Positions 1 to 64,000 of a DNA stretch of 64,000 nt are shown piece after piece; position 1 is the stretch's first letter, and each line of letters starts with the position of its first letter. The DNA lies in the NCBI GenBank assembly GCA_038245295.1, contig JBBRSP010000026.1, forward strand, positions 19,810 to 83,809. The letters are read 5' to 3'. This stretch comes from Candidatus Binatia bacterium (GTDB taxonomy: Bacteria; Desulfobacterota; Binatia; HRBIN30). The translations under genes and the position numbers were made by a program. The notes under the pieces are model-generated. The model searched no databases, had not been told where the DNA came from, and saw only the letters and a program-made list of their open reading frames with translations.

Positions 1-219
1 CTGGGTGACGCGCGCAACAACTACAACCTGGCGCACGAATGGGTCCTCAAGGAGGTCCAGCAGCGCGCCAAGCAGGTAATCTGGCTGAATCCGGAAAATC
101 GTCTGACGTGGGGCTTTGGCGACAGCGAGATGGATCGCTACCTTCCGTACTGTGATGTCGTTGAAGAGTGCCGCAATCTCAACCAACTGTATCGCGTCAT
201 CGATCACATGGTGCGCTGA
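1..219 (+). CDS. Partial CDS (3' end): CoxE-like VWA-domain protein
   Basis: Frame 1 is open from base 1 and reads LGDARNNY...VIWLNPE...WGFGDSEM..Y.PYCD.V.ECRNL.QL, typical of the CoxE/VWA C-terminus; TGA at 217-219. Confidence 0.8.
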   Translation: MGDARNNYNLAHEWVLKEVQQRAKQVIWLNPENRLTWGFGDSEMDRYLPYCDVVEECRNLNQLYRVIDHMVR

Positions 220-293
220 GTTGGCTCAAGCTGGCGCAAGCTGGGTTGACGCCTCATGGCTATTCTGGGCACAATGCCGCGAAGGACGAGCCT

Positions 294-809
294 ATGAGTC
301 GTGAGAACGCCCTCAAGATGACAGTGAGTGGACTCACCTTGGATCCGGTCACCAAGACACCGATTGTGATCCTCAAGGACCCTGACAACCGACTCAATCT
401 GCCGATCTGGATCGGGCTCCTCGAAGCAACGGCGATGGCCACCGAGCTCGAGGGCATCAAGATGGCCCGTCCGATGACGCACGATTTGTTGCGTAATGTG
501 CTCGACGAGATGGGTGCTACCGTCGAATGCATCGAAATCACCGATCTGCGTGACAACACCTATTTCGCCCTGATCTATTTGCTGGTGAACGGCGAGCAAC
601 GGACCCTCGATGCGCGGCCGAGCGATGCAATTTCGCTGGCGTTGCGCACCAAGAGCCCGATCTACGTCGACAAACGCGTGATCGAGAGCTCGAGTATCGT
701 GCCGCAGGACGAAGCGGGGGCAGCTGGCAATTTGTCGAACGTCTCGCGCGATAAGTGGTCGGAGATCCTCGACAAGATGTCGCCAGACGACTTCAAGTAC
801 AAGATGTAA
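294..809 (+). CDS. Bifunctional nuclease family protein (DUF151/BFN)
   Basis: PIVIL..., LPIWIG..EA.A.A, RPMTHDLL, DARPSDAI.LALR motifs; start moved to ATG 294 downstream of an AAGGA RBS-like sequence. Confidence 0.9.
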   Translation: MSRENALKMTVSGLTLDPVTKTPIVILKDPDNRLNLPIWIGLLEATAMATELEGIKMARPMTHDLLRNVLDEMGATVECIEITDLRDNTYFALIYLLVNGEQRTLDARPSDAISLALRTKSPIYVDKRVIESSSIVPQDEAGAAGNLSNVSRDKWSEILDKMSPDDFKYKM

Positions 810-862
810 CCAAAACGGTGCGCCCGAACGGTGCGCCGCCAATCATTCTAAGGGGAGTATTC

Positions 863-1519
863 ATGTCGAGTGAGCATGCGCGTCAGCGCGAATTGAAGGC
901 GCCGGACGAATTCACGGTTGTGGGCAATTCGGCAATCGACTGGGCGCGGAACAACTCCCGCTTGTTGATGCAGATCGGCCTCGCGGCGCTGGCGGTCGTG
1001 GTTGGCATCGGATTGTTCCTAAATAGCCGGGTAACGCGGAACCGCGAGGCCAATTTCGATCTGGCGCAGGGGCTCAAGGAGCTCGGCGACGGTCATTATA
1101 AGGAGGCAGCGACGCGCCTGAGTGACGTCGCCATGCGTTGGGACTCGACCTCGGCCGGTACCTTGGCCGGGCTGTTCGCGGCGCAAGCGCAGCTGCGCAA
1201 CAACGAACCGGCTGCGGCCATACCGGCGCTACAGACGGCGGCGCAGCGTGCCGATCTACCGCCGTACCTCAAACAGCAAGCGGTCTACGGATTGGCGCAG
1301 GCCCAGGAGCGCAGCGGCGATCTCAACGGCGCGGCGGGCCACTTTGCGGAGGCCGCGGCAATGTCGGGGCCCTACACATCGCTGGCCGTGTTCGCCGAGG
1401 CGCGCACGCGAGAGAAGTTGGGCGACGCGGCAGCGGCAAAGAAGTTGTACGAGCGCGTCGTCAACGAGTTCTCCACGTCGCCGGACGTCGAGATCGCGCG
1501 CGTCAAGATAAGCGCCTGA
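863..1519 (+). CDS. Membrane-anchored TPR protein (YfgM-like ancillary SecYEG subunit)
   Basis: RELK.PDEF N-terminus, one TM helix, then TPR-like helices; GGGGAG RBS before ATG 863. Confidence 0.75.
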   Translation: MSSEHARQRELKAPDEFTVVGNSAIDWARNNSRLLMQIGLAALAVVVGIGLFLNSRVTRNREANFDLAQGLKELGDGHYKEAATRLSDVAMRWDSTSAGTLAGLFAAQAQLRNNEPAAAIPALQTAAQRADLPPYLKQQAVYGLAQAQERSGDLNGAAGHFAEAAAMSGPYTSLAVFAEARTREKLGDAAAAKKLYERVVNEFSTSPDVEIARVKISA

Positions 1520-1627
1520 AAAAGCGCGGGAAGAAGAACGCAGCGAAGGCCCGGTCACCCCTAAGCCTTGCACCCCATAACATATCTTATCGGACGTTTT
1601 GGAGATTAGTCGCCGCTGGCCACCAAC

Positions 1628-3475
1628 ATGCCGCCGAGTCGCCTCGGAGCTGAAGACCTCGGGGAGTTCAACCACTGGCTGTGGCTGACACGGGTGCGCG
1701 CGCTCATTGTGGTCACCGTCGTTCTCGGCGTACAGCAAGTCGTTTCCGAGTTCTTCCATCTGCAAGCCGCCGCCGCGTCGGCCACAGCGCGTGGCGATGC
1801 ACAATTGATCCTGGGGATTGTCGGTCTCGATCTCGCCGCGTCCCTGGGATACCACCGCTGGTGGCAACGCGGTTGGCGCCCACGCCTGCTCCTATATGTT
1901 CAGTTGGCCAACGATACGCTGGCCATCGGCATGGGTCTCTGCCTACTCACCGTCCCCCTCCCGCCCCTCTTCCATTTGATCCTGCTGCTGCCGCTGATTC
2001 CGGCGAGCCTCATCGAGTGGCAATGCGGCATGTTCATCGCTTCGCTTGGCTCGGCCTTACACGTGCTGACGCTGAGCCACCACGGTATGCCGCTGCTCAC
2101 CGTCGACGGCCTGCTACCGCCGATCGGTCTTTTCCTGATAGCGCAGCAATCGGCTTTCTACTCGGAGCATCTGGCGCGCAAAAACGCGGCCCTCGCACAA
2201 GCCGCTGCATCCCTCAAGATGTCGAAGGAGCGCCTCGAAGAGGAAGTCGCGGTATCGAGCGCCCTGGTGCAGACCGCACGTGCCCTGACGACATCCCTCG
2301 ATCCGTACGAGATTCTCCAGCGCTTCAATGAGGTCCTGCGCGACAACCTCGGCTGTGATTTTAGCGTCACCCTGTTGCACGACGCTAATCGTGACGCGTT
2401 CCGCATCGCCGCCGGCGCCGGACAACATCCCGACGTGCTCGAGGCGCTCCGGCATCAGGAGTTCAAGCGTTCTGATTTCCCGCTCTTGACTGCCGTCAGC
2501 GAACACGAAGTGGCGACGGTGGAAGACAACCGCACCAGCTTGATTCCGTCCGAATTGTTGCGGACCTGGCGGATCGGGTCGTTCTTGTGCATCGACCTCC
2601 GCCGCGCCGGCCATTCCGTTGGGCTCCTGGTTGCTGGGTTCAACGAACGCCAGGGACCGTTTGCCGAGCGCGAGGTGCGTCTCCTTCGTGCCAGCGCCCA
2701 GCAGGCTGCTGTGGCCCTGGAGAATGCCAGACTCGTGGAAAGCCTCCGCGCTGCCAGCCGGCTGAAGTCTGAATTCATCGGCACGATGTCGCATGAGCTC
2801 CGTTCGCCGCTCAACGTGGTCATCGGCTATGTCGACTTGATTCTCGAAGGCGATATGGGAGCCATTAACGCCGTGCAGACGGAGGCGCTGCAGAAAGTCC
2901 AGCAGAACGCACTGCAGCTCCTCGATCTGATCCAGGAAACGCTCGACGTGAACCGTCTCGAAGCGGGCATGCTGCCGTTGGATTTCGAGACGTTTACGCT
3001 GGCGGACTTCATGGCGGAGCTACGCGGCGGGATCCCGGCGACGTGGACCAAGCCGGCGGTCCAGCTAGTGTGGCAAGTGCCCAACGGCGTCGCGGTACTT
3101 CATTCCGATCGCGCCAAACTGCGCAAGGTCCTGCGCAACCTGATTCATAATGCCATCAAGTTCACCGAGACCGGCGCGGTGACGATCTCCGCGATAGACG
3201 GCAGCGATTGGGTCGAGTTCGTGGTCGCCGACACCGGAATCGGCATCAGCGACGACATCGTCCCGATCATCTTCGAGATGTTCCGCCAGGGGGATGGTTC
3301 GACGACACGCCGTCATGGGGGAGTCGGTCTGGGCCTCTACATTGTAAAGCAGTTGGTGCGCGGCCTCGGTGGCGATATCAACGTCGCGAGCACGCCGGGC
3401 AGCGGGTCGACATTCCGGATTCGACTCGGTCGCGGAACCATGGCTCACAGCCAGACCGACGCTGTGGCAATCTGA
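1628..3475 (+). CDS. Membrane sensor histidine kinase with GAF domain
   Basis: N-terminal TM helices, GAF-like segment, H-box MSHELRSPL, N-box NLIHNAIKFT, G-boxes DTGIGI and GVGLGL. Confidence 0.92.
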   Translation: MPPSRLGAEDLGEFNHWLWLTRVRALIVVTVVLGVQQVVSEFFHLQAAAASATARGDAQLILGIVGLDLAASLGYHRWWQRGWRPRLLLYVQLANDTLAIGMGLCLLTVPLPPLFHLILLLPLIPASLIEWQCGMFIASLGSALHVLTLSHHGMPLLTVDGLLPPIGLFLIAQQSAFYSEHLARKNAALAQAAASLKMSKERLEEEVAVSSALVQTARALTTSLDPYEILQRFNEVLRDNLGCDFSVTLLHDANRDAFRIAAGAGQHPDVLEALRHQEFKRSDFPLLTAVSEHEVATVEDNRTSLIPSELLRTWRIGSFLCIDLRRAGHSVGLLVAGFNERQGPFAEREVRLLRASAQQAAVALENARLVESLRAASRLKSEFIGTMSHELRSPLNVVIGYVDLILEGDMGAINAVQTEALQKVQQNALQLLDLIQETLDVNRLEAGMLPLDFETFTLADFMAELRGGIPATWTKPAVQLVWQVPNGVAVLHSDRAKLRKVLRNLIHNAIKFTETGAVTISAIDGSDWVEFVVADTGIGISDDIVPIIFEMFRQGDGSTTRRHGGVGLGLYIVKQLVRGLGGDINVASTPGSGSTFRIRLGRGTMAHSQTDAVAI

Positions 3476-3484
3476 GCGGCCTAC

Positions 3485-4345
3485 CTAGGATGCCTGACGG
3501 TCGAATTGGGCCTGCAGGCGCCACTCGGCCGCATAGAGGGCGGTGCGCATGCCGACGCGCATCAGCAAGACGCCTTCGGCCAGCAGCAACGACAGAGCAC
3601 TCCCTGCACTCGATGTTGTTGGCAGGTACACACTCGCCTGGACCTGGCAAAACGACAAAAGCAGGCCAAAGGCTAAGAACAGCGCCAGCAGGGTGGCCGC
3701 TCGTGCGCCCTGACGCCGCAGGAAATGCAGCGCCCAACGGAACGAGGCGGCGGCGCCGCGTTCGCTATGAAGGACCGACAGCCGCGCATGATCGTGGACT
3801 AACATTAATATCGACACCACTACCAGCGTTGCACCGCCGGCAGTGATCCAGATCCCGAGCACGGCAAACTCTCCTGCCCCGTCGCCCAGGTGATGTTTCG
3901 TCCATCGAGCAATCACCAACGCCGCCGCCACAGTCACCGCCTGAGCCAGCCACACACCCGCCGCCAAACCAATCAACCGCGGGAGCGCCCGAAGCGCCGC
4001 GCGCGCATGCGGGCGTACCAGCCCATCGTGTTGCGCGACGGCCGAGGCAATCAACCCGTTTGCCCAGATCGACAGCACCAAGCCCATTCCTGCCAGCACG
4101 ACCAGTTCGCGTACCCCAGCCATGACACGCGCCGATTGATTTGCGAGGAGGTCGAGCCATACCTGTGGGTCGGCGTCGACCAGCAAGCTTCGCGTCGCCA
4201 ACGCATCGTCGAGAGCCGCGCCAAACCACATCCATAAGAAGGCCAGGCAGACCAGCCCGAGCGTCGCGTTGAAGGCGAAGCAGCCAAGCACCAATGGCCG
4301 CGAATGCAACGCGAAGCGCCAACCGTACCGAAATGCCCCGCGCAT
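3485..4345 (-). CDS. Multi-pass membrane protein, hypothetical, co-oriented with the M1 peptidase
   Basis: About 6 hydrophobic segments; ATG at 4345 lies 5 bp after the peptidase stop. Confidence 0.7.
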   Translation of the reverse strand: MRGAFRYGWRFALHSRPLVLGCFAFNATLGLVCLAFLWMWFGAALDDALATRSLLVDADPQVWLDLLANQSARVMAGVRELVVLAGMGLVLSIWANGLIASAVAQHDGLVRPHARAALRALPRLIGLAAGVWLAQAVTVAAALVIARWTKHHLGDGAGEFAVLGIWITAGGATLVVVSILMLVHDHARLSVLHSERGAAASFRWALHFLRRQGARAATLLALFLAFGLLLSFCQVQASVYLPTTSSAGSALSLLLAEGVLLMRVGMRTALYAAEWRLQAQFDRQAS

Positions 4346-4350
4346 GGAGT

Positions 4351-6324
4351 TTAGAGCCCACCCAGGAAGTGCAGGACAGTCTGAAACCAGAGCGCCCCGC
4401 GGCCGCTGACGCGGATGATGCCGCGCGTCCCAGCCTCCCGCATGCGTGAATTGTTGAGCCAATTGATGTCCGTCATCAAGACATGCGACGGATCCACCAC
4501 CGCCCACTCGACCCGTTGGGAGCCCGAGTATTCGAAACGCCGCCAGCGTTCCTGGCCGTCCCAGTGCTCGTGCGTCGTCGTTCCGTCTTCGAAAGTCACT
4601 TCCACGTCTACGGGCAAGCGAACGTCTCCGAGTCGCTCGATGACGACTTCGCTGGCATAACGCTTCTCAGCGTCAGGGGCCGCCGCCGTCAACGGTTCCA
4701 CCACGCCGTTCGCCCCGATGCCGCGCCCGGCAAATGACGGCTCTTGATGCGAGTCGACGCGGGTGACCGCAAAATCGACCGTGCCACTGCCCTGAATCAG
4801 TTGGTCGATCCACGGGCTGAGATCCTTGCCTCCCGCCCGGTTCAGGTGTGCCAATAAGTTCTGCCGTGTCGGGTGCCGGAAGCGCCAGGTGTTCGCATAT
4901 TCCGCGAGCGTGGTGCGTAACACATCCGGCCCGACGACGCGGGCAAGTGTCTCCAACACCAATGCGGTTTTCGCGTAGGAGACGGCTGCGTAGCTTTGGC
5001 GATCGATGAACTGCCAGCCCATGCGCACCATCGGATCGCGACTCGCGGACTGCAAAAATAAGGCACGACGAAACAGCAATCGATCGAAGCGCAACCCGAA
5101 GAAATCAGCATAACTGCCCGGTCCGTAGGTCTCGTCCATGATCAGGCCTTCGACGTATGAGTTTATCCCCTCGTCGAGCCACGCCTCTTCAAACTCATTG
5201 TTGGCAACCAATCCGTACCAATACTGGTGTCCGAACTCGTGAACCGTCACGTATTCCGGGAGCCGTATCCGCGCCGGCATCGCCCAACTCGTTCCCGCGG
5301 TGATCAGCGTTGGATATTCCATTCCCCCCGCTTCGCGGCCATCGTATGGCGGATCGATGATCGTCAACTGGGCGTAGGGGTACTCCCCAAACCATTTTTC
5401 ATAGTATCGCAGCGCTGCCGAGGCGGCATGTAGGTAGCGATCGCGTTGGCGGACATGTGCCGGTTGCACCAGCAGGCGGATGCGGGTCGAGCCGACGTTG
5501 TGATCGACCGTGACGAAGCGCGGATCAATCGCCCAGGCAAAGTCGTGGACCGGCTCAGCGCGAAAAGTAAGTGTCTTTGTACCGTCCCCGTTGACCTTCT
5601 CGTCGGTCAACGAGCCGGTTGCACCGACGACGCCTTCGCTAGGAACCGTGAGGCGCACATCATAACGTCCAAAATCGGAGAAAAATTCCGTGGTCGAATG
5701 ATATTGGTGGCAGTTCCAACCGGGACCGTCGAAGACAGCCAACTTCGGGAACCACTGCCCCATCATGGTGAATGGCCCGACGTGCCCTGCCCTCGCCTGG
5801 ACGCGCGGGACATGCCCGGTAAAGCCGATATCGAGGGAAACGCTCTCACCCGGTTCGATGGGTCGCGGCAGGCGAACCTCGACTACAGTTCGGTCATCGA
5901 CATTGTTGTCGTCGGGATGCAGAAAGCGCAGGGAATCAATGATCGATACTTCACCGACCGCGATACTTTCGATGGCCATCGAGCCCCACGCGTCGGCGTG
6001 CTCTTGGTCTTCCTGCCAATCGTCGGTTGTCCGGTGAGTCTCACGAAAGAAGGTCGATCGGGTGTTAGCGAAGGCGTTCCAATAGAGGTGCAAACAAGCG
6101 GTCGTCGCCTGCACCGGCGTACCGTTCGTCCACGTGATGCGCTCGGTTCCACGAATCGTCTGCGCCGACTGATCGTAGCGTGCTTCGATTCCGTAGTCGG
6201 CGGTGGATTCAAGGGCCATCGCACGGGCGCCGGCGAGTGCGACGACGAACACGGCGGTCGAAACCGCTATCAGCGGATGCCCCGGCTTGCGTCGAAAAGC
6301 ACCCATCGCCACTTGCCGGCTCAA
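4351..6324 (-). CDS. M1-family zinc aminopeptidase, exported
   Basis: GGMEYP exopeptidase motif, HEFGH followed by AWLDEG zinc motif, signal peptide. Start is 6324 (TTG) or 6306 (ATG). Confidence 0.9.
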   Translation of the reverse strand: MSRQVAMGAFRRKPGHPLIAVSTAVFVVALAGARAMALESTADYGIEARYDQSAQTIRGTERITWTNGTPVQATTACLHLYWNAFANTRSTFFRETHRTTDDWQEDQEHADAWGSMAIESIAVGEVSIIDSLRFLHPDDNNVDDRTVVEVRLPRPIEPGESVSLDIGFTGHVPRVQARAGHVGPFTMMGQWFPKLAVFDGPGWNCHQYHSTTEFFSDFGRYDVRLTVPSEGVVGATGSLTDEKVNGDGTKTLTFRAEPVHDFAWAIDPRFVTVDHNVGSTRIRLLVQPAHVRQRDRYLHAASAALRYYEKWFGEYPYAQLTIIDPPYDGREAGGMEYPTLITAGTSWAMPARIRLPEYVTVHEFGHQYWYGLVANNEFEEAWLDEGINSYVEGLIMDETYGPGSYADFFGLRFDRLLFRRALFLQSASRDPMVRMGWQFIDRQSYAAVSYAKTALVLETLARVVGPDVLRTTLAEYANTWRFRHPTRQNLLAHLNRAGGKDLSPWIDQLIQGSGTVDFAVTRVDSHQEPSFAGRGIGANGVVEPLTAAAPDAEKRYASEVVIERLGDVRLPVDVEVTFEDGTTTHEHWDGQERWRRFEYSGSQRVEWAVVDPSHVLMTDINWLNNSRMREAGTRGIIRVSGRGALWFQTVLHFLGGL

Positions 6325-7763
6325 ACGTCTAGCTTGGCCCGCAGAAGCTCGTTTACTTTCTGCGGATTAGCTTTTCCTTGTGTTGCCTTCATAACGAGGC
6401 CGACGAAGAAGCCGAACGACTTGCTGTTGCCGCCGCGGTAATCGGCCACCTTCGCTTCATTGGCGGCGATCACCTGTTCGATGGCTGCCAGAATTGGACC
6501 TTCGTCCGAAATCTGCTTGAGGCCGCTAGCGGCGACGATAGCCTCCGCCGACTTGCCCGATTCCACCATCGTCTCGAAGACGCCCTTGGCAATCTTGCCG
6601 CTGATTTCGGCGCTGTCGATCAACGCGACCAAGCCGGCAAGATGTGCTGCCGTCACGGGCCACTCGTGAATCACCTGTGCATCGTCAAGTCGGCGCTCGC
6701 GAATCACGCGCTGCAGATCGCCCATTACCCAGTTGCTGATCCCCTTGGGGTTCGCGTGGGCTTGCACGGCCGCCTCATAGTAGTCGGCAACGTCCTTGCG
6801 GGCGGTCAGAACCTCGGCATCGTACTCGGGCAAACTGTACTGCGTCACGAAGCGGGCCCGCCGCGCGTCAGGCAACTCAGGGAGTGTGGCGCGCACTGAC
6901 TCAACCCACGCCGCGTCGACACGCACCGGGAGAAGGTCGGGCTCCGGAAAATATCGATAGTCGTCCGCCTGTTCCTTGCTCCGCATGGAGCGGGTGACGG
7001 CGCGATCCGGGTCCCACAAACGCGTCTCCTGGACGAGTTTGCCGCCTTCCCCAAGCACGCTGCGCTGCCGTGCCAGCTCATGGTCGATGGCGCGTTCGAC
7101 GTTGCGGAACGAGTTCATATTCTTGATCTCGACCTTGGTGCCCAGCTTGGTTTCACCGACCGGGCGAATCGACACGTTGGCGTCGCAACGGAAGCTGCCC
7201 TCCTCCATGTTGCCGTCGCAGATCTCCAGGTATTGCAGGATGGCGCGCAACTTCCGTAGGTAGGCGCCGGCTTCCTCGGCAGCCGTCATGTCGGGCTCGC
7301 TAACGATCTCGAGCAACGGCACGCCGCAACGATTGAAGTCTACGAGGCTGGCGTCGCTGTGTGCATCGTGGATGTTCTTGCCCGTGTCCTCTTCCATGTG
7401 AATGCGCGTCAGACGCACGCGCTTCGGACCCGCCTCGGTGCGGATATCGATGAAGCCGGCCAGGCAGATCGGCAGCTCGTACTGGCTCACCTGATAGCCC
7501 TTCGGCAGATCGGGATAGAAGTAGTTCTTGCGGGCCCAACGGCTCTCCGGCGCAATGCTGCAGCCGGTGGCCAGGCCAGCGCGGATCGCGAATTCAACGA
7601 CGCGTCGGTTCAATACCGGCAGAGCACCCGGGAGCCCGAGGCACACCGGGCACGTGTTTTCATTCGGTGCAGAGCCGAATTTTGCCGAGCAGCCACAGAA
7701 GACTTTCGATTTCGTCTGCAACTCGGCGTGGACCTCGAGTCCGATGACCGCTTCGTACTCCAT
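6321..7763 (-). CDS. gatB: Asp-tRNA(Asn)/Glu-tRNA(Gln) amidotransferase subunit B
   Basis: YEAVIGLEVH, KNYFYPDLPKGYQ, GNMEEGSFRCDAN, DYRYFPEPDL. Confidence 0.98.
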   Translation of the reverse strand: MEYEAVIGLEVHAELQTKSKVFCGCSAKFGSAPNENTCPVCLGLPGALPVLNRRVVEFAIRAGLATGCSIAPESRWARKNYFYPDLPKGYQVSQYELPICLAGFIDIRTEAGPKRVRLTRIHMEEDTGKNIHDAHSDASLVDFNRCGVPLLEIVSEPDMTAAEEAGAYLRKLRAILQYLEICDGNMEEGSFRCDANVSIRPVGETKLGTKVEIKNMNSFRNVERAIDHELARQRSVLGEGGKLVQETRLWDPDRAVTRSMRSKEQADDYRYFPEPDLLPVRVDAAWVESVRATLPELPDARRARFVTQYSLPEYDAEVLTARKDVADYYEAAVQAHANPKGISNWVMGDLQRVIRERRLDDAQVIHEWPVTAAHLAGLVALIDSAEISGKIAKGVFETMVESGKSAEAIVAASGLKQISDEGPILAAIEQVIAANEAKVADYRGGNSKSFGFFVGLVMKATQGKANPQKVNELLRAKLDV

Positions 7764-7764
7764 C

Positions 7765-9231
7765 TCAACGCTCCGCAATCCGCTCGTGCCAGGCCGTTGC
7801 TTGTTCGTAGCCGTAGGCAACGTCGAGCACACGCTGCTCTTCAAGCGCCCGCCCAATGATCTGCAGCCCGATCGGCATGCCCGCGGAATCGAAGCCGCAC
7901 GGCAGCGACACACCGGGCAGACCCGCCAGATTCACCGAGATGGTGAAGATGTCCGACAGGTACATCTGCAACGGGTCGTCCACTTTCTCGCCCAACCGGA
8001 ACGCCGTCGTCGGCGCCGTCGGTGTCACCAGCACATCCACGGACTCGAAGGCGCGGTCAAAGTCGCGCCGAATCAGCGTGCGTACTTTCTGGCCTTTCGA
8101 GTAATACGCATCGTAGTAGCCGGCCGATAGGGCGTACGTTCCCAACATGATTCGACGCTTCACCTCGGGTCCGAAACCGACCTCGCGGGTTTGTCGGTAC
8201 ATGGCGAGGAGGCCCTTATCTTCGGCGACACGCAGGCCGTATTTGATGCCGTCGTAACGCGCCAGGTTCGAACTCGCCTCGGCCGTCGCCACCATGTAGT
8301 AGGTCGGCACGGCGTACTCGGTGTGCGGCAGCGAGACATCGACAATCTGCGCACCCATCGAGCGGAACTGCTCGATGGCTGCCCGGACCGCCGTTTCCAC
8401 CTCCGGCTGGATTCCTTCGACGAAGAATTCGCGCGGGATGCCGATCCGCAATCCTTTGATATCGCCGCGCAGGGCCGCGGCGTAGTCGGGAACCGGAACG
8501 GGTATCGAGGTCGAATCAAAGCCGTCCTTGCCCGCGATCGCCTGCAGCATGTAAGCGCAGCCCTTCACCGTGCGCGCAAACGGACCGACCTGGTCGAGCG
8601 ACGACGCGTAGGCGATGACCCCGTAGCGACTGACGCGACCATACGTCGGCTTCAAGCCGACGACGCCACAACACGCCGCCGGTTGGCGAATGGAACCACC
8701 GGTATCGGTGCCGAGTGTGGCGAAACACTGCAGCGCCGCCACCGCCGCCGCCGAGCCACCGGAGGACCCGCCCGGAACGCGTTCGATATCCCACGGATTG
8801 CGGGTCACGCCGAAGGCCGAGTTCTCCGTCGACGACCCCATGGCGAACTCATCACAGTTGAGCTTTCCCAGGATGACCGCCCCGGCGGCGCGCAGACGCG
8901 CCGTCACCGTCGCATCATACGGCGCGATGAACGTCTCGAGAATCTTCGAGCCGGCCGTGGCGCGAACCCCGGCGGACAGGATCATATCTTTGAGGGCCAC
9001 CGGCACACCGAGAAGCGCCCCGCCTTCCCCTTTGGCGCGCCTTGCGTCGGCGTCACGCGCCTGCTCGAGGGCCAGCTCCGGCGTCACCGTCAAGAAGGCG
9101 TGGATCGCACCATCCGTCTGGTCGATGCGGGCGAGCGCGGCGCGAGTGACTTCTTCACTCGACACGTCGCGCTTCGCGAGGCGATCCGCCAAAGCATCGA
9201 TGGACAACGACAAGAGGGTTTGCGACGACAT
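7765..9231 (-). CDS. gatA: Amidotransferase subunit A
   Basis: Amidase signature [35 protein letters not shown]; lies between gatC and gatB. Confidence 0.98.
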
Positions 9232-9255
9232 AAGCTTACCGAACGAGAACGCGCC

Positions 9256-9543
9256 TCACTCGATGATCTTCGGCACTTTGAACAGGTTACCGTCGCGCGC
9301 CGGAGCGTTGGCGCGGTAGGCTTCGGGAGCCAACGGGTTGGTTACGACATCGTCGCGATAGGCATCGCGCAAGTCGACCGCGTGTGATGTGGGTTCAACT
9401 CCCGTAGTGTCGACCGCCGCCAGACGTTCGAAGTGATTCAGCACAGACCCAAGTTGTTCGGCAATCTGCTCTTCTTCTTTCGGGCTCAGATCCAAGCGAG
9501 CGAGCAGTGCCACACGATGAACCGTGGCGCGGTCGAGAGACAT
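9256..9543 (-). CDS. gatC: Amidotransferase subunit C
   Basis: VALLARL, VDTTGVEPT, NAP....FKVPKIIE. Confidence 0.96.
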   Translation of the reverse strand: MSLDRATVHRVALLARLDLSPKEEEQIAEQLGSVLNHFERLAAVDTTGVEPTSHAVDLRDAYRDDVVTNPLAPEAYRANAPARDGNLFKVPKIIE

Positions 9544-9618
9544 GGGGCGCGACTAACACAGCGCATATATGCCTTCAACCGATTGCCACGCTCGTCGCGA
9601 CGCGGCAGCCTGGTCGCC

Positions 9619-9981
9619 ATGGCCACGACACGCGAGATCGGGATGACCGGCGAGGCGGTTGCCGCCGCCTTCCTGCGGGCCCAACGTTACGTGATTCTGG
9701 AACAGAACTATCGCTGTCCGACGGGCGAGATCGATTTGATCGCTCTGCACGAGCACACCCTGGTGTTCATCGAGGTAAAAGCGCGTCACGGGGATGACCA
9801 CGGCTCGCCTCTGGCGGCCGTCGACCGCCACAAACAACGGCGGATCCAGCGTGCCGCTCTCTATTACATGAGCCGTAAGCGGCTGACCGAGCGCAACGCC
9901 CGATTCGACGTCGTCGGTGTTTCGTGGGAGGCCGGCAAACCTCGCTGCGAGCTTGTTCGCGACGCCTTCGAAGTGAGCTGA
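9619..9981 (+). CDS. YraN/UPF0102 family nuclease-like protein
   Basis: G..GE..A..FL, NYRC..GEIDLIA, LVFIEVKAR, RFDVV. Confidence 0.93.
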   Translation: MATTREIGMTGEAVAAAFLRAQRYVILEQNYRCPTGEIDLIALHEHTLVFIEVKARHGDDHGSPLAAVDRHKQRRIQRAALYYMSRKRLTERNARFDVVGVSWEAGKPRCELVRDAFEVS

Positions 9982-10041
9982 CGGCTCTGCGTCGCCGTCC
10001 ACCAACTTGAGGCCAGAAAATGCCAATGCTAACGCCGCCGC

Positions 10042-11319
10042 ATGCTCGACATCCGACTCATCCGCGACCGGCCCGACTTCGTAAAGGCTGAGCTGGCAAA
10101 GCTCGGCGTCGACGGTTCCGCAATCGATCGCATCGTGACGATCGATACGCGGCGCCGCAGCTTGATCCAGGAGAGCGAGTCGCTGCGCGCCAAACGCGCC
10201 GAAGTATCGAAGACGATCGGCAAGCAAGAGCCGGCGCAACGCGAGCAGTTGAAGGCGGACATGCGGATCGTCGGCGATCGCATCACCGCGCTGGAAGCGG
10301 AACTCGCCACTACCGAAGCCGATCTACAAACCGAGATGATGAATGTTCCCAACCTGCCCGATCCGAGTGTGCCGCTCGGCGCCGACGACAGCGACAATCG
10401 CGTATCGCGATCATGGGGCGAACCGAAGCAGTTCTCCTTCACACCCAAACCACATTGGGAAATCGGCCCGGCCCTAGGCATCCTCGACTTCGAACGCGGC
10501 GTGAAGATCTCGGGGTCGCGTTTCTACATTCTGAGCGGCGCCGGGGCCCGTTTACAACGCGCCCTGATCGCCTGGATGCTCGATCTGCATACGCGCCAGC
10601 ACGGCTACACGGAGATCTACCCGCCCTACATCGTCAAGCGGGAGTGCATCGTCGGGGCCGGGCAGTTGCCGAAGTTCGACGACAATATCTATCGCGACGT
10701 CGAGGAAGACTTTTGGCTGATCGGTACGGCGGAAATTCCCATCACTAATCTGCATCGGGATGAGATCCTCGAGGCCGAGCAACTGCCGCTTTCGTACGTC
10801 GCCCATACGCCGTGTTTCCGGCGCGAAAAGATGTCCGCAGGCCGGGACGTACGCGGCATCAAACGCGGCCATCAATTCGACAAGGTGGAGATGTACAAGC
10901 TGACGACGCCGGCCGACTCCGCAGCGGCCCTCGAGCAGATCGTCCGTGACGCGGAGGAGGTGGCGCGCCAGCTGCAAATCCCGTATCGAGTCATCGACAT
11001 CTGCACCGGTGATCTCGGGTTCGTCGCCGCCAAGAAGTACGATATCGAGTTGTGGGCGCCCGGCTGTGCCGAGTGGTTGGAAGTCAGCTCGTGCAGCAAT
11101 TGCACCGATTTCCAGGCGCGGCGCACGAATCTGCGTTACCGGCCGGCCGGAAGCAAGAAACCCGAATTCGTCCACACCCTGAACGGCTCCGGACTGGCAC
11201 TGCCGCGGGTGATGATTGCCGTCCTGGAGACCTACCAGCAAAAAGACGGCAGTGTGGTCGTGCCCGAGGTATTGCGTCCCTTCATGGGCGGCATCGAGCG
11301 CTTGGCGCCGGTTGCCTGA
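10042..11319 (+). CDS. serS: Serine--tRNA ligase
   Basis: MLDIRLIR, coiled-coil arm, CFRREK..AGRD.RG..R.HQFDKVE, EVSSCSNCTDFQARR, HTLNGSGLA. Confidence 0.98.
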   Translation: MLDIRLIRDRPDFVKAELAKLGVDGSAIDRIVTIDTRRRSLIQESESLRAKRAEVSKTIGKQEPAQREQLKADMRIVGDRITALEAELATTEADLQTEMMNVPNLPDPSVPLGADDSDNRVSRSWGEPKQFSFTPKPHWEIGPALGILDFERGVKISGSRFYILSGAGARLQRALIAWMLDLHTRQHGYTEIYPPYIVKRECIVGAGQLPKFDDNIYRDVEEDFWLIGTAEIPITNLHRDEILEAEQLPLSYVAHTPCFRREKMSAGRDVRGIKRGHQFDKVEMYKLTTPADSAAALEQIVRDAEEVARQLQIPYRVIDICTGDLGFVAAKKYDIELWAPGCAEWLEVSSCSNCTDFQARRTNLRYRPAGSKKPEFVHTLNGSGLALPRVMIAVLETYQQKDGSVVVPEVLRPFMGGIERLAPVA

Positions 11320-11391
11320 ATCGCCAACGTTCGGACTACCGGTCGAGCGATCAAACCATGCGTGATCGCTCGACCGGCGTTGCGCTGTTGC

Positions 11392-11754
11392 TTACTTGTC
11401 CAGGACCAGAAGCTGGCCACCGATGTGGGCCGGATGGAGCTGGCAGTTGATTGGGAAGACCCCTGCCTTGTCGGCGGTGAATTCGACTTCCTTCGGCTCG
11501 CCGCGCGTGACTACCGCTTCGACGCCAAAGGCCTCGATCTTGTACCCGTGTTGGTTCGGATCCGCCTTTACGTTGTTGATCAGCTTGATCTTCACCTTGT
11601 CGCCCTTGTGGACGACGAGCGTCGAAGGCACCCAGATTTTGCTGCCCTCGTATTCGACGTTGACGACGGTGAACGACTGATCGTCGGCGCGTACCGCGCG
11701 ACTGCCTATCACGACGGCGGCAGCGGCCAGAGCCACCAGAGTTGCCTTACGCAT
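11392..11754 (-). CDS. Exported cupredoxin, nitrosocyanin-like
   Basis: Signal peptide; P.TLVV.KGD.V, HG..I.AFGV, FTADKAG.F.I.CQLHPAH; AAGGAGGAG RBS upstream of ATG 11754. Confidence 0.88.
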   Translation of the reverse strand: MRKATLVALAAAAVVIGSRAVRADDQSFTVVNVEYEGSKIWVPSTLVVHKGDKVKIKLINNVKADPNQHGYKIEAFGVEAVVTRGEPKEVEFTADKAGVFPINCQLHPAHIGGQLLVLDK

Positions 11755-11897
11755 TAGACTCTCCTCCTTTTGAACTGAGACGAAAACCGATGACTCCACT
11801 TTCGCCACATCAGGCGAACGAATTCAACTAACCAAGTTCTAGCCGGCTTCTCGCCCCACCCTGGCAGACCCGACGATTCCTGTGTACATCGCCGCAC

Positions 11898-12764
11898 ATG
11901 TCGACGGAGAAGGCGAATACCGCAACGTTGCTGGTGGCGTGCCGTGATCGCAAAGGGCTGGTGGCCGCCCTGGCGCAAATGCTTTACGGACACGGCGCGA
12001 ACATCCTCGCGGCGGCACAACATACGGATCGCGCCGAGGGGCAGTTTTTCCAGCGCATCCACTTCGACCTCAGCGAGCTGCATACCGATCGCGTCGCCCT
12101 CGAAAGCGGTATCCGCGAGGTCGCGCAGCGTTTCGATATGCGCTCATCGCTGCACTACGGTAGTGCGCGCAAGCGCATGGCGATCTTCGTCTCGCGCTAC
12201 GATCATTGCCTATATGATCTCGTCCTGCGGCACCGGGCCGGCGAACTTTCAGGCGACATCGCCCTGATCGTCAGCAACCATGACGACCTTCGACCGATTG
12301 CCGACCACTTCGCTCTCCCTTTCCAGCTCTTTCCGATCGACAAAACCAACAAGGCTCAACAAGAGGAAGCTGAGCTAAGGCTATTGGAAAAGCACAGGAT
12401 CGACCTCGTCGTGCTGGCTCGCTACATGCAAATTCTCAGCGCTGAATTCATCAACCACTTCGCGGCGCGGATCATCAACATCCATCACTCGTTCTTGCCG
12501 GCCTTCGTGGGGGGCAAACCGTACCATCAAGCCGCCGAACGTGGCGTCAAACTCATCGGCGCGACGGCGCATTACGCAACGACGGATCTCGACGAGGGCC
12601 CAATCATCGAACAGGACGTCATTCGCACCTCGCATCGCGACTCGATCGACGATCTTATCCGCAAGGGCCGAGATGTCGAGCGCGCCGTCCTCTCTCGCGC
12701 TGTCCGCTGGCACCTCGACGACCGCGTCATCGTCCACGGCAACAAGACAGTCGTCTTCGAATAG
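11898..12764 (+). CDS. purU: Formyltetrahydrofolate deformylase
   Basis: ACT-like N-terminus, VLARYMQILS, INIHHSFLPAF.G.KPY.QA..RGVK.IGATAHY, DEGPIIEQ. Confidence 0.97.
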   Translation: MSTEKANTATLLVACRDRKGLVAALAQMLYGHGANILAAAQHTDRAEGQFFQRIHFDLSELHTDRVALESGIREVAQRFDMRSSLHYGSARKRMAIFVSRYDHCLYDLVLRHRAGELSGDIALIVSNHDDLRPIADHFALPFQLFPIDKTNKAQQEEAELRLLEKHRIDLVVLARYMQILSAEFINHFAARIINIHHSFLPAFVGGKPYHQAAERGVKLIGATAHYATTDLDEGPIIEQDVIRTSHRDSIDDLIRKGRDVERAVLSRAVRWHLDDRVIVHGNKTVVFE

Positions 12765-12931
12765 CGGCGGGCACCGGACGCGGCATCGCCGCCAGATTCT
12801 GGTTTTGTCGCATTCGGCGTCCATGCTACGTTCTCCCGACCTCGATCCCCGCATCCGATCGATCGTCCACGCGCGCCGCGCGGCGCCGAGCACGGGGCAA
12901 GCCTCACCGTCCCCGAAGAGAGGGAGATCCA

Positions 12932-13210
12932 ATGAATAAGACGTGGATGAAGCGTAGCATCGCCATCGGCCTCCTGTTGGGAATGTTCAGCCTCGGTTTT
13001 CTGGTCGGATCCGTGCAGCGCAATCGCGCCGAAGCGCAAAACCTGAAGGACCTTGGCGCCGCGGCGATGGAAAAGGCGGGGGAATCCGGCGGAGCCATGG
13101 GGTCGGCGGTTCAGCTAGGCACCTCGATCGTTGACATGCAGAAGCACGTGGATGGCCTGCAGAAGAACCTCGAGGCGCTCAAGAAGGTTAAGGAAGCACT
13201 CGGCGGCTGA
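12932..13210 (+). CDS. Small exported or membrane-anchored helical protein, hypothetical
   Basis: GGGAG RBS, hydrophobic N-terminus with A-E-A site, coiled-coil-like C-terminus, typical codon usage. Confidence 0.75.
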   Translation: MNKTWMKRSIAIGLLLGMFSLGFLVGSVQRNRAEAQNLKDLGAAAMEKAGESGGAMGSAVQLGTSIVDMQKHVDGLQKNLEALKKVKEALGG

Positions 13211-13219
13211 GGCCGACGT

Positions 13220-13392
13220 CGTAATACTTACGTTCGTCTTTGCCGCAGGACACGCAATTTAATAACACGATGGGCAGGATATACACGATGACCACGACAA
13301 GAACGCGTTCCCTGCCCCCATTTTGTTTATCCTGGCCATCCTGTTGAGTTCGTTCTGCGGGGTGGGTTGGGTTGCGGGCGAAGCCAGCGTCG
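13220..13392. repeat. Intergenic hairpin element, copy 1 (ends shared with 60996..61211)
   Basis: Left end CGTAATACTTACGTTCG, right end GGTTGGGTTGCGGGCGAAGCCAGCGTCG, long internal imperfect inverted repeat. Confidence 0.75.
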
Positions 13393-13400
13393 GGTTTCTT

Positions 13401-14606
13401 TCAGAGACGTTTCGCCCGCGTCTCGAGGTGCTCGATCTGGCCGTCGTCGCGCTGGTGCAGGACGTCATTGTAACTGGCTTCACCACGATGATGGTGTGCC
13501 GCCGGATGTGCGAAGGAAACGATGGCGCTGATGCGATAGCCGTCGCGCCCCGCCTGGGTTGGCGGTGGCGCGGCGTGGACCGTGTCGCTGTGGTGCAAGG
13601 ACACGTCACCGGCTCGGGCTCGAAAATGAGCCGCATGGTGGTTGGCGTCCGTGCGGCGATCGTGTGCATTGAACGAGGTTTTGTGTGATCCCGGCAGCAT
13701 CGCCAGCTCGCCACTCTCGGGGGTTGCTGCGGTCAAGAAAATCGAAGCAACGAGGATGGGGCACATCGTTGCGTGCCCTCCCATCCCGCAGTCGCGGTGC
13801 CAAGGTAGGTCGCCAAGACCTTCGGTCATACCGGGTCGCTTGAAGATCACCGTCACGCCCTCCCCTTCGCCACGTTTGTGCACGAATTGGGCATCACCGA
13901 GCGCCTTGAGCTGTTGCAGACGCGTGTCGCCTGGCAGAGTCGCCAAGCGGGGTTTGGACGATCCGCGCGTGACTCGACACAAGAGATCGGTTCCCCGCGC
14001 ATCTCTGCCCCACCAGGACAGCTTGTCGCCCGGACGCGCTTCGCGAGCCAACTCATCAGCCTCGTCCCGAAAAGCCGCTACCTCGTCGTCGGCAAACACA
14101 CCGCGTACGAAGAGGTATCCGGTTGTGTCGAGGAAATGGGCCATCGTCCGGCGCTCTGCCGTGAAAGAAAATATCGTCTCCAGCTTGAGTGCACCCCCGT
14201 CACGATCGATGAGTGAGCGGCGGGCCGGATCGAACGGCGGCCGGCCGTTGTACAAGGCTCGCAAACCTGACTCCCAAGCCATGAAATCCATGGCGTTGCC
14301 TCGCAAACAGCGCACGCGGCCGGCGTAAAGTAATCCGGCGGCCGCTTCGACCTCCTCGACGAGCCCCTGCCAGCTCTCGTGGTCCATCTCGATAATTGTG
14401 CCTGCCGTCGCATCGCCTGGTCGGATGGCGAGCCCAACGGCGGTGCGTTCGTACGTGAAGGCCGTGCCATCCGAGAGACGCAGCGCCAGGCTTCCCAGGC
14501 CCGCCGTCGCCTCCGCGGTTGCCCCGCATCGCGTCGGCGTCATCAGCTGCGGCAGCATACGTTGGTGGAACTCGACGAAGTCGACCGTCGGACCGCGCAT
14601 TCCCAT
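13401..14606 (-). CDS. Phytanoyl-CoA dioxygenase (PhyH)-family Fe(II)/2OG enzyme with SCP2-like N-terminal domain
   Basis: WHRD (HxD), GEL..LPGSH and GDV.LH...T.H facial-triad pattern; N-terminus resembles a sterol-carrier fold. Confidence 0.8.
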
Positions 14607-14701
14607 GGCCGCTGGGTAGCAGTTTTCGGTGGTGGGACGGTAGTACTTTTGACGCCACACCCTGCAGCGTCGGGGCGTTCTTGTGCTACGCACCCACCCG
14701 C

Positions 14702-16726
14702 ATGAACCGTGAAGGTCAATTTCGTTTGGTCTCCGAATACACGCCGCAAGGCGACCAGCCCCAGGCGATCGACGAGCTGACACATGGACTCGAAAACGAG
14801 CGGCGGCATCAGGTACTGCTGGGCGTCACCGGGTCTGGGAAAACCTTCACCATGGCGCACGTGATCGCGCGGGTGCAGAAGCCGAGCCTGATCCTGGCGC
14901 CAAACAAGACGTTGGCGGCGCAGCTCTACAACGAGTTCAAGGTTCTCTTCCCGGAGAACGCCGTTCGCTATTTCGTCAGCTACTACGACTACTACCAGCC
15001 GGAGGCGTACGTCCCGAGTTCGGACACGTACATTGAGAAGGACTCGTCGATCAACGACGAGATCGACAAGATGCGCCATTCGGCGACCAAGGCGTTGCTG
15101 GAACGCAACGACGTCATCATCGTCGCCAGCGTCTCTTGTATCTACGGTCTTGGTTCTCCCGAGGCGTACTTCGACATGCTGGTGTTTCTGGAGAAGAACG
15201 CCGAGGCCGATCGCGACGCGATCTTGCGCAAATTGGTCGACATCCAATACGAGCGCAACGATGTCGACTTCCATCGCGGTACCTTCCGTGTGCGTGGCGA
15301 CGTCGTCGAAGTATTTCCAATTTCCGAGGACTCCCGAGCCATCCGCATCGAATTCTTCGGTGACACAGTCGAGGCAATCTCCGAGATCGATCCGCTGCGC
15401 GGTCAGGTCGTGCGCTCCCTCGAAAAGATCGCCCTCTATCCGGCCAGTCACTACGTGACGCAGCCGGAGCGCATGGAACAAGCCGTACGCAACATCCGCC
15501 TCGAGCTCACCGAGCGGCTCAAGCAGCTGCACAGCGAGAACAAACTGCTCGAGGCGCAGCGCCTCGAGCAACGCACGTTGTACGACCTGGAGATGCTGCA
15601 CGAGATGGGATTCTGCAATGGCATCGAAAACTACTCGCGCCATCTGACCGGTCGCATTCCGGGTGAGCCACCGCCGACACTGCTCGACTACTTCCCCGAC
15701 GATTGGCTGCTCTTCATCGATGAGAGCCACGTCAGCGTTTCGCAGGTCGGCGGTATGTACCGCGGCGATCGGGCCCGTAAGGAAACACTCGTCGAGTATG
15801 GGTTCCGTCTGCCGTCGGCGCTCGACAATCGCCCTCTCAACTTCCAGGAGTTCGAGGCGTTGACGCGCTACGTCGTTTACGTGTCCGCCACACCGGGCGA
15901 GTACGAACTGCGGCGCAGCGAAGGCGTGGTTGTCGAACAAATTATTCGGCCGACGGGGCTTACCGAGCCCGAGATCGAAGTACGGCCGGCCGGCACGCAA
16001 GTGGACGATCTGCTCGAAACGATCCGGCAGATCATCGAAAAACACGAGCGGGTGCTGGTTACGACGTTGACCAAGAAGATGGCCGAGGACCTGACCGATT
16101 ATCTTCAGGAGCTCGGCGTGCGGGTGCGCTATCTGCACTCCGACATCGAAACTCTCGAGCGCATCGAGATCATTCGCGACCTGCGACGCGGCATCTTCGA
16201 CGTCCTGATCGGGATCAACCTGCTACGTGAAGGGTTGGACATCCCGGAGGTGTCCCTGGTGGCCATCCTGGATGCGGACAAGGAAGGATTCTTGCGTTCC
16301 GAGCGATCCTTGATCCAGACCATCGGCCGGGCGGCGCGTAATGTGAACGGCCGGGTCATTCTCTACGCCGACAGGATCACCGATTCGATGCGTCGGGCAA
16401 TCGATGAGACGGATCGCCGACGCGCCATTCAGGAGCGCTACAACCAGGAGCATGGCATCACACCGCAGACCATCCAGAAGGCCATCGCGTCGTCGTGGTC
16501 CGAGATGATGGATGCCGACTATGTCGACCTGACCAAGGTGGCCGAAAGCGAGGGTGAATACACCAGCCTGGCGGCCCTCACCAAACGTATCGCGGCGCTG
16601 CAGAAAGAAATGCGCGATGCCGCGGGTAAACTCGAATTTGAACGCGCCGCTACGGCGCGCGACGAAATGCGGCGCCTCCAGGAGCGCGAGTTAGCACTGC
16701 GCGAAGCGCGTGGTCTGGCCGAATGA
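14702..16726 (+). CDS. uvrB: Excinuclease ABC subunit B
   Basis: [36 protein letters not shown]-terminal UVR domain (LEFERAA..RD). Confidence 0.99.
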
Positions 16727-18876
16727 CGTTGAACCGATCCCGCTTCGGCGGCGTCGCCTTTCTGCTCGGCGGTGTGCTGTTCGTCTGCGGCTATGTCGCC
16801 TTGAATCTCCCCGAGCAGGTAACGTCTGTTCTGAACGGCTGGCGCGCTTCGGGCCTCGCCGCGGTTTACGTCAACCTGCAAAACGCGATGCCGCTGCGGC
16901 TGCTCGCCGCGTTGCCGCTTTGCCTTCCCGGCTGCCTGTTGATGGCGTTCGCCCTGCGCTCGACGGCCGACGAGGACCGAACAGCCGACCGAACGATAGT
17001 CGAGGCGAATCCTCCCGGGGCATCGCCCTGGTCGTGGGGCTCGATCATGACGCTGGTATGCGGTGTTGGCCTCGGGTTGGTGACGGCGTGGCTGATGACC
17101 CGTGAGCCAGCTCACCCGGCTGCGACATACACGTGGGCCGCAACCCTCGTCGCCATCCTTTTAGTCGCCCTGCAGATGGACCTATCGGCGCAGGTTCGCT
17201 GGCCCGCGGCCGCGCTAACACGCCGCGACCAGGCGATCAGCGCGGCCCTCGTGCTGGGAACGATGCTGGTTGTCGGACACGATGTCGGGCATTGGCGTTG
17301 GTCCGGCACGCCCGATGAATTCTCGTTCTTCGCTGCCGCCAAGGGATTCTACGACGGTATCATCCCGACGCATCCCCTCTCCGAGCAGGGGGTATTCGGC
17401 TACCATCCGATTCTGAGCTCATACTACCAGGTTGCCTTCCTATGGCTGGGCGGCGCCAACGTCGTGGCCTGGAGACTGTCTTCCGTGTTCTCCCTGGCCG
17501 TTGCCGTCGCGGCCACGTATCAACTCATGCTCCGTCTTTATGATCGTCGCCGCGCTCTTGCCGCCGCCGTTCTGTTGGCGACGTCGGAAATCGCCATGGG
17601 ATACTCGCATCTCGGTTACAACAACGCGCAAGTGTACGGCGCCGTGATGATCCCGCTCGCCCTCGCCGCCTGGGCGGCGGGTGGTGTGGCGGCTCTTCCG
17701 TTCGCCTTGACGAGCGTTTTTTGCGGCCTCGCGTTCTACACTTACTTCACGGCGCGCTTGGCGCCCGTCCTGGTGCTCTTCTTCTGGTGGCGAGCCGGCG
17801 CCCTGTCCACACTCTGGCGGCGGCGCCACCTGGCAATCGTCGTTGTGATTGCCTTCGTGCTGACGCTCATTCCAACCTTGATGCAATTGCCCACCACCCT
17901 GGCGCAGATGATCCGACTCACCGGGGCAACGGCGAACCAGACCCTGGGCGCCACCGAGGCAATCGGCTTCCTGCCGCGCATCCTGTCGGCCGACAATGTA
18001 GGCCACATCTTGAGTCACTGGCTCCTGTCCATCTTCTATCCGCTGACCTCGGAGTCTGGGCATTTTCTGCTTTCACCAGTCACCGAGTTCGGCACCTCGC
18101 TGTTCTGGCTACTCGGCCTCTGTTCTGGGCTGTTGGCGTTGCAACGCAAGCACCTGGACTTTCTCACGCTCGCCTATCTAGGCAGTGCCTTTGCGGTCGG
18201 CGCCATCAGCCCCTACCCCCACCCTGCATTGACGCGTGTCATGTTCCTGGCGCCGTTTACGGCCATGCTCGCCGCCGTCGGGATCGAACGACTCCTGCGG
18301 GCGCTGCCGTCACGAGGCGCGGCGGCAGACCGGCGAGCGTGGGTATTGACTTCGATCCTCGTCACCACCATTGCGGCGGCCAACCTCTACAGGCTGTATT
18401 CCAACGTGTACGAACGATTCTATGGCTACGGCGACGGCACCACGACCGAGGTCGTACGCTTGGCGCTGGCGCTTGGCCAACCGGCGACGATCGTGTACGT
18501 CCAGCGCGATCCGACCTACATGTCGGGCACTGTCCCTGATGTCCTGAAAGCCTACGCCCCCGCGGACGACGTCGTTTACGTGCGACCGCCATTCACCGAT
18601 GCTTCTCTCTCCGGCCTCGAAAAGGTCGCACCGCCGGTTCTGTTTGCCTACGACCTGACAAAGCCCGAGGAACGGCGGACCATCGAAGAACTGGTGCGGC
18701 GTCGCTTCCCCCAGGCCACGTGGCACGACTCCGCCCCGGGGCGGACCTGGAATATCCCGCATGTCTTCGTTGCCGACGCGCTTGACCGATCCGCCGCGCC
18801 TTCGATACATGAACCTTTCCTTGCGACGTCGACGCCTGGCAATACCGCCGCCGCGGGCGGGAAGGATGAGGGATGA
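16723..18876 (+). CDS. Polytopic GT-C glycosyltransferase (ArnT/PMT-like)
   Basis: Many TM helices, loop 'PDE' motif, HP.L..Y, WRLSS, YTY..ARL; ATGA overlap with the uvrB stop. Confidence 0.75.
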
Positions 18877-20219
18877 ACGGGAAATGGGCGCTCGGGTTCG
18901 GGGTGGCTTTGGTGTTTTGCACCGCCACAGCGTTCGGCTCTCCGACCCAATCCGGTGAAACGGGACTGGCCACGGTGCCGACAACCGACGTGCTGGATGC
19001 TTGGCGTCCATCGGCCGGTGTACATCTCAACGGCCTAGCCGGCTCCACGGGTTCGGGCAGTCATGAACTGTGGCGCACGCAATTCACCCTTGGACTCGGA
19101 CTTATCGAGGACCTCGAGCTGACGGCCCAGGTGCCCTACATCCAGTTCAGCCGCGATGTCGCGGGTCGCCGACATACCGACGACGTCGGTGGCGTGCGAC
19201 TCGGAGGAAAGTATCGTCTGCTCAATGAGGAGTATGGCGATTGGTTGAGCGGTGCTCTCCTCGCGGCTGTGGTCATTGGGAACGGTCGCGACAGCTTTCC
19301 GGCAATTCTCGATCGCGAAAGTGCCTGGGGGCGACGCGAAGCCTACGAGGTCATGGCCATTGCCGACAAGAAGCTGTTCAGCGCCGCTCACGACGATGCG
19401 GTGCTCACTCTAAACGCCGGCGGCCTGTTCTTCGATCAGCCGGAACACTTTGCCTTGAGCAACCAATCACCCTCGTTCCAACGCCGCTTTCGTGGCAGGC
19501 GCGCCTCTTTCAGCAACCCCTTTGAGTTCGCAACGGCATTGCGTCTGCCGATTTATGCGACGGAGAACTTCAGGATCCAGCTCCTAGAGGAGCTCCGTGG
19601 CAACACGGGAACCGTCGATAATCTGAAAGGCTCGGTGCCGACGCGACTATTCAGCGGTGTGCGATTTGCGGCGGCGAATGGAATGGCACTCCAAGGGGGC
19701 GCCGATTTCGGCCTTAGCGGCTTCTTGGAGCCGTACCGCTTCATGGCAAGCTTTTCGTACGCCATGCCCGAACAGGCGGAACCTCCGGTGCCGGTCGCCC
19801 GAGCCATCCCGGCCCCTGTTGCATTGCCAACCCCGGCTACCGCGGCGGCGTCGCCGGCCGAGGTGTTGCCGCCACCGGTCAAACGAAAGGTCGTGTTGCG
19901 CGGTGTAAAATTCGACTTCGCCCAATCGACGATCCGTCCGGATTCAGACGCCATCCTCGGTGAGGCAGCCGCCGCGCTGAAGGCAAACCCGGACGTCAAG
20001 GTAGCGGTCGAAGGGCACACGGACTCGGTCGGTAGCGACGAATACAATCTGCGCCTGTCGATTCACCGCGGACTGGCGGTGCGTGAGCGCCTCGAACACC
20101 TCGGCATATTACACGAGCGCTTGTCGGTTCGGGCGCGGGGCGAGTCGCAACCTGTCGCCTCGAATGATACGGAGTCTGGCCGCGCCGAGAACCGGCGCGT
20201 CGAATTGCTGGTCGAGTAA
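18873..20219 (+). CDS. OmpA-family outer-membrane protein (beta-rich N-domain, Pro/Ala linker, peptidoglycan-binding domain)
   Basis: Signal peptide; F.F....I, VEGHTDS.GS.EYN..LS..R, GE..P.ASN.T..GRAENRRVE. Confidence 0.9.
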   Translation: MNGKWALGFGVALVFCTATAFGSPTQSGETGLATVPTTDVLDAWRPSAGVHLNGLAGSTGSGSHELWRTQFTLGLGLIEDLELTAQVPYIQFSRDVAGRRHTDDVGGVRLGGKYRLLNEEYGDWLSGALLAAVVIGNGRDSFPAILDRESAWGRREAYEVMAIADKKLFSAAHDDAVLTLNAGGLFFDQPEHFALSNQSPSFQRRFRGRRASFSNPFEFATALRLPIYATENFRIQLLEELRGNTGTVDNLKGSVPTRLFSGVRFAAANGMALQGGADFGLSGFLEPYRFMASFSYAMPEQAEPPVPVARAIPAPVALPTPATAAASPAEVLPPPVKRKVVLRGVKFDFAQSTIRPDSDAILGEAAAALKANPDVKVAVEGHTDSVGSDEYNLRLSIHRGLAVRERLEHLGILHERLSVRARGESQPVASNDTESGRAENRRVELLVE

Positions 20220-20242
20220 CCAAGAGAGAACGGAGTCGTCGA

Positions 20243-20638
20243 ATGAAGTCTCGTCTACTTGCCATCACGCTCTTGCTGTTGTCCGCCTCCCCGGCGCTCG
20301 CCGAGGACGCCGCGGCGGCCTTCGGGAAGTTCTGCGAAGAGTGGATGCAGAAGCTCGAAGCGCGCGAACGGCGCAACACCACCATCATCAAATGGGAAGA
20401 CAAGGGGACGACAGTCCTCGGCAGCTACGTCGGCTACAGCAAGCAGCACACCTGCGAGTTGAAGGAAAACAAGGAGAACAAGCCGCCCGTGCCGGTCGGC
20501 AAGATCACCTATCTCGAGGTGCGCTACGAGAAGGCCGGTGCAACCCAGGAGGAAGCCGAGCGCAGCCAGGCGCGGCCGGTCGAGACCACCGAGGTCACCG
20601 AGATTTTCCGCTACGCCAAAGGCGTCTGGGTGTACTAG
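20243..20638 (+). CDS. Exported hypothetical protein with two Cys
   Basis: Signal peptide ending ALA, GGAG RBS, strong G/C third-position bias; fills the gap before argH. Confidence 0.8.
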   Translation: MKSRLLAITLLLLSASPALAEDAAAAFGKFCEEWMQKLEARERRNTTIIKWEDKGTTVLGSYVGYSKQHTCELKENKENKPPVPVGKITYLEVRYEKAGATQEEAERSQARPVETTEVTEIFRYAKGVWVY

Positions 20639-20673
20639 GACGCCGCCGTCCCTGTTCTTTCCGGGTGAGTTGC

Positions 20674-22059
20674 ATGCCGCGCGCAAAGCATAAGGCGTGG
20701 GCTGGTCGTATGGACCAGCCCACGCATCCGTTAGTCGAAGCCTTCACGACTTCCTTCCCGTTCGATCAGCGCTTGTATGCCCATGATATCGCCGGCAGCG
20801 TTGCCCACGTCGAGATGCTGGGCAAACAGGGCATCATCCCCAGCGGCGAAGCGCGGAAGATCGCGCGTGCCCTCCGACAGATCAAGCTCGAGTTCGATGT
20901 CGACAAGTTTCGCTCGTCGGCCGCCGACGAAGATGTGCACATGGCGATCGAGCGTCGTCTCATCGAAATCGTTGGGCCGATTGGCGGTAAGCTACATACC
21001 GCCCGCAGTCGCAACGATCAGGTGGCCTTAGATCTGCGGCTCTTCCTGCGCGCCGAGATCAACGCGATCGTCGATGACCTGCGGGCGATGCAGAGTGCTC
21101 TGGCGACTCTGGCGCGGCGTTATCCGGACCTGCCCATGCCCGGCTATACGCACCTCCAGCCGGCACAGCCGGTGCTTTTCGGGCACCATCTGATGGCCTA
21201 CGCCGCGATGTTGGAGCGCGACGCCGGGCGCATGGGCGACACCCTCAAACGACTCGACGTCTTGCCTCTCGGATCTGGTGCCTTGGCCGGCACAACCTTC
21301 CCAATCGATCGCGCCTATGTCGCCAAACGGCTTGGATTCGGTGCGGTCAGCAGCAACAGCATGGATGCGGTGAGCGATCGCGACTTCGCCCTCGAGTTTC
21401 TTGCGGCGGCAGCCATTCTCGGCATGCACCTCAGCCGCCTGAGCGAAGATTTGATCTTGTGGAACTCGAGCGAGTTCGGGTTCATCACGTTGCCGGACGC
21501 CTTCGCCACCGGCAGCTCGATCATGCCCCAGAAGAAGAATCCGGATGTGGCCGAGCTCGTTCGCGGCAAGACCGGTCGCCTCTACGGGAACCTCTTGTCG
21601 CTACTGACGACGATGAAGGGCCTGCCGATGACGTACAACCGCGATCTGCAGGAAGACAAGGAACCGGTCTTCGACACCGTCGACACCATCCGTGGCTCAC
21701 TGCAAGTTCTGAGCGCCATGTTGCCGCGGGTCATCGTGCGCCGCGAACACGTGGAGGAGGCGGCGACGCGTGGGTTCACACTTGCCACCGAGCTTGCCGA
21801 CTACCTCAGCACCAAGGGCCTACCGTTTCGCGAGGCGCATGCGGTGGTGGGAGCGATTGTCCGCCGTTGCATCGAAGACACGCGCCGCCTCGAGGACCTC
21901 TCGGTCGCCGAACTGAAATCGTTTTCCCCGCTGTTCGCGGGCGATGTCCGACGCTGGCTCAGTGCCACCGCGGCCGTACGTCGTCGCCGCACCGTCGGGG
22001 GCACCTCGCCCGAAAGTGTGCGGCGCCAGCTCGATGCGCTCGATGACTCGGAGGACTAG
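20674..22059 (+). CDS. argH: Argininosuccinate lyase
   Basis: W.GR, EDVH..IE, KLHTARSRNDQV, GYTHLQ.AQP, TGSSIMPQKKNPD. Confidence 0.98.
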   Translation: MPRAKHKAWAGRMDQPTHPLVEAFTTSFPFDQRLYAHDIAGSVAHVEMLGKQGIIPSGEARKIARALRQIKLEFDVDKFRSSAADEDVHMAIERRLIEIVGPIGGKLHTARSRNDQVALDLRLFLRAEINAIVDDLRAMQSALATLARRYPDLPMPGYTHLQPAQPVLFGHHLMAYAAMLERDAGRMGDTLKRLDVLPLGSGALAGTTFPIDRAYVAKRLGFGAVSSNSMDAVSDRDFALEFLAAAAILGMHLSRLSEDLILWNSSEFGFITLPDAFATGSSIMPQKKNPDVAELVRGKTGRLYGNLLSLLTTMKGLPMTYNRDLQEDKEPVFDTVDTIRGSLQVLSAMLPRVIVRREHVEEAATRGFTLATELADYLSTKGLPFREAHAVVGAIVRRCIEDTRRLEDLSVAELKSFSPLFAGDVRRWLSATAAVRRRRTVGGTSPESVRRQLDALDDSED

Positions 22060-22084
22060 CCGCGGGCCGTCGGCAGGCTGCGTC

Positions 22085-22498
22085 GTGCGGCGTGTCTGCC
22101 TCGTCCTGCTCCTCACCGCCGCCGCCTGTGCGCGACGGTCGCCCGTGCGGCCCCCCGAAGATGTCATCCCGACGATGATCGACAATCTCAGCGCCAAACG
22201 CGAGCCGGATGGCATCAGCCTGAGTTGGAGTCGTCCGACGGAGTATGCCGGCGGCGGTCGGATGAGCGACCTCGGCGGCTTCGAGGTGCAGCGGGCCGTT
22301 GATGCCGCAACCGAGTTCGAAACCATCGCTACCGTCGGGGTCGACGATCTGGCCCGCTTCCGTCAACGCAAGCGATTTACGTACGTCGATCGTGGAATCG
22401 CCGGCGGCTCGACCGGGCGCTATCGGGTTGTGTCGTTTACGCTCGATCGGTACGTTAGCGAGCCCTCGAACGAAGTGGTGATAAGGCCGACGGACTAA
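22085..22498 (+). CDS. Lipoprotein with LptM/YifL-like N-terminus and Fn3-like domain
   Basis: VRRVCLVLLLTAAA-C lipobox, C.RR.P.RPP, then L.W..P, GF.V.R, Y.D, Y.V, S.PS Fn3 pattern. Start may be 22043. Confidence 0.7.
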   Translation: MRRVCLVLLLTAAACARRSPVRPPEDVIPTMIDNLSAKREPDGISLSWSRPTEYAGGGRMSDLGGFEVQRAVDAATEFETIATVGVDDLARFRQRKRFTYVDRGIAGGSTGRYRVVSFTLDRYVSEPSNEVVIRPTD

Positions 22499-22502
22499 GA
22501 CA

Positions 22503-23342
22503 ATGGCAAAGCTACGATTCACCAAAATGCATGGAATCGGCAACGACTATGTCTACGTCGATTGCTTTCGCGAGACGGTTGCGGATCCGGCGCGCGTTGC
22601 CGAGTTGGTCAGCCCGCGGCGCACCGGAATCGGTAGCGACGGATTGATTCTCATCCAACCGTCGGACCGCGCCGATTGCCGCATGGAGATGTACAACGCC
22701 GACGGCAGTAACGGTGGCATGTGTGGCAACGGAATTCGCTGTGTCGCCAAATATGTCTACGATCACGGCATCGCGCCGCGTCCCAAGCTGCGCATCGATA
22801 CGGACGCGGGTATCAAGACTCTGTCTCTCGACATTGCCGACGGTCGCGTTGCGTCGGTAAACGTCGATATGGGGGAACCACTTCTCGATGGACCACAGAT
22901 TCCGGTGGTGGCGGCGGGGCGCGTCGTGGATGCACCGTTGCGCGTCGCGGGCGACGAGTATCGCGTCACCTGTGTGTCGATGGGCAATCCGCATTGCGTC
23001 ATCTTCGTGCCTGAGGTGGAGCGCCTCGATCTGGAGACGATCGGCCCGCTATTCGAGCACCATGCGTTTTTCCCGAAGCGAGTAAATACCGAGTTCGTAC
23101 AGGTAATCGGCCCGCGTGAGTTGCGCATGCGTGTCTGGGAGCGTGGCTCGGGCGAGACCGCGGCTTGCGGTACCGGCGCGTGCGCCGTGCTCGTGGCCGC
23201 CGTCCTCAATCGCAAAGCCGAGCGCAGTGCCGTCATCCACTTAAACGGTGGCGACCTGCAAATCGAGTGGCGCGAATCCGATAGCCACGTCTTGATGAGT
23301 GGTCCGGCAACCGAAGTGTTTTCGGGTGAGATCGAAATCTGA
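22503..23342 (+). CDS. dapF: Diaminopimelate epimerase
   Basis: FTKMHG.GND, NADGS...MCGNG.RC, SMGNPHCV, WERGSGET.ACGTG. Confidence 0.98.
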   Translation: MAKLRFTKMHGIGNDYVYVDCFRETVADPARVAELVSPRRTGIGSDGLILIQPSDRADCRMEMYNADGSNGGMCGNGIRCVAKYVYDHGIAPRPKLRIDTDAGIKTLSLDIADGRVASVNVDMGEPLLDGPQIPVVAAGRVVDAPLRVAGDEYRVTCVSMGNPHCVIFVPEVERLDLETIGPLFEHHAFFPKRVNTEFVQVIGPRELRMRVWERGSGETAACGTGACAVLVAAVLNRKAERSAVIHLNGGDLQIEWRESDSHVLMSGPATEVFSGEIEI

Positions 23343-23359
23343 TCCGTAGTGAGGGACGC

Positions 23360-24247
23360 ATGGCACGCAATGTAATGTTTCAGGGTTCGATGACCGCGCT
23401 GATCACGCCGTTCCGTGACGGCAAGGTCGATGCCATAGCGTTCGAGAAAATCATCGAAGATCAGATTGCCGGCGGTACGACCGCTGTGGTGCCATGTGGT
23501 AGCACCGGCGAATCGGCGACGTTGTCGCATGCCGAGCATCTCGAAGTCGTGCGGCTGGTCATGGACATCGTCGACCGGCGTATTCCAGTCATTGCTGGCA
23601 CCGGCTCGAATTCAACGGCCGAAGCAATCTCCCTGACCAAGCATGCCAAGGAAGCTGGCGCGGCGGCCGCTCTGCTCATCTCGCCCTACTACAATCGGCC
23701 AACCCAGGAAGGCATCTACCAGCACTACCACGCCGTGGCCGAGGCCGGTGGATTGCCGATCATTCTCTACAACATCCCGGGGCGCACCGGATCGAAGATC
23801 GAAGCGACGACGATCGCGCGTCTCGCCGAGGTCGATAACGTCATCGGGCTCAAGGAAGCCACCGGCTCACTCGACGAGGTGCAGGAGGTCATTCGTCTGT
23901 GCGGTGATGGCCTGGAGGTCTACAGTGGGGATGATTCTCTCACTCTGCCGGTGATGGCGGTCGGAGGCCTGGGGGTCATCTCGGTGACCTCGAATGTCGC
24001 ACCGAAGGCATGCGCCGATATGACCGCGGCGGCCCAGGCGGGCGATTGGGACTTGGCGCGCCGCCTGCACTACGGCTTGTTGCCGCTGATCCGTGCGCTG
24101 TTTCAAGAAACCAATCCGACGCCGGTGAAAGCAGCGATGGCCATGCTGGGATACTGCGGCGACGAGTTGCGCCTGCCTCTTCTGAAGCTCAGCGACGGAC
24201 CGCGGACGAAGCTACGCAACGAATTGCAGAACCTTGGGCTGCTGTAG
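23360..24247 (+). CDS. dapA: 4-hydroxy-tetrahydrodipicolinate synthase
   Basis: GSTGES, GTGSNST, PYYN.P, LYNIPGRT, GLKEA, ETNP.PVK. Confidence 0.98.
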   Translation: MARNVMFQGSMTALITPFRDGKVDAIAFEKIIEDQIAGGTTAVVPCGSTGESATLSHAEHLEVVRLVMDIVDRRIPVIAGTGSNSTAEAISLTKHAKEAGAAAALLISPYYNRPTQEGIYQHYHAVAEAGGLPIILYNIPGRTGSKIEATTIARLAEVDNVIGLKEATGSLDEVQEVIRLCGDGLEVYSGDDSLTLPVMAVGGLGVISVTSNVAPKACADMTAAAQAGDWDLARRLHYGLLPLIRALFQETNPTPVKAAMAMLGYCGDELRLPLLKLSDGPRTKLRNELQNLGLL

Positions 24248-24292
24248 TCCTGGCCTCGCCGGCTCGCCGACCCCGAACGCAGGGAGCAATCC

Positions 24293-25099
24293 ATGGAAAC
24301 ACCGATTGTCGTGTGTGGTGCCGCCGGTCGCATGGGCCGGATGATCGTCAGCTTGATCCCCCAACCCCCGGGGGCTCGCCTGGCGGCGGCAATCGAAATG
24401 AGTGGGCACACGTTGCTCGGCAAGGATGCCGGCGAAATCGCTGGGGTCGGCGAGCTGGGCGTGGCGCTCAGCGACGATTTCGCCGCCGCGGCGGTTGCCG
24501 GGACGGTGACGCTCGACTTCACCAACGCCAAGGTGGCCCTCGAGCACCTGCAGACGGTTGTGGATCAGCAAGCGGCCATGGTTGTCGGTGCGACGGGCTT
24601 CACTGCCGCCGAGCAAGTGCAGCTCGACAAGCTGGCGCCAAAGGCGCGCACCGTGGTTGCCTCCAACATGAGTGTCGGGATTGCGGTACTTCAGCGTCTC
24701 GCCGCCGATGCTGCCCGCCTACTGGGCCCGTCGTTCGACGTCGAAATTGTCGAGATGCATCACAAGATGAAAATCGATGCGCCTAGCGGCACCGCCCTGA
24801 CCCTCGCCAATGCGGTCGCAGCGGCGACCAATCGGAATGTCGCCACCGACGCGGTTTTCGGCCGCGAGGGGATAGTCGGGGCACGCCCAGCCAACGAGAT
24901 CGGCGTCATCGCGCTGCGTGGGGGTGACGTCATCGGCGACCACACCGTGATTTTCGCCGGCATGGGCGAACGGATCGAGCTTACGCACCGCGCTCAGAGT
25001 CGCGACTCTCTGGCGCGCGGCGCGTTGCGCGCGGCGCTGTGGCTCAGCGGCAAACCGGTCGGCCGCTACAGTATGTCCCAGGTGCTTGGCCTGGACTGA
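24293..25099 (+). CDS. dapB: 4-hydroxy-tetrahydrodipicolinate reductase
   Basis: GAAGRMG, EMHHKMKIDAPSGTA, RGGDV.GDH. Confidence 0.98.
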   Translation: METPIVVCGAAGRMGRMIVSLIPQPPGARLAAAIEMSGHTLLGKDAGEIAGVGELGVALSDDFAAAAVAGTVTLDFTNAKVALEHLQTVVDQQAAMVVGATGFTAAEQVQLDKLAPKARTVVASNMSVGIAVLQRLAADAARLLGPSFDVEIVEMHHKMKIDAPSGTALTLANAVAAATNRNVATDAVFGREGIVGARPANEIGVIALRGGDVIGDHTVIFAGMGERIELTHRAQSRDSLARGALRAALWLSGKPVGRYSMSQVLGLD

Positions 25100-25104
25100 C
25101 GTCG

Positions 25105-26139
25105 CTATGCGGCGGCGTTACGCGCCACCCAATCATCGACCCGCTGCCACTGCCGGTAGAGCCACTCCGCCTGTGCCCCGCGTTCCACCGGGATCTCCGC
25201 GTAGGGCACGCGCCAGAACGTCACGCGGATCGTCGCATCGATCAGCGTGCCCTTGAGCAGATCGTGGAAGGTTCCGGCTCCGTCGAATCCCGTGTGAGCG
25301 CAGAAGACAACGTCGGCCCCCGGGTTTTTCTCCAGCAGCCCGAGCGGTCCCCCGAGTCGCGGCGGCAGCGTGTGGCGCAGCGTCTGCGCCAACGACAGGA
25401 GGCCTGTCTCGCCGCCATGGCGCATCTTCTCCAGGGCCCGCTGACGCTTCTGCGGTGTGAAGCGCGTCCCCTCGGGATAGATCAGTACGCCGTCGTCACG
25501 ACCAAGGTTCAGCAATAGACTCTGCACGGCGCCGATCTCGCGCTGACTGGCGCCGGAGCCGCGGCGCGCGAAGTAGTTTGGTAGCCGCTGCCCGACGATG
25601 TCGAGGCAGGGGTCCCAAAGCAATTCCCGCTTCAGCACGTAGCGAAAGATAATGTGAAAGCGTTCGGCCAGAAACACCGAGGGGAGTAGCGTGTCGCCGA
25701 CGCCGGTATGCCGCAAGAACAGCAGCATGGGCCCATGACCAATCTCCGGCCCCATCTCGACAGCGAACTTCAGACCAAAGATCTCTGTTGCACCACGCAA
25801 GAGCGTACGTGCCCACCAACACTGCAGTCTAAAATTGCGCTCCACGTACTCGCGTTCTTGGCCGCCGAGCCACGGCCCCGTCGTAAGCCAGACCATCAGG
25901 CTGATGGCCACACCCGCAACTTCGCAGCATAGGTAAAAGACAAAAAAGGAAAGGCAGCGGCTGAGCACCCAGCGGCGCCGACGAACCAGGTCGACCGCCG
26001 CCGCGATCGGCAGAACGACAGGAAAGATCGTCAGTGCGGCCAGGCAGAGGACAAGATAGGCCGGCACCGAAACGACTCGCCGTTGCCAACGCTCGCGCGT
26101 GGTTTCGTCGGCCGGGCCGACCATGCAACGGTCGTTCAC
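25105..26139 (-). CDS. PlsC-like lysophospholipid acyltransferase
   Basis: H.....D block (RHTGVGD), K.EL...P, YPEGTRF; N-terminal TM segments. Confidence 0.85.
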   Translation of the reverse strand: MNDRCMVGPADETTRERWQRRVVSVPAYLVLCLAALTIFPVVLPIAAAVDLVRRRRWVLSRCLSFFVFYLCCEVAGVAISLMVWLTTGPWLGGQEREYVERNFRLQCWWARTLLRGATEIFGLKFAVEMGPEIGHGPMLLFLRHTGVGDTLLPSVFLAERFHIIFRYVLKRELLWDPCLDIVGQRLPNYFARRGSGASQREIGAVQSLLLNLGRDDGVLIYPEGTRFTPQKRQRALEKMRHGGETGLLSLAQTLRHTLPPRLGGPLGLLEKNPGADVVFCAHTGFDGAGTFHDLLKGTLIDATIRVTFWRVPYAEIPVERGAQAEWLYRQWQRVDDWVARNAAA

Positions 26140-27032
26140 GCAGCTGGCGTCCGCTGGCGAATGAACTCACCAGCCCGGTCGATCGCCGCCTGCCCTTCCG
26201 GCAGCATTGATGCAAAGGCGTGCCAGACGTGGATCATCTCTTCCCAGACATCCAGCGTAACGTCCACACCGGCGTCCTTGGCGGCCTTGGCCAACCGCGT
26301 CGAGTCATCCAGCAGTGTTTCGGCGGTTCCAACATGGATGAGCAAGGGTGGCAGGCGCGACAGATCGGCGAACAGCGGCGAGGCGAGCGGACGGCGCGCC
26401 TCCTGACCGTTGAGATACCAGACTGCCATTTGTGTAAGCCCGTCACGCTGAACCATTGGGTCGGCGGCGGCCTTACTGGTCATCGACTCGCCGCTCTGCG
26501 TCAGATCGACCCAGGGCGAGATGCAGAATCCCGCCGCCGGCAGCGGTCGCCCCTGATCACGCAGCGCCAGCAAGGTCGCCACGGTCAGGCCGCCTCCGGC
26601 GGAGTCACCCGCTACGACGATGCGCCGCGGATCGACGTGTTGGGACAGAAGAAACTCATAGGCAGCCGTGGCGTCGTCGACCGCGGCCGGGTGCGGGTGC
26701 TCCGGAGCCAACCGATAGTCCAGCATCAACACGCGCGCTTGCGCCGCCCGGGACAGGCGTTGGCCGAGATCGCGATGGGTGTTGATGGAGCCGCAAGCAT
26801 ACCCGCCGCCGTGGAGGTACAAGATAACCCGCCCGGCATCACAACCTGGGGTACTCAGCCATTCGGCCGGGACGCTGCCAATTTTGACCGGGCTGCGTAC
26901 GACATCGTCCGGGATGACCATCATCTGCGTCATCGCTTCGAGGCCGGCCCGTATCTCCTGAACATCCGGAACGCCGACACGGTTCTGCGCCCGCATCATC
27001 TCGACGATCATCTTGAGTGCTTCACTGGCCAT
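26136..27032 (-). CDS. Alpha/beta hydrolase, HSL-family esterase
   Basis: HGGGY, DYRLAPEHP, GDSAGG, late His (MIHVW); GAGGGAGG RBS. Confidence 0.93.
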   Translation of the reverse strand: MASEALKMIVEMMRAQNRVGVPDVQEIRAGLEAMTQMMVIPDDVVRSPVKIGSVPAEWLSTPGCDAGRVILYLHGGGYACGSINTHRDLGQRLSRAAQARVLMLDYRLAPEHPHPAAVDDATAAYEFLLSQHVDPRRIVVAGDSAGGGLTVATLLALRDQGRPLPAAGFCISPWVDLTQSGESMTSKAAADPMVQRDGLTQMAVWYLNGQEARRPLASPLFADLSRLPPLLIHVGTAETLLDDSTRLAKAAKDAGVDVTLDVWEEMIHVWHAFASMLPEGQAAIDRAGEFIRQRTPAA

Positions 27033-27220
27033 GGTTCCTCCCTCGTGCGACGCAGATCTACGCCGTCGATCCCGATCCGGCAAGAATAGGAATACGACAG
27101 GGGCTGAGCCGCTCAATCGCAGCCGCCTGATCTTGCCAGAGAATCGCAGCGACTCCAGCACTAGACCGTGGAATCTCCACGTCCTGACGCAAGTGCTCTC
27201 TTTCGTGTCTGGGGCTTGGC

Positions 27221-28261
27221 TCAGCCGGCGTCGGCGTCGAGGGATGCCCGCGTCTTGGAGTTGGCGATCAACTCCTCGTAGCGATCGCGGTGGTGCAAGA
27301 TCTCGATCAGTCCACGCATGACGCACAGGAGTGGCTCATCGGTGACACGAATCTTTAGCCCCATCGCCTCATGGAGGCGCTGCTCCCAGCCGCGCAGAAG
27401 CGCCCCGCCTCCTACCATGGCCGCCCCGTCGGTAAAGACGTCGGCCGCAAGTTCAGGGGAAAGGCGTTCGACGCAACGGCGGACCGCATCCGTTATATGG
27501 CGAGCTACGGTTTCCAGTGCCTCTTGTACTTCAGCGACGCGCACGGAGATGCGCTCGGGTTTTCCCGTTCGTTGGCTGAGCCCCTTCACCTCGAACGTCG
27601 CATCGCCGATGCCATTGGCGAACACTGCTCCGTAGCGGATCTTGATTTGTTCGGCGGTGTTTTCCCCGATGAAGAAGTTGTAGCGATTGCGAAAAAACGC
27701 CTGTACCGCTTGATCCATGGCGTTGCCGGCCATCCGGAGAGACTCGCAGTGCACGACATCGTTGAGGGCCAGCGAGGTTACCTCGGTCGTACCGCCGCCG
27801 ATATCGATCACTAGGTTGCCGCGTGGTTCCTGGATCGGCAAGCCGGCGCCGAGCGCCGCCACGAAGGGCTCGCGGACCAGATCGACGCGGCTGCCGCCCG
27901 CCGCCTCGGCCTCGCGGATCAACGAATCCATTTCCACCTGGGTTGCGCCGAACGGCACGCAAACGATGATGTGCTTGCGGCTGAACGGGTGCCCCTTCGA
28001 CGCTTCGCGAATGAAATGAGCTAGCAGGGCCCGCGCCGCGTCGAAATCGGCGATGACGCCGTCGCTGAGCGGGCGAGCTACTTCGATGAACTCGGGGGCA
28101 CGTCCCAGCATCGTCCGGGCCCGCTCGCCGAACGCAATTGCCTCGCGCGTCTGACGCTGAATCGCCACCGCCGACGGCTCACGCAGGACGAGCCCTCTCT
28201 CCTGCGTGTAAACCAGGGAATACGTGGTTCCTAGATCGATGGCGATACGATGCCAAAACAT
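27221..28261 (-). CDS. MreB/Mbl-like actin-family ATPase (stand-alone paralogue)
   Basis: AIDLGT, EPS.VA, RPL.DGVIADF, AALGAGLPI.EP.GN, DIGGGTTEV, GE.TAE.IK, GGGALL. Confidence 0.9.
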   Translation of the reverse strand: MFWHRIAIDLGTTYSLVYTQERGLVLREPSAVAIQRQTREAIAFGERARTMLGRAPEFIEVARPLSDGVIADFDAARALLAHFIREASKGHPFSRKHIIVCVPFGATQVEMDSLIREAEAAGGSRVDLVREPFVAALGAGLPIQEPRGNLVIDIGGGTTEVTSLALNDVVHCESLRMAGNAMDQAVQAFFRNRYNFFIGENTAEQIKIRYGAVFANGIGDATFEVKGLSQRTGKPERISVRVAEVQEALETVARHITDAVRRCVERLSPELAADVFTDGAAMVGGGALLRGWEQRLHEAMGLKIRVTDEPLLCVMRGLIEILHHRDRYEELIANSKTRASLDADAG

Positions 28262-28408
28262 GCGGTCATCTCCTATCGCATCGCACTCTGCGGGGAGCAA
28301 CACGCTCATCGCGCCACGTTGGTTTATTTCCAATCTCTTTCGCCGATGATTCGTGGCGTGCCTTCGCCAATTGACAGAATGCTCGTGGCTCGGTTAGCTG
28401 ACCGACTC

Positions 28409-30448
28409 ATGTCTTGGCGATTCTGCATCGGCCTCGCGCTGCTGGTTGGCGCGCACTCTTCGGCTATGGCGGCAGTGGTCCTGCAAACCAGGAACGATCT
28501 CCCGGCCGGCACCGCCCCCACGGCCGCCGTGGGGGCGCGGGTGGATGCCGATTCGTTCCCCGATCTGATTGTCGCCGGCGGCCGCGGCTGTTCGGTACTT
28601 CTCGGGCTTGGCGACGGGCAATATGGCCCACCCTTGGCCGTGCGCCTTCAACCGGTGCCTGATGTTCTCGCCGCCGCGGATTTTACCGGCGATGGCATCA
28701 TCGACATCGCTGTCGCGACTCGCCTGGTCCCCGAGGTGCGTGTGCTCGCCGGCGATGGGCGGGGCGGCTTCGAACTGCGCTGGACCATTCCCTTGAGTGG
28801 TCACCCTTCCCTGCTGCAAGCCCGCGACCTCGATGGCGACCGGGTGCCCGACCTCATCGTCTCCCATAGCCACGGTCTGAGCGTCTTCCTGAACGAGGCT
28901 GGGCACCGTCTAGAACCCACCGTGTCCCTGGCCGGCACCGCGGTGCGTAGTCTGAGTGTAAGCGATGTCGATGGCGACGGCACCTTGGATTTCGTGTTCC
29001 CGGAAACGGAAGGCGATCGCGTACGAGTTGTTCGCAACGCGCTCGCCAGCCCGCCGACCGCCGACGCCCACTTCAAAGCCGGTCTGCATCCGCGCGCCGT
29101 CGCCAACGCCAGCGATCTCAACGGAGACTTCCTGATCGATATCGCCTTCGCCGATGAGTCGGGCGTCTGGGTTCTGGCAGGCGACGGGCGGGGCCAATAC
29201 GGCGCGCCGCAACGGGTCCTGGCTGCGGATGATATCGAGCAAATCGTCGCGGTCGACGTCGATCGCGACGGCGATATGGATATCGCGGCGCTCGACACCC
29301 GACTGCAAGCGGTCCGCCTTCTGATCAATGATGGGCACGGGTCGTTTCAGTTGATGCGCACCTACGGTACTGGCAACGCGCCGGTGGCGCTGCTGGCTAC
29401 CGAAGCGACAGCCGACAGCCTTCCGGATCTCGTTACCGTCAATCGGCTGGGCGACAGCGTAACCCTGTTCACCGGCGACGGTACTGGGCATTTCGATGCG
29501 CCGCAGCTCCTCGATGCCGGACGCGACCCTGTTGCCGCGGTGGCCGCCGACTTCGACGGTGACTCGCAGCTCGATCTAGCGGTCGCCAATGCCGAGACCG
29601 ACTCCGTCGCCGTGCTCACAAACATGGGGCGTGGTGACTTCCGGCTGCAGGCCTCCGTTCACGTCGGACGTGAGCCGCGGGCAATCGTCGCCGGGCACTT
29701 CGATCCGGGGGTAAATGCCGATCTTGCCGTCGCCGACTTCGGATCCGACGACATCGCCGTCGTGCAAGGTCTTGGTGAGGGCAAATTCGCCGCACCCGTG
29801 TTTATCCAGGTCGGCATCGGCCCCAGCGCCTTGGCGATCGGCGACTTCAACCGCGACCGCATCGCCGATCTCGCCGTCGCCAACACGCTTTCGAATAGCG
29901 CTTCAATTCTCTACGGCGACGGAACCGGACGATTCCCGCTGATCGAGAACTTTCCGGTTGTACCGCGACCGAGCTTCTTGATGCCGGGCGGACTCAATGC
30001 CGATGGGTACCTCGACCTGGTGGTCGGCAACCCCCAAGGCGACAAGGTTTCGATCCTCAAAGGTGGCCCACGCGGCTTGGGCTCGCCCACCGCTGGTGAC
30101 CTCGGTGGGCGGGTACGCCCCTTGGTTTCGGAAGACTTCGACGGCGACGGCCTGAGCGACCTTGCCGTCGCCAACGAATCCGACGACAGTATCTCGATCT
30201 TGCTCGCGACATCGCCCAATCAATTCGCTGCGCCAGTAAGGTTTCCCGTCGGGCGTCGGCCCGTCGCGCTCGCCGCCGGCGATTTCGATGGTGACCACCG
30301 CGTCGATCTGGCGGTGATTCACCGCGGCTCGCGCAGCGTCATGTTGCTTCTCAATGGCAGCCGGCGTGGGACAAGTGCCGCGCCGCGCCAACCCCCGCTA
30401 CCACAGCAACCGCTCGACCCGTGGAAACATGGGCTCAAGGGCTGGTAG
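28409..30448 (+). CDS. Exported FG-GAP/VCBS-repeat beta-propeller protein
   Basis: Signal peptide followed by about 14 repeats of D-F/L-x-G-D-G-x-x-D-L-A-V...G.G.G.F; start codon uncertain. Confidence 0.88.
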   Translation: MSWRFCIGLALLVGAHSSAMAAVVLQTRNDLPAGTAPTAAVGARVDADSFPDLIVAGGRGCSVLLGLGDGQYGPPLAVRLQPVPDVLAAADFTGDGIIDIAVATRLVPEVRVLAGDGRGGFELRWTIPLSGHPSLLQARDLDGDRVPDLIVSHSHGLSVFLNEAGHRLEPTVSLAGTAVRSLSVSDVDGDGTLDFVFPETEGDRVRVVRNALASPPTADAHFKAGLHPRAVANASDLNGDFLIDIAFADESGVWVLAGDGRGQYGAPQRVLAADDIEQIVAVDVDRDGDMDIAALDTRLQAVRLLINDGHGSFQLMRTYGTGNAPVALLATEATADSLPDLVTVNRLGDSVTLFTGDGTGHFDAPQLLDAGRDPVAAVAADFDGDSQLDLAVANAETDSVAVLTNMGRGDFRLQASVHVGREPRAIVAGHFDPGVNADLAVADFGSDDIAVVQGLGEGKFAAPVFIQVGIGPSALAIGDFNRDRIADLAVANTLSNSASILYGDGTGRFPLIENFPVVPRPSFLMPGGLNADGYLDLVVGNPQGDKVSILKGGPRGLGSPTAGDLGGRVRPLVSEDFDGDGLSDLAVANESDDSISILLATSPNQFAAPVRFPVGRRPVALAAGDFDGDHRVDLAVIHRGSRSVMLLLNGSRRGTSAAPRQPPLPQQPLDPWKHGLKGW

Positions 30449-30489
30449 GAATCTTTGCCTTCGTCGCCCGGCTTCGACATAATCAAAAC

Positions 30490-30972
30490 ATGTCAATTAG
30501 TGGCGAGCAGGAAGTTACGGCCGAGGTCAATGCGTCGGTCGACGCATGTTTTGCAACCATCACGACGTTCGAACGTTACCCGGAGTGGTTTTCCGGGATC
30601 GTCCACTCCAAGGTGATCGACCGTTATCCAGACGGCCTGGGAAAAACAGTCGAGTTCAAAATGAGCATGCCGCTGAAGACACTGCGGTACGTGCTGGAGT
30701 ACTCCTACAAGGCGCCGAAACGGCTCGATTGGAAATCCGTCGACGGCGACATCGAGGCCATCGAAGGTAGCTACGACTTGAAGCCCGACGGGACCAAGAA
30801 GACATTGGTGGCCTGTCGGCAGGCGATTTCGATCGGCTTCTGGGTGCCCGGACCGCTGCGGAAGCTCCTCGAGCAGACCGCCTTGCGCACCTCGGTGGTG
30901 GAGTTCAAGGCCGCCGCGGAAGCCGACGCGGTGGCCAACGCCGGGGCACGCCGCAAGAAGAAGACGTCATGA
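30490..30972 (+). CDS. SRPBCC/START-fold (polyketide cyclase / Coq10-like) ligand-binding protein
   Basis: FERYPEW, Y.L.Y, W..VDGD....EGSY.L. Confidence 0.85.
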   Translation: MSISGEQEVTAEVNASVDACFATITTFERYPEWFSGIVHSKVIDRYPDGLGKTVEFKMSMPLKTLRYVLEYSYKAPKRLDWKSVDGDIEAIEGSYDLKPDGTKKTLVACRQAISIGFWVPGPLRKLLEQTALRTSVVEFKAAAEADAVANAGARRKKKTS

Positions 30973-31820
30973 ACTACGAACAGATACTTCTCGACGTCGA
31001 GGCCGGCGTCGCCACTGTCACCCTCAACCGGCCCGAACGCTTGAACGCCTACACTACCGTGATGCGCCAAGAGCTGGCGCGAGCCTTTGCGGCGCTTGAT
31101 GCCGATGACGACGTGCGCGTCGTCATTGTCACCGGCGCCGGACGCGGCTTTTGCGCCGGTGCCGATATGGGTCCGTCCGGCACGACATTCGAACGGCCCG
31201 ATCCAGAGATGTATCTGGCGCAACTCGCCGCCGAACGCGGCCGCAGTGTCCGACCGTGGGAGATGAGGAAACCCGTCATCGCAGCGATCAACGGCGCGGC
31301 GGTGGGCGTCGGGATTACCATGACGCTGCAATGGGACATTCGCATCGCCGCCGAGAGTGCCAAGATCGCCTTCGCCTTCGTCCGCCGCGGCCTGATTCCC
31401 GAAGCCAGCAGCACTTGGTTGCTGCCGCGGCTTATTGGCGTCAGCCGCGCCGCCGAGCTGCTCTATTCCGGCCGCACGCTGAGTGCGCGCGAGGCCCTCG
31501 AATTCGGCGTTGTCGGGCGAGTGGTTGCCGATAGCGAGCTGCGGCCGACCGTCCGCGCCCTCGCCGCCGATATTGTTGCCAATGCCGCGCCCGTCTCAGT
31601 CGCACTGACCAAGCGCCTGGTTTGGACCAACCTCATGGAACCTGACCTCTACGCCGCCGAGCCGGTCGAGCAGCGGCTGTTCACCTGGGTCGGGGCGCAA
31701 CCGGACGCACGTGAAGGTGTGCAGTCCTTCCTCGAAAAGCGGGCGCCGCAATGGACGATGCGCCCGAGCACCGATCTGCCGCCCTTCACACCGCTGCCGC
31801 CACGCCGCAAGGACACTTGA
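30969..31820 (+). CDS. Enoyl-CoA hydratase/isomerase family protein
   Basis: VTLNRPERLNA, GAGRGFCAGAD, KPVIAAINGAAVG, DAREG..SFLEKR. Confidence 0.93.
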   Translation: MNYEQILLDVEAGVATVTLNRPERLNAYTTVMRQELARAFAALDADDDVRVVIVTGAGRGFCAGADMGPSGTTFERPDPEMYLAQLAAERGRSVRPWEMRKPVIAAINGAAVGVGITMTLQWDIRIAAESAKIAFAFVRRGLIPEASSTWLLPRLIGVSRAAELLYSGRTLSAREALEFGVVGRVVADSELRPTVRALAADIVANAAPVSVALTKRLVWTNLMEPDLYAAEPVEQRLFTWVGAQPDAREGVQSFLEKRAPQWTMRPSTDLPPFTPLPPRRKDT

Positions 31821-31866
31821 ACCGATTGGTCTGGCTCGTCCCCGGAGATTGCGTTAGCGTTCTCCA

Positions 31867-33087
31867 ATGGCCTGGTACCAGAGAGTCGCCAATGGCATCG
31901 TCCATTGGTTCTTTGCTTACTTTTTCCGTTTGCTGATCGGCGCCATCAGCGCCGCTGAATGGTATGTCGGCTGGTGGATTTGCCGGCGACCGGCGGCGCT
32001 GCCCTGGCTCGGGCACGTCGCTGGGATTGCGCTGGTCTACGGAATCAATCGCTGGCTTGTCATGCGCACCCGCACGCCCGGGCTCGCCCAAGCGGGTATC
32101 CAGAGATTGCCACGGCTGTATTACGCCACCGCCTTCACCTGTTTGTTCGCGACACTGTTCCTCCTCCTTGATAATACGGCGTGGGCTTTCGCACGGGCCC
32201 TTTCTGCATCGATTTCGGGTCCCGTGATGGCGGCCCAGGGCAGCTCGGTCGACCGCGCCTTTGTTGGGCTCGGTGACCTCGGCGTTTTCGGAATCGCTGT
32301 CGCGTTTGCCTATGGCTACACCTACGGGCAGCGGCGTCTTGTGGTGCGCGCCATGGACGTCGAGTGTAACGACCCGGCTCTGCGCGGCGTTCGGATGACG
32401 CAGCTGAGCGATATCCATATCGGGCAAAACCTCAACGTTCCGCAGCTCGAAGAGTTCGTCGAACGGGCCAACCAGGTAGGGGCCGAGATCATCTGCATTA
32501 CCGGTGACGTGATCGATTCTCCGGCGGCCGACCTCGAAAAGTATTTGCCGATTCTCGGGCGGCTGCGTGCAAACCACGGCATCTATGTCATCCTCGGGAA
32601 CCACGATCACTATGCCGGCGCCGACCGTGTCGCCGCGGCCCTGGCCGCCCTACCCGGCTTCACCGTGCTGCGCGACGCGCAGACGACCGTAACACTACCC
32701 ACTGGTTCGGTTCATATCATCGGGCTCGACGATCGCGGCCGCGATTGGGCGCGAGGCTTGACCCACGTTCCGGAGCTCGAGCCTCTCCTGGCACAGGCAC
32801 CATCGGGGGTGCCGATGGTTCTATTGAGCCATCGCCCCGATGTGTTTCCGCAGGCTGCCGATGCCGGTGTCGTCTTGACGCTCGCCGGCCATACGCATGG
32901 CGGGCAGCTCGGTATCGGCTGGCCCGGAGGGCGCATCCGTAACCTGGCGGAATTCATCACCGCCTATGACCGCGGCCTGTTCCGCCAGTCCAACTCGTAT
33001 CTCTATGTGAACTGCGGGCTTGGCGTAACCGGCCAACGTATCCGCCTTTGCACGCCACGCGAAATCAGCGTGTTCCGCTTTGCATGA
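31867..33087 (+). CDS. Membrane-bound calcineurin-like metallophosphoesterase (YkuE/YaeI-like)
   Basis: SDIH, TGD..D, GNHD, SHRP, GHTHGGQ; N-terminal TM helices. Confidence 0.93.
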   Translation: MAWYQRVANGIVHWFFAYFFRLLIGAISAAEWYVGWWICRRPAALPWLGHVAGIALVYGINRWLVMRTRTPGLAQAGIQRLPRLYYATAFTCLFATLFLLLDNTAWAFARALSASISGPVMAAQGSSVDRAFVGLGDLGVFGIAVAFAYGYTYGQRRLVVRAMDVECNDPALRGVRMTQLSDIHIGQNLNVPQLEEFVERANQVGAEIICITGDVIDSPAADLEKYLPILGRLRANHGIYVILGNHDHYAGADRVAAALAALPGFTVLRDAQTTVTLPTGSVHIIGLDDRGRDWARGLTHVPELEPLLAQAPSGVPMVLLSHRPDVFPQAADAGVVLTLAGHTHGGQLGIGWPGGRIRNLAEFITAYDRGLFRQSNSYLYVNCGLGVTGQRIRLCTPREISVFRFA

Positions 33088-33269
33088 GCCCGGCACTTGA
33101 TCCGTTTGTCGGGCTGTGTAGCGTTTGCTGCCAGGCGCAGCGCATCGTCAGCGCCCGCGGCTCGAGTTTCTACCTGTGTCGGATGGCCAGTCGCGATGAG
33201 ACGTTTCTACGTTATCCCCGACTGCCAGTCATGAGCTGCCGTGGCTTCGAGGATTTAGAGGAGGCGTAG
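33084..33269 (+). CDS. Small Cys-rich protein (61 aa), putative metal-binding
   Basis: ATGA overlap with the upstream stop; GLCSVC...RGS.F.LC...YPRLPV..C.G pattern. Confidence 0.65.
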   Translation: MSPALDPFVGLCSVCCQAQRIVSARGSSFYLCRMASRDETFLRYPRLPVMSCRGFEDLEEA

Positions 33270-33271
33270 GT

Positions 33272-33922
33272 TCAGACGCTGACCGCGTGAGCGTGACGTG
33301 CTAAGACCGAAGAGGGACAGAAATAGGTAAATGCCCGGCCCACCAACACGGCGATGACGATGTCGTCGATGAACCCCGGCAGGTATGGATCGTCCAGGAT
33401 GAGATCCCCCGGTGCCAACCAATAGGCCAAGCCCAACAGAATGATGATCCGCGCGACCCACGGGGTGCGGCGATCCGCGGCCATTCGCAGGAACAGCCGC
33501 ATGCCGCGCAGCAAGTCGCCCGGCAGACGCGCGATCCGTCGTATGGCCAGCATGCGCGGGTCGGCCACCGAGGCAGTTGCGGTGACCAGCACGAACGTTG
33601 CTGCCGACAACAACACCCAAAGCCACAACTCTGCGGCTTGCAGAATGGCCCAGCCGAAGCGCTCGAAAGAGCGGCTGCCGCGTGCTTGTAGTCGCTGAAC
33701 GAAGCCGGATACACCGGGGCTGGAAAGCGCAGCCGAAATGACGCCGGCCGACGGTTCGAGGTGCCACGCCGTGGGGGCTCCTGAAATCCAAGCGTCGGAC
33801 GCAGCGCCCATGGACGGCAGTGTGACAAGGAATATCGCGCTCAACAGCAGGCCACAGAGCCAATGTCCACGACGATACCTTGTCTCCGTCGAGTCTTTTT
33901 GAGTGTATCGTGCTTTGCGCAT
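33272..33922 (-). CDS. DUF1232/YkvA-domain membrane protein
   Basis: D.RTPW.AR, LAY...P.DL..D..Y..GFIDD; start codon uncertain. Confidence 0.75.
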   Translation of the reverse strand: MRKARYTQKDSTETRYRRGHWLCGLLLSAIFLVTLPSMGAASDAWISGAPTAWHLEPSAGVISAALSSPGVSGFVQRLQARGSRSFERFGWAILQAAELWLWVLLSAATFVLVTATASVADPRMLAIRRIARLPGDLLRGMRLFLRMAADRRTPWVARIIILLGLAYWLAPGDLILDDPYLPGFIDDIVIAVLVGRAFTYFCPSSVLARHAHAVSV

Positions 33923-34085
33923 GCTTCGCCCAGCGAGAATGTTGTCTACCACTACGCCAACGGTGAATCAAAACAATCACGCGCCACCTCCTCACCTCTT
34001 GCTTTGTTCCGTTGCACCACGAGGCGCTGGGATTGCAGCCGCGCTGGCGCGCACGTAAGGATGATTGCCCGAGAAGGAGTTTTCC

Positions 34086-34823
34086 ATGATCCGACACTTG
34101 AGCTTCGCGGCTGTCCCCATCTTGCTGTCAGCCTGCGTCCTGGCCCGCGCCAACGCCGAGAGCGGAGGCAGCGAGCGTCGCACGATCACGGTAAACGCCT
34201 CGAGTGAAATCCGCGCCACGCCGAACCTGGCCCTCGTCTCCTTTGCCGTCGTCACCGAAGGCAAGAAGGCCGCCGACGCGGCCGCCGAGAATGCCAAGCA
34301 ATCGACCGCCGTGAGCGAAGCCCTCAAGAATGCAGTCGCCGGCAACGGCAAGGTCACGAGCGCCGGCTATTCGGTTCAGCCAAAGTACGCCTACGACAGT
34401 CCCGCCGGCGGGCCACGCAGTGCGCCGCGCATCGAGGGCTATACGGTAAACAACCAGATTACGGTTGAAACCTCGAACATTTCTACGGTCGGAAGTCTCA
34501 TCGATCGCGGCTTGGCCGGCGGCGCAAATCAGGTAAACAGCGTGTCGTTCACCCTTTCGGAGCGTAGCGCGCCATTGCGCGAGGCTCTGGCCAAAGCAGG
34601 GGCCGAGGCGAAGGCACAGGCCGAGAGCATCGCTCAAGCGCTCTCCGTGCGTCTCAAGGGTGTCATCGCCGCGTCCACGCAAGGCGGTGTGCGACCGCAG
34701 CCGCGCGTCTACGAAATGAAGATGGTGCGAGCCCAGATGGCCGACGCGGCGGCCAGCACTCCGATCGATGCGGGGGATGTCACCGTCAGTGCCGAGCTCA
34801 CGGTAACCTACGAGATTGAATAA
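34086..34823 (+). CDS. SIMPL-domain (DUF541/YggE) periplasmic protein
   Basis: Signal peptide, RTITV......P..A, Y.V.P.Y, GY...N, GAN.V..V.F, G...V.A...V.YEI. Confidence 0.9.
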   Translation: MIRHLSFAAVPILLSACVLARANAESGGSERRTITVNASSEIRATPNLALVSFAVVTEGKKAADAAAENAKQSTAVSEALKNAVAGNGKVTSAGYSVQPKYAYDSPAGGPRSAPRIEGYTVNNQITVETSNISTVGSLIDRGLAGGANQVNSVSFTLSERSAPLREALAKAGAEAKAQAESIAQALSVRLKGVIAASTQGGVRPQPRVYEMKMVRAQMADAAASTPIDAGDVTVSAELTVTYEIE

Positions 34824-34832
34824 TCCGCACGG

Positions 34833-35378
34833 ATGCCCAGCTACCGTAGTCGACTGTCGCGCCCGCAACAGCGCGTGTACGACCGCAGCGACGCCATTAC
34901 GTCGATCGCCATCAAGCCGTCGCCGAAGTTGATCGCGGCGGTGGCGGCTCTGTCCGAAATCTTACCGGCCGGCCAACCGGCGCGTGTGCAATTCGCGGCG
35001 CAGGCCATCGTCGACGAAATCTGCGTGTCGTTGCGCGTGCCGCGCCTGCGGGTTCTCGTGCACGAGACGCGTCCCTCCAATGATCGCGGCGAGCTCCACG
35101 GTCTATATACACCGCTGGCGGACGGCACGGCGACCATCAAGGTGTGGATGCTGACGGCCAAACGCGGGCAAGTGGTTGCCTTCCGGACCTTCCTGCGGAC
35201 CCTCTTACACGAGGTTTGTCATCACCTGGACTATGCCTTGCTGAGACTCAGCAACTCGCTGCATACGAGCGGGTTCTACAAGCGCGAGTCGAGTCTTTTC
35301 TATCAGGTGGGTGGGGCCCGAGCGACGGTCGAGCCCAAGGGGCGCGCCGTAGCGCGCCCCTTGCCTAGTGCGGATTAG
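34833..35378 (+). CDS. Hypothetical zincin-like protein (HExxH)
   Basis: TLLHEVCHH followed by a downstream H..GFY, as in SprT/WLM-like minigluzincins. Confidence 0.65.
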   Translation: MPSYRSRLSRPQQRVYDRSDAITSIAIKPSPKLIAAVAALSEILPAGQPARVQFAAQAIVDEICVSLRVPRLRVLVHETRPSNDRGELHGLYTPLADGTATIKVWMLTAKRGQVVAFRTFLRTLLHEVCHHLDYALLRLSNSLHTSGFYKRESSLFYQVGGARATVEPKGRAVARPLPSAD

Positions 35379-35388
35379 CGAGGCGTGC

Positions 35389-36576
35389 TTACAGCGCCGC
35401 TTCAAACAGTCCGGCGGCGCCCATGCCGCCACCGATGCACATCGTAACGATGCCCCAGCGCTTCTTGCGACGCTGCAGCTCGAGCATCAGGCTGCCGACC
35501 AGACGGGCGCCGGTCATTCCATACGGGTGGCCGATCGAAATGGCGCCACCGTTCGGATTCAACTTCGCGGGATCGATGCCGAGTTTGTCGCGGCAGTAAA
35601 CGGCCTGCGACGCAAACGCCTCGTTCAGCTCGACGATATCGATATCTTCGATCTTGAGACCGTGGCGCTTGAGCAGCTTCGGCACCGCGAACACCGGGCC
35701 AATGCCCATCTCATCGGGCTCGCAGCCGGCGTAGACACAGCCGCGGAAGTATCCAAGCGGCTTGATGTTCAGCTGCTTTGCCTTTTCCGCCGACAGCATC
35801 AGCACGGCCGCCGCGCCATCGGAGAACTGCGAGGAATTACCGGCCGTCACGCTGCCGCCTTCCTTGAACGCACCCTTCAACTTCGTGAGGCCTTCGGCCG
35901 TGGTATCGGGGCGGTTACACTCGTCTCGATCCGCCGTTACCGTCTTGGTGCTCGTCGTGCCGGTCGCCTTGTCGGTAACTTCCATCTCGACCGTCATCGG
36001 CGCCAGCTCCTCGGCCATGCGGCCGGACGACTGGAAGTCAGCTGTGCGCTTCTGCGACGCCAGGGCGAACTCGTCCTGCTTCTCGCGGCTCACCTTGTAG
36101 CGGTCGGCAACAATCTCGGCGGTGACGCCCATCGGCATGTAGATTTCGCGCTTCACGTCCATGAGGCGCGGATTGAACAGGTTCACCTTGTTGAAGTCGT
36201 TCTGCAACATCGTGATCGACTCCAGGCCACCGCCGATGACGGCATCGGCGCCCTCGGCCTGGATCATATGGGCCGCGACCGCAATGGCGTTGAGGCCAGA
36301 GGAGCAAAAACGGCTGACGGTCGAGCCCGGCACCGTGATCGGCAAGCCGGCCAGGACGGCGACGTTGCGGCCGACGTTGAAGCCCTGCGGACCTTCCGGG
36401 AACCCTGTGCCCATAACGACATCATCGATTTCCGCCGGATCGAAGGCCGGCGTTTTCTTCATCAGGTCCTTGACGACGTGGGCCGCCATGTCATCAGGCC
36501 GAGTCTTGTTGAACGAACCGCGGAACGACTTGGCCAACGCCGTTCGCGAGGTCGCGACGATTACTGCTTCACGCAT
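35389..36576 (-). CDS. Thiolase (acetyl-CoA C-acyltransferase)
   Basis: [38 protein letters not shown]. Confidence 0.96.
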
Positions 36577-36706
36577 AGTTCCTCCGTGTGGATCGAAAAG
36601 ATTGGTTCGTCTTCTCTCAGGAGTGCAGGCTAGATTCAAGCTGGGTCGGCGGCCATCTCATTGACCGCTCCGTCGCCCTCAGCCATGAACCGCTTAGGAC
36701 CTTCCC

Positions 36707-38548
36707 ATGCGATATTCGATCCTCGCCCTACTCGTCGTCGTGGCTGCTGCTTCGGCAGCCACCGCCCGGCCCATCGATGTCCCCCTGCAGTTGGACCATG
36801 CCTTCCTGCGCGAGGCGCTGGTCAGCAAGCTCTACACAACGGCAAGCGGCAAAGCTGTGCTGTGGGATGACGGCAGCGGTTGCGGCTTCCTCAAGCTCCG
36901 TGATCCGCAGATCACCACCGTCGGCTCGCGCGTCCGCATCGTCAGTCGTGGCGAAGGGCGCATTGGACAAGCTGTCGGTAGCCAGTGCATCGCGCCCATC
37001 CAGTGGGATGGCTTCATCGAGGTCTTGGAAGAGGTTTGGCTGCCGAGCGACGATCGCCAACTGCGTTTCCGAGTCGTCGAGTCCAACCTCTACGACAGCA
37101 AAATGAAGAAGGGACTGCTGTCGGCGCAGGTGTGGGATCGCGTCAAGGACAACGTGCAGCCGACCTTCGAGAACGTCAGCATCGATCTCGCCGACGTCAC
37201 CAAAGATCTGCGCGATATGCTGCCCCTGGTTTTGACCGGGCACGAGGCGCTCCGCGTCTCACGTGCGGTCGATTCCCTCCGTTTCGTCACCGCGGCGGCC
37301 GCCGAATCCGGCGTGCACCTGCTGCTTCGCTTTGACCTCGAGCCAAACTCCAGCGCCGGCGGTCCGACGCCGGAGCCAACCTTTTCCAGTGATGAGCTCG
37401 CCCGCTGGGAGGCCGGTTGGGAGCGCTGGGACGGTTTCCTGACCTTTGTCATCAAACACGTCTGGAACGATACGTTGTTCCCCGACCTGCGCCAGCCGTT
37501 AGTCGATGTACTGCTTGACGGTCGCTACGACATCCTCGAGGCCTTGGCGCCAACCGGCGACGGTGCCGCAGACCCGGTGCGCGCCCTCTTCCTGCGCAGC
37601 TGGGAGCGTCTGGCCCCGGTCTTGCGCCAGTCCGCGGCGCGCCAGCCCGGCAGCACCGCGCTGCGCTACTTCAGCTTCGCAACCGCCGCCGACGCGTTGG
37701 TTGCACTCGATGCCGCCGGCCCGGACATCGGCCTCGACATTTCGGCGGACGGCCTGCGTCGTTTGGCGCGCATCCTGGCGCCGGAGATGGCGTCGGATCC
37801 CCTCGACTACACCACCGGAGTCGATCCCGCCCTGCGTACCCTCTTCGGCTTCGGCCCACCGCTCGATCCACCCGATCTATCCGCCATGCCCACCGATGAC
37901 GTCTCCTGGTGGCGCGGCTGGCTCTCGCCCACCACGGCCTGGGCCGGCGACGACAGCCCACCGGCAGCAACCCTACGAACCTGGCTCGCCGACCGCGATA
38001 ACATCACCGAGTATCTCAACGGCGTCCAAGGGATCTTGAACGAGGCCGCCGCCGCCGTCCTGGCGCGTTCCGGTCTGCCCGACAAGCACCAGTCGATGTA
38101 TCGAATGCTCGTCTTGGCAACGGCGTGGAAGGAAAGCTGCTGGCGGCAGTTTGTCGAGCGCTCCGGGAAGATCACCTTCCTGCGTTCGCCCGTTGGTGCC
38201 GCCGGCATGATGCAGATCAACGAGAAAGTCTGGCGCGGCCTCTACGACCTGCGTGGTTTGCGCTGGGACATTCGATACAACGCCCGTGCCGGGGCCGAGA
38301 TCGTCCTGCGCTACCTGTCAGACTACGCCATTGCCAAGCGCGAGGACTCGTTCCCCGGAGGCGCCGACAACCTGCCGCGCGCCACCTATGCCGTGTACAA
38401 CGGCGGCCCCGGGCATCTAACGCGTTACCGCAAGCCGGGCACCAAGCCGTTGCTGCGCCGGATCGACGAAGGGTTCTACGAAAAGTTCCAGGCGGTCCGC
38501 CGCGGCAAGGTGATGGATGTCGCCAAGTGCATCATTGGTGGCGACTGA
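36707..38548 (+). CDS. Exported multidomain protein with a C-terminal SLT-type lytic transglycosylase domain
   Basis: Signal peptide; AWKES (catalytic Glu), GA.GMMQI, N...G...L, YAVYNGGPG. Confidence 0.85.
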   Translation: MRYSILALLVVVAAASAATARPIDVPLQLDHAFLREALVSKLYTTASGKAVLWDDGSGCGFLKLRDPQITTVGSRVRIVSRGEGRIGQAVGSQCIAPIQWDGFIEVLEEVWLPSDDRQLRFRVVESNLYDSKMKKGLLSAQVWDRVKDNVQPTFENVSIDLADVTKDLRDMLPLVLTGHEALRVSRAVDSLRFVTAAAAESGVHLLLRFDLEPNSSAGGPTPEPTFSSDELARWEAGWERWDGFLTFVIKHVWNDTLFPDLRQPLVDVLLDGRYDILEALAPTGDGAADPVRALFLRSWERLAPVLRQSAARQPGSTALRYFSFATAADALVALDAAGPDIGLDISADGLRRLARILAPEMASDPLDYTTGVDPALRTLFGFGPPLDPPDLSAMPTDDVSWWRGWLSPTTAWAGDDSPPAATLRTWLADRDNITEYLNGVQGILNEAAAAVLARSGLPDKHQSMYRMLVLATAWKESCWRQFVERSGKITFLRSPVGAAGMMQINEKVWRGLYDLRGLRWDIRYNARAGAEIVLRYLSDYAIAKREDSFPGGADNLPRATYAVYNGGPGHLTRYRKPGTKPLLRRIDEGFYEKFQAVRRGKVMDVAKCIIGGD

Positions 38549-38558
38549 CCACCTTCAC

Positions 38559-38723
38559 CGCAGGCTGAAGCCTGCGCCTACCCCGCGGAATCAAGGGCGA
38601 AGGAAAGACCGGTAGGCGCAGGTTTTAGCCTGCGGAGTGCTCCGAATGCGAATTACCGTGCGAAGGCCCGGTAGGCGCAGGCTTCAGCCTGCGGAGTGCT
38701 CCGAATTACCGTGCGAAGGCCCG
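38559..38723. repeat. GTAG-type REP cluster (one inverted and two tandem copies of GTAGGCGCAGGCTTCAGCCTGCG)
   Basis: Copies at 38559-38581 (reverse), 38612-38634 and 38671-38693, between convergent genes; a further copy at 60934-60956. Confidence 0.9.
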
Positions 38724-40070
38724 CTAGCCATTGCTGGCAGCGGCCGATTCGATGCACTGCTCGAAGACCCGGCGCCAGTTGGTGACCGTACCCAGTTGCT
38801 GCAGATACGCGTCGAGGCCCATGAGGGCGCGAAACAGGAAGACGCGATGGCCCGGGTCTTTGAAGTTGCGGCTCTCGAACGCGATGGAAGCGACCTGCAG
38901 GCCGCGCTCGACAGAGTTGTATTCCTTCGGATTGAACTGGCCGTCGCGCGTCACCGGCTCGAAGATGATGTTCATGATGCGGATCATCGGCGCCGGGTCG
39001 TCGTCTGGATCGATATACTCGAGCGTCACCAGGCATTCCGCCATCGTCTTCTTGTCGCCCGCCAGGATCGCCCGCGCCAGCCGCCAGTAGGCGCGTCGCG
39101 TCGCGTCTGGGAAAACGCGGATCGAGCCGAAATCGAGAATGACCAGCTTCGGATGAAACGTGATCAGGTAGTTGCCGGGATTCGGGTCGGTGTGCAGGAC
39201 ACCAAACTCGAACACCTGACGCCACAGCACACGAAAGTACTTCAGCGCCACCCAGTCCTTGGTCGACTGATCGACGCCCGGGCCGAGAATTGTCGGGAAC
39301 GGGTACCCCTCGATATATTCCATCGTCAGGACGCGGCGCGATGAGTACTTCCGAAAGACGTTCGGAATGATCACCTCGTCGTCATCGCTGAACATCTTCC
39401 GGAAGCGCACGATGTTGTTGGCTTCGCCGAGATAGTCGAGTTCTTCATTGAGACGCTCTTCGAGCTCGCGGGCGACCTCGGATTGATCGATCTTCTGGCG
39501 CATCACATCGCGGCCGAGGCGCGTGAACGCCTGCAACAGGGCCTTGATGTTCTGGAGATCTTGTTTGACGGTTTCCTCGACCCCCGGATACTGCACCTTG
39601 ACGACGACGTCTTCGCCGGAAGGGAGTTGGGCGCGATGCACCTGACCGAGCGAGGCCGCGGCAAACGCTTCTTTATCGAACGCGGCGAAGAGCTCTTCGG
39701 GAGGTTTGCCGAGCTCGGAAACAATTTGCTTGCGAATCAACTTGTAGTCCATCGGCGGGACCGATGACTGTACCGAGGAGAGCACACCGAGCACTTCGGT
39801 TGGCAGGATGTCGTCGCGCATCGACAGCAACTGGATGAGCTTGGTGAACGCCCCGCGCAGTTCCTTCGAGCCCTCGACGACTTTCACGGCACTCTTGATG
39901 TGTGTGTCGAGCATCGCCTGCTGGCGCTTGTCGGCAGACTGAAATGGCGCCCGCAGGGCGTTCATCAGGTAACTGGAACCAACCGAGGTCGCGAGCTCGC
40001 CCACCTTGAATACACGCTTGGCGCGTCCCTTCGTGATCTCCCCCGTGGGCTTCTTGCGCGACGTGGCCAT
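38724..40070 (-). CDS. ABC1/AarF/UbiB-family atypical kinase
   Basis: G...K..Q, AAASLGQVH, VKVQYPG, ELDY..EA, H.DP.PGN, LDFG. Confidence 0.95.
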   Translation of the reverse strand: MATSRKKPTGEITKGRAKRVFKVGELATSVGSSYLMNALRAPFQSADKRQQAMLDTHIKSAVKVVEGSKELRGAFTKLIQLLSMRDDILPTEVLGVLSSVQSSVPPMDYKLIRKQIVSELGKPPEELFAAFDKEAFAAASLGQVHRAQLPSGEDVVVKVQYPGVEETVKQDLQNIKALLQAFTRLGRDVMRQKIDQSEVARELEERLNEELDYLGEANNIVRFRKMFSDDDEVIIPNVFRKYSSRRVLTMEYIEGYPFPTILGPGVDQSTKDWVALKYFRVLWRQVFEFGVLHTDPNPGNYLITFHPKLVILDFGSIRVFPDATRRAYWRLARAILAGDKKTMAECLVTLEYIDPDDDPAPMIRIMNIIFEPVTRDGQFNPKEYNSVERGLQVASIAFESRNFKDPGHRVFLFRALMGLDAYLQQLGTVTNWRRVFEQCIESAAASNG

Positions 40071-40075
40071 CGGCC

Positions 40076-41494
40076 TCAGCGCTTTCGACTCGCGCGCGTC
40101 GCGGCCGCGGCCATCTCACGCCGCTTGCGGATGGTCCAGCCGGCGCGTTCCTCCTGAGGTTTTGGATTGAACACGAGAGCCCCCGCTTCCACATCGCGGC
40201 GCACGGTGGTTCCCGTGGCGATGTACACATCGTCGCCGATGCGAATCGGTGCGATGAGCTGCGAATCACTGCCGACCTGCACCCGCGCGCCAATGATGGT
40301 GCGCGACTTGCGGAAGCCGTCGTAGTTGCACGTAATCGTGCCGGCGCCGATGTTGCTGCCGGCGCCAATCTCCGTGTCGCCGAGATAGGCGAGATGATTG
40401 GCCTTCGTGCCACGCGCGAGCTGGGCATTCTTCGTTTCGACGAAGTTGCCGATATGCACGGCATCACCGAGGGTGGTTGCCGGTCGCAGCTGGGCAAACG
40501 GACCGACCAGCACGTCGGAGCCGACGGTGGCCTGGGTCATCACAACACCGAACTTGATGTGGGTACGATCGGCGATACGGCTGTCGGTGATGTGCGCGCT
40601 GCCGTCGATCCGGCAACCCGTGCCAATGGTGGTGACGCCGCGGATGACGGTGCACGGGCCGATGATGGTGTCGCGGCCAATCGTGACGTCGGGGCCGATG
40701 AACGTCGACTCCGGATCCTCGATCGTCACGCCGGCGACCATCCAGTCGTGATTGATACGATCGCGCAGCGTCCGTTCGCGGGCTGCCAGATCAACGCGAT
40801 CGCTGATCTGCACCCCCTCCCCGGCCTGCGCTGCCGAATCGCCGACGCGCAGCCCGTCGCGTTGCGCCAGGGCGATGATATCCGTCAGGTACATCTCACG
40901 TTGCGCGTTGTTCGGCCGCAGGCGTTTGAGCGCGGCGCCCAGAAACTCCGAGCGCACGCAGTAGACACCGACATTGACCTCGGCGATCAAGCGCTGTTCA
41001 GGCGAGCAGTCGCGATCCTCGACGATGCCCGTCACCTGGCCGTGTTGGTCGCGCAGTATGCGCCCAAAGCTCCGCGGATCGTCGATTGTTTCGGTCAAGA
41101 GAGAGACCGCGGCGTTGCTCTTGCGGTGCGCCGCCAATAGCCGTTTGAAACTTTGCGCCTCGAGGAATGGCAGGTCGCCATAGACCAGGAACACGTCACC
41201 GGTGAAACCGCGCAACGCCGGCATGGCGCAGCGAACGGCGTGGCCGGTTCCCTTCTGTTCCTTTTGCAAAGCGAAGCGTGCGCCGAACGGACCGCACACG
41301 GTGCGCACCGCATCGGCCTGATGCCCGACGACGACGACCAGCGGATCGGCGCCGGCTTTGCGCAACGCGCCAAGAGCGTAGGTGATCAGCGGCTTACCGC
41401 CGAGGGCGTGGAGCACCTTGGCCAGCGATGACTTCATCCGCGTGCCGAGACCGGCGGCGAGGACTATGGCGGCGACGCGGCGTTTGGCTGTCAA
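40076..41494 (-). CDS. glmU: Bifunctional UDP-GlcNAc pyrophosphorylase / glucosamine-1-phosphate N-acetyltransferase
   Basis: LAAG.GTRMKS..AKVLH, Q.GTGHAV, hexapeptide repeats, GNFVE.K, NHL.YLGD, NIGAGTITCNYDG. Confidence 0.98.
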   Translation of the reverse strand: MTAKRRVAAIVLAAGLGTRMKSSLAKVLHALGGKPLITYALGALRKAGADPLVVVVGHQADAVRTVCGPFGARFALQKEQKGTGHAVRCAMPALRGFTGDVFLVYGDLPFLEAQSFKRLLAAHRKSNAAVSLLTETIDDPRSFGRILRDQHGQVTGIVEDRDCSPEQRLIAEVNVGVYCVRSEFLGAALKRLRPNNAQREMYLTDIIALAQRDGLRVGDSAAQAGEGVQISDRVDLAARERTLRDRINHDWMVAGVTIEDPESTFIGPDVTIGRDTIIGPCTVIRGVTTIGTGCRIDGSAHITDSRIADRTHIKFGVVMTQATVGSDVLVGPFAQLRPATTLGDAVHIGNFVETKNAQLARGTKANHLAYLGDTEIGAGSNIGAGTITCNYDGFRKSRTIIGARVQVGSDSQLIAPIRIGDDVYIATGTTVRRDVEAGALVFNPKPQEERAGWTIRKRREMAAAATRASRKR

Positions 41495-41583
41495 AACATG
41501 ATCCTTATAGCTGCGAAGAATTGCAGAGCAAACGCGGGTCGTCGCTCTTACAACGTCGTCGACGGTTTTCTATGCTGTGCCAG

Positions 41584-42810
41584 ATGTATCGCGCGCTGTG
41601 CCGTTGGGCTGCGGTTGCTCTCATCGTCCTCAGTGTTCGTCCGGCCCTGGCCTGCTCCGGCGATTGCAACGGCGACGGTGAGGTTACCATCGATGAACTG
41701 ATCCTTGGGGTGAATATCGCGCTCGAGAACGCGCCGACCCTCAGCTGCGCGGCTTTTGATGGCGACCACAGCGGCACGGTGACGATCGACGAGATTGTCG
41801 GGGCGGTGAACGTCGCCCTCACCGGCTGCCCGGCTACCGCCACACCGTCGCCGGCTCGATCCGCAACGCCGACACCCACGGCAACCTTACAGGCCACGGC
41901 AACCGCCACGCCTTCGCCAACGATCAACCACGCGCCCGTGGTAACGCCGAAGCCGATCTACCGCACCTATCCCGATTACCCGATTCATTACACTTTGCCG
42001 GTCGGTGATCCGGACAACGATCCACTGACCTGTTCGGTCGGCTCTCTGCCGGAGGGCGCCGTCTACGACGCGTCGGCCCGCGCGCTGGTCTGGGCTCCGT
42101 CGTCGACCCAGGTCGGCCCCGCTTACGTCGACTTCCAATGCGAGGACGATGCATCGCCGCCCGCCGAGGTGGTCGGTAGGCTCGCGATCAAGGTACAGCG
42201 CCCGAGTGCCTGCGTCGTGCCAACATGCGATCCCGCCACTGGTTGCGTCGATGAACTCATCGGCCTGGATCATCGCTGCTGCGATCAAGGCCCCGTTGCG
42301 CCGGTCGAGGAGCCCTTGGCCGGATGCCCGGAAGGGCTGGTCCTCTTCGCCGGAGGCGATCTCAGCGGCTTCGGTGAGCTAGGACAGTGTTACACCAAAT
42401 CGGTCCTCAACTCTGCACAGTCAGCCGCCAGCATCCGCTTCAACCTACGTACCAGCTGTATCTACACCGACGACTTGCCGCGTTTCAGAATTGTGGTCGA
42501 AACCGCCTCGCGGATCGCGGTCCGCGACAAAGAAGTTGCGGCGTCGGTCAAACGAACCCCTGAGGGGTGGTACGAGAAGAACCAGGTCCCGTGGGCCATC
42601 GATGGCGGCGGACCGTTCTTCGATCTCGAGGGAGCCGAGGCCAATGTCACCTTGTCGATCCGTGACGCACAGAACCAACGTTACACCCAAAAGCTGCGCG
42701 TCCGCCTGACCTTCACACCCATCCCAGACGTCGGCGACCCGGGCGAGCCGCGGCCGACGATCACGGCGACGTTGCCGCGCCCAACCGCTACGCCAACGCC
42801 CCATCCCTAG
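41584..42810 (+). CDS. Exported protein: dockerin/EF-hand-like duplicated motif, Thr/Pro linker, Ig/cadherin-like domain, Cys-rich C-domain
   Basis: Signal peptide; CSGDCNGDGEVTIDEL...NIAL / FDGDHSGTVTIDEI...NVAL; N.AP..., D.DNDPLT, LPEGA..D...L.W.P. Confidence 0.8.
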   Translation: MYRALCRWAAVALIVLSVRPALACSGDCNGDGEVTIDELILGVNIALENAPTLSCAAFDGDHSGTVTIDEIVGAVNVALTGCPATATPSPARSATPTPTATLQATATATPSPTINHAPVVTPKPIYRTYPDYPIHYTLPVGDPDNDPLTCSVGSLPEGAVYDASARALVWAPSSTQVGPAYVDFQCEDDASPPAEVVGRLAIKVQRPSACVVPTCDPATGCVDELIGLDHRCCDQGPVAPVEEPLAGCPEGLVLFAGGDLSGFGELGQCYTKSVLNSAQSAASIRFNLRTSCIYTDDLPRFRIVVETASRIAVRDKEVAASVKRTPEGWYEKNQVPWAIDGGGPFFDLEGAEANVTLSIRDAQNQRYTQKLRVRLTFTPIPDVGDPGEPRPTITATLPRPTATPTPHP

Positions 42811-42894
42811 CTTTGCGAAGCGCGCAAATGCCTCCGCACCAATTGACCAAGGGCTTTTTCAGTTGCTATTGCGCCCGTGGGAGGAACTGAGCTG

Positions 42895-43245
42895 ATGCCG
42901 GTGGTGTACTTCGTCAAGCAACAGAAGTCGGTCGAATGTGCGGTCGGTGAAACGCTGCGCGATGTGGCGCGGGCCAACGGCGTGTCGGTCTACGTCTTCC
43001 CAAACAACCTTGCCAACTGCCGTGGCTTCGGCCTGTGCGGCACGTGCCGTATCCATGTCGACAATCCGAATGCGGTGAGCGCGCGCACACCGGCCGACCA
43101 GCGCAAGACCGGTTTCGAGGGCGACAACATTCGGCTCGCCTGCCAAACCAAGGTGCTCGGCGATGTTGAGGTCGTGACCAATCCGCGCCGCCAGCTGGCG
43201 TGGATGAACCACCCCACCTACGAGTGGATGCAAAATCTCGAGTAG
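42895..43245 (+). CDS. [2Fe-2S] ferredoxin
   Basis: C-x5-C-x2-C (CRGFGLCGTC) and RLACQ; GGGAGG RBS. Confidence 0.92.
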   Translation: MPVVYFVKQQKSVECAVGETLRDVARANGVSVYVFPNNLANCRGFGLCGTCRIHVDNPNAVSARTPADQRKTGFEGDNIRLACQTKVLGDVEVVTNPRRQLAWMNHPTYEWMQNLE

Positions 43246-43276
43246 ATCCGAACGCAACTTCAGAAACCAACGACCG

Positions 43277-43759
43277 ATGATTGAGAAGCACGATTTCCGC
43301 CGTGTCCTCGGTAGCTTCGCCGCCGGGGTTACCATCGTCACGACCCGCACAAGCGATGGTGCTCTCTACGGACTGACCGCCACTGCGTTCACCTCGGTGT
43401 CCCTCAACCCGCCCTTGGTTTTGGTGTGCGTCGACAAACGCTCAGAGAGCCACCCTCACTTGCCCGACTCGAAGATCTTTGCGGTCAACTTGCTGGCGGC
43501 GGATCAGGTAGAGTTGTCGAATCGGTTTGCCGTCTCGGGGGCCGACAAGTTTGCCGGGCTGGAGACGACAACAAAGATCACCGGAGCCCCAATCCTCAAG
43601 GGCGTGCTCGGCTATCTCGACTGCAAGACGACACAGATCGTCGATGCCGGCGACCACACCATCTTCATCGGTGAGATCCAGGCTCTCGACGCGTTCGACG
43701 GCGAGCCGCTGGTGCATTTCCGCGGCGCTTACCGAAGCGTGACGGAGGCGATCAAGTAG
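43277..43759 (+). CDS. Flavin reductase family protein (HpaC/RutF-like)
   Basis: FRR.LG.FA.GVT.VT, F.SVSL.PPLV, GDH.IF.GE, PL..F.G.Y. Confidence 0.94.
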   Translation: MIEKHDFRRVLGSFAAGVTIVTTRTSDGALYGLTATAFTSVSLNPPLVLVCVDKRSESHPHLPDSKIFAVNLLAADQVELSNRFAVSGADKFAGLETTTKITGAPILKGVLGYLDCKTTQIVDAGDHTIFIGEIQALDAFDGEPLVHFRGAYRSVTEAIK

Positions 43760-43779
43760 GGGGCACGCGCCACGTGCCC
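43756..43779 (+). repeat. GTAG-type REP-like hairpin or terminator
   Basis: GTAG-G-GGGCACG-cgcca-CGTGCCC overlapping the flavin reductase stop, between convergent genes. Confidence 0.55.
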
Positions 43780-43808
43780 GGGTGCAGGGTGCGGGGTCGG
43801 TCAACCCA

Positions 43809-44210
43809 TTACTTGGCGAAGGCCAGCAGGCCGATCAGGTCAACAGCGAAGTACGCGGCGATGACCGCGGCACCGGCGTAATCCTTGGCGAGTCGCTGTC
43901 CCGTCAGCAGACCGAGGAGCGCGATTCCCGACACGGCGAGCCCGGCGGCGCTGACACCCATCCCCGGCGTCACGAAGTCGAAGAAGATCAATCCGGTGGC
44001 ACACAGCAAACCGGCGGCGCCCTCGATGCCGGTGATGACGAGCAGCAGCCACGGGATGTATTCAGTCGGAATCGGGCTGCTCTTGAAGTGGTCTTTGAAG
44101 AACGCGGCGTTGCCTTGTGCATCCATCAACTTGTCGACCGCCGACTGCAGAAAGACGACGGCGAAGAAGGCGGTCACCAGAAAGCGGGCCAGGGCTGCGG
44201 GTTCAAGCAT
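43809..44210 (-). CDS. DoxX-like membrane protein
   Basis: FLQS..DK, F..HF..S, E...G, GQRLAKDY.GAA; 4 TM segments. Confidence 0.8.
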   Translation of the reverse strand: MLEPAALARFLVTAFFAVVFLQSAVDKLMDAQGNAAFFKDHFKSSPIPTEYIPWLLLVITGIEGAAGLLCATGLIFFDFVTPGMGVSAAGLAVSGIALLGLLTGQRLAKDYAGAAVIAAYFAVDLIGLLAFAK

Positions 44211-44273
44211 CGTCGGATCTCCTCGGCGTCCCGCTCTATCGCAGAATCGCTTGCGTCTGAAGCGCGATCTGCG

Positions 44274-44654
44274 TCATTCGCTGTCGACGTCGATATCGAG
44301 TTGGTCGCGCCCGCTGCGGCCATCGGAGTCGGTGACGATGACGCTGGCGACGTATTTCCCGGCCTTCTTGTAAATGTGTTTGACGTGATCGCCCGTACCT
44401 TGGCCGGAGCGGTCGCCGAAGTCCCAGACGAAGCGCGGTTTCTTTGCCGCGTCTCCTTCATAGACTTCGGCGCTGAACTGGACGTTCAGCGGCGCGCTGC
44501 CCGAGTCCGGGTCGGCGACGCTGCTGATGAGCAACTGGCGCACTTTCGCCGCTCCGCTGGCGTCCGCATTCTTGGCGGGCGATGCGGCAAAGACGGTGAC
44601 CGCGCACAGAGAGCAAGCGATCAGCCCAAAGGCCACACTCATTCGTCGGGACAT
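44274..44654 (-). CDS. Exported single PKD-domain protein
   Basis: P.SG.APL.VQF, WDFGD, H.Y.K.G.Y.....VTD..G. Confidence 0.88.
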   Translation of the reverse strand: MSRRMSVAFGLIACSLCAVTVFAASPAKNADASGAAKVRQLLISSVADPDSGSAPLNVQFSAEVYEGDAAKKPRFVWDFGDRSGQGTGDHVKHIYKKAGKYVASVIVTDSDGRSGRDQLDIDVDSE

Positions 44655-45823
44655 GGGGAGCCCTCCTCGGTCGTTTGAAACAGGATGTTGACGCTATCTG
44701 AAGTCATGTTCGTCACCGCGATGTCATTGAGACCGTCGCCGTCAAAGTCGCGAACCAGGATGATGCGCGGCTGTTTGCCAACCGAGATCGTCCGCCACGG
44801 CGCGAAGCCGGCCGCACCCAGGCCGCGCGCGATCGTCACCGTATTGCTAGCGGTATCGGCGGTGACCAAATCGGTCTTGCCGTCGCCGTCGAGATCGGCT
44901 GCTACCACGGCCCGCACACCGAGCCCGGTGTTGACGGGCAGCGGACGCTCGAAAGAACCGTCGCCGCGGCCATGCCAGACTTGGACGCGGTGCGCTTCAA
45001 TGTCGGTGACCGCAATGTCCTGGCGTCCATCGAGATCGAAGTCAGCGGCCGCCAAGCCATAGGGTAATCCGACGCCAACATCGACGTCGGGACCACGTTC
45101 GAAGTGCCCCTTGCCGTGGTTGTGGAAGACCGAGACCTTCTTCCCAAGCCACCCTACAACGGCGATATCCAGACCGGGCTTACCATCGAAATCGGCAAGT
45201 TGAACGGCAGCAGGACGAGCGGTCGATTCGAGGTCCACGGCTCTTTCGAAGGTTCCGTCGCCCTTGCCGTAAAACACGCTGGTGAGACTGAGTGTTGAGG
45301 ACACGACCGCGTTGCTTTCGTCGGCGACAACGACATCCAGATTCCCGTCTCCGTCGAGATCGGCCATGGCAACGTCGAAGGGGCCAACTCCCGAATGATA
45401 TTGGCGGCGCGACGCGAACTGGCCCTTTCCGTCGCCGAGAAGGATCACCAGCGCATCCGACTCGGCAGCGGCGATTGCGAGGTCGAGATGACCGTCGTGG
45501 TTGAAGTCGCCGGAGGCAATGCCGCGCGGGGTGACCCCGACTCCGGCGTCGCCAGTACGTTCGAACTGTCGAGACTTCGTCTGCGAATAGAGGCTGACGC
45601 GCCCGTTGCCGGCCGCCGTCACCGCAAGGTCGATCGACCCGTCACCATTCCAATCGCCGCTGGCGATTCCAAACGGCCCGCCGCCAATTTTAGGAATGGT
45701 GCTGCACTGGAACGCCAATCGGCCAGCCTGCGGCTGCCCGTGTTTGCTCGCCGCACAACTCTGCAGAGCGGCGCCAAGCCCGAGCAGCACAGCAAATCGA
45801 AGGACGCGTCGGCGGCGACTCAC
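44639..45823 (-). CDS. FG-GAP-repeat lipoprotein (about 7-bladed propeller)
   Basis: LQSC lipobox; seven D-F/L/W-x-x-D-G-x-x-D-like repeats. Confidence 0.88.
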   Translation of the reverse strand: MSRRRRVLRFAVLLGLGAALQSCAASKHGQPQAGRLAFQCSTIPKIGGGPFGIASGDWNGDGSIDLAVTAAGNGRVSLYSQTKSRQFERTGDAGVGVTPRGIASGDFNHDGHLDLAIAAAESDALVILLGDGKGQFASRRQYHSGVGPFDVAMADLDGDGNLDVVVADESNAVVSSTLSLTSVFYGKGDGTFERAVDLESTARPAAVQLADFDGKPGLDIAVVGWLGKKVSVFHNHGKGHFERGPDVDVGVGLPYGLAAADFDLDGRQDIAVTDIEAHRVQVWHGRGDGSFERPLPVNTGLGVRAVVAADLDGDGKTDLVTADTASNTVTIARGLGAAGFAPWRTISVGKQPRIILVRDFDGDGLNDIAVTNMTSDSVNILFQTTEEGSPCPDE

Positions 45824-46356
45824 TGCGCCGCCCCCGGCGTTACCGCCGGACGGCCCATCATTCGCAGAATCGCGCCTTGCGCGGCCTGGGCACGCGGAAT
45901 GTCATGGAAGCTGAACACCCCTGCCTTCGGAACATGGCTAACGCCATGGGTCGTTCCCGCCCACATCAAGGCCGTTGGCGTTGTATTATTGGGAGTGCCG
46001 AATCGGGACTGCAGGTACTCTCCGATGCGCTCCTTCTCCGGGCATACGAACTGAATATCATAGAGCTCGTGGCGGTAGAATCGATAGCTGGCCCGACAGT
46101 TCTTCATCGGGCCGACCGCGATGTCTTCACGCGTAAAAGCAGCAATACCGTAGGCTGCATTAGGGTCATCCGGAGCCGGTGTCGGGCTGGCTGCCTTCGC
46201 GGACGGATAGACTTTTGCGAAATCGCTGTCGCTCATGCCAAACTTCGCCTTCTCGAAGCCGTCCGGCCCTTCAAAAGGCGCCGCCAAGGCGGCCGCTCGG
46301 AACACGATCTGCGTGCACGCAGCCACGACCAGAACTACAAAGCTCATCCTTGCCAT
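45820..46356 (-). CDS. Exported hypothetical protein
   Basis: Signal peptide, GF..AKFGMS motif, L..RFG.P, two mature Cys; GTGA overlap with the next gene. Confidence 0.75.
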   Translation of the reverse strand: MARMSFVVLVVAACTQIVFRAAALAAPFEGPDGFEKAKFGMSDSDFAKVYPSAKAASPTPAPDDPNAAYGIAAFTREDIAVGPMKNCRASYRFYRHELYDIQFVCPEKERIGEYLQSRFGTPNNTTPTALMWAGTTHGVSHVPKAGVFSFHDIPRAQAAQGAILRMMGRPAVTPGAAQ

Positions 46357-46371
46357 GTCCGACCCCTAACC

Positions 46372-46406
46372 AAACAGAAAGGGGGATGGAATCACTTCCA
46401 TCCCCC
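46372..46406 (-). terminator. Rho-independent terminator after the 646-aa exported protein
   Basis: Perfect 11-bp stem GGGGGATGGAA / TTCCATCCCCC with a 4-nt loop, followed on the minus strand by TTTCTGTTT. Confidence 0.85.
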
Positions 46407-46449
46407 CAGGTGTTACGAAGACGCTGAGTTGAGTCGAAGGCGACTCAGT

Positions 46450-48390
46450 TTACATACACTTCAGCTTCACGTTGAGAGTAGCATCGCCAAGCGGGGCCGG
46501 GCCGTTCAGCAGCGGCGCACCGCCGACGAAGGTCAAGCCCGACAGGTTGCTCGACAGGTAGTTGGCGCAGTTGGTCCCCGCACCCGTCAGGATCGCTTGC
46601 GCGAAACCAGGCGGGAATGTGCAGGCGCCAGGAGGCCCGGTGACCGCGCAGTCGGGAGCACCCGTGCACGGCTTGTTGGCATCACCGCCACCGACGCAGC
46701 GGCCAACGGTCAGGGTGCAGGTTCCCGGCAGAGTGCAATCAGCCGCCACGTCGCAGGCAAGCCCATCATCGGCGCCGCCGGCGCAGCGCTTGCCACCATG
46801 GAGAACCTGGGCGCCATCGCACGTCGAGCCTGGGCAATTGACATCCTCGATGCAATTCTGACCGAGGTTGACGCCGCCGACACACGAGCCATTGCTGTAG
46901 ACGGCCTTCATGATCGACGCCGTCGACGTGCCAGTTGTACCGGGGACCTGGAGGGTCGCAATCGGCGCAACGAAGTCATCATCCGTACACGCCACGCCAT
47001 CAGGTCCCTTGTCGGAAGCGTTGATGAGCAGCGAAGCCTGGATCGTCAGCAGATCGACGCAGCCGCCGGCAAGGGTCGTGCCGCTGGTGGTTACGGTGAG
47101 CGGGCCGTTTACCGTCCCGGGATACAGCGTATCGGCCGAGCCTTCGGAAATCGCGCCGCCGCAATCGTCGGTCGTGACGTTGTCACCCGTGATGTGGTCT
47201 TGGCAGACCGTCACGTTGCTCTTCACGGCCGAAGCGTTGCACGAGCACCATCCCTCGCCCCGCGCGATGCTGACGCAAGCTGCCGCGACCAGACCGTTGA
47301 AAGGAGGAGTGGCGATCGGCGGCTCGTTGGCGCGTAGGGTACGCGCTGCGTCGCCGACGATGTAGAGGAAGTTGCTCTCGGTGCCGAAGGCCGCACCTTC
47401 ACCCATTCCCGGGAAAAGGTTGCATGGCGGCATGCTGCCGCCGGTGCAATCTTCGTCGGTCTGGCAAGAGCCGCCGCCCATCTTGCAAACACCGGAGGCC
47501 GGGCCGGGCCGGCACAGCGACGTGGCAAGTGAACCATTGATTACGATTGAAACCGGTCCCTGTCCGAGTCCGGCATTCACCGGCGCTGCCTCGATCGTAG
47601 CGGCGCTCAGGACCGGGTCGAGGCTGCAGGCGTGCTCACGGCACTCGACGCCGAAGCGGCACAGGTTGGGGCGATAAGCCTCCGTGGTTGCATCCAGCGA
47701 GGCGGGCAAATTGGTGCAGCTGGTGTTCAGCTTGGACCCAGCCGGTAGCGTCGCCGTGGCGGTCACCGCCGACTGGAACAGGTTCAATGCTTGGGGAACC
47801 TGATAGAGGATCTGGTTGACCGTGGCCCGCTCGAGAGCGAACAACGAGTAGTCCACCGTAAACTTACCGGCGCAGTTCGGATCGGCGACGCCGTCTCCAT
47901 CCGTATCGCAGGCGGCACCCGAGGCCGGAGGGGCGGCCGCGTGCGTACTTGCTGTGCCGGAAAGTAGGTGACCGAGGCCGGTGCCGATGTCGAGGTCGGC
48001 GTCCGCGCACTCACCAGTCGAGCGCGACTTCTCGATCGCCTTACGGAAGGCATCGACCTTCGATTTGCCGGGCTTGGCATTGGCTGCGTCGTAGACTACC
48101 GATAGCTGCTTCTCGCAGAACGAGGCCGCCGTCGGCATACACCCGGCGCCGGCATCACATTTGGTGCCGAGCGACGTGGTAATTCCTTTGACGTTCTCCT
48201 TCTGGATCGCGTCGAGGCATTTGGTCACAGCCGAATAGATAAACTTTTGAAGCTTGGCGCCCTCGCCCTGGATCCGCTTCTGGCACTTATCCAGAGATGC
48301 CGAGGCCGGGCCGGCGCTCATCCCCAACGTCCCGGCGACGGCCAACGCCGTCATCCATCGCGCATTCCTGCCAAACAATCGCATACACAT
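46450..48390 (-). CDS. Large Cys-rich exported protein (646 aa), function unknown
   Basis: Signal peptide ending ASA, AAGGAGGG RBS, helical Cys/Lys N-domain, C-x-GG-x4-6-C-x5-C repeats, C-terminal LxCx. Confidence 0.85.
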   Translation of the reverse strand: MCMRLFGRNARWMTALAVAGTLGMSAGPASASLDKCQKRIQGEGAKLQKFIYSAVTKCLDAIQKENVKGITTSLGTKCDAGAGCMPTAASFCEKQLSVVYDAANAKPGKSKVDAFRKAIEKSRSTGECADADLDIGTGLGHLLSGTASTHAAAPPASGAACDTDGDGVADPNCAGKFTVDYSLFALERATVNQILYQVPQALNLFQSAVTATATLPAGSKLNTSCTNLPASLDATTEAYRPNLCRFGVECREHACSLDPVLSAATIEAAPVNAGLGQGPVSIVINGSLATSLCRPGPASGVCKMGGGSCQTDEDCTGGSMPPCNLFPGMGEGAAFGTESNFLYIVGDAARTLRANEPPIATPPFNGLVAAACVSIARGEGWCSCNASAVKSNVTVCQDHITGDNVTTDDCGGAISEGSADTLYPGTVNGPLTVTTSGTTLAGGCVDLLTIQASLLINASDKGPDGVACTDDDFVAPIATLQVPGTTGTSTASIMKAVYSNGSCVGGVNLGQNCIEDVNCPGSTCDGAQVLHGGKRCAGGADDGLACDVAADCTLPGTCTLTVGRCVGGGDANKPCTGAPDCAVTGPPGACTFPPGFAQAILTGAGTNCANYLSSNLSGLTFVGGAPLLNGPAPLGDATLNVKLKCM

Positions 48391-48484
48391 CCCTCCTTGG
48401 TGGGCTCTTTAAAGAGGCGCGGCTCCTTGAAGAATGCCGACGCCACGAACCTGCAACACGCTAAATTTGGTAACTCCTGAAATA

Positions 48485-48508
48485 GTGAGTCCCGGCGACA
48501 GATGTCAA
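48485..48508 (-). promoter_or_regulatory. Candidate sigma70 promoter for the 646-aa protein
   Basis: Perfect TTGACA on the minus strand at 48508-48503, then CACTATTT 15-18 nt downstream (imperfect -10). Confidence 0.5.
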
Positions 48509-48520
48509 GAAAAATCCGGG

Positions 48521-50404
48521 CTATTGGCAGACCAATTGTAGGCTTGCGACCAGATCGCCGCTGAGTGTCGAGATCGCCACGTCCATAACCGGTATCGCCA
48601 AAGCCAATTTTCCTCCGGACAACACACCGCTATCGATCGAGGCGCAGCTGAACGGTACACCTTTGACCGACTGGGTCAGGTTGGCCGCCGTCAGCATCGT
48701 CCCATCGCTGCTCACGACGTCGTAGACCGTGCCGGTGGCCAGACCGCTAGTCACACTACCACTCAGGGCGATGTCCCCGGCGTCGGCGTTGAACGCCGCG
48801 TTGTCCGCCGGGCAAGCGCTGCCCGCCGGCGTGACGATGCGGATGAAGATGTTCTCGGTAATCTTCGTGCCGCCAGCCTCGAAGACGCCGTCTTCGCGAA
48901 TCTGGATCGGACTGTTGCAGGCGCCCGGATGTTTGTCGGTCGGGCCTTCCAACTTGGCGCGTGACGTCAGGCCGCCGGCGCTGACGAAGGTGTTGTCGCA
49001 CTCGGGATCGATCGGTAGACCGCCGTTGGGACCAGGGTCCTTTGACGTGTCGTGGTCGGCCTCGCCGATCGAATTGTAATTCGGAGAACCGCCATCGCAG
49101 TCGATAATGCCGGTGCCTGTGCCGCCGGGGCGAGCACACAAGGTCGCCATTCCGAGCACGTTGATTGGGTCAAAGTGGGCGCCACTGGGCGGCACGGAGA
49201 TGTGGCGGATCCCGTCGGCGTCGGGCGGGCCAATCTCAAACGTCTGCTGTCCTTTCAGCGGGAAGCTGAGCGGACCCGGGAGGAAACTCGTCAGCACAAC
49301 GGCTTTGGCGCCGCTGGTGCCGGTCTTCAGGTTACATGTGCGCGTGACCGCTTGAACTGTCGGCGATGCCGAAGCGGTTGCCGTCGGCACGGGCGGCGAG
49401 GTCAACGTCGGCGTAGGCGTCAACGTCGGCGGCAGGGTTAGCGTCGCCGTGCGGGTGATCGTGGCCGTGCCCGTGATCGTTGGCGTCGCACCGCCAGGCG
49501 TGATCGTCGGCACCGGCGTCAAAGTGATGGTCGGCGTCGCCGTGCGCGGCGCGGCGGTGCGCGTGATGGTTGGGCTGAAGGTTGGGCGCGAGGTGAACGT
49601 TTGGGTTGACGTCGGTGTCTGCGTCGGGGTTGACGTCCTGCTCCGCGTCGCCGTGCGCGTCGGAGTGAAGGTGCGTGTGTTGACCGGCGTGCGTGTGAAT
49701 GTCGGAATGATCAGCCCGGCTTGGGCAATCAGCTGTTGCACGGTGGCATTGCCGCGCGCCAGCGCCGTTGCCTGGTCGTTGGCATCGCCGGCCGTCGACG
49801 CGGAGACGTTGCCGGGAACGGCGCGGATCGCCGTCACGATGTCGGTCAATTCACGCGGCGAGAAGGCGCAGAGGTTCTTGCCTTTGCCGACCTCTTCCAA
49901 GATCAGACGAACCGCCGCTTCGGAAGCACAATCGATATTCTGATCATCGACCGAGGACGACAGGAAGGCGCGGGTCAGCGCAGCGCCACTGCCGACCGAG
50001 GCGATGTAACGGCAAACCGAGCTTGGGTCGCGCAGTCCGCTCAGGGTCAGAACGTAACGCCCGTGGGAGTCCGTAGAAGCCTTCAGAAGGCCGCTGTCGG
50101 TCGAACCGTCGGCATTGCGCAACGACAAATCGACCTGCACATTGGGGACGGTCGTGATGCTCGCCGTGAAGGCCTCGACCGGGCGCGCCCCCAGGGCGGC
50201 AAATTGCTCCATCCACGAGGCCCGGGCGGCCGCCAGGCGACCGTTCGGCAATAACACAAGGCCAGTGACTTGATCCGGCGCGACAACGGTCGGTGGAACG
50301 TGGCTGGTTTGCGTGACGGTAGTGTCGCCGCCACAGCCGCCCAGGATGGTAGCCGCCAAAATCGGAATCATCAGGCCCGCAAACTTCTTCAGCCGCAATC
50401 GCAT
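48521..50404 (-). CDS. Lipoprotein with long Thr/Pro linker and a C-domain shared with 46450..48390
   Basis: ILGG-C lipobox, about 115-aa T/P-rich tract, C-terminal beta-rich Cys-containing domain ending LVCQ. Confidence 0.85.
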   Translation of the reverse strand: MRLRLKKFAGLMIPILAATILGGCGGDTTVTQTSHVPPTVVAPDQVTGLVLLPNGRLAAARASWMEQFAALGARPVEAFTASITTVPNVQVDLSLRNADGSTDSGLLKASTDSHGRYVLTLSGLRDPSSVCRYIASVGSGAALTRAFLSSSVDDQNIDCASEAAVRLILEEVGKGKNLCAFSPRELTDIVTAIRAVPGNVSASTAGDANDQATALARGNATVQQLIAQAGLIIPTFTRTPVNTRTFTPTRTATRSRTSTPTQTPTSTQTFTSRPTFSPTITRTAAPRTATPTITLTPVPTITPGGATPTITGTATITRTATLTLPPTLTPTPTLTSPPVPTATASASPTVQAVTRTCNLKTGTSGAKAVVLTSFLPGPLSFPLKGQQTFEIGPPDADGIRHISVPPSGAHFDPINVLGMATLCARPGGTGTGIIDCDGGSPNYNSIGEADHDTSKDPGPNGGLPIDPECDNTFVSAGGLTSRAKLEGPTDKHPGACNSPIQIREDGVFEAGGTKITENIFIRIVTPAGSACPADNAAFNADAGDIALSGSVTSGLATGTVYDVVSSDGTMLTAANLTQSVKGVPFSCASIDSGVLSGGKLALAIPVMDVAISTLSGDLVASLQLVCQ

Positions 50405-50525
50405 CAGCACCCTCACTCTTCTTCGTGACCGCAATGGCTACCATCCTCAAACATTGCACGTCAAATGACAACCGAATTTAGCACTATCGGTTGATTCTTG
50501 CGTCGACGTTCCCCTGAGCCATATG

Positions 50526-51041
50526 GTAGGGGCGGTTCGCGAACCGCCCAGTTCTGCCTCCGCTCCGCCGGAACGCGTTAGAGACCAGCCGCGTGCCTCA
50601 GGCAAGCTCAAGTGTTCCGACCACCGCCGGTTCGAGTCTGTCGGTTTTCTCTGATTGCACTCTTGAAAGCATACAAAGACCTCAGTCATTCCGACGATTT
50701 TCTCTGATTCATCGTTTGAAACAGCGCGAACACCCCCGTCATACCGACGAAAGCCGGTATCTCCCCATCACTTTTGGCCTTCCACTCGAGGAGACCGCAG
50801 CTTTCGAGTCTGTCGTAAAACCAAAGTGGAGCAACGTCATCCCGGTGAAAACCGGGATCTCCCCCTGCTGGAAGCCTCGAAAGCTGGCGAGATACCGGCT
50901 TTCGCCGGTATGACGGAAAGGTCTGCTCGGTTTCAAAGATGGTTTCCGATTAAATCGACACACTCTTTCGCCGGGATGACGGGCTGGCATCCGAGTTTAT
51001 CGACAGTCTCGATCGCCGGGCGGTGCGCGAACCGCCCCTAG
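50526..51041. repeat. Composite palindromic repeat region (two nested REP families)
   Basis: Outer inverted pair GTAGGGGCGGTTCGCGAACCGCCC (50526-50549) and GGGCGGTGCGCGAACCGCCCCTAG (51018-51041). Inner CGTCAT(A/C)CCG..GAAA.CCGG.ATCTC copies at 50736 and 50835, inverted at 50889 and 50965 (partial). Confidence 0.85.
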
Positions 51042-53500
51042 CCAATCTCCGCCAGCTCCAAACGCCCGGCCCAGCGATGGGCCAAGACGGCGCGCAGCGG
51101 CTTCGAGTCCGGGCTCGATAGGGTCGGGTCCTGAGCCAGCCACTCCACCGCCGCCTTGCGCGCATCTTCCAGAACGCCGCGATCGCGGATCAGGTTGGCG
51201 ACACGAAAGTCGGGCATCCCGGACTGCCTGGTGCCGATCATGTCGCCGGGGCCACGAATCTCGAGGTCGATCTCGGCAATCTTGAAGCCGTCATTGCTGC
51301 CGGCCAGCGCTTCGAGGCGGCGGCGTGTGTCGTCGCCGCGGTAATAGGGCGTGAGCAAGACACAGTAGGCGGCATCGCTGCCCCGCCCCACCCGGCCGCG
51401 CAGCTGGTGCAATTGCGACAGCCCGAAGCGTTCGGCGTGTTCGATCACCATGATCGAGGCATTGGGCACGTCTATGCCGACCTCGATCACCGTCGTGCTG
51501 ACCAGGAGCTGCAAGTCGCCCGCTTTGAAGCGGCGCATCACCGCGTCCTTCTCCGTCGAACGCATGCGGCCGTGTACCAGCCCGACGCGGTACCCGTGAA
51601 ACACCGTGCCGGCCAGCTCCTGCGCCATCGTCGTCGCATCGCGCAGGTCGCTGTCATCCGACTCTTCGACCAGCGGATAAACCACGTAGGCCTGGCGACC
51701 TTTATCCAACTCGCTCTTGACGAGATCGTAGACCTTGTTGCGCTCGCCGTCGTGGCGCAGCAGGGTGCGCACCGGTTGGCGCCCGGGCGGCAACTCGTCG
51801 AGCACCGAGATATCGAGATCGCCATACACCGTCATCGCCAGGGTGCGCGGGATGGGCGTGGCGGTCATCAGAAGAATATCCGGCGCAACATCGCCGGCCA
51901 GCCGTCGCAGGGCGGCGCGCTGCAGGACACCGAAGCGATGCTGCTCATCGACAATGCCGACGCCGAGGCGAGCGAACTTCATTTCTTCCTGGATGAGCGC
52001 ATGGGTACCAACCGCCAGCTGAATCTCGCCGCTTTCGATGCGCGCTCGCAGCTTCTTCTTCTCGGCGCGTGTGAGTTGTCCGGTCAACAGCGCCGTGCGG
52101 ATCCCAAGCGGCTCGGCCAATTGCGACACCGTCGCAAAGTGCTGCTCGGCAAGTAGCTCCGTTGGTGCCATCAACGCGGCCTGCGCATCATTCTCGATCG
52201 CCACCAACGCCGCGTAGAGGGCGACCACGGTCTTGCCGCTGCCGACGTCGCCCTGCACGAGTCGGTGCATCGGCTGGTCGCGCCCCAGATCGGCGACGAT
52301 CTCGCGCGTCACCCGTTCCTGTGCCTGCGTGAACCGGAACGGCAAGCGCGCCCGGAAGGCGTCGGTGAGGTTGTGGTGTTCGATCAGCGCCCTGCCCGCT
52401 TCACGCGCGATACCTTGTCGCCGCAGCGCCATGCCGAGCTGCAAGAAGAACAACTCGTCGAAGACGATCGAGCGATGCGCCACCGAACGCGCGCTGTTGA
52501 GGGCTTCGACATCGGCACCTACTTCCGGTGCGTGCAGGCTACGGAAAGCCTGACGTAGGTCGACGACATGCCCGCGCCGCACCACCTCGGGTGGCAACAC
52601 ACACGGCACGCGGCGCTCGAAGCTCTCCAGACCGCCGTGCACGAGCTTGCGCATGATGGCGACGCTCATTTGTGTTGGTTTGGTGTAGACCGGCAACACA
52701 CCCTGGCCGATCCCGGCGTCGGCGTCGATCTCGATCTCCGGGTGCACGATGCGCAGCGTCGCCCCGCCCTGCCCCTCGACCTTGCCGTGGAACAAGCCGC
52801 GCTGACCGATCTGATAGCGTTTGGAGAAATACGCCACGCCCTGAAACCATGTGAGGGCGATCAGTCCGCTGTCGTCTCGCACCACACCTTCGAGGATTTG
52901 CCGTCGCGTCCGCCCAACGTGGCGCTCGGCCAGATGGATGATCTCGCCGGCGACGGTGACGACGTCGCCGCTGCGGACCTGCCGGATCGGTGTCACCGTG
53001 CGGCGATCCTCGTAGCGGAACGGCAGGTGGTACAGCATGTCTTCCACCGTTTCGATGCCGAGCTTCTTGAACTGCTCGGCCCGCCGCGGCCCCACCCCGG
53101 CCATGAATTGCACCGCCTGAGACAAGGCCTCGAGGTCGTCCTTCGAAACCGTCGAACGCTGATATGCGGCAACCGATTCTGCCGCCGGTCGCTCGAGTGC
53201 CGTCAGGGCCGACAACGCACGTACCGCCGGATCGCGCCGCAGCGCGGGCGTGGCTACTTGCAGAGCCCGCAGCGCCGCCGATAGCTCTTCCAGCGTCGCC
53301 TGGACCGACGCGTACCGTCGGTTGGCCAGGTACGATTCGATCTCGGCCAGAAAACGCGCCACCGGAAACTGCATGCGCGCCGCGGCCTCCGGCGCCCCCT
53401 GCATCAGGAAACGCAGCGGCGGCGTCAGCGCCGCAATCAGACGCTGCAGCGGTTCGTCAGCGATCGGTGGAGGAATTTCCTCCGGACGATGATTCGGCAC
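51038..53500 (-). CDS. recG: ATP-dependent DNA helicase RecG
   Basis: [56 protein letters not shown]; exact start uncertain. Confidence 0.98.
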
Positions 53501-56500
53501 GACTGTAATGATCCTGCAGCGGGGTCACGGTGAGCGCCTCACGTTTGAGCAACTCGACACCTTCGGTCGCCGCTTCCGCTCCGGCGATGGTCGTAAAGTA
53601 GGGAATGCGCGATTCCAACGTCGAGCGTCGGATCGAAAACGAGTCGAGCTGCGGACCGAACCCCTTGGGTGTGTTGATCACCATGCTGATGCGGCCGGCA
53701 ACGATCGCGTCAACGCAGTGCGGACTGCCCTCGAGTACTTTATTGATCGATTCGACCTCAAGCCCATGCTGCCGCAGGTGTGTGGCCGTGCCGCTCGTGG
53801 CGATGAGCGAGAAGCCGCACGCCGCCAGGCGCTTGGCCACACCGATCGCGGCCACCTTATCTTCATCACAAACGCTGATGAACACGGTTCCCGCGGTCGG
53901 CAGTCGATTGCCGGCGCCGAGCTGCGCCTTGGCGAAGGCTTCGCCGAACGAGGCGCCGATCCCCATCACTTCACCGGTCGATTTCATTTCCGGCCCGAGC
54001 AGCGTGTCGACGCCGGGGAACTTGGCAAACGGGAACACCGCTTCCTTCACCGAGAAGTGCGGCGGCACGATCTCTTCGGTAAACCCGAGCTGCGCCAGGG
54101 TCATGCCTCCCATCACACGCGCCGCCATCTTCGCCAGCGGCACACCGATCGCTTTACTGACGAACGGCACGGTGCGCGAGGCACGCGGATTCACTTCGAG
54201 GATGTAGACGTCACTGCCCTTGATCGCGAACTGGATGTTCATCAGCCCGACCACCCCGAGCTCGATCGCCAAGGCCTTCGATTGCCGACGCACCTCGGCG
54301 AGAACCGGCTCAGGGATCGTGTGTGTCGGCAGCGAGCAGGCGCTGTCGCCCGAGTGCACACCGGCACGCTCGATATGTTCCATGATACCGCCGATGACGA
54401 CCTGCGTGCCGTCCGAGATGGCATCAACGTCGAGCTCCACGGCGTCATCGAGGAACTTGTCGATGAGGATCGTGCGCTCCGGAGCGGCTTCCAGGGCTCG
54501 GGTCATGTAACGCTTCAGATCCTCGTCGGTGTAGACGATCTCCATGGCTCGACCGCCGAGGACATACGACGGGCGCACGAGAACCGGGTAAGTCAAGCGG
54601 TGCGCCCAATCGAGGGCGGATTCGACATTCAAGGCAATGCCGTTCGGCGGCTGCCGCAGCTTGAGTTTCTCCAGCAGCTCGGCGAAGCGCTGGCGATCTT
54701 CGGCTCGGTCGATGGAGTCCGGCGTCGTTCCGAGGATGCGCACACCGGCCTTCTCGAGCGGCACGGCGAGCTTCAGTGGCGTCTGCCCGCCAAACTGCAC
54801 GATGACGCCTTCCGGTTGCTCGCGATCGATGATCGCCAAGACGTCCTCGATTGTCAGTGGCTCGAAATACAGCTTGTCGGAGGTGTCGTAGTCCGTGCTC
54901 ACGGTCTCAGGGTTACAGTTGACCATGATCGTCTCGTAGCCGTCTTCCTTGAGTGCGAAGGCGGCATGAACGCAGCAATAGTCGAACTCGATGCCTTGGC
55001 CGATGCGGTTCGGTCCGCCGCCGAGGATCATGATCTTGCGACGCTTGCTCACGGCGGATTCATCTTCGTCCTCGTAGGTCGAGTAGAGATACGGGGTAAA
55101 CGCCGGAAACTCGGCGCCGCAGGTATCGACCATCTTGTAGACCGGACGAATGCCAAGGCTGGTGCGGTGTTCTCGGGTCTGTGCTTCCGTCTTGCCGGTG
55201 AGTTGTCCGAGACGCGCATCGGAAAAGCCCATGCGTTTGGCGTGTTTCATCTGCACCGCGTCGAGCGTTCCGGCCGCCTTGATCTCGCTCTCGGCGTCGA
55301 TGATCTGGCGAATGTTGTCGAGGAACCACGGATCGATCTTGCTGATGTCGTACAGTTCCTTGGTCGTAAAGCCCTGGCGAATGGCGTCGGCGATGTACCA
55401 CAGGCGACGCGCATTGGGGACACGCAACTTCTCGATCAACTCCGCGCGGCTCTCCGCCTTGGGACCGCGGCCCTTGTCGTCGAACCCGACCGAATCGATC
55501 TCGAGAGACCGGATCGCCTTCTGCAGAGATTCCTTGAACGTTCGGCCGATCGCCATGACTTCACCGACCGACTTCATCTGCGGGCCGAGCGTGTCCTTCG
55601 CCGCCGGGAACTTCTCGAAGGTGAAACGTGGGATCTTGGTGACGACATAATCGATCGTCGGCTCGAACGACGCCGGTGTTTCGCGTGTGATGTCGTTGCG
55701 GATCTCGTCGAGTGTGTAGCCCACCGCTAACTTGGCAGCGATCTTGGCGATCGGGAACCCTGTCGCCTTGCTGGCCAGCGCCGAGCTGCGCGACACACGC
55801 GGATTCATTTCGATGACCACCAGACGACCATTCACCGGATTGACGGCGAATTGGATGTTCGAGCCGCCGGTATCGACCCCGATCTCGCGGATGATGCGCA
55901 GCGAGGCGTCGCGCATGATCTGATATTCTTTGTCGGTGAGCGTCTGTACCGGCGCCACCGTGATGCTGTCACCGGTGTGCACACCAAGCGGATCGAAGTT
56001 CTCGATCGAGCAGATGATGACGACGTTGTCCTTGGTGTCGCGCATCACCTCGAGCTCGAATTCCTTCCAGCCGGCGATCGACTCTTCGATCAACACCTCG
56101 CTGGTGGGCGACGCGTCGAGCCCGTGGCGCGTGATTTCGAAGAACTCTTCTTCGGTCGCCACGATACCGCCACCCGTTCCACCGAGGGTGCGTGACGGCC
56201 GGATGATCAGCGGCAAACCAAGCTTGGCCAGTGCCAGCTTCGCCTCATCCATGTTGTGAGCGTACTCGCTGCGCGGCAGGTCGAGTCCGATCTTCAACAT
56301 CGCTTGTTTGAAGAGGTCGCGATCCTCGGCCTTCTTGATGGCCGGCAGCTTGGCGCCGATGAGCTCGACGCCGAAACGTTCGAGCGTCCCGCGTTCGGCA
56401 AGCTCGATCGCCGTATTCAAGCCGGTCTGCCCGCCGATGGTCGGCAGCAGCGCGTCGGGCCGTTCGGCCTCGATGATTTTCTCCAGCACGTCGGCGGTGA

Positions 56501-56705
56501 TCGGCTCCACATAGGTACGATCGGCGAAGGTCGGATCGGTCATGATCGTTGCCGGATTCGAGTTGATCAGGATGACGCGGTAGCCCTCTTCCTTGAGAGC
56601 CTTGCACGCTTGTGTGCCCGAGTAATCGAATTCGCAGGCCTGTCCGATGACGATCGGGCCGGAGCCGATCAACAAAATACTCTTGATGTCTGTACGCTTG
56701 GGCAT
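53457..56705 (-). CDS. carB: Carbamoyl-phosphate synthase large subunit
   Basis: [24 protein letters not shown], duplicated ATP-grasp domains, [15 protein letters not shown] domain. Confidence 0.99.
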
Positions 56706-56719
56706 GACTGCTCTACGGC

Positions 56720-57838
56720 CTAGTTGGCCTTCTCCATCAGGTCCACGAATCGTTTGAAGAGATAATTGGCGTCGCTCGGTCCGGGCGACGCTTCCGGATG
56801 ATACTGCACCGAAAAGATCGGTAACTCGCTATGCGCCAGACCCTCGACTGTGTTGTCGTTGAGGTTCACGTGGGTCAGCGCGGCCTTGCCCTGCAGTGAT
56901 TCGACATCGACCGCGAAGCCGTGATTCTGCGACGTGATCTCGACCTGACGCGTCGTCAGGTCCATCACGGGTTGGTTGCCGCCGTGGTGGCCGAACTTGA
57001 GTTTGTACGTGCGCCCGCCAAACGCCAAGCCGAGCATCTGATGCCCGAGGCAGATTCCGAAGATCGGCCGCTTACCGAGGAGGTCACGAACGATCCCGGC
57101 ATACGGCCCGACGTCGGGATCACCGGGACCGTTGGACAAGAAGATCCCGTCGGGCTTCATGGCCAGGACGTCAGCAGCCGGGGTCGCGGCGGGCACAACC
57201 TTCACACGCATACCCGAGTGGACCAGGTTGCGCAGGATGTTGCGCTTGATGCCAAAGTCGTAGGCGACCACGAAGGGCTGCTTCCCGCCCGCCGCAGCGC
57301 CGTACCCCGACTCGATACTCCAGGTGGACTCCGTCCAGTCGTACGCCTCGGCGCACGTCACCTCGCGCACCAGATCGCGGCCGATCAAGCCCGGCAGTGC
57401 CTTGGCCTTTTCAACCAGACGTTGCGCGTCGGTTTCCTGCGTCGAGATGATGCCTTCCTGAGCCCCATGGTCACGCAAGCGACGCACGAGGGCGCGCGTG
57501 TCGATGCCCTGGATACCGGGGATGCCGTTCTCTTTGAGGTATTGCGCCAGAGACTTGCGAGCCCGCCAGTTGCTCGGGTTCTCCCAGTACTCCTTGACAA
57601 TGAATCCCTGGACGAACGGACGCGACGCTTCGACATCTTCGAGATTGACGCCGACGTTGCCGATTTCCGGATAGGTCATGCAGACCATCTGTCCGTGGTA
57701 CGACGGATCGGTCAGGATCTCCTGGTAGCCGGTCATCGATGTATTGAATACGACCTCGCCGCCGGCCTCGCCTTCGGCGCCAAAACTGACACCTTCGAAG
57801 ACGGTTCCATCCGCGAGGGCCAACAGGGCCTTCATCAC
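56720..57838 (-). CDS. carA: Carbamoyl-phosphate synthase small subunit
   Basis: [38 protein letters not shown]. Confidence 0.99.
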
Positions 57839-59139
57839 TTCTTTCCTCCGTTACGCGGCATTTCCCACACCACCCTGCCTCCCACCATTGTCACACGTGC
57901 GCGGCCGGCCATGGAGGCCCCGACAAACGGTGTGTTCCGCGACTTCGACTGCAAGTTCTCCGGCTGCAGCTTCCACCGGGCCTCGGGATCGATGACCGTG
58001 ATATCGGCCGGGCTTCCTTCCGCCAAGGTGCCGCCGGCAACGCCGAGCAGCTTGGCGGGATTGCTGCTCATCGCCCGCACCAGTGCCTCATTCGACAAAC
58101 CAATCTCGCGCGCCATCGCCAGGGCCAAGGGTAAGGCCGTCTCGAGGCCAATGATGCCGTTGGCCGCCAGATCGAACTCGACCTCTTTCTCGTCGCGATG
58201 ATGCGGCGCGTGGTCGGTGGCGATGATATCGATTGTACCGTCGAGAATTCCGGCCCGCACCGCATCGACATCCTTTTGCGTTCGCAGCGGCGGGTTCATC
58301 TTGGCGTTGGTGTTGTAACCCTCGACGGCAGCCTCGGTGAGCGTAAAATGATGCGGCGTTGCTTCGGCGGTGATCGCCAACCCACGCCGTTTTGCTGCGC
58401 GCACCATGTCGACCGCTCCCACGGTGCTCAAATGTGCCACGTGCAGTTTGCCGCCGCTGTGTTCGAGCAAGGCGATATCGCGCGCCACCATGGCATCCTC
58501 GGCAGCGGCGGGCATACCGCGCAAACCGAGACGCACGGACCACTCGCCCTCGTTCATGACGCCGCCGGCGGCGATGTCGCGATCCTCTTCGTGGACAATG
58601 ACCGGCAGGCCGAACATCGATGAGTACTCCAGCGCGCGGCGCATTAGCACTCCGCTCATGATCGGCATGCCGTCGTCGGAAACGGCGCAGATGCCGGCGC
58701 GTTTCATCTCGCCGATCTCCGCCAACTCTTCTCCCTTGAGTCCCTTCGAAACGGCGCCGATCGGATACACATGAGCCAGGTTGGCCACGGCCGAACGTTC
58801 CAGGATGTATTCGGTTACCGCGGCCGAGTCGTTGATGGGGTTGGTGTTCGCCATACACGCAACCGCCGTGAACCCACCGGCGACCGCGGAGCGTGCACCG
58901 GTCTCGACGGTTTCTTTGTACTCATAACCAGGCTCGCGCAGGTGGACGTGGACATCGATGAGTCCCGGCACCACCCAGCAGCCGCTGGCGTCAATCACCT
59001 TGCCGGCCTCTGGTGTCTCGGCCCCGGCGGGCAACAGGGCGGCGATGATGCCGTTGCGGACGAGCACGTCATGCGGCGCGTTGATGCCCTGAGACGGGTC
59101 GATCACCGTACCACCGCGGATGATCAAACTCTTACTCAC
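57835..59139 (-). CDS. pyrC: Dihydroorotase (type I)
   Basis: [36 protein letters not shown]. Confidence 0.97.
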
Positions 59140-60110
59140 CCCACCCTCCGGCGCAGCTGCGGCTCACTGCTGACAACGCTGATTGGTTCCTCGCGGGTGC
59201 GATTGGCGAGCAGGTAGAGAACCGCCATGCGTACGGCGATGCCGTTCGTCACTTGATTCATGATCACGGAATACGGCCCGTCGGCCACGGCGCTGGAGAT
59301 CTCAACGCCGCGATTGATCGGGCCTGGGTGCAGGATGATGACGTCGGGCTTGGCTTTGGCGACAGCTTCTTCGTTGAGACCGAAGTAGCGCGAGTACTCG
59401 TCGGTGGTCGGGAAGAAATTCTTCCCCTGTCGTTCGAGCTGGATACGCAGCATCATGATCACATCGGCGTCGCGTACACCTTCGTTGAGGTCGTTGGTAA
59501 TTTCGGCCCACGAGGAGAACTCTCGCGGCAGTAACGTCGCGGGTCCGACCAGGCGGACGCGCGCCCCGAGCGTCCGCAGCGCAAACAGGTTGGAACGGGC
59601 GACACGACTGTGCAGGACATCACCAACGATTGTCACGGTCAGGCCGGCGATATCTCCCTTACGTTCGCGAATCGTCAACAGATCGAGGAGGCCCTGGGTG
59701 GGGTGCTCGTGAGATCCGTCACCGGCATTGATGATTGGGCATTCGACCCGCTGCGCCAGGAAATGCGCCGCGCCCGACGATGGGTGACGTAAGATGATGG
59801 CGTCGGGCTTCATGGCGTCCAGATTACGCGCCGTGTCGAGCAGCGTTTCGCCTTTGTTGGCGCTGCTGGCCGAGGCCGACAGGCTGACGAAGTCGGCGCT
59901 CATGCGCTTGGCGGCGATTTCGAACGACACCCGCGTGCGCGTGCTGTTTTCGTAGAAGACGCTCAGCACCGTCTTGCCGCGCAAGGTCGGCACCTTCTTG
60001 ATGTCGCGTTCGGAGATCTCTTTGAACTCGGCCGCCGTGTCGACGAGGTGCGTTAGCTCGTCGCGGCTGAGGCCTTCGAGGCCGAGCAGATGTCGCTGCG
60101 TGTAGGGCAT
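59136..60110 (-). CDS. pyrB: Aspartate carbamoyltransferase catalytic subunit
   Basis: F.E.STRT, NAGDG.HEHPTQ, HSRV, RIQ.ER, HPGP.NRG. Confidence 0.98.
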
Positions 60111-60112
60111 GA

Positions 60113-60740
<628 letters not shown>

Positions 60741-60747
60741 GGCTACC

Positions 60748-60778
60748 CCTTTCCGGCCTCGCAGGACCAGCTTAAAGG
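60748..60778 (-). promoter_or_regulatory. PyrR-binding RNA stem-loop
   Basis: CCTTTAAG-CTGGTCCTGCGAGGCCGG-AAAGG matches the PyrR consensus CCUUUAA...GUCC.GNGAGG...AAGG, directly upstream of pyrR. Confidence 0.88.
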
Positions 60779-60933
60779 TTACGTTCTCTTAGCTACCGTC
60801 GCGGCGTCGCGAAGTCAAACTTTTTCCCGGCTTCCGATGTGAATGCTTTCCGAGGCCGAGCTGGGACACGCGCTCTGGAACCGAAGCATAACGCGCAGAT
60901 TCTATTCCATCACTGGGCCCCGGCCCAATGTCG

Positions 60934-60956
60934 GTAGGCGCAGGCTTCAGCCTGCG
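60934..60956 (+). repeat. Single GTAG-type REP, identical to 38671-38693
   Basis: GTAGGCGCAGGCTTCAGCCTGCG. Confidence 0.88.
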
Positions 60957-60995
60957 GCGCGTGAGCCCAATGCTCCCGAACAGCCGCTGAAGCTT

Positions 60996-61211
60996 CGTAT
61001 TACTTACGTTCGAAATCGCCGCGACGCGCGAAATGATCTGGCGAACTTGAAACTAGCGTGCGGTTCCTTGCCACGGATGAACACCGATGAACACAGATGC
61101 AGGCCCTTCGGGCCTGCGCTGCGCGCATGGCGGGGGCAAGCCCATCTGTGTTCATACCATTTATCCGTGGCAAACGGCCTCTCGGTTGGGTTGCGGGCGA
61201 AGCGCGCGTCG
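60996..61211. repeat. Intergenic hairpin element, copy 2 (ends shared with 13220..13392)
   Basis: Left end CGTATTACTTACGTTCG, right end GGTTGGGTTGCGGGCGAAGCGCGCGTCG; internal arms TTGCCACGGATGAAC...ACAGATG / CATCTGTGTTCAT...ATCCGTGGCAA. Confidence 0.75.
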
Positions 61212-61444
61212 TGAACTTCGTGGAGGGCAAGAAGGACACCCATCTCCGCCCGGCGACAGTCGCTGAGCAGTGCGTTCATCCAAGGCGCTGATCTCACGGC
61301 ACAATCGCGGAGCCTTGTGGGTGGGTGTCCAACAAGGGCGCCCGACGCGACGGCGGCGTAACTTTCTCGCACGGTCACCACCTGGCACCTCCGAGCCGGC
61401 ACTCCCAATTGCGTAACCGATGGTTGCTGCGTATCAGCATCAAC

Positions 61445-62707
61445 ATGAGCCGAGATCCTTCCGCGTTGTCCGATCGCAAGCGTCGCGTCTTCGACCTGTC
61501 GCGCGAATATCTGATGCCGGCTCGGGTGGCGGCGTGGGAGAATCTCGGTGTGCCGTTGGTCATCGGCCGGCGCGAGGGCTATCGACTGTGGGATCTCGAC
61601 GGGCAGGAGCTGCTCGACGTCCACCTCAATGGTGGCACCTACAATCTCGGTCACCGCAATCCCGAGCTCGTCGAGCTCCTGCGCGCGTCACTCGACGAGC
61701 TTGACGTCGGCAATCATCACTTCCCGTCCGAGGCACGTGTCGAGCTCGCCGAGAAGCTGGCGGCCTGTACACCCGGTGATCTGCATTACTCGGTCTTCGT
61801 TCCCTCCGGTAGCGAAGCCAACGACCTTGCCATCCGTGTCGCCCGCCGGGCTACCGGGCGCCGCAAGATCGTCGCGCTGGAAGCCGCATTTCACGGCCGC
61901 ACGGCGTTGAGCGCAGCGGCCGGCCAGGACGACATGGCGCGATTCTTTCTGGCCGACTACCCCGACGAATTTTCGACGGTGCCGTTCAACGATCTGGAGG
62001 CAATGGATCGCGCGTTGGGCAGTCGCGACGTTGCGGGTGTGCTGATGGAAACGATGCCCGCCACCTACGGCTTTCCGGTACCGAACGACGACTACCTTCC
62101 TGGCGTGAAGCAATTGTGTGAGCGCTATGGGAGCCTCTACATCGCCGACGAAGTGCAGACGGGCCTCGGGCGCACGGGCCATCTGTGGGGAATTGAAACC
62201 TGGAAGGTGGAGCCCGACGTCCTGGTTACCGGCAAGGGTCTCTCCGGCGGGCTGTATCCGATGTCGGCGGTCGTCATGACCCGACCAGTCGGGAATTGGT
62301 TGTCCGAGCAGGGCTGGGCGTACGTCTCGACCTTTGGCGGTGCCGAGCTCGGGTGCCGGGTTGCATCGCGCGTTCTCGATATCTGCTCGCAACCGCAGAT
62401 CCTTGCCGGCGTGCGCCGCATCGCCCAACGTCTGACCGCCGGGCTGGAGGTGCTGCGCCAGCGCCATCCGTTCTTCACGGCGGCCCGCCAACTAGGTCTG
62501 GTGATCGGTTTGGAAACCGCCAGCAGTCTCGGCGGCATGCAACTGTCGCGGGCTCTGTACCGGCACGGCGTGTGGGCGATGTTCTCCGGCTTTGCGCCGT
62601 CGGTTCTGCAATTCAAGGTCGGCCTGCTGGTCGATGATGCGTATTGCGACCTGCTGCTCGAACGCCTCGACGCTGCGTTGAGTGACGTCGAACGAGAGAA
62701 CTCCTGA
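61445..62707 (+). CDS. Class-III PLP-dependent aminotransferase family protein
   Basis: G..LWDLDG...LD, LGH, SGSEA, FHGRT, DEVQTGLGRTG, PD....GK.LSGG, TFGG. Confidence 0.93.
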   Translation: MSRDPSALSDRKRRVFDLSREYLMPARVAAWENLGVPLVIGRREGYRLWDLDGQELLDVHLNGGTYNLGHRNPELVELLRASLDELDVGNHHFPSEARVELAEKLAACTPGDLHYSVFVPSGSEANDLAIRVARRATGRRKIVALEAAFHGRTALSAAAGQDDMARFFLADYPDEFSTVPFNDLEAMDRALGSRDVAGVLMETMPATYGFPVPNDDYLPGVKQLCERYGSLYIADEVQTGLGRTGHLWGIETWKVEPDVLVTGKGLSGGLYPMSAVVMTRPVGNWLSEQGWAYVSTFGGAELGCRVASRVLDICSQPQILAGVRRIAQRLTAGLEVLRQRHPFFTAARQLGLVIGLETASSLGGMQLSRALYRHGVWAMFSGFAPSVLQFKVGLLVDDAYCDLLLERLDAALSDVERENS

Positions 62708-63712
62708 ATGGACTTCGCCGGCCTTTCCCACGACGAGCAAGTTGCCGCCTTGCTCGCTCTGGCGGCAAAAGCGCTACCGGCCTGGGAGATCGCGCATCCT
62801 CATCTCGATCTCATCAAGTATCGCGAGAACGCCGTGTTTGCCGTCCACGGCAGCGATGGCAGCCGCGCCGTGATGCGCGTACACCGTCCACGTTATCGCA
62901 GCGACGACCAGATCCGCGCCGAGGCAGCATGGATGCAAGCTCTCGATGCCGCGGGCATTCACACACCGCAGGTGCTGCGGACGCGCGACGGGGATGTTCT
63001 GACGATTGCCCAGGCCGGCGGCGTTCCAGAGCCGCGGCAGTGCGACGTCATGCGTTGGATCGACGGCCAGCCACCGGGCACGCTCGAAGGTGGGGTCACC
63101 GACAGCGAGGAATCGGTGCATGCACTCTATCGCTCTGTCGGTGTGCTGGCGGCGCACCTGCACGACCACGGGGCGAGCTGGGAAAAGCCGACGGGCTTCA
63201 CGCGGCCTTCCTGGGATGTCGATACGCTCGTCGGCGACAACCCGACGTTCGGCCGATTCTGGGACCTCGAATCCCTGACAGCCGAACAGCGAACCACGTT
63301 GCTGGCGGCGCAGGACCGGGTGCGGCAGCGACTGTCGCAACTGCCGGGTACCGACGTGCTGATTCACGGCGACCTCGTTCCCGACAACCTGCTCGTCGAC
63401 GGCTCCACCGTCCGCATCATCGACTTCGACGACTGCGGTTGGTCTTGGATCAGCTTCGAAATGGTTACCTCACTTTTTCCGTTGCAGGTGAGCGGAGGTC
63501 TCGGAGCCGGACGCGACGGCTATCTGGAAGGCTACCGCAGCGTTCGCTGCTTCCCAGACCACGAGCTGGAGTTCTTCCCCGACCTCATGCTGGCGCGCGG
63601 CTTGAGCTATCTCGGTTGGCCGGTCGGACGCCCGGAGATCGAAGCGATCCGCGCCCTGACGCCGTTCATGGCGGTCATGATGACCGAGGCCGCGGCGCAG
63701 TATCTCGGCTGA
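62708..63712 (+). CDS. APH/choline-kinase-like phosphotransferase (homoserine kinase type II / hydroxylysine kinase-like)
   Basis: EN..F, R.HR, IHGD...DN, IIDFDD; starts immediately after the aminotransferase stop. Confidence 0.9.
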   Translation: MDFAGLSHDEQVAALLALAAKALPAWEIAHPHLDLIKYRENAVFAVHGSDGSRAVMRVHRPRYRSDDQIRAEAAWMQALDAAGIHTPQVLRTRDGDVLTIAQAGGVPEPRQCDVMRWIDGQPPGTLEGGVTDSEESVHALYRSVGVLAAHLHDHGASWEKPTGFTRPSWDVDTLVGDNPTFGRFWDLESLTAEQRTTLLAAQDRVRQRLSQLPGTDVLIHGDLVPDNLLVDGSTVRIIDFDDCGWSWISFEMVTSLFPLQVSGGLGAGRDGYLEGYRSVRCFPDHELEFFPDLMLARGLSYLGWPVGRPEIEAIRALTPFMAVMMTEAAAQYLG

Positions 63713-63944
63713 GGGCTATCCTCGTTCGTGCCCGAGGCGGATGCCTCAAATCCCGAAGCGTGCAAGAGCCGCAGAGATTCGCTGTCGGAACCCCGGATCG
63801 AGAAACGGGAAGGAGCGGGAGAAATCTGCCTGCGTCAGGTCCGGCCTCCGACGCGGCCGCCTGCCCATGAACCCTGGTTAGTCGGTTCTCATTCTGCTTT
63901 GAAAGTCTTCTGGGTGACTGCCTCCCATCGTGCCTAGAGCCCCG

Positions 63945-64000
63945 TCAGGCAGCATTCTTCGGCTCGATCATGACCGTGTATCCAAGCTCCGCAAGCCGTC
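63945..64000 (-). mobile_element. Partial CDS (last 17 codons), probable IS110-family transposase C-terminus
   Basis: RLAELGYTVMIEPKNAA* resembles the R-L-x-x-L-G-Y-x-V-x-L-x-P-x-A-A tail of long IS110 transposases; only 17 residues are visible. Confidence 0.45.

Follow-up and report, generated by a model that had tools for sequence, protein, structure and literature searches.

A natural cupredoxin family related to nitrosocyanin, with a predicted copper site of three histidines and one cysteine

Type 1 (blue) copper sites have an intense absorption band near 600 nm and a small EPR hyperfine coupling. Their axial ligand is described as weak or absent, most commonly a Met (PMC10804444), and the amicyanin ligand loop, CTPHPFM, as the shortest natural type 1 loop (PMC6115626). 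A 2024 structural paper presents nitrosocyanin, NcyA of Nitrosomonas europaea (PDB 1IBY, 1IBZ and 1IC0; TIGR03096), as the sole red cupredoxin known from nature (PMC10804444). Its red type 2 copper is reported to have a band at 390 nm, a large hyperfine coupling and a potential of +85 mV (PMC13746201), and oxidation of NO at its open site is the leading guess at its role in nitrifiers (PMC13746201, PMC5960693). Among laboratory variants, azurin Met121His is reported to form a type 1.5 site (PMC4059628), and the imidazole adducts of Ami-TtCuA and Az-TtCuA, which carry His/Cys/His on a CuA scaffold, to be type 2 and nitrosocyanin-like (PMC6115626).

The window analysed here, the whole stretch of 64,000 nucleotides from a Candidatus Binatia bacterium, encodes a cupredoxin, P0002, between serS (convergent) and purU (divergent) (Table 1). 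An earlier note, made from the letters of the window, had quoted this gene and its motifs; both are real, as the minus-strand frame of 120 codons translates into a protein with PSTLVVHKGDKVK, QHGYKIEAFGV and FTADKAGVFPINCQLHPAHIGG, and the strong ribosome-binding site claimed for it was found ahead of its ATG. The N-terminus, with a basic start, a hydrophobic core and a V-R-A end, is likely a Sec signal peptide, and no twin-arginine motif was seen in it by eye. The predicted mature protein has 97 residues (10.7 kDa), with a single Cys and four His (positions 49, 69, 107 and 110); the ligand loop was said to lack Met, and the whole mature chain does. P0002 scored 47.6 bits on PF13473 (Cupredoxin_1), above the gathering threshold of 27, and its AlphaFold2 model had a mean pLDDT of 91.6. 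The CuA two-Cys loop (C-x3-C-x3-H-x2-M) is absent from the mature chain with its one Cys, and NosZ models matched P0002 only far under their cut-off.

Table 1. Features of the cupredoxin locus (positions in the window)
Feature	Position	Strand	Basis or remark
Cupredoxin precursor P0002, coding sequence	11392..11754	minus	120 aa; translation, Pfam, homologues, fold model
Ribosome-binding site AGGAGG	11763..11768	minus	8 nt 5' of ATG
Likely Sec signal peptide, residues 1-23	11686..11754	minus	by-eye reading; model helix 2-16
First strand and short hairpin stub, residues 25-42	11629..11682	minus	strands 25-35 and 38-42 in the model
His69 codon, N-terminal metal-ligand position	11548..11550	minus	aligns with nitrosocyanin Glu60; His in other cupredoxins
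Ligand loop Cys104-x2-His107-x2-His110	11425..11445	minus	amicyanin-length, His at axial Met position
Promoter-like element, TTGAAT-12 nt-TGTGG-non-consensus -10 hexamer	11799..11827	minus	39 of 70 upstream regions
Perfect 15-bp inverted repeat	11339..11377		between converging serS and cupredoxin stop codons
purU, divergent neighbour	11898..12764	plus	context only; Pfam Formyl_trans_N + ACT
uvrB open reading frame	14519..16726	plus	context only; here 3 kb away, usual divergent neighbour in Binatia-labelled genomes

The specific affinity to nitrosocyanin that had been proposed was borne out by sequence, by profile and by fold; best matches to generic cupredoxins, named beforehand as the refuting outcome, did not occur. 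The closest PDB sequence was 1IBY (E 1.7e-17, runner-up 7.9e-7), the family profile gave 3.2e-20 for nitrosocyanin and 1e-6 for the next PDB sequence, and nitrosocyanin ranked first in a Foldseek search with the AlphaFold2 model. In a structural alignment ranking drawn from Foldseek's top 1000 chains, 1IBY was aligned with Z 16.5-16.6 and an rmsd of 1.1-1.4 A over 91-92 residues (47% identity at 91), and the second entry was Bacillus anthracis cupredoxin 1 (PDB 4HCF; Z 14.2). P0002 passes the Pfam cut-off of the grouping that goes with 4HCF, PF13473, but is only 21% identical to 4HCF, and PF13473 is a broad fold grouping that defines neither a ligand set nor a function. Matches in the ESM Atlas were to 'cupredoxin-like' clusters only. 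P0002 is a relative of nitrosocyanin, not a member of the nitrosocyanin family: on TIGR03096 it scored 73.1 bits, against a curated cut-off of 142.85, and true nitrosocyanins from metagenomes scored 276.3 and 183.6 bits.

Nitrosocyanin is an exported single domain, as P0002 likely is, and the two proteins share the C-Q-L-H-P start of the loop and a His as its final ligand. They differ at three places. His69 of P0002 aligns with Glu60 of nitrosocyanin, and the ligand loop is C-x2-H-x2-H instead of C-x2-H-x4-H, two residues shorter, both as predicted in the earlier note. The third is the N-terminal hairpin region. Nitrosocyanin is reportedly a homotrimer, and its trimerisation hairpin had been thought deleted in P0002; the shortening is real (16 residues from the first-strand Phe to a conserved Pro, compared with 34 in nitrosocyanin, thus 18 fewer), whereas full deletion does not hold, since a two-strand stub stays in the model. 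The data show no direction, and insertion of the hairpin in nitrosocyanin is no less likely than its deletion in the P0002 lineage. A natural relative of 97 residues with different conserved ligands offers a direct comparison for the contributions of Glu60, the longer loop and the hairpin.

It had been suggested that the copper site was rewired at the Glu position, which is not what the comparison gives. The N-terminal ligand column is His in 12/12 Met-type and 10/10 CuA-type cupredoxins and in 104/107 family domains, and is Glu in 18/18 nitrosocyanins; because of these counts, His69 is read as the ordinary cupredoxin state and Glu as the novelty of nitrosocyanin. Amicyanin-type blue cupredoxins have the same N-terminal His and the same His...Cys-x2-His-x2-X spacing as P0002, but there X is Met, whereas it is His in P0002, and the P0002 sequence is far less similar to theirs than to that of nitrosocyanin. 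Since the P0002 loop has the spacing of CTPHPFM, His110 occupies the axial Met position. Judged from the aligned sequences, the odd ligand of P0002 is this His110 at the Met position; His103 is described as the ligand with the same role in nitrosocyanin (PMC10804444, PMC13746201). P0002 thus has the N-terminal His and the loop Cys and His of a type 1 site (His69, Cys104 and His107), and does not have the weak or absent axial ligand, the His110 position being His in 302/302 family domains.

Homologues numbered 1110 at E<=0.001 among 1153 candidates, and the four presumed ligands were invariant in the best 120 of these 1110 matches (120/120). Searching 1.84 billion cluster representatives with a profile yielded 210 matches at E<=1e-10, of which the best 150 were retrieved. 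The His/Cys/His/His set predicted earlier was found across homologues: in a census of 302 non-redundant, near-full-length domains of at least 60 bits, which excludes nitrosocyanin loci and contains many near relatives, H69 was kept in 299, C104 in 300, H107 in 302 and H110 in 302, with a single Cys in 294. The hairpin stub is conserved in the same domains (Lys39 in 272, Trp41 in 275, Pro43 in 297). Since three His and one Cys sit at the metal positions of a copper fold, P0002 likely binds copper. Conservation and register suggest that His110 points at the metal. It is very unlikely that His110 is a non-ligand, leaving a three-coordinate His/Cys/His site, or that the metal is Zn, Ni or Fe. His3Cys sets do bind other metals in other folds, and cupredoxin folds occur in iron uptake (FtrB is among the structural matches), but His110 is kept in every domain of the census, its position is that of a ligand in amicyanin (Met) as well as in nitrosocyanin (His103), and the closest relatives of known structure bind copper.

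The family occurs in many non-nitrifier lineages, unlike nitrosocyanin. Database labels at 77 genome loci were mainly Candidatus Binatia; the others were Methylomirabilota/Rokubacteria, Elusimicrobiota, Bdellovibrio/Oligoflexia and Actinobacteria. Seventy-one of these loci were taken as family members, six being set aside because they were of CuA type, lacked the ligands or were fragments; the set overstates the conservation of the loop because its search patterns include the loop. Among 251 genomes of the class, 112 had a match at E<=0.001 and 91 a match at E<=2.4e-29, followed by a gap to 5e-13; these 91 were counted as carriers and the other 160 as non-carriers, and the ligands were read in the subset with fetched loci. 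Members are labelled in databases as 'cupredoxin domain-containing', 'plastocyanin', 'nitrosocyanin' or 'oxidase subunit 2', and an automatic 'nitrosocyanin' label on a His3Cys member is no sign of ammonia oxidation. In open-access full texts, nothing was found that describes a natural His3Cys family of cupredoxins, which leaves room for a prior mention elsewhere; the family is apparently unstudied. A bioRxiv paper on anammox deals with a multicopper oxidase domain and is unrelated.

We tentatively favour, at somewhat short of probable, the reading that P0002 is an exported cupredoxin with one copper at His69/Cys104/His107/His110, serving as a periplasmic one-electron carrier together with c-type cytochromes. 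The protein would be exported by Sec and loaded with copper in the periplasm, and one copper is predicted to be held by the four residues. As His110 would give a stronger fourth ligand than the weak Met that it replaces, the site would be tetragonally distorted and green to red (type 1.5 to type 2), with a potential below that of a blue site. The protein would relay electrons between a cytochrome c and some terminal acceptor, for example a haem-copper oxidase of the host. Azurin Met121His and the adducts of Ami-TtCuA and Az-TtCuA have the same nominal donor set of three His and one Cys as P0002, and by analogy would bracket the expected site between type 1.5 and type 2 (PMC4059628, PMC6115626); a site intermediate between blue and red, as first proposed, is what these engineered proteins suggest. 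They are laboratory variants, whereas the P0002 set occurs in nature and is kept across hundreds of proteins; the family would be a natural counterpart to a site that has so far only been built by mutation.

The cytochrome in this favoured reading comes from gene neighbourhoods. A gene for an exported di-haem cytochrome c lies directly downstream on the same strand in 12/71 loci, separated from the cupredoxin gene by -4 to 69 bp (another cytochrome, at a distance of 5 kb, is not counted), and the pairing occurs in 8/91 carrier genomes of the class, in three families. This cytochrome is the sole recurring neighbour with a redox function. It is absent from the window locus and from 59/71 loci. 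Because paired members cluster in trees, the pairing probably arose once. The cytochrome-linked subgroup points to electron transfer and gives a candidate redox partner. The host's nearest homologue of the cytochrome (40%) heads a cbb3-type oxidase cluster (G000:C8:63300-69200; L267:7301-13193), in which the di-haem cytochrome c gene comes first and which also has ccoN, ccoO and a heavy-metal ATPase gene; the host genome has six COX1-family matches in all. Elsewhere in the host genome, a 545-codon open frame (G000:C71:2768-3094) has a partial match (70 bits) to the HAO-type multi-haem family PF13447.

The type 2 imidazole adducts fit an open catalytic site as well, by the same analogy, which counts against the reading as a closed electron carrier. 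An open red site of the nitrosocyanin kind, with Cys, His, His and water in plane and His69 apical in the manner of Glu60, would bind or convert a small molecule such as NO and pass an electron to cytochrome c. We consider this possible, if somewhat unlikely. Of the solved proteins, nitrosocyanin, with its open site and proposed NO oxidation (PMC13746201, PMC5960693), is much the closest relative, the His3Cys-like imidazole adducts are type 2 (PMC6115626), and pairing with a di-haem cytochrome c is compatible with such a site too; but the loop is as short as that of amicyanin, the long hairpin is missing, and the activity of nitrosocyanin is itself putative. The distribution of NirK is a lead in favour of such a site. 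NirK was found over its cut-off in 4/91 carriers and 25/160 non-carriers of the class sample, and two near-complete genomes, G110 and G469 (L274 and L275), in a genus where 22/24 genomes carry the His3Cys gene, lack it beside uvrB and, with the queries used, genome-wide, and have a high-scoring NirK. NirK is thus rarer in carriers, in a pattern that is confounded by kinship and may reflect very few events. Against the open site, no nitrogen-oxide gene was found among the recurring neighbours, and neither NirK nor NosZ was found over its cut-off in the host genome.

The small size of P0002, its single domain, its likely export and the near absence of fusions would also suit a role in handling copper in the periplasm, as a chaperone or buffer that binds Cu(I)/Cu(II) and supplies it to haem-copper oxidases. 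Cupredoxin-fold copper chaperones exist (CupA is among both the sequence and the structure matches), and the host has several oxidases. We judge this role improbable, since the mature chain has no Met and no His/Met-rich tail, and the recurring neighbours include no copper ATPase, oxidase assembly gene or copper regulator (no copper exporter or sensor was found among the neighbour families scanned). Rigidly conserved four-ligand sets such as that of P0002 are also commoner in redox sites.

Copper membrane monooxygenase (PF02461) gave no match in the host genome, which is 96.6% complete, in a search that was positive in 53/251 class genomes; this supports the earlier suggestion that the lineage does not oxidise ammonia. 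Among the 251 genomes, 37 had the cupredoxin and the monooxygenase, 54 the cupredoxin only, 16 the monooxygenase only and 144 neither. Co-occurrence with the monooxygenase had been put forward as a check; 54/91 carrier genomes, the host included, show none, and no requirement is seen. A role as an accessory of the monooxygenase or of C1 metabolism is most improbable. The raw enrichment (37/91 carriers, 16/160 non-carriers) and the adjacency of purU in the window speak for it. The enrichment is driven by one family, which accounts for 31/37 co-occurrences; the monooxygenase is in 0/39 other genomes of the host order and in 0/23 genomes of a family with 21 carriers, and where both genes occur they are far apart (in G445, 2.59 Mb vs 0.52 and 3.84 Mb). 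The link to C1 metabolism drawn from purU fails in the same way, purU adjoining 0/71 homologues. Together with the lack of a monooxygenase in the host, this largely refutes the accessory role.

The other genes around the cupredoxin in the window, serS, a 92-aa frame and a PhyH gene, are likewise beside 0/71 homologous loci. Recurring neighbours, taken from a simple gene caller that miscalled some genes, were uvrB in divergent orientation (at least 32 of the 71 loci), a kinase (28), an NtrC-type regulator (23) and an ECF sigma factor (20). As uvrB persists 3 kb upstream in the window, purU looks like a local insertion. The kinase-regulator pair of other loci is present in the host on another contig. 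The 92-aa protein (12932-13210, plus strand) has an N-terminal hydrophobic segment, no family match and a paralogue on contig C24. At 3485-6324 of the window (minus strand) there is a gene for an M1-family peptidase, then a membrane-protein-like frame of 340 aa without a Pfam match.

A promoter-like element (Table 1) was present at fixed spacing in 39/70 upstream regions, compared with a mean of 2.1 and a maximum of 7 in shuffled regions and with 12, 1, 2 and 1 at other spacings. It stays with the cupredoxin gene where the neighbours differ, and presumably acts as a promoter, although a strict sigma-70 scan did not call it. A regulon search found no strongly matching site in the host genome besides this one (28.9; next 20.4), which gives no regulon, and no sigma-54, LexA, FNR or cop-box pattern was seen ahead of the window's cupredoxin gene. 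The inverted repeat folds better than 200 of 200 shuffles (0/200 fold as well; z -4.39); it has no U-run and was not called as an intrinsic terminator, and is likely a shared terminator or a 3' stabiliser.

For the trees 84 columns were available, and the CuA outgroup was not cleanly one-sided. In a quick tree of 147 rows, nitrosocyanins formed one clade (SH-aLRT 99) among the His3Cys members. A mixture-model tree of 59 rows was built with the ligand columns removed; of its 30 family rows, 17 were random and 13 chosen. It joined the family and nitrosocyanin at 86/61. The main His3Cys group and nitrosocyanin were sisters in it at 83/75, leaving seven His3Cys rows outside this pair, and no bootstrap tree (0/200) had a branch that split off the family alone. 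With the 147-row alignment, an AU test rejected neither a family clade without nitrosocyanin (p 0.30) nor the family together with nitrosocyanin (p 0.55). As monophyly of the His3Cys family was not rejected, nesting of nitrosocyanin is only suggested, and a position inside the family is weakly favoured over a sister placement. A distant member, P0200, has His69 with a loop of nitrosocyanin length (x4) and groups inside the family.

The His3Cys family may show the state from which nitrosocyanin arose. The full proposal, that it is a natural His3Cys class with its own chemistry, and the stock of nitrosocyanin by way of a His-to-Glu change, a two-residue insertion in the loop and insertion of the hairpin, is in our estimate unlikely. 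If it were true, and if the open site acted on NO or another small molecule, the red-copper chemistry of nitrifiers would predate nitrification, and such chemistry would be spread through abundant uncultured soil and groundwater phyla.

Several sequences in or near the family deviate from the common pattern. Asp replaces His69 in P0141, the Cys is lost in P0185 and P0187, and P0175, P0228 and P0200 have longer loops (x3 or x4); sequencing errors may account for some of these variants. Among 90 longer candidates, a weak test for fused forms, there were two matches, both of which look like assembly chimeras. P0240 has a His3Cys domain at the C-terminus of an exported protein of 290 aa, the N-terminal part of which is YceI-like by eye. 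P0128, P0129 and P0249 have three tandem C-x2-H-x3-M cupredoxin domains and a tree position close to the His3Cys family, and P0227 is a similar repeat protein in which the ligands are lost.

Metagenome stretches that matched a loop pattern encoded nitrosocyanins in 75/119 cases. True Glu-type nitrosocyanins with a lipoprotein-like N-terminus were seen at L164:1117-1557 (TIGR03096, 183.6 bits) and also at L138, L146, L201 and L254, and in frameshifted form at L145. The gene order at these loci, unlike the usual context in nitrifiers, is MarR - glutaredoxin - nitrosocyanin - protoglobin - ATPase-domain regulator.
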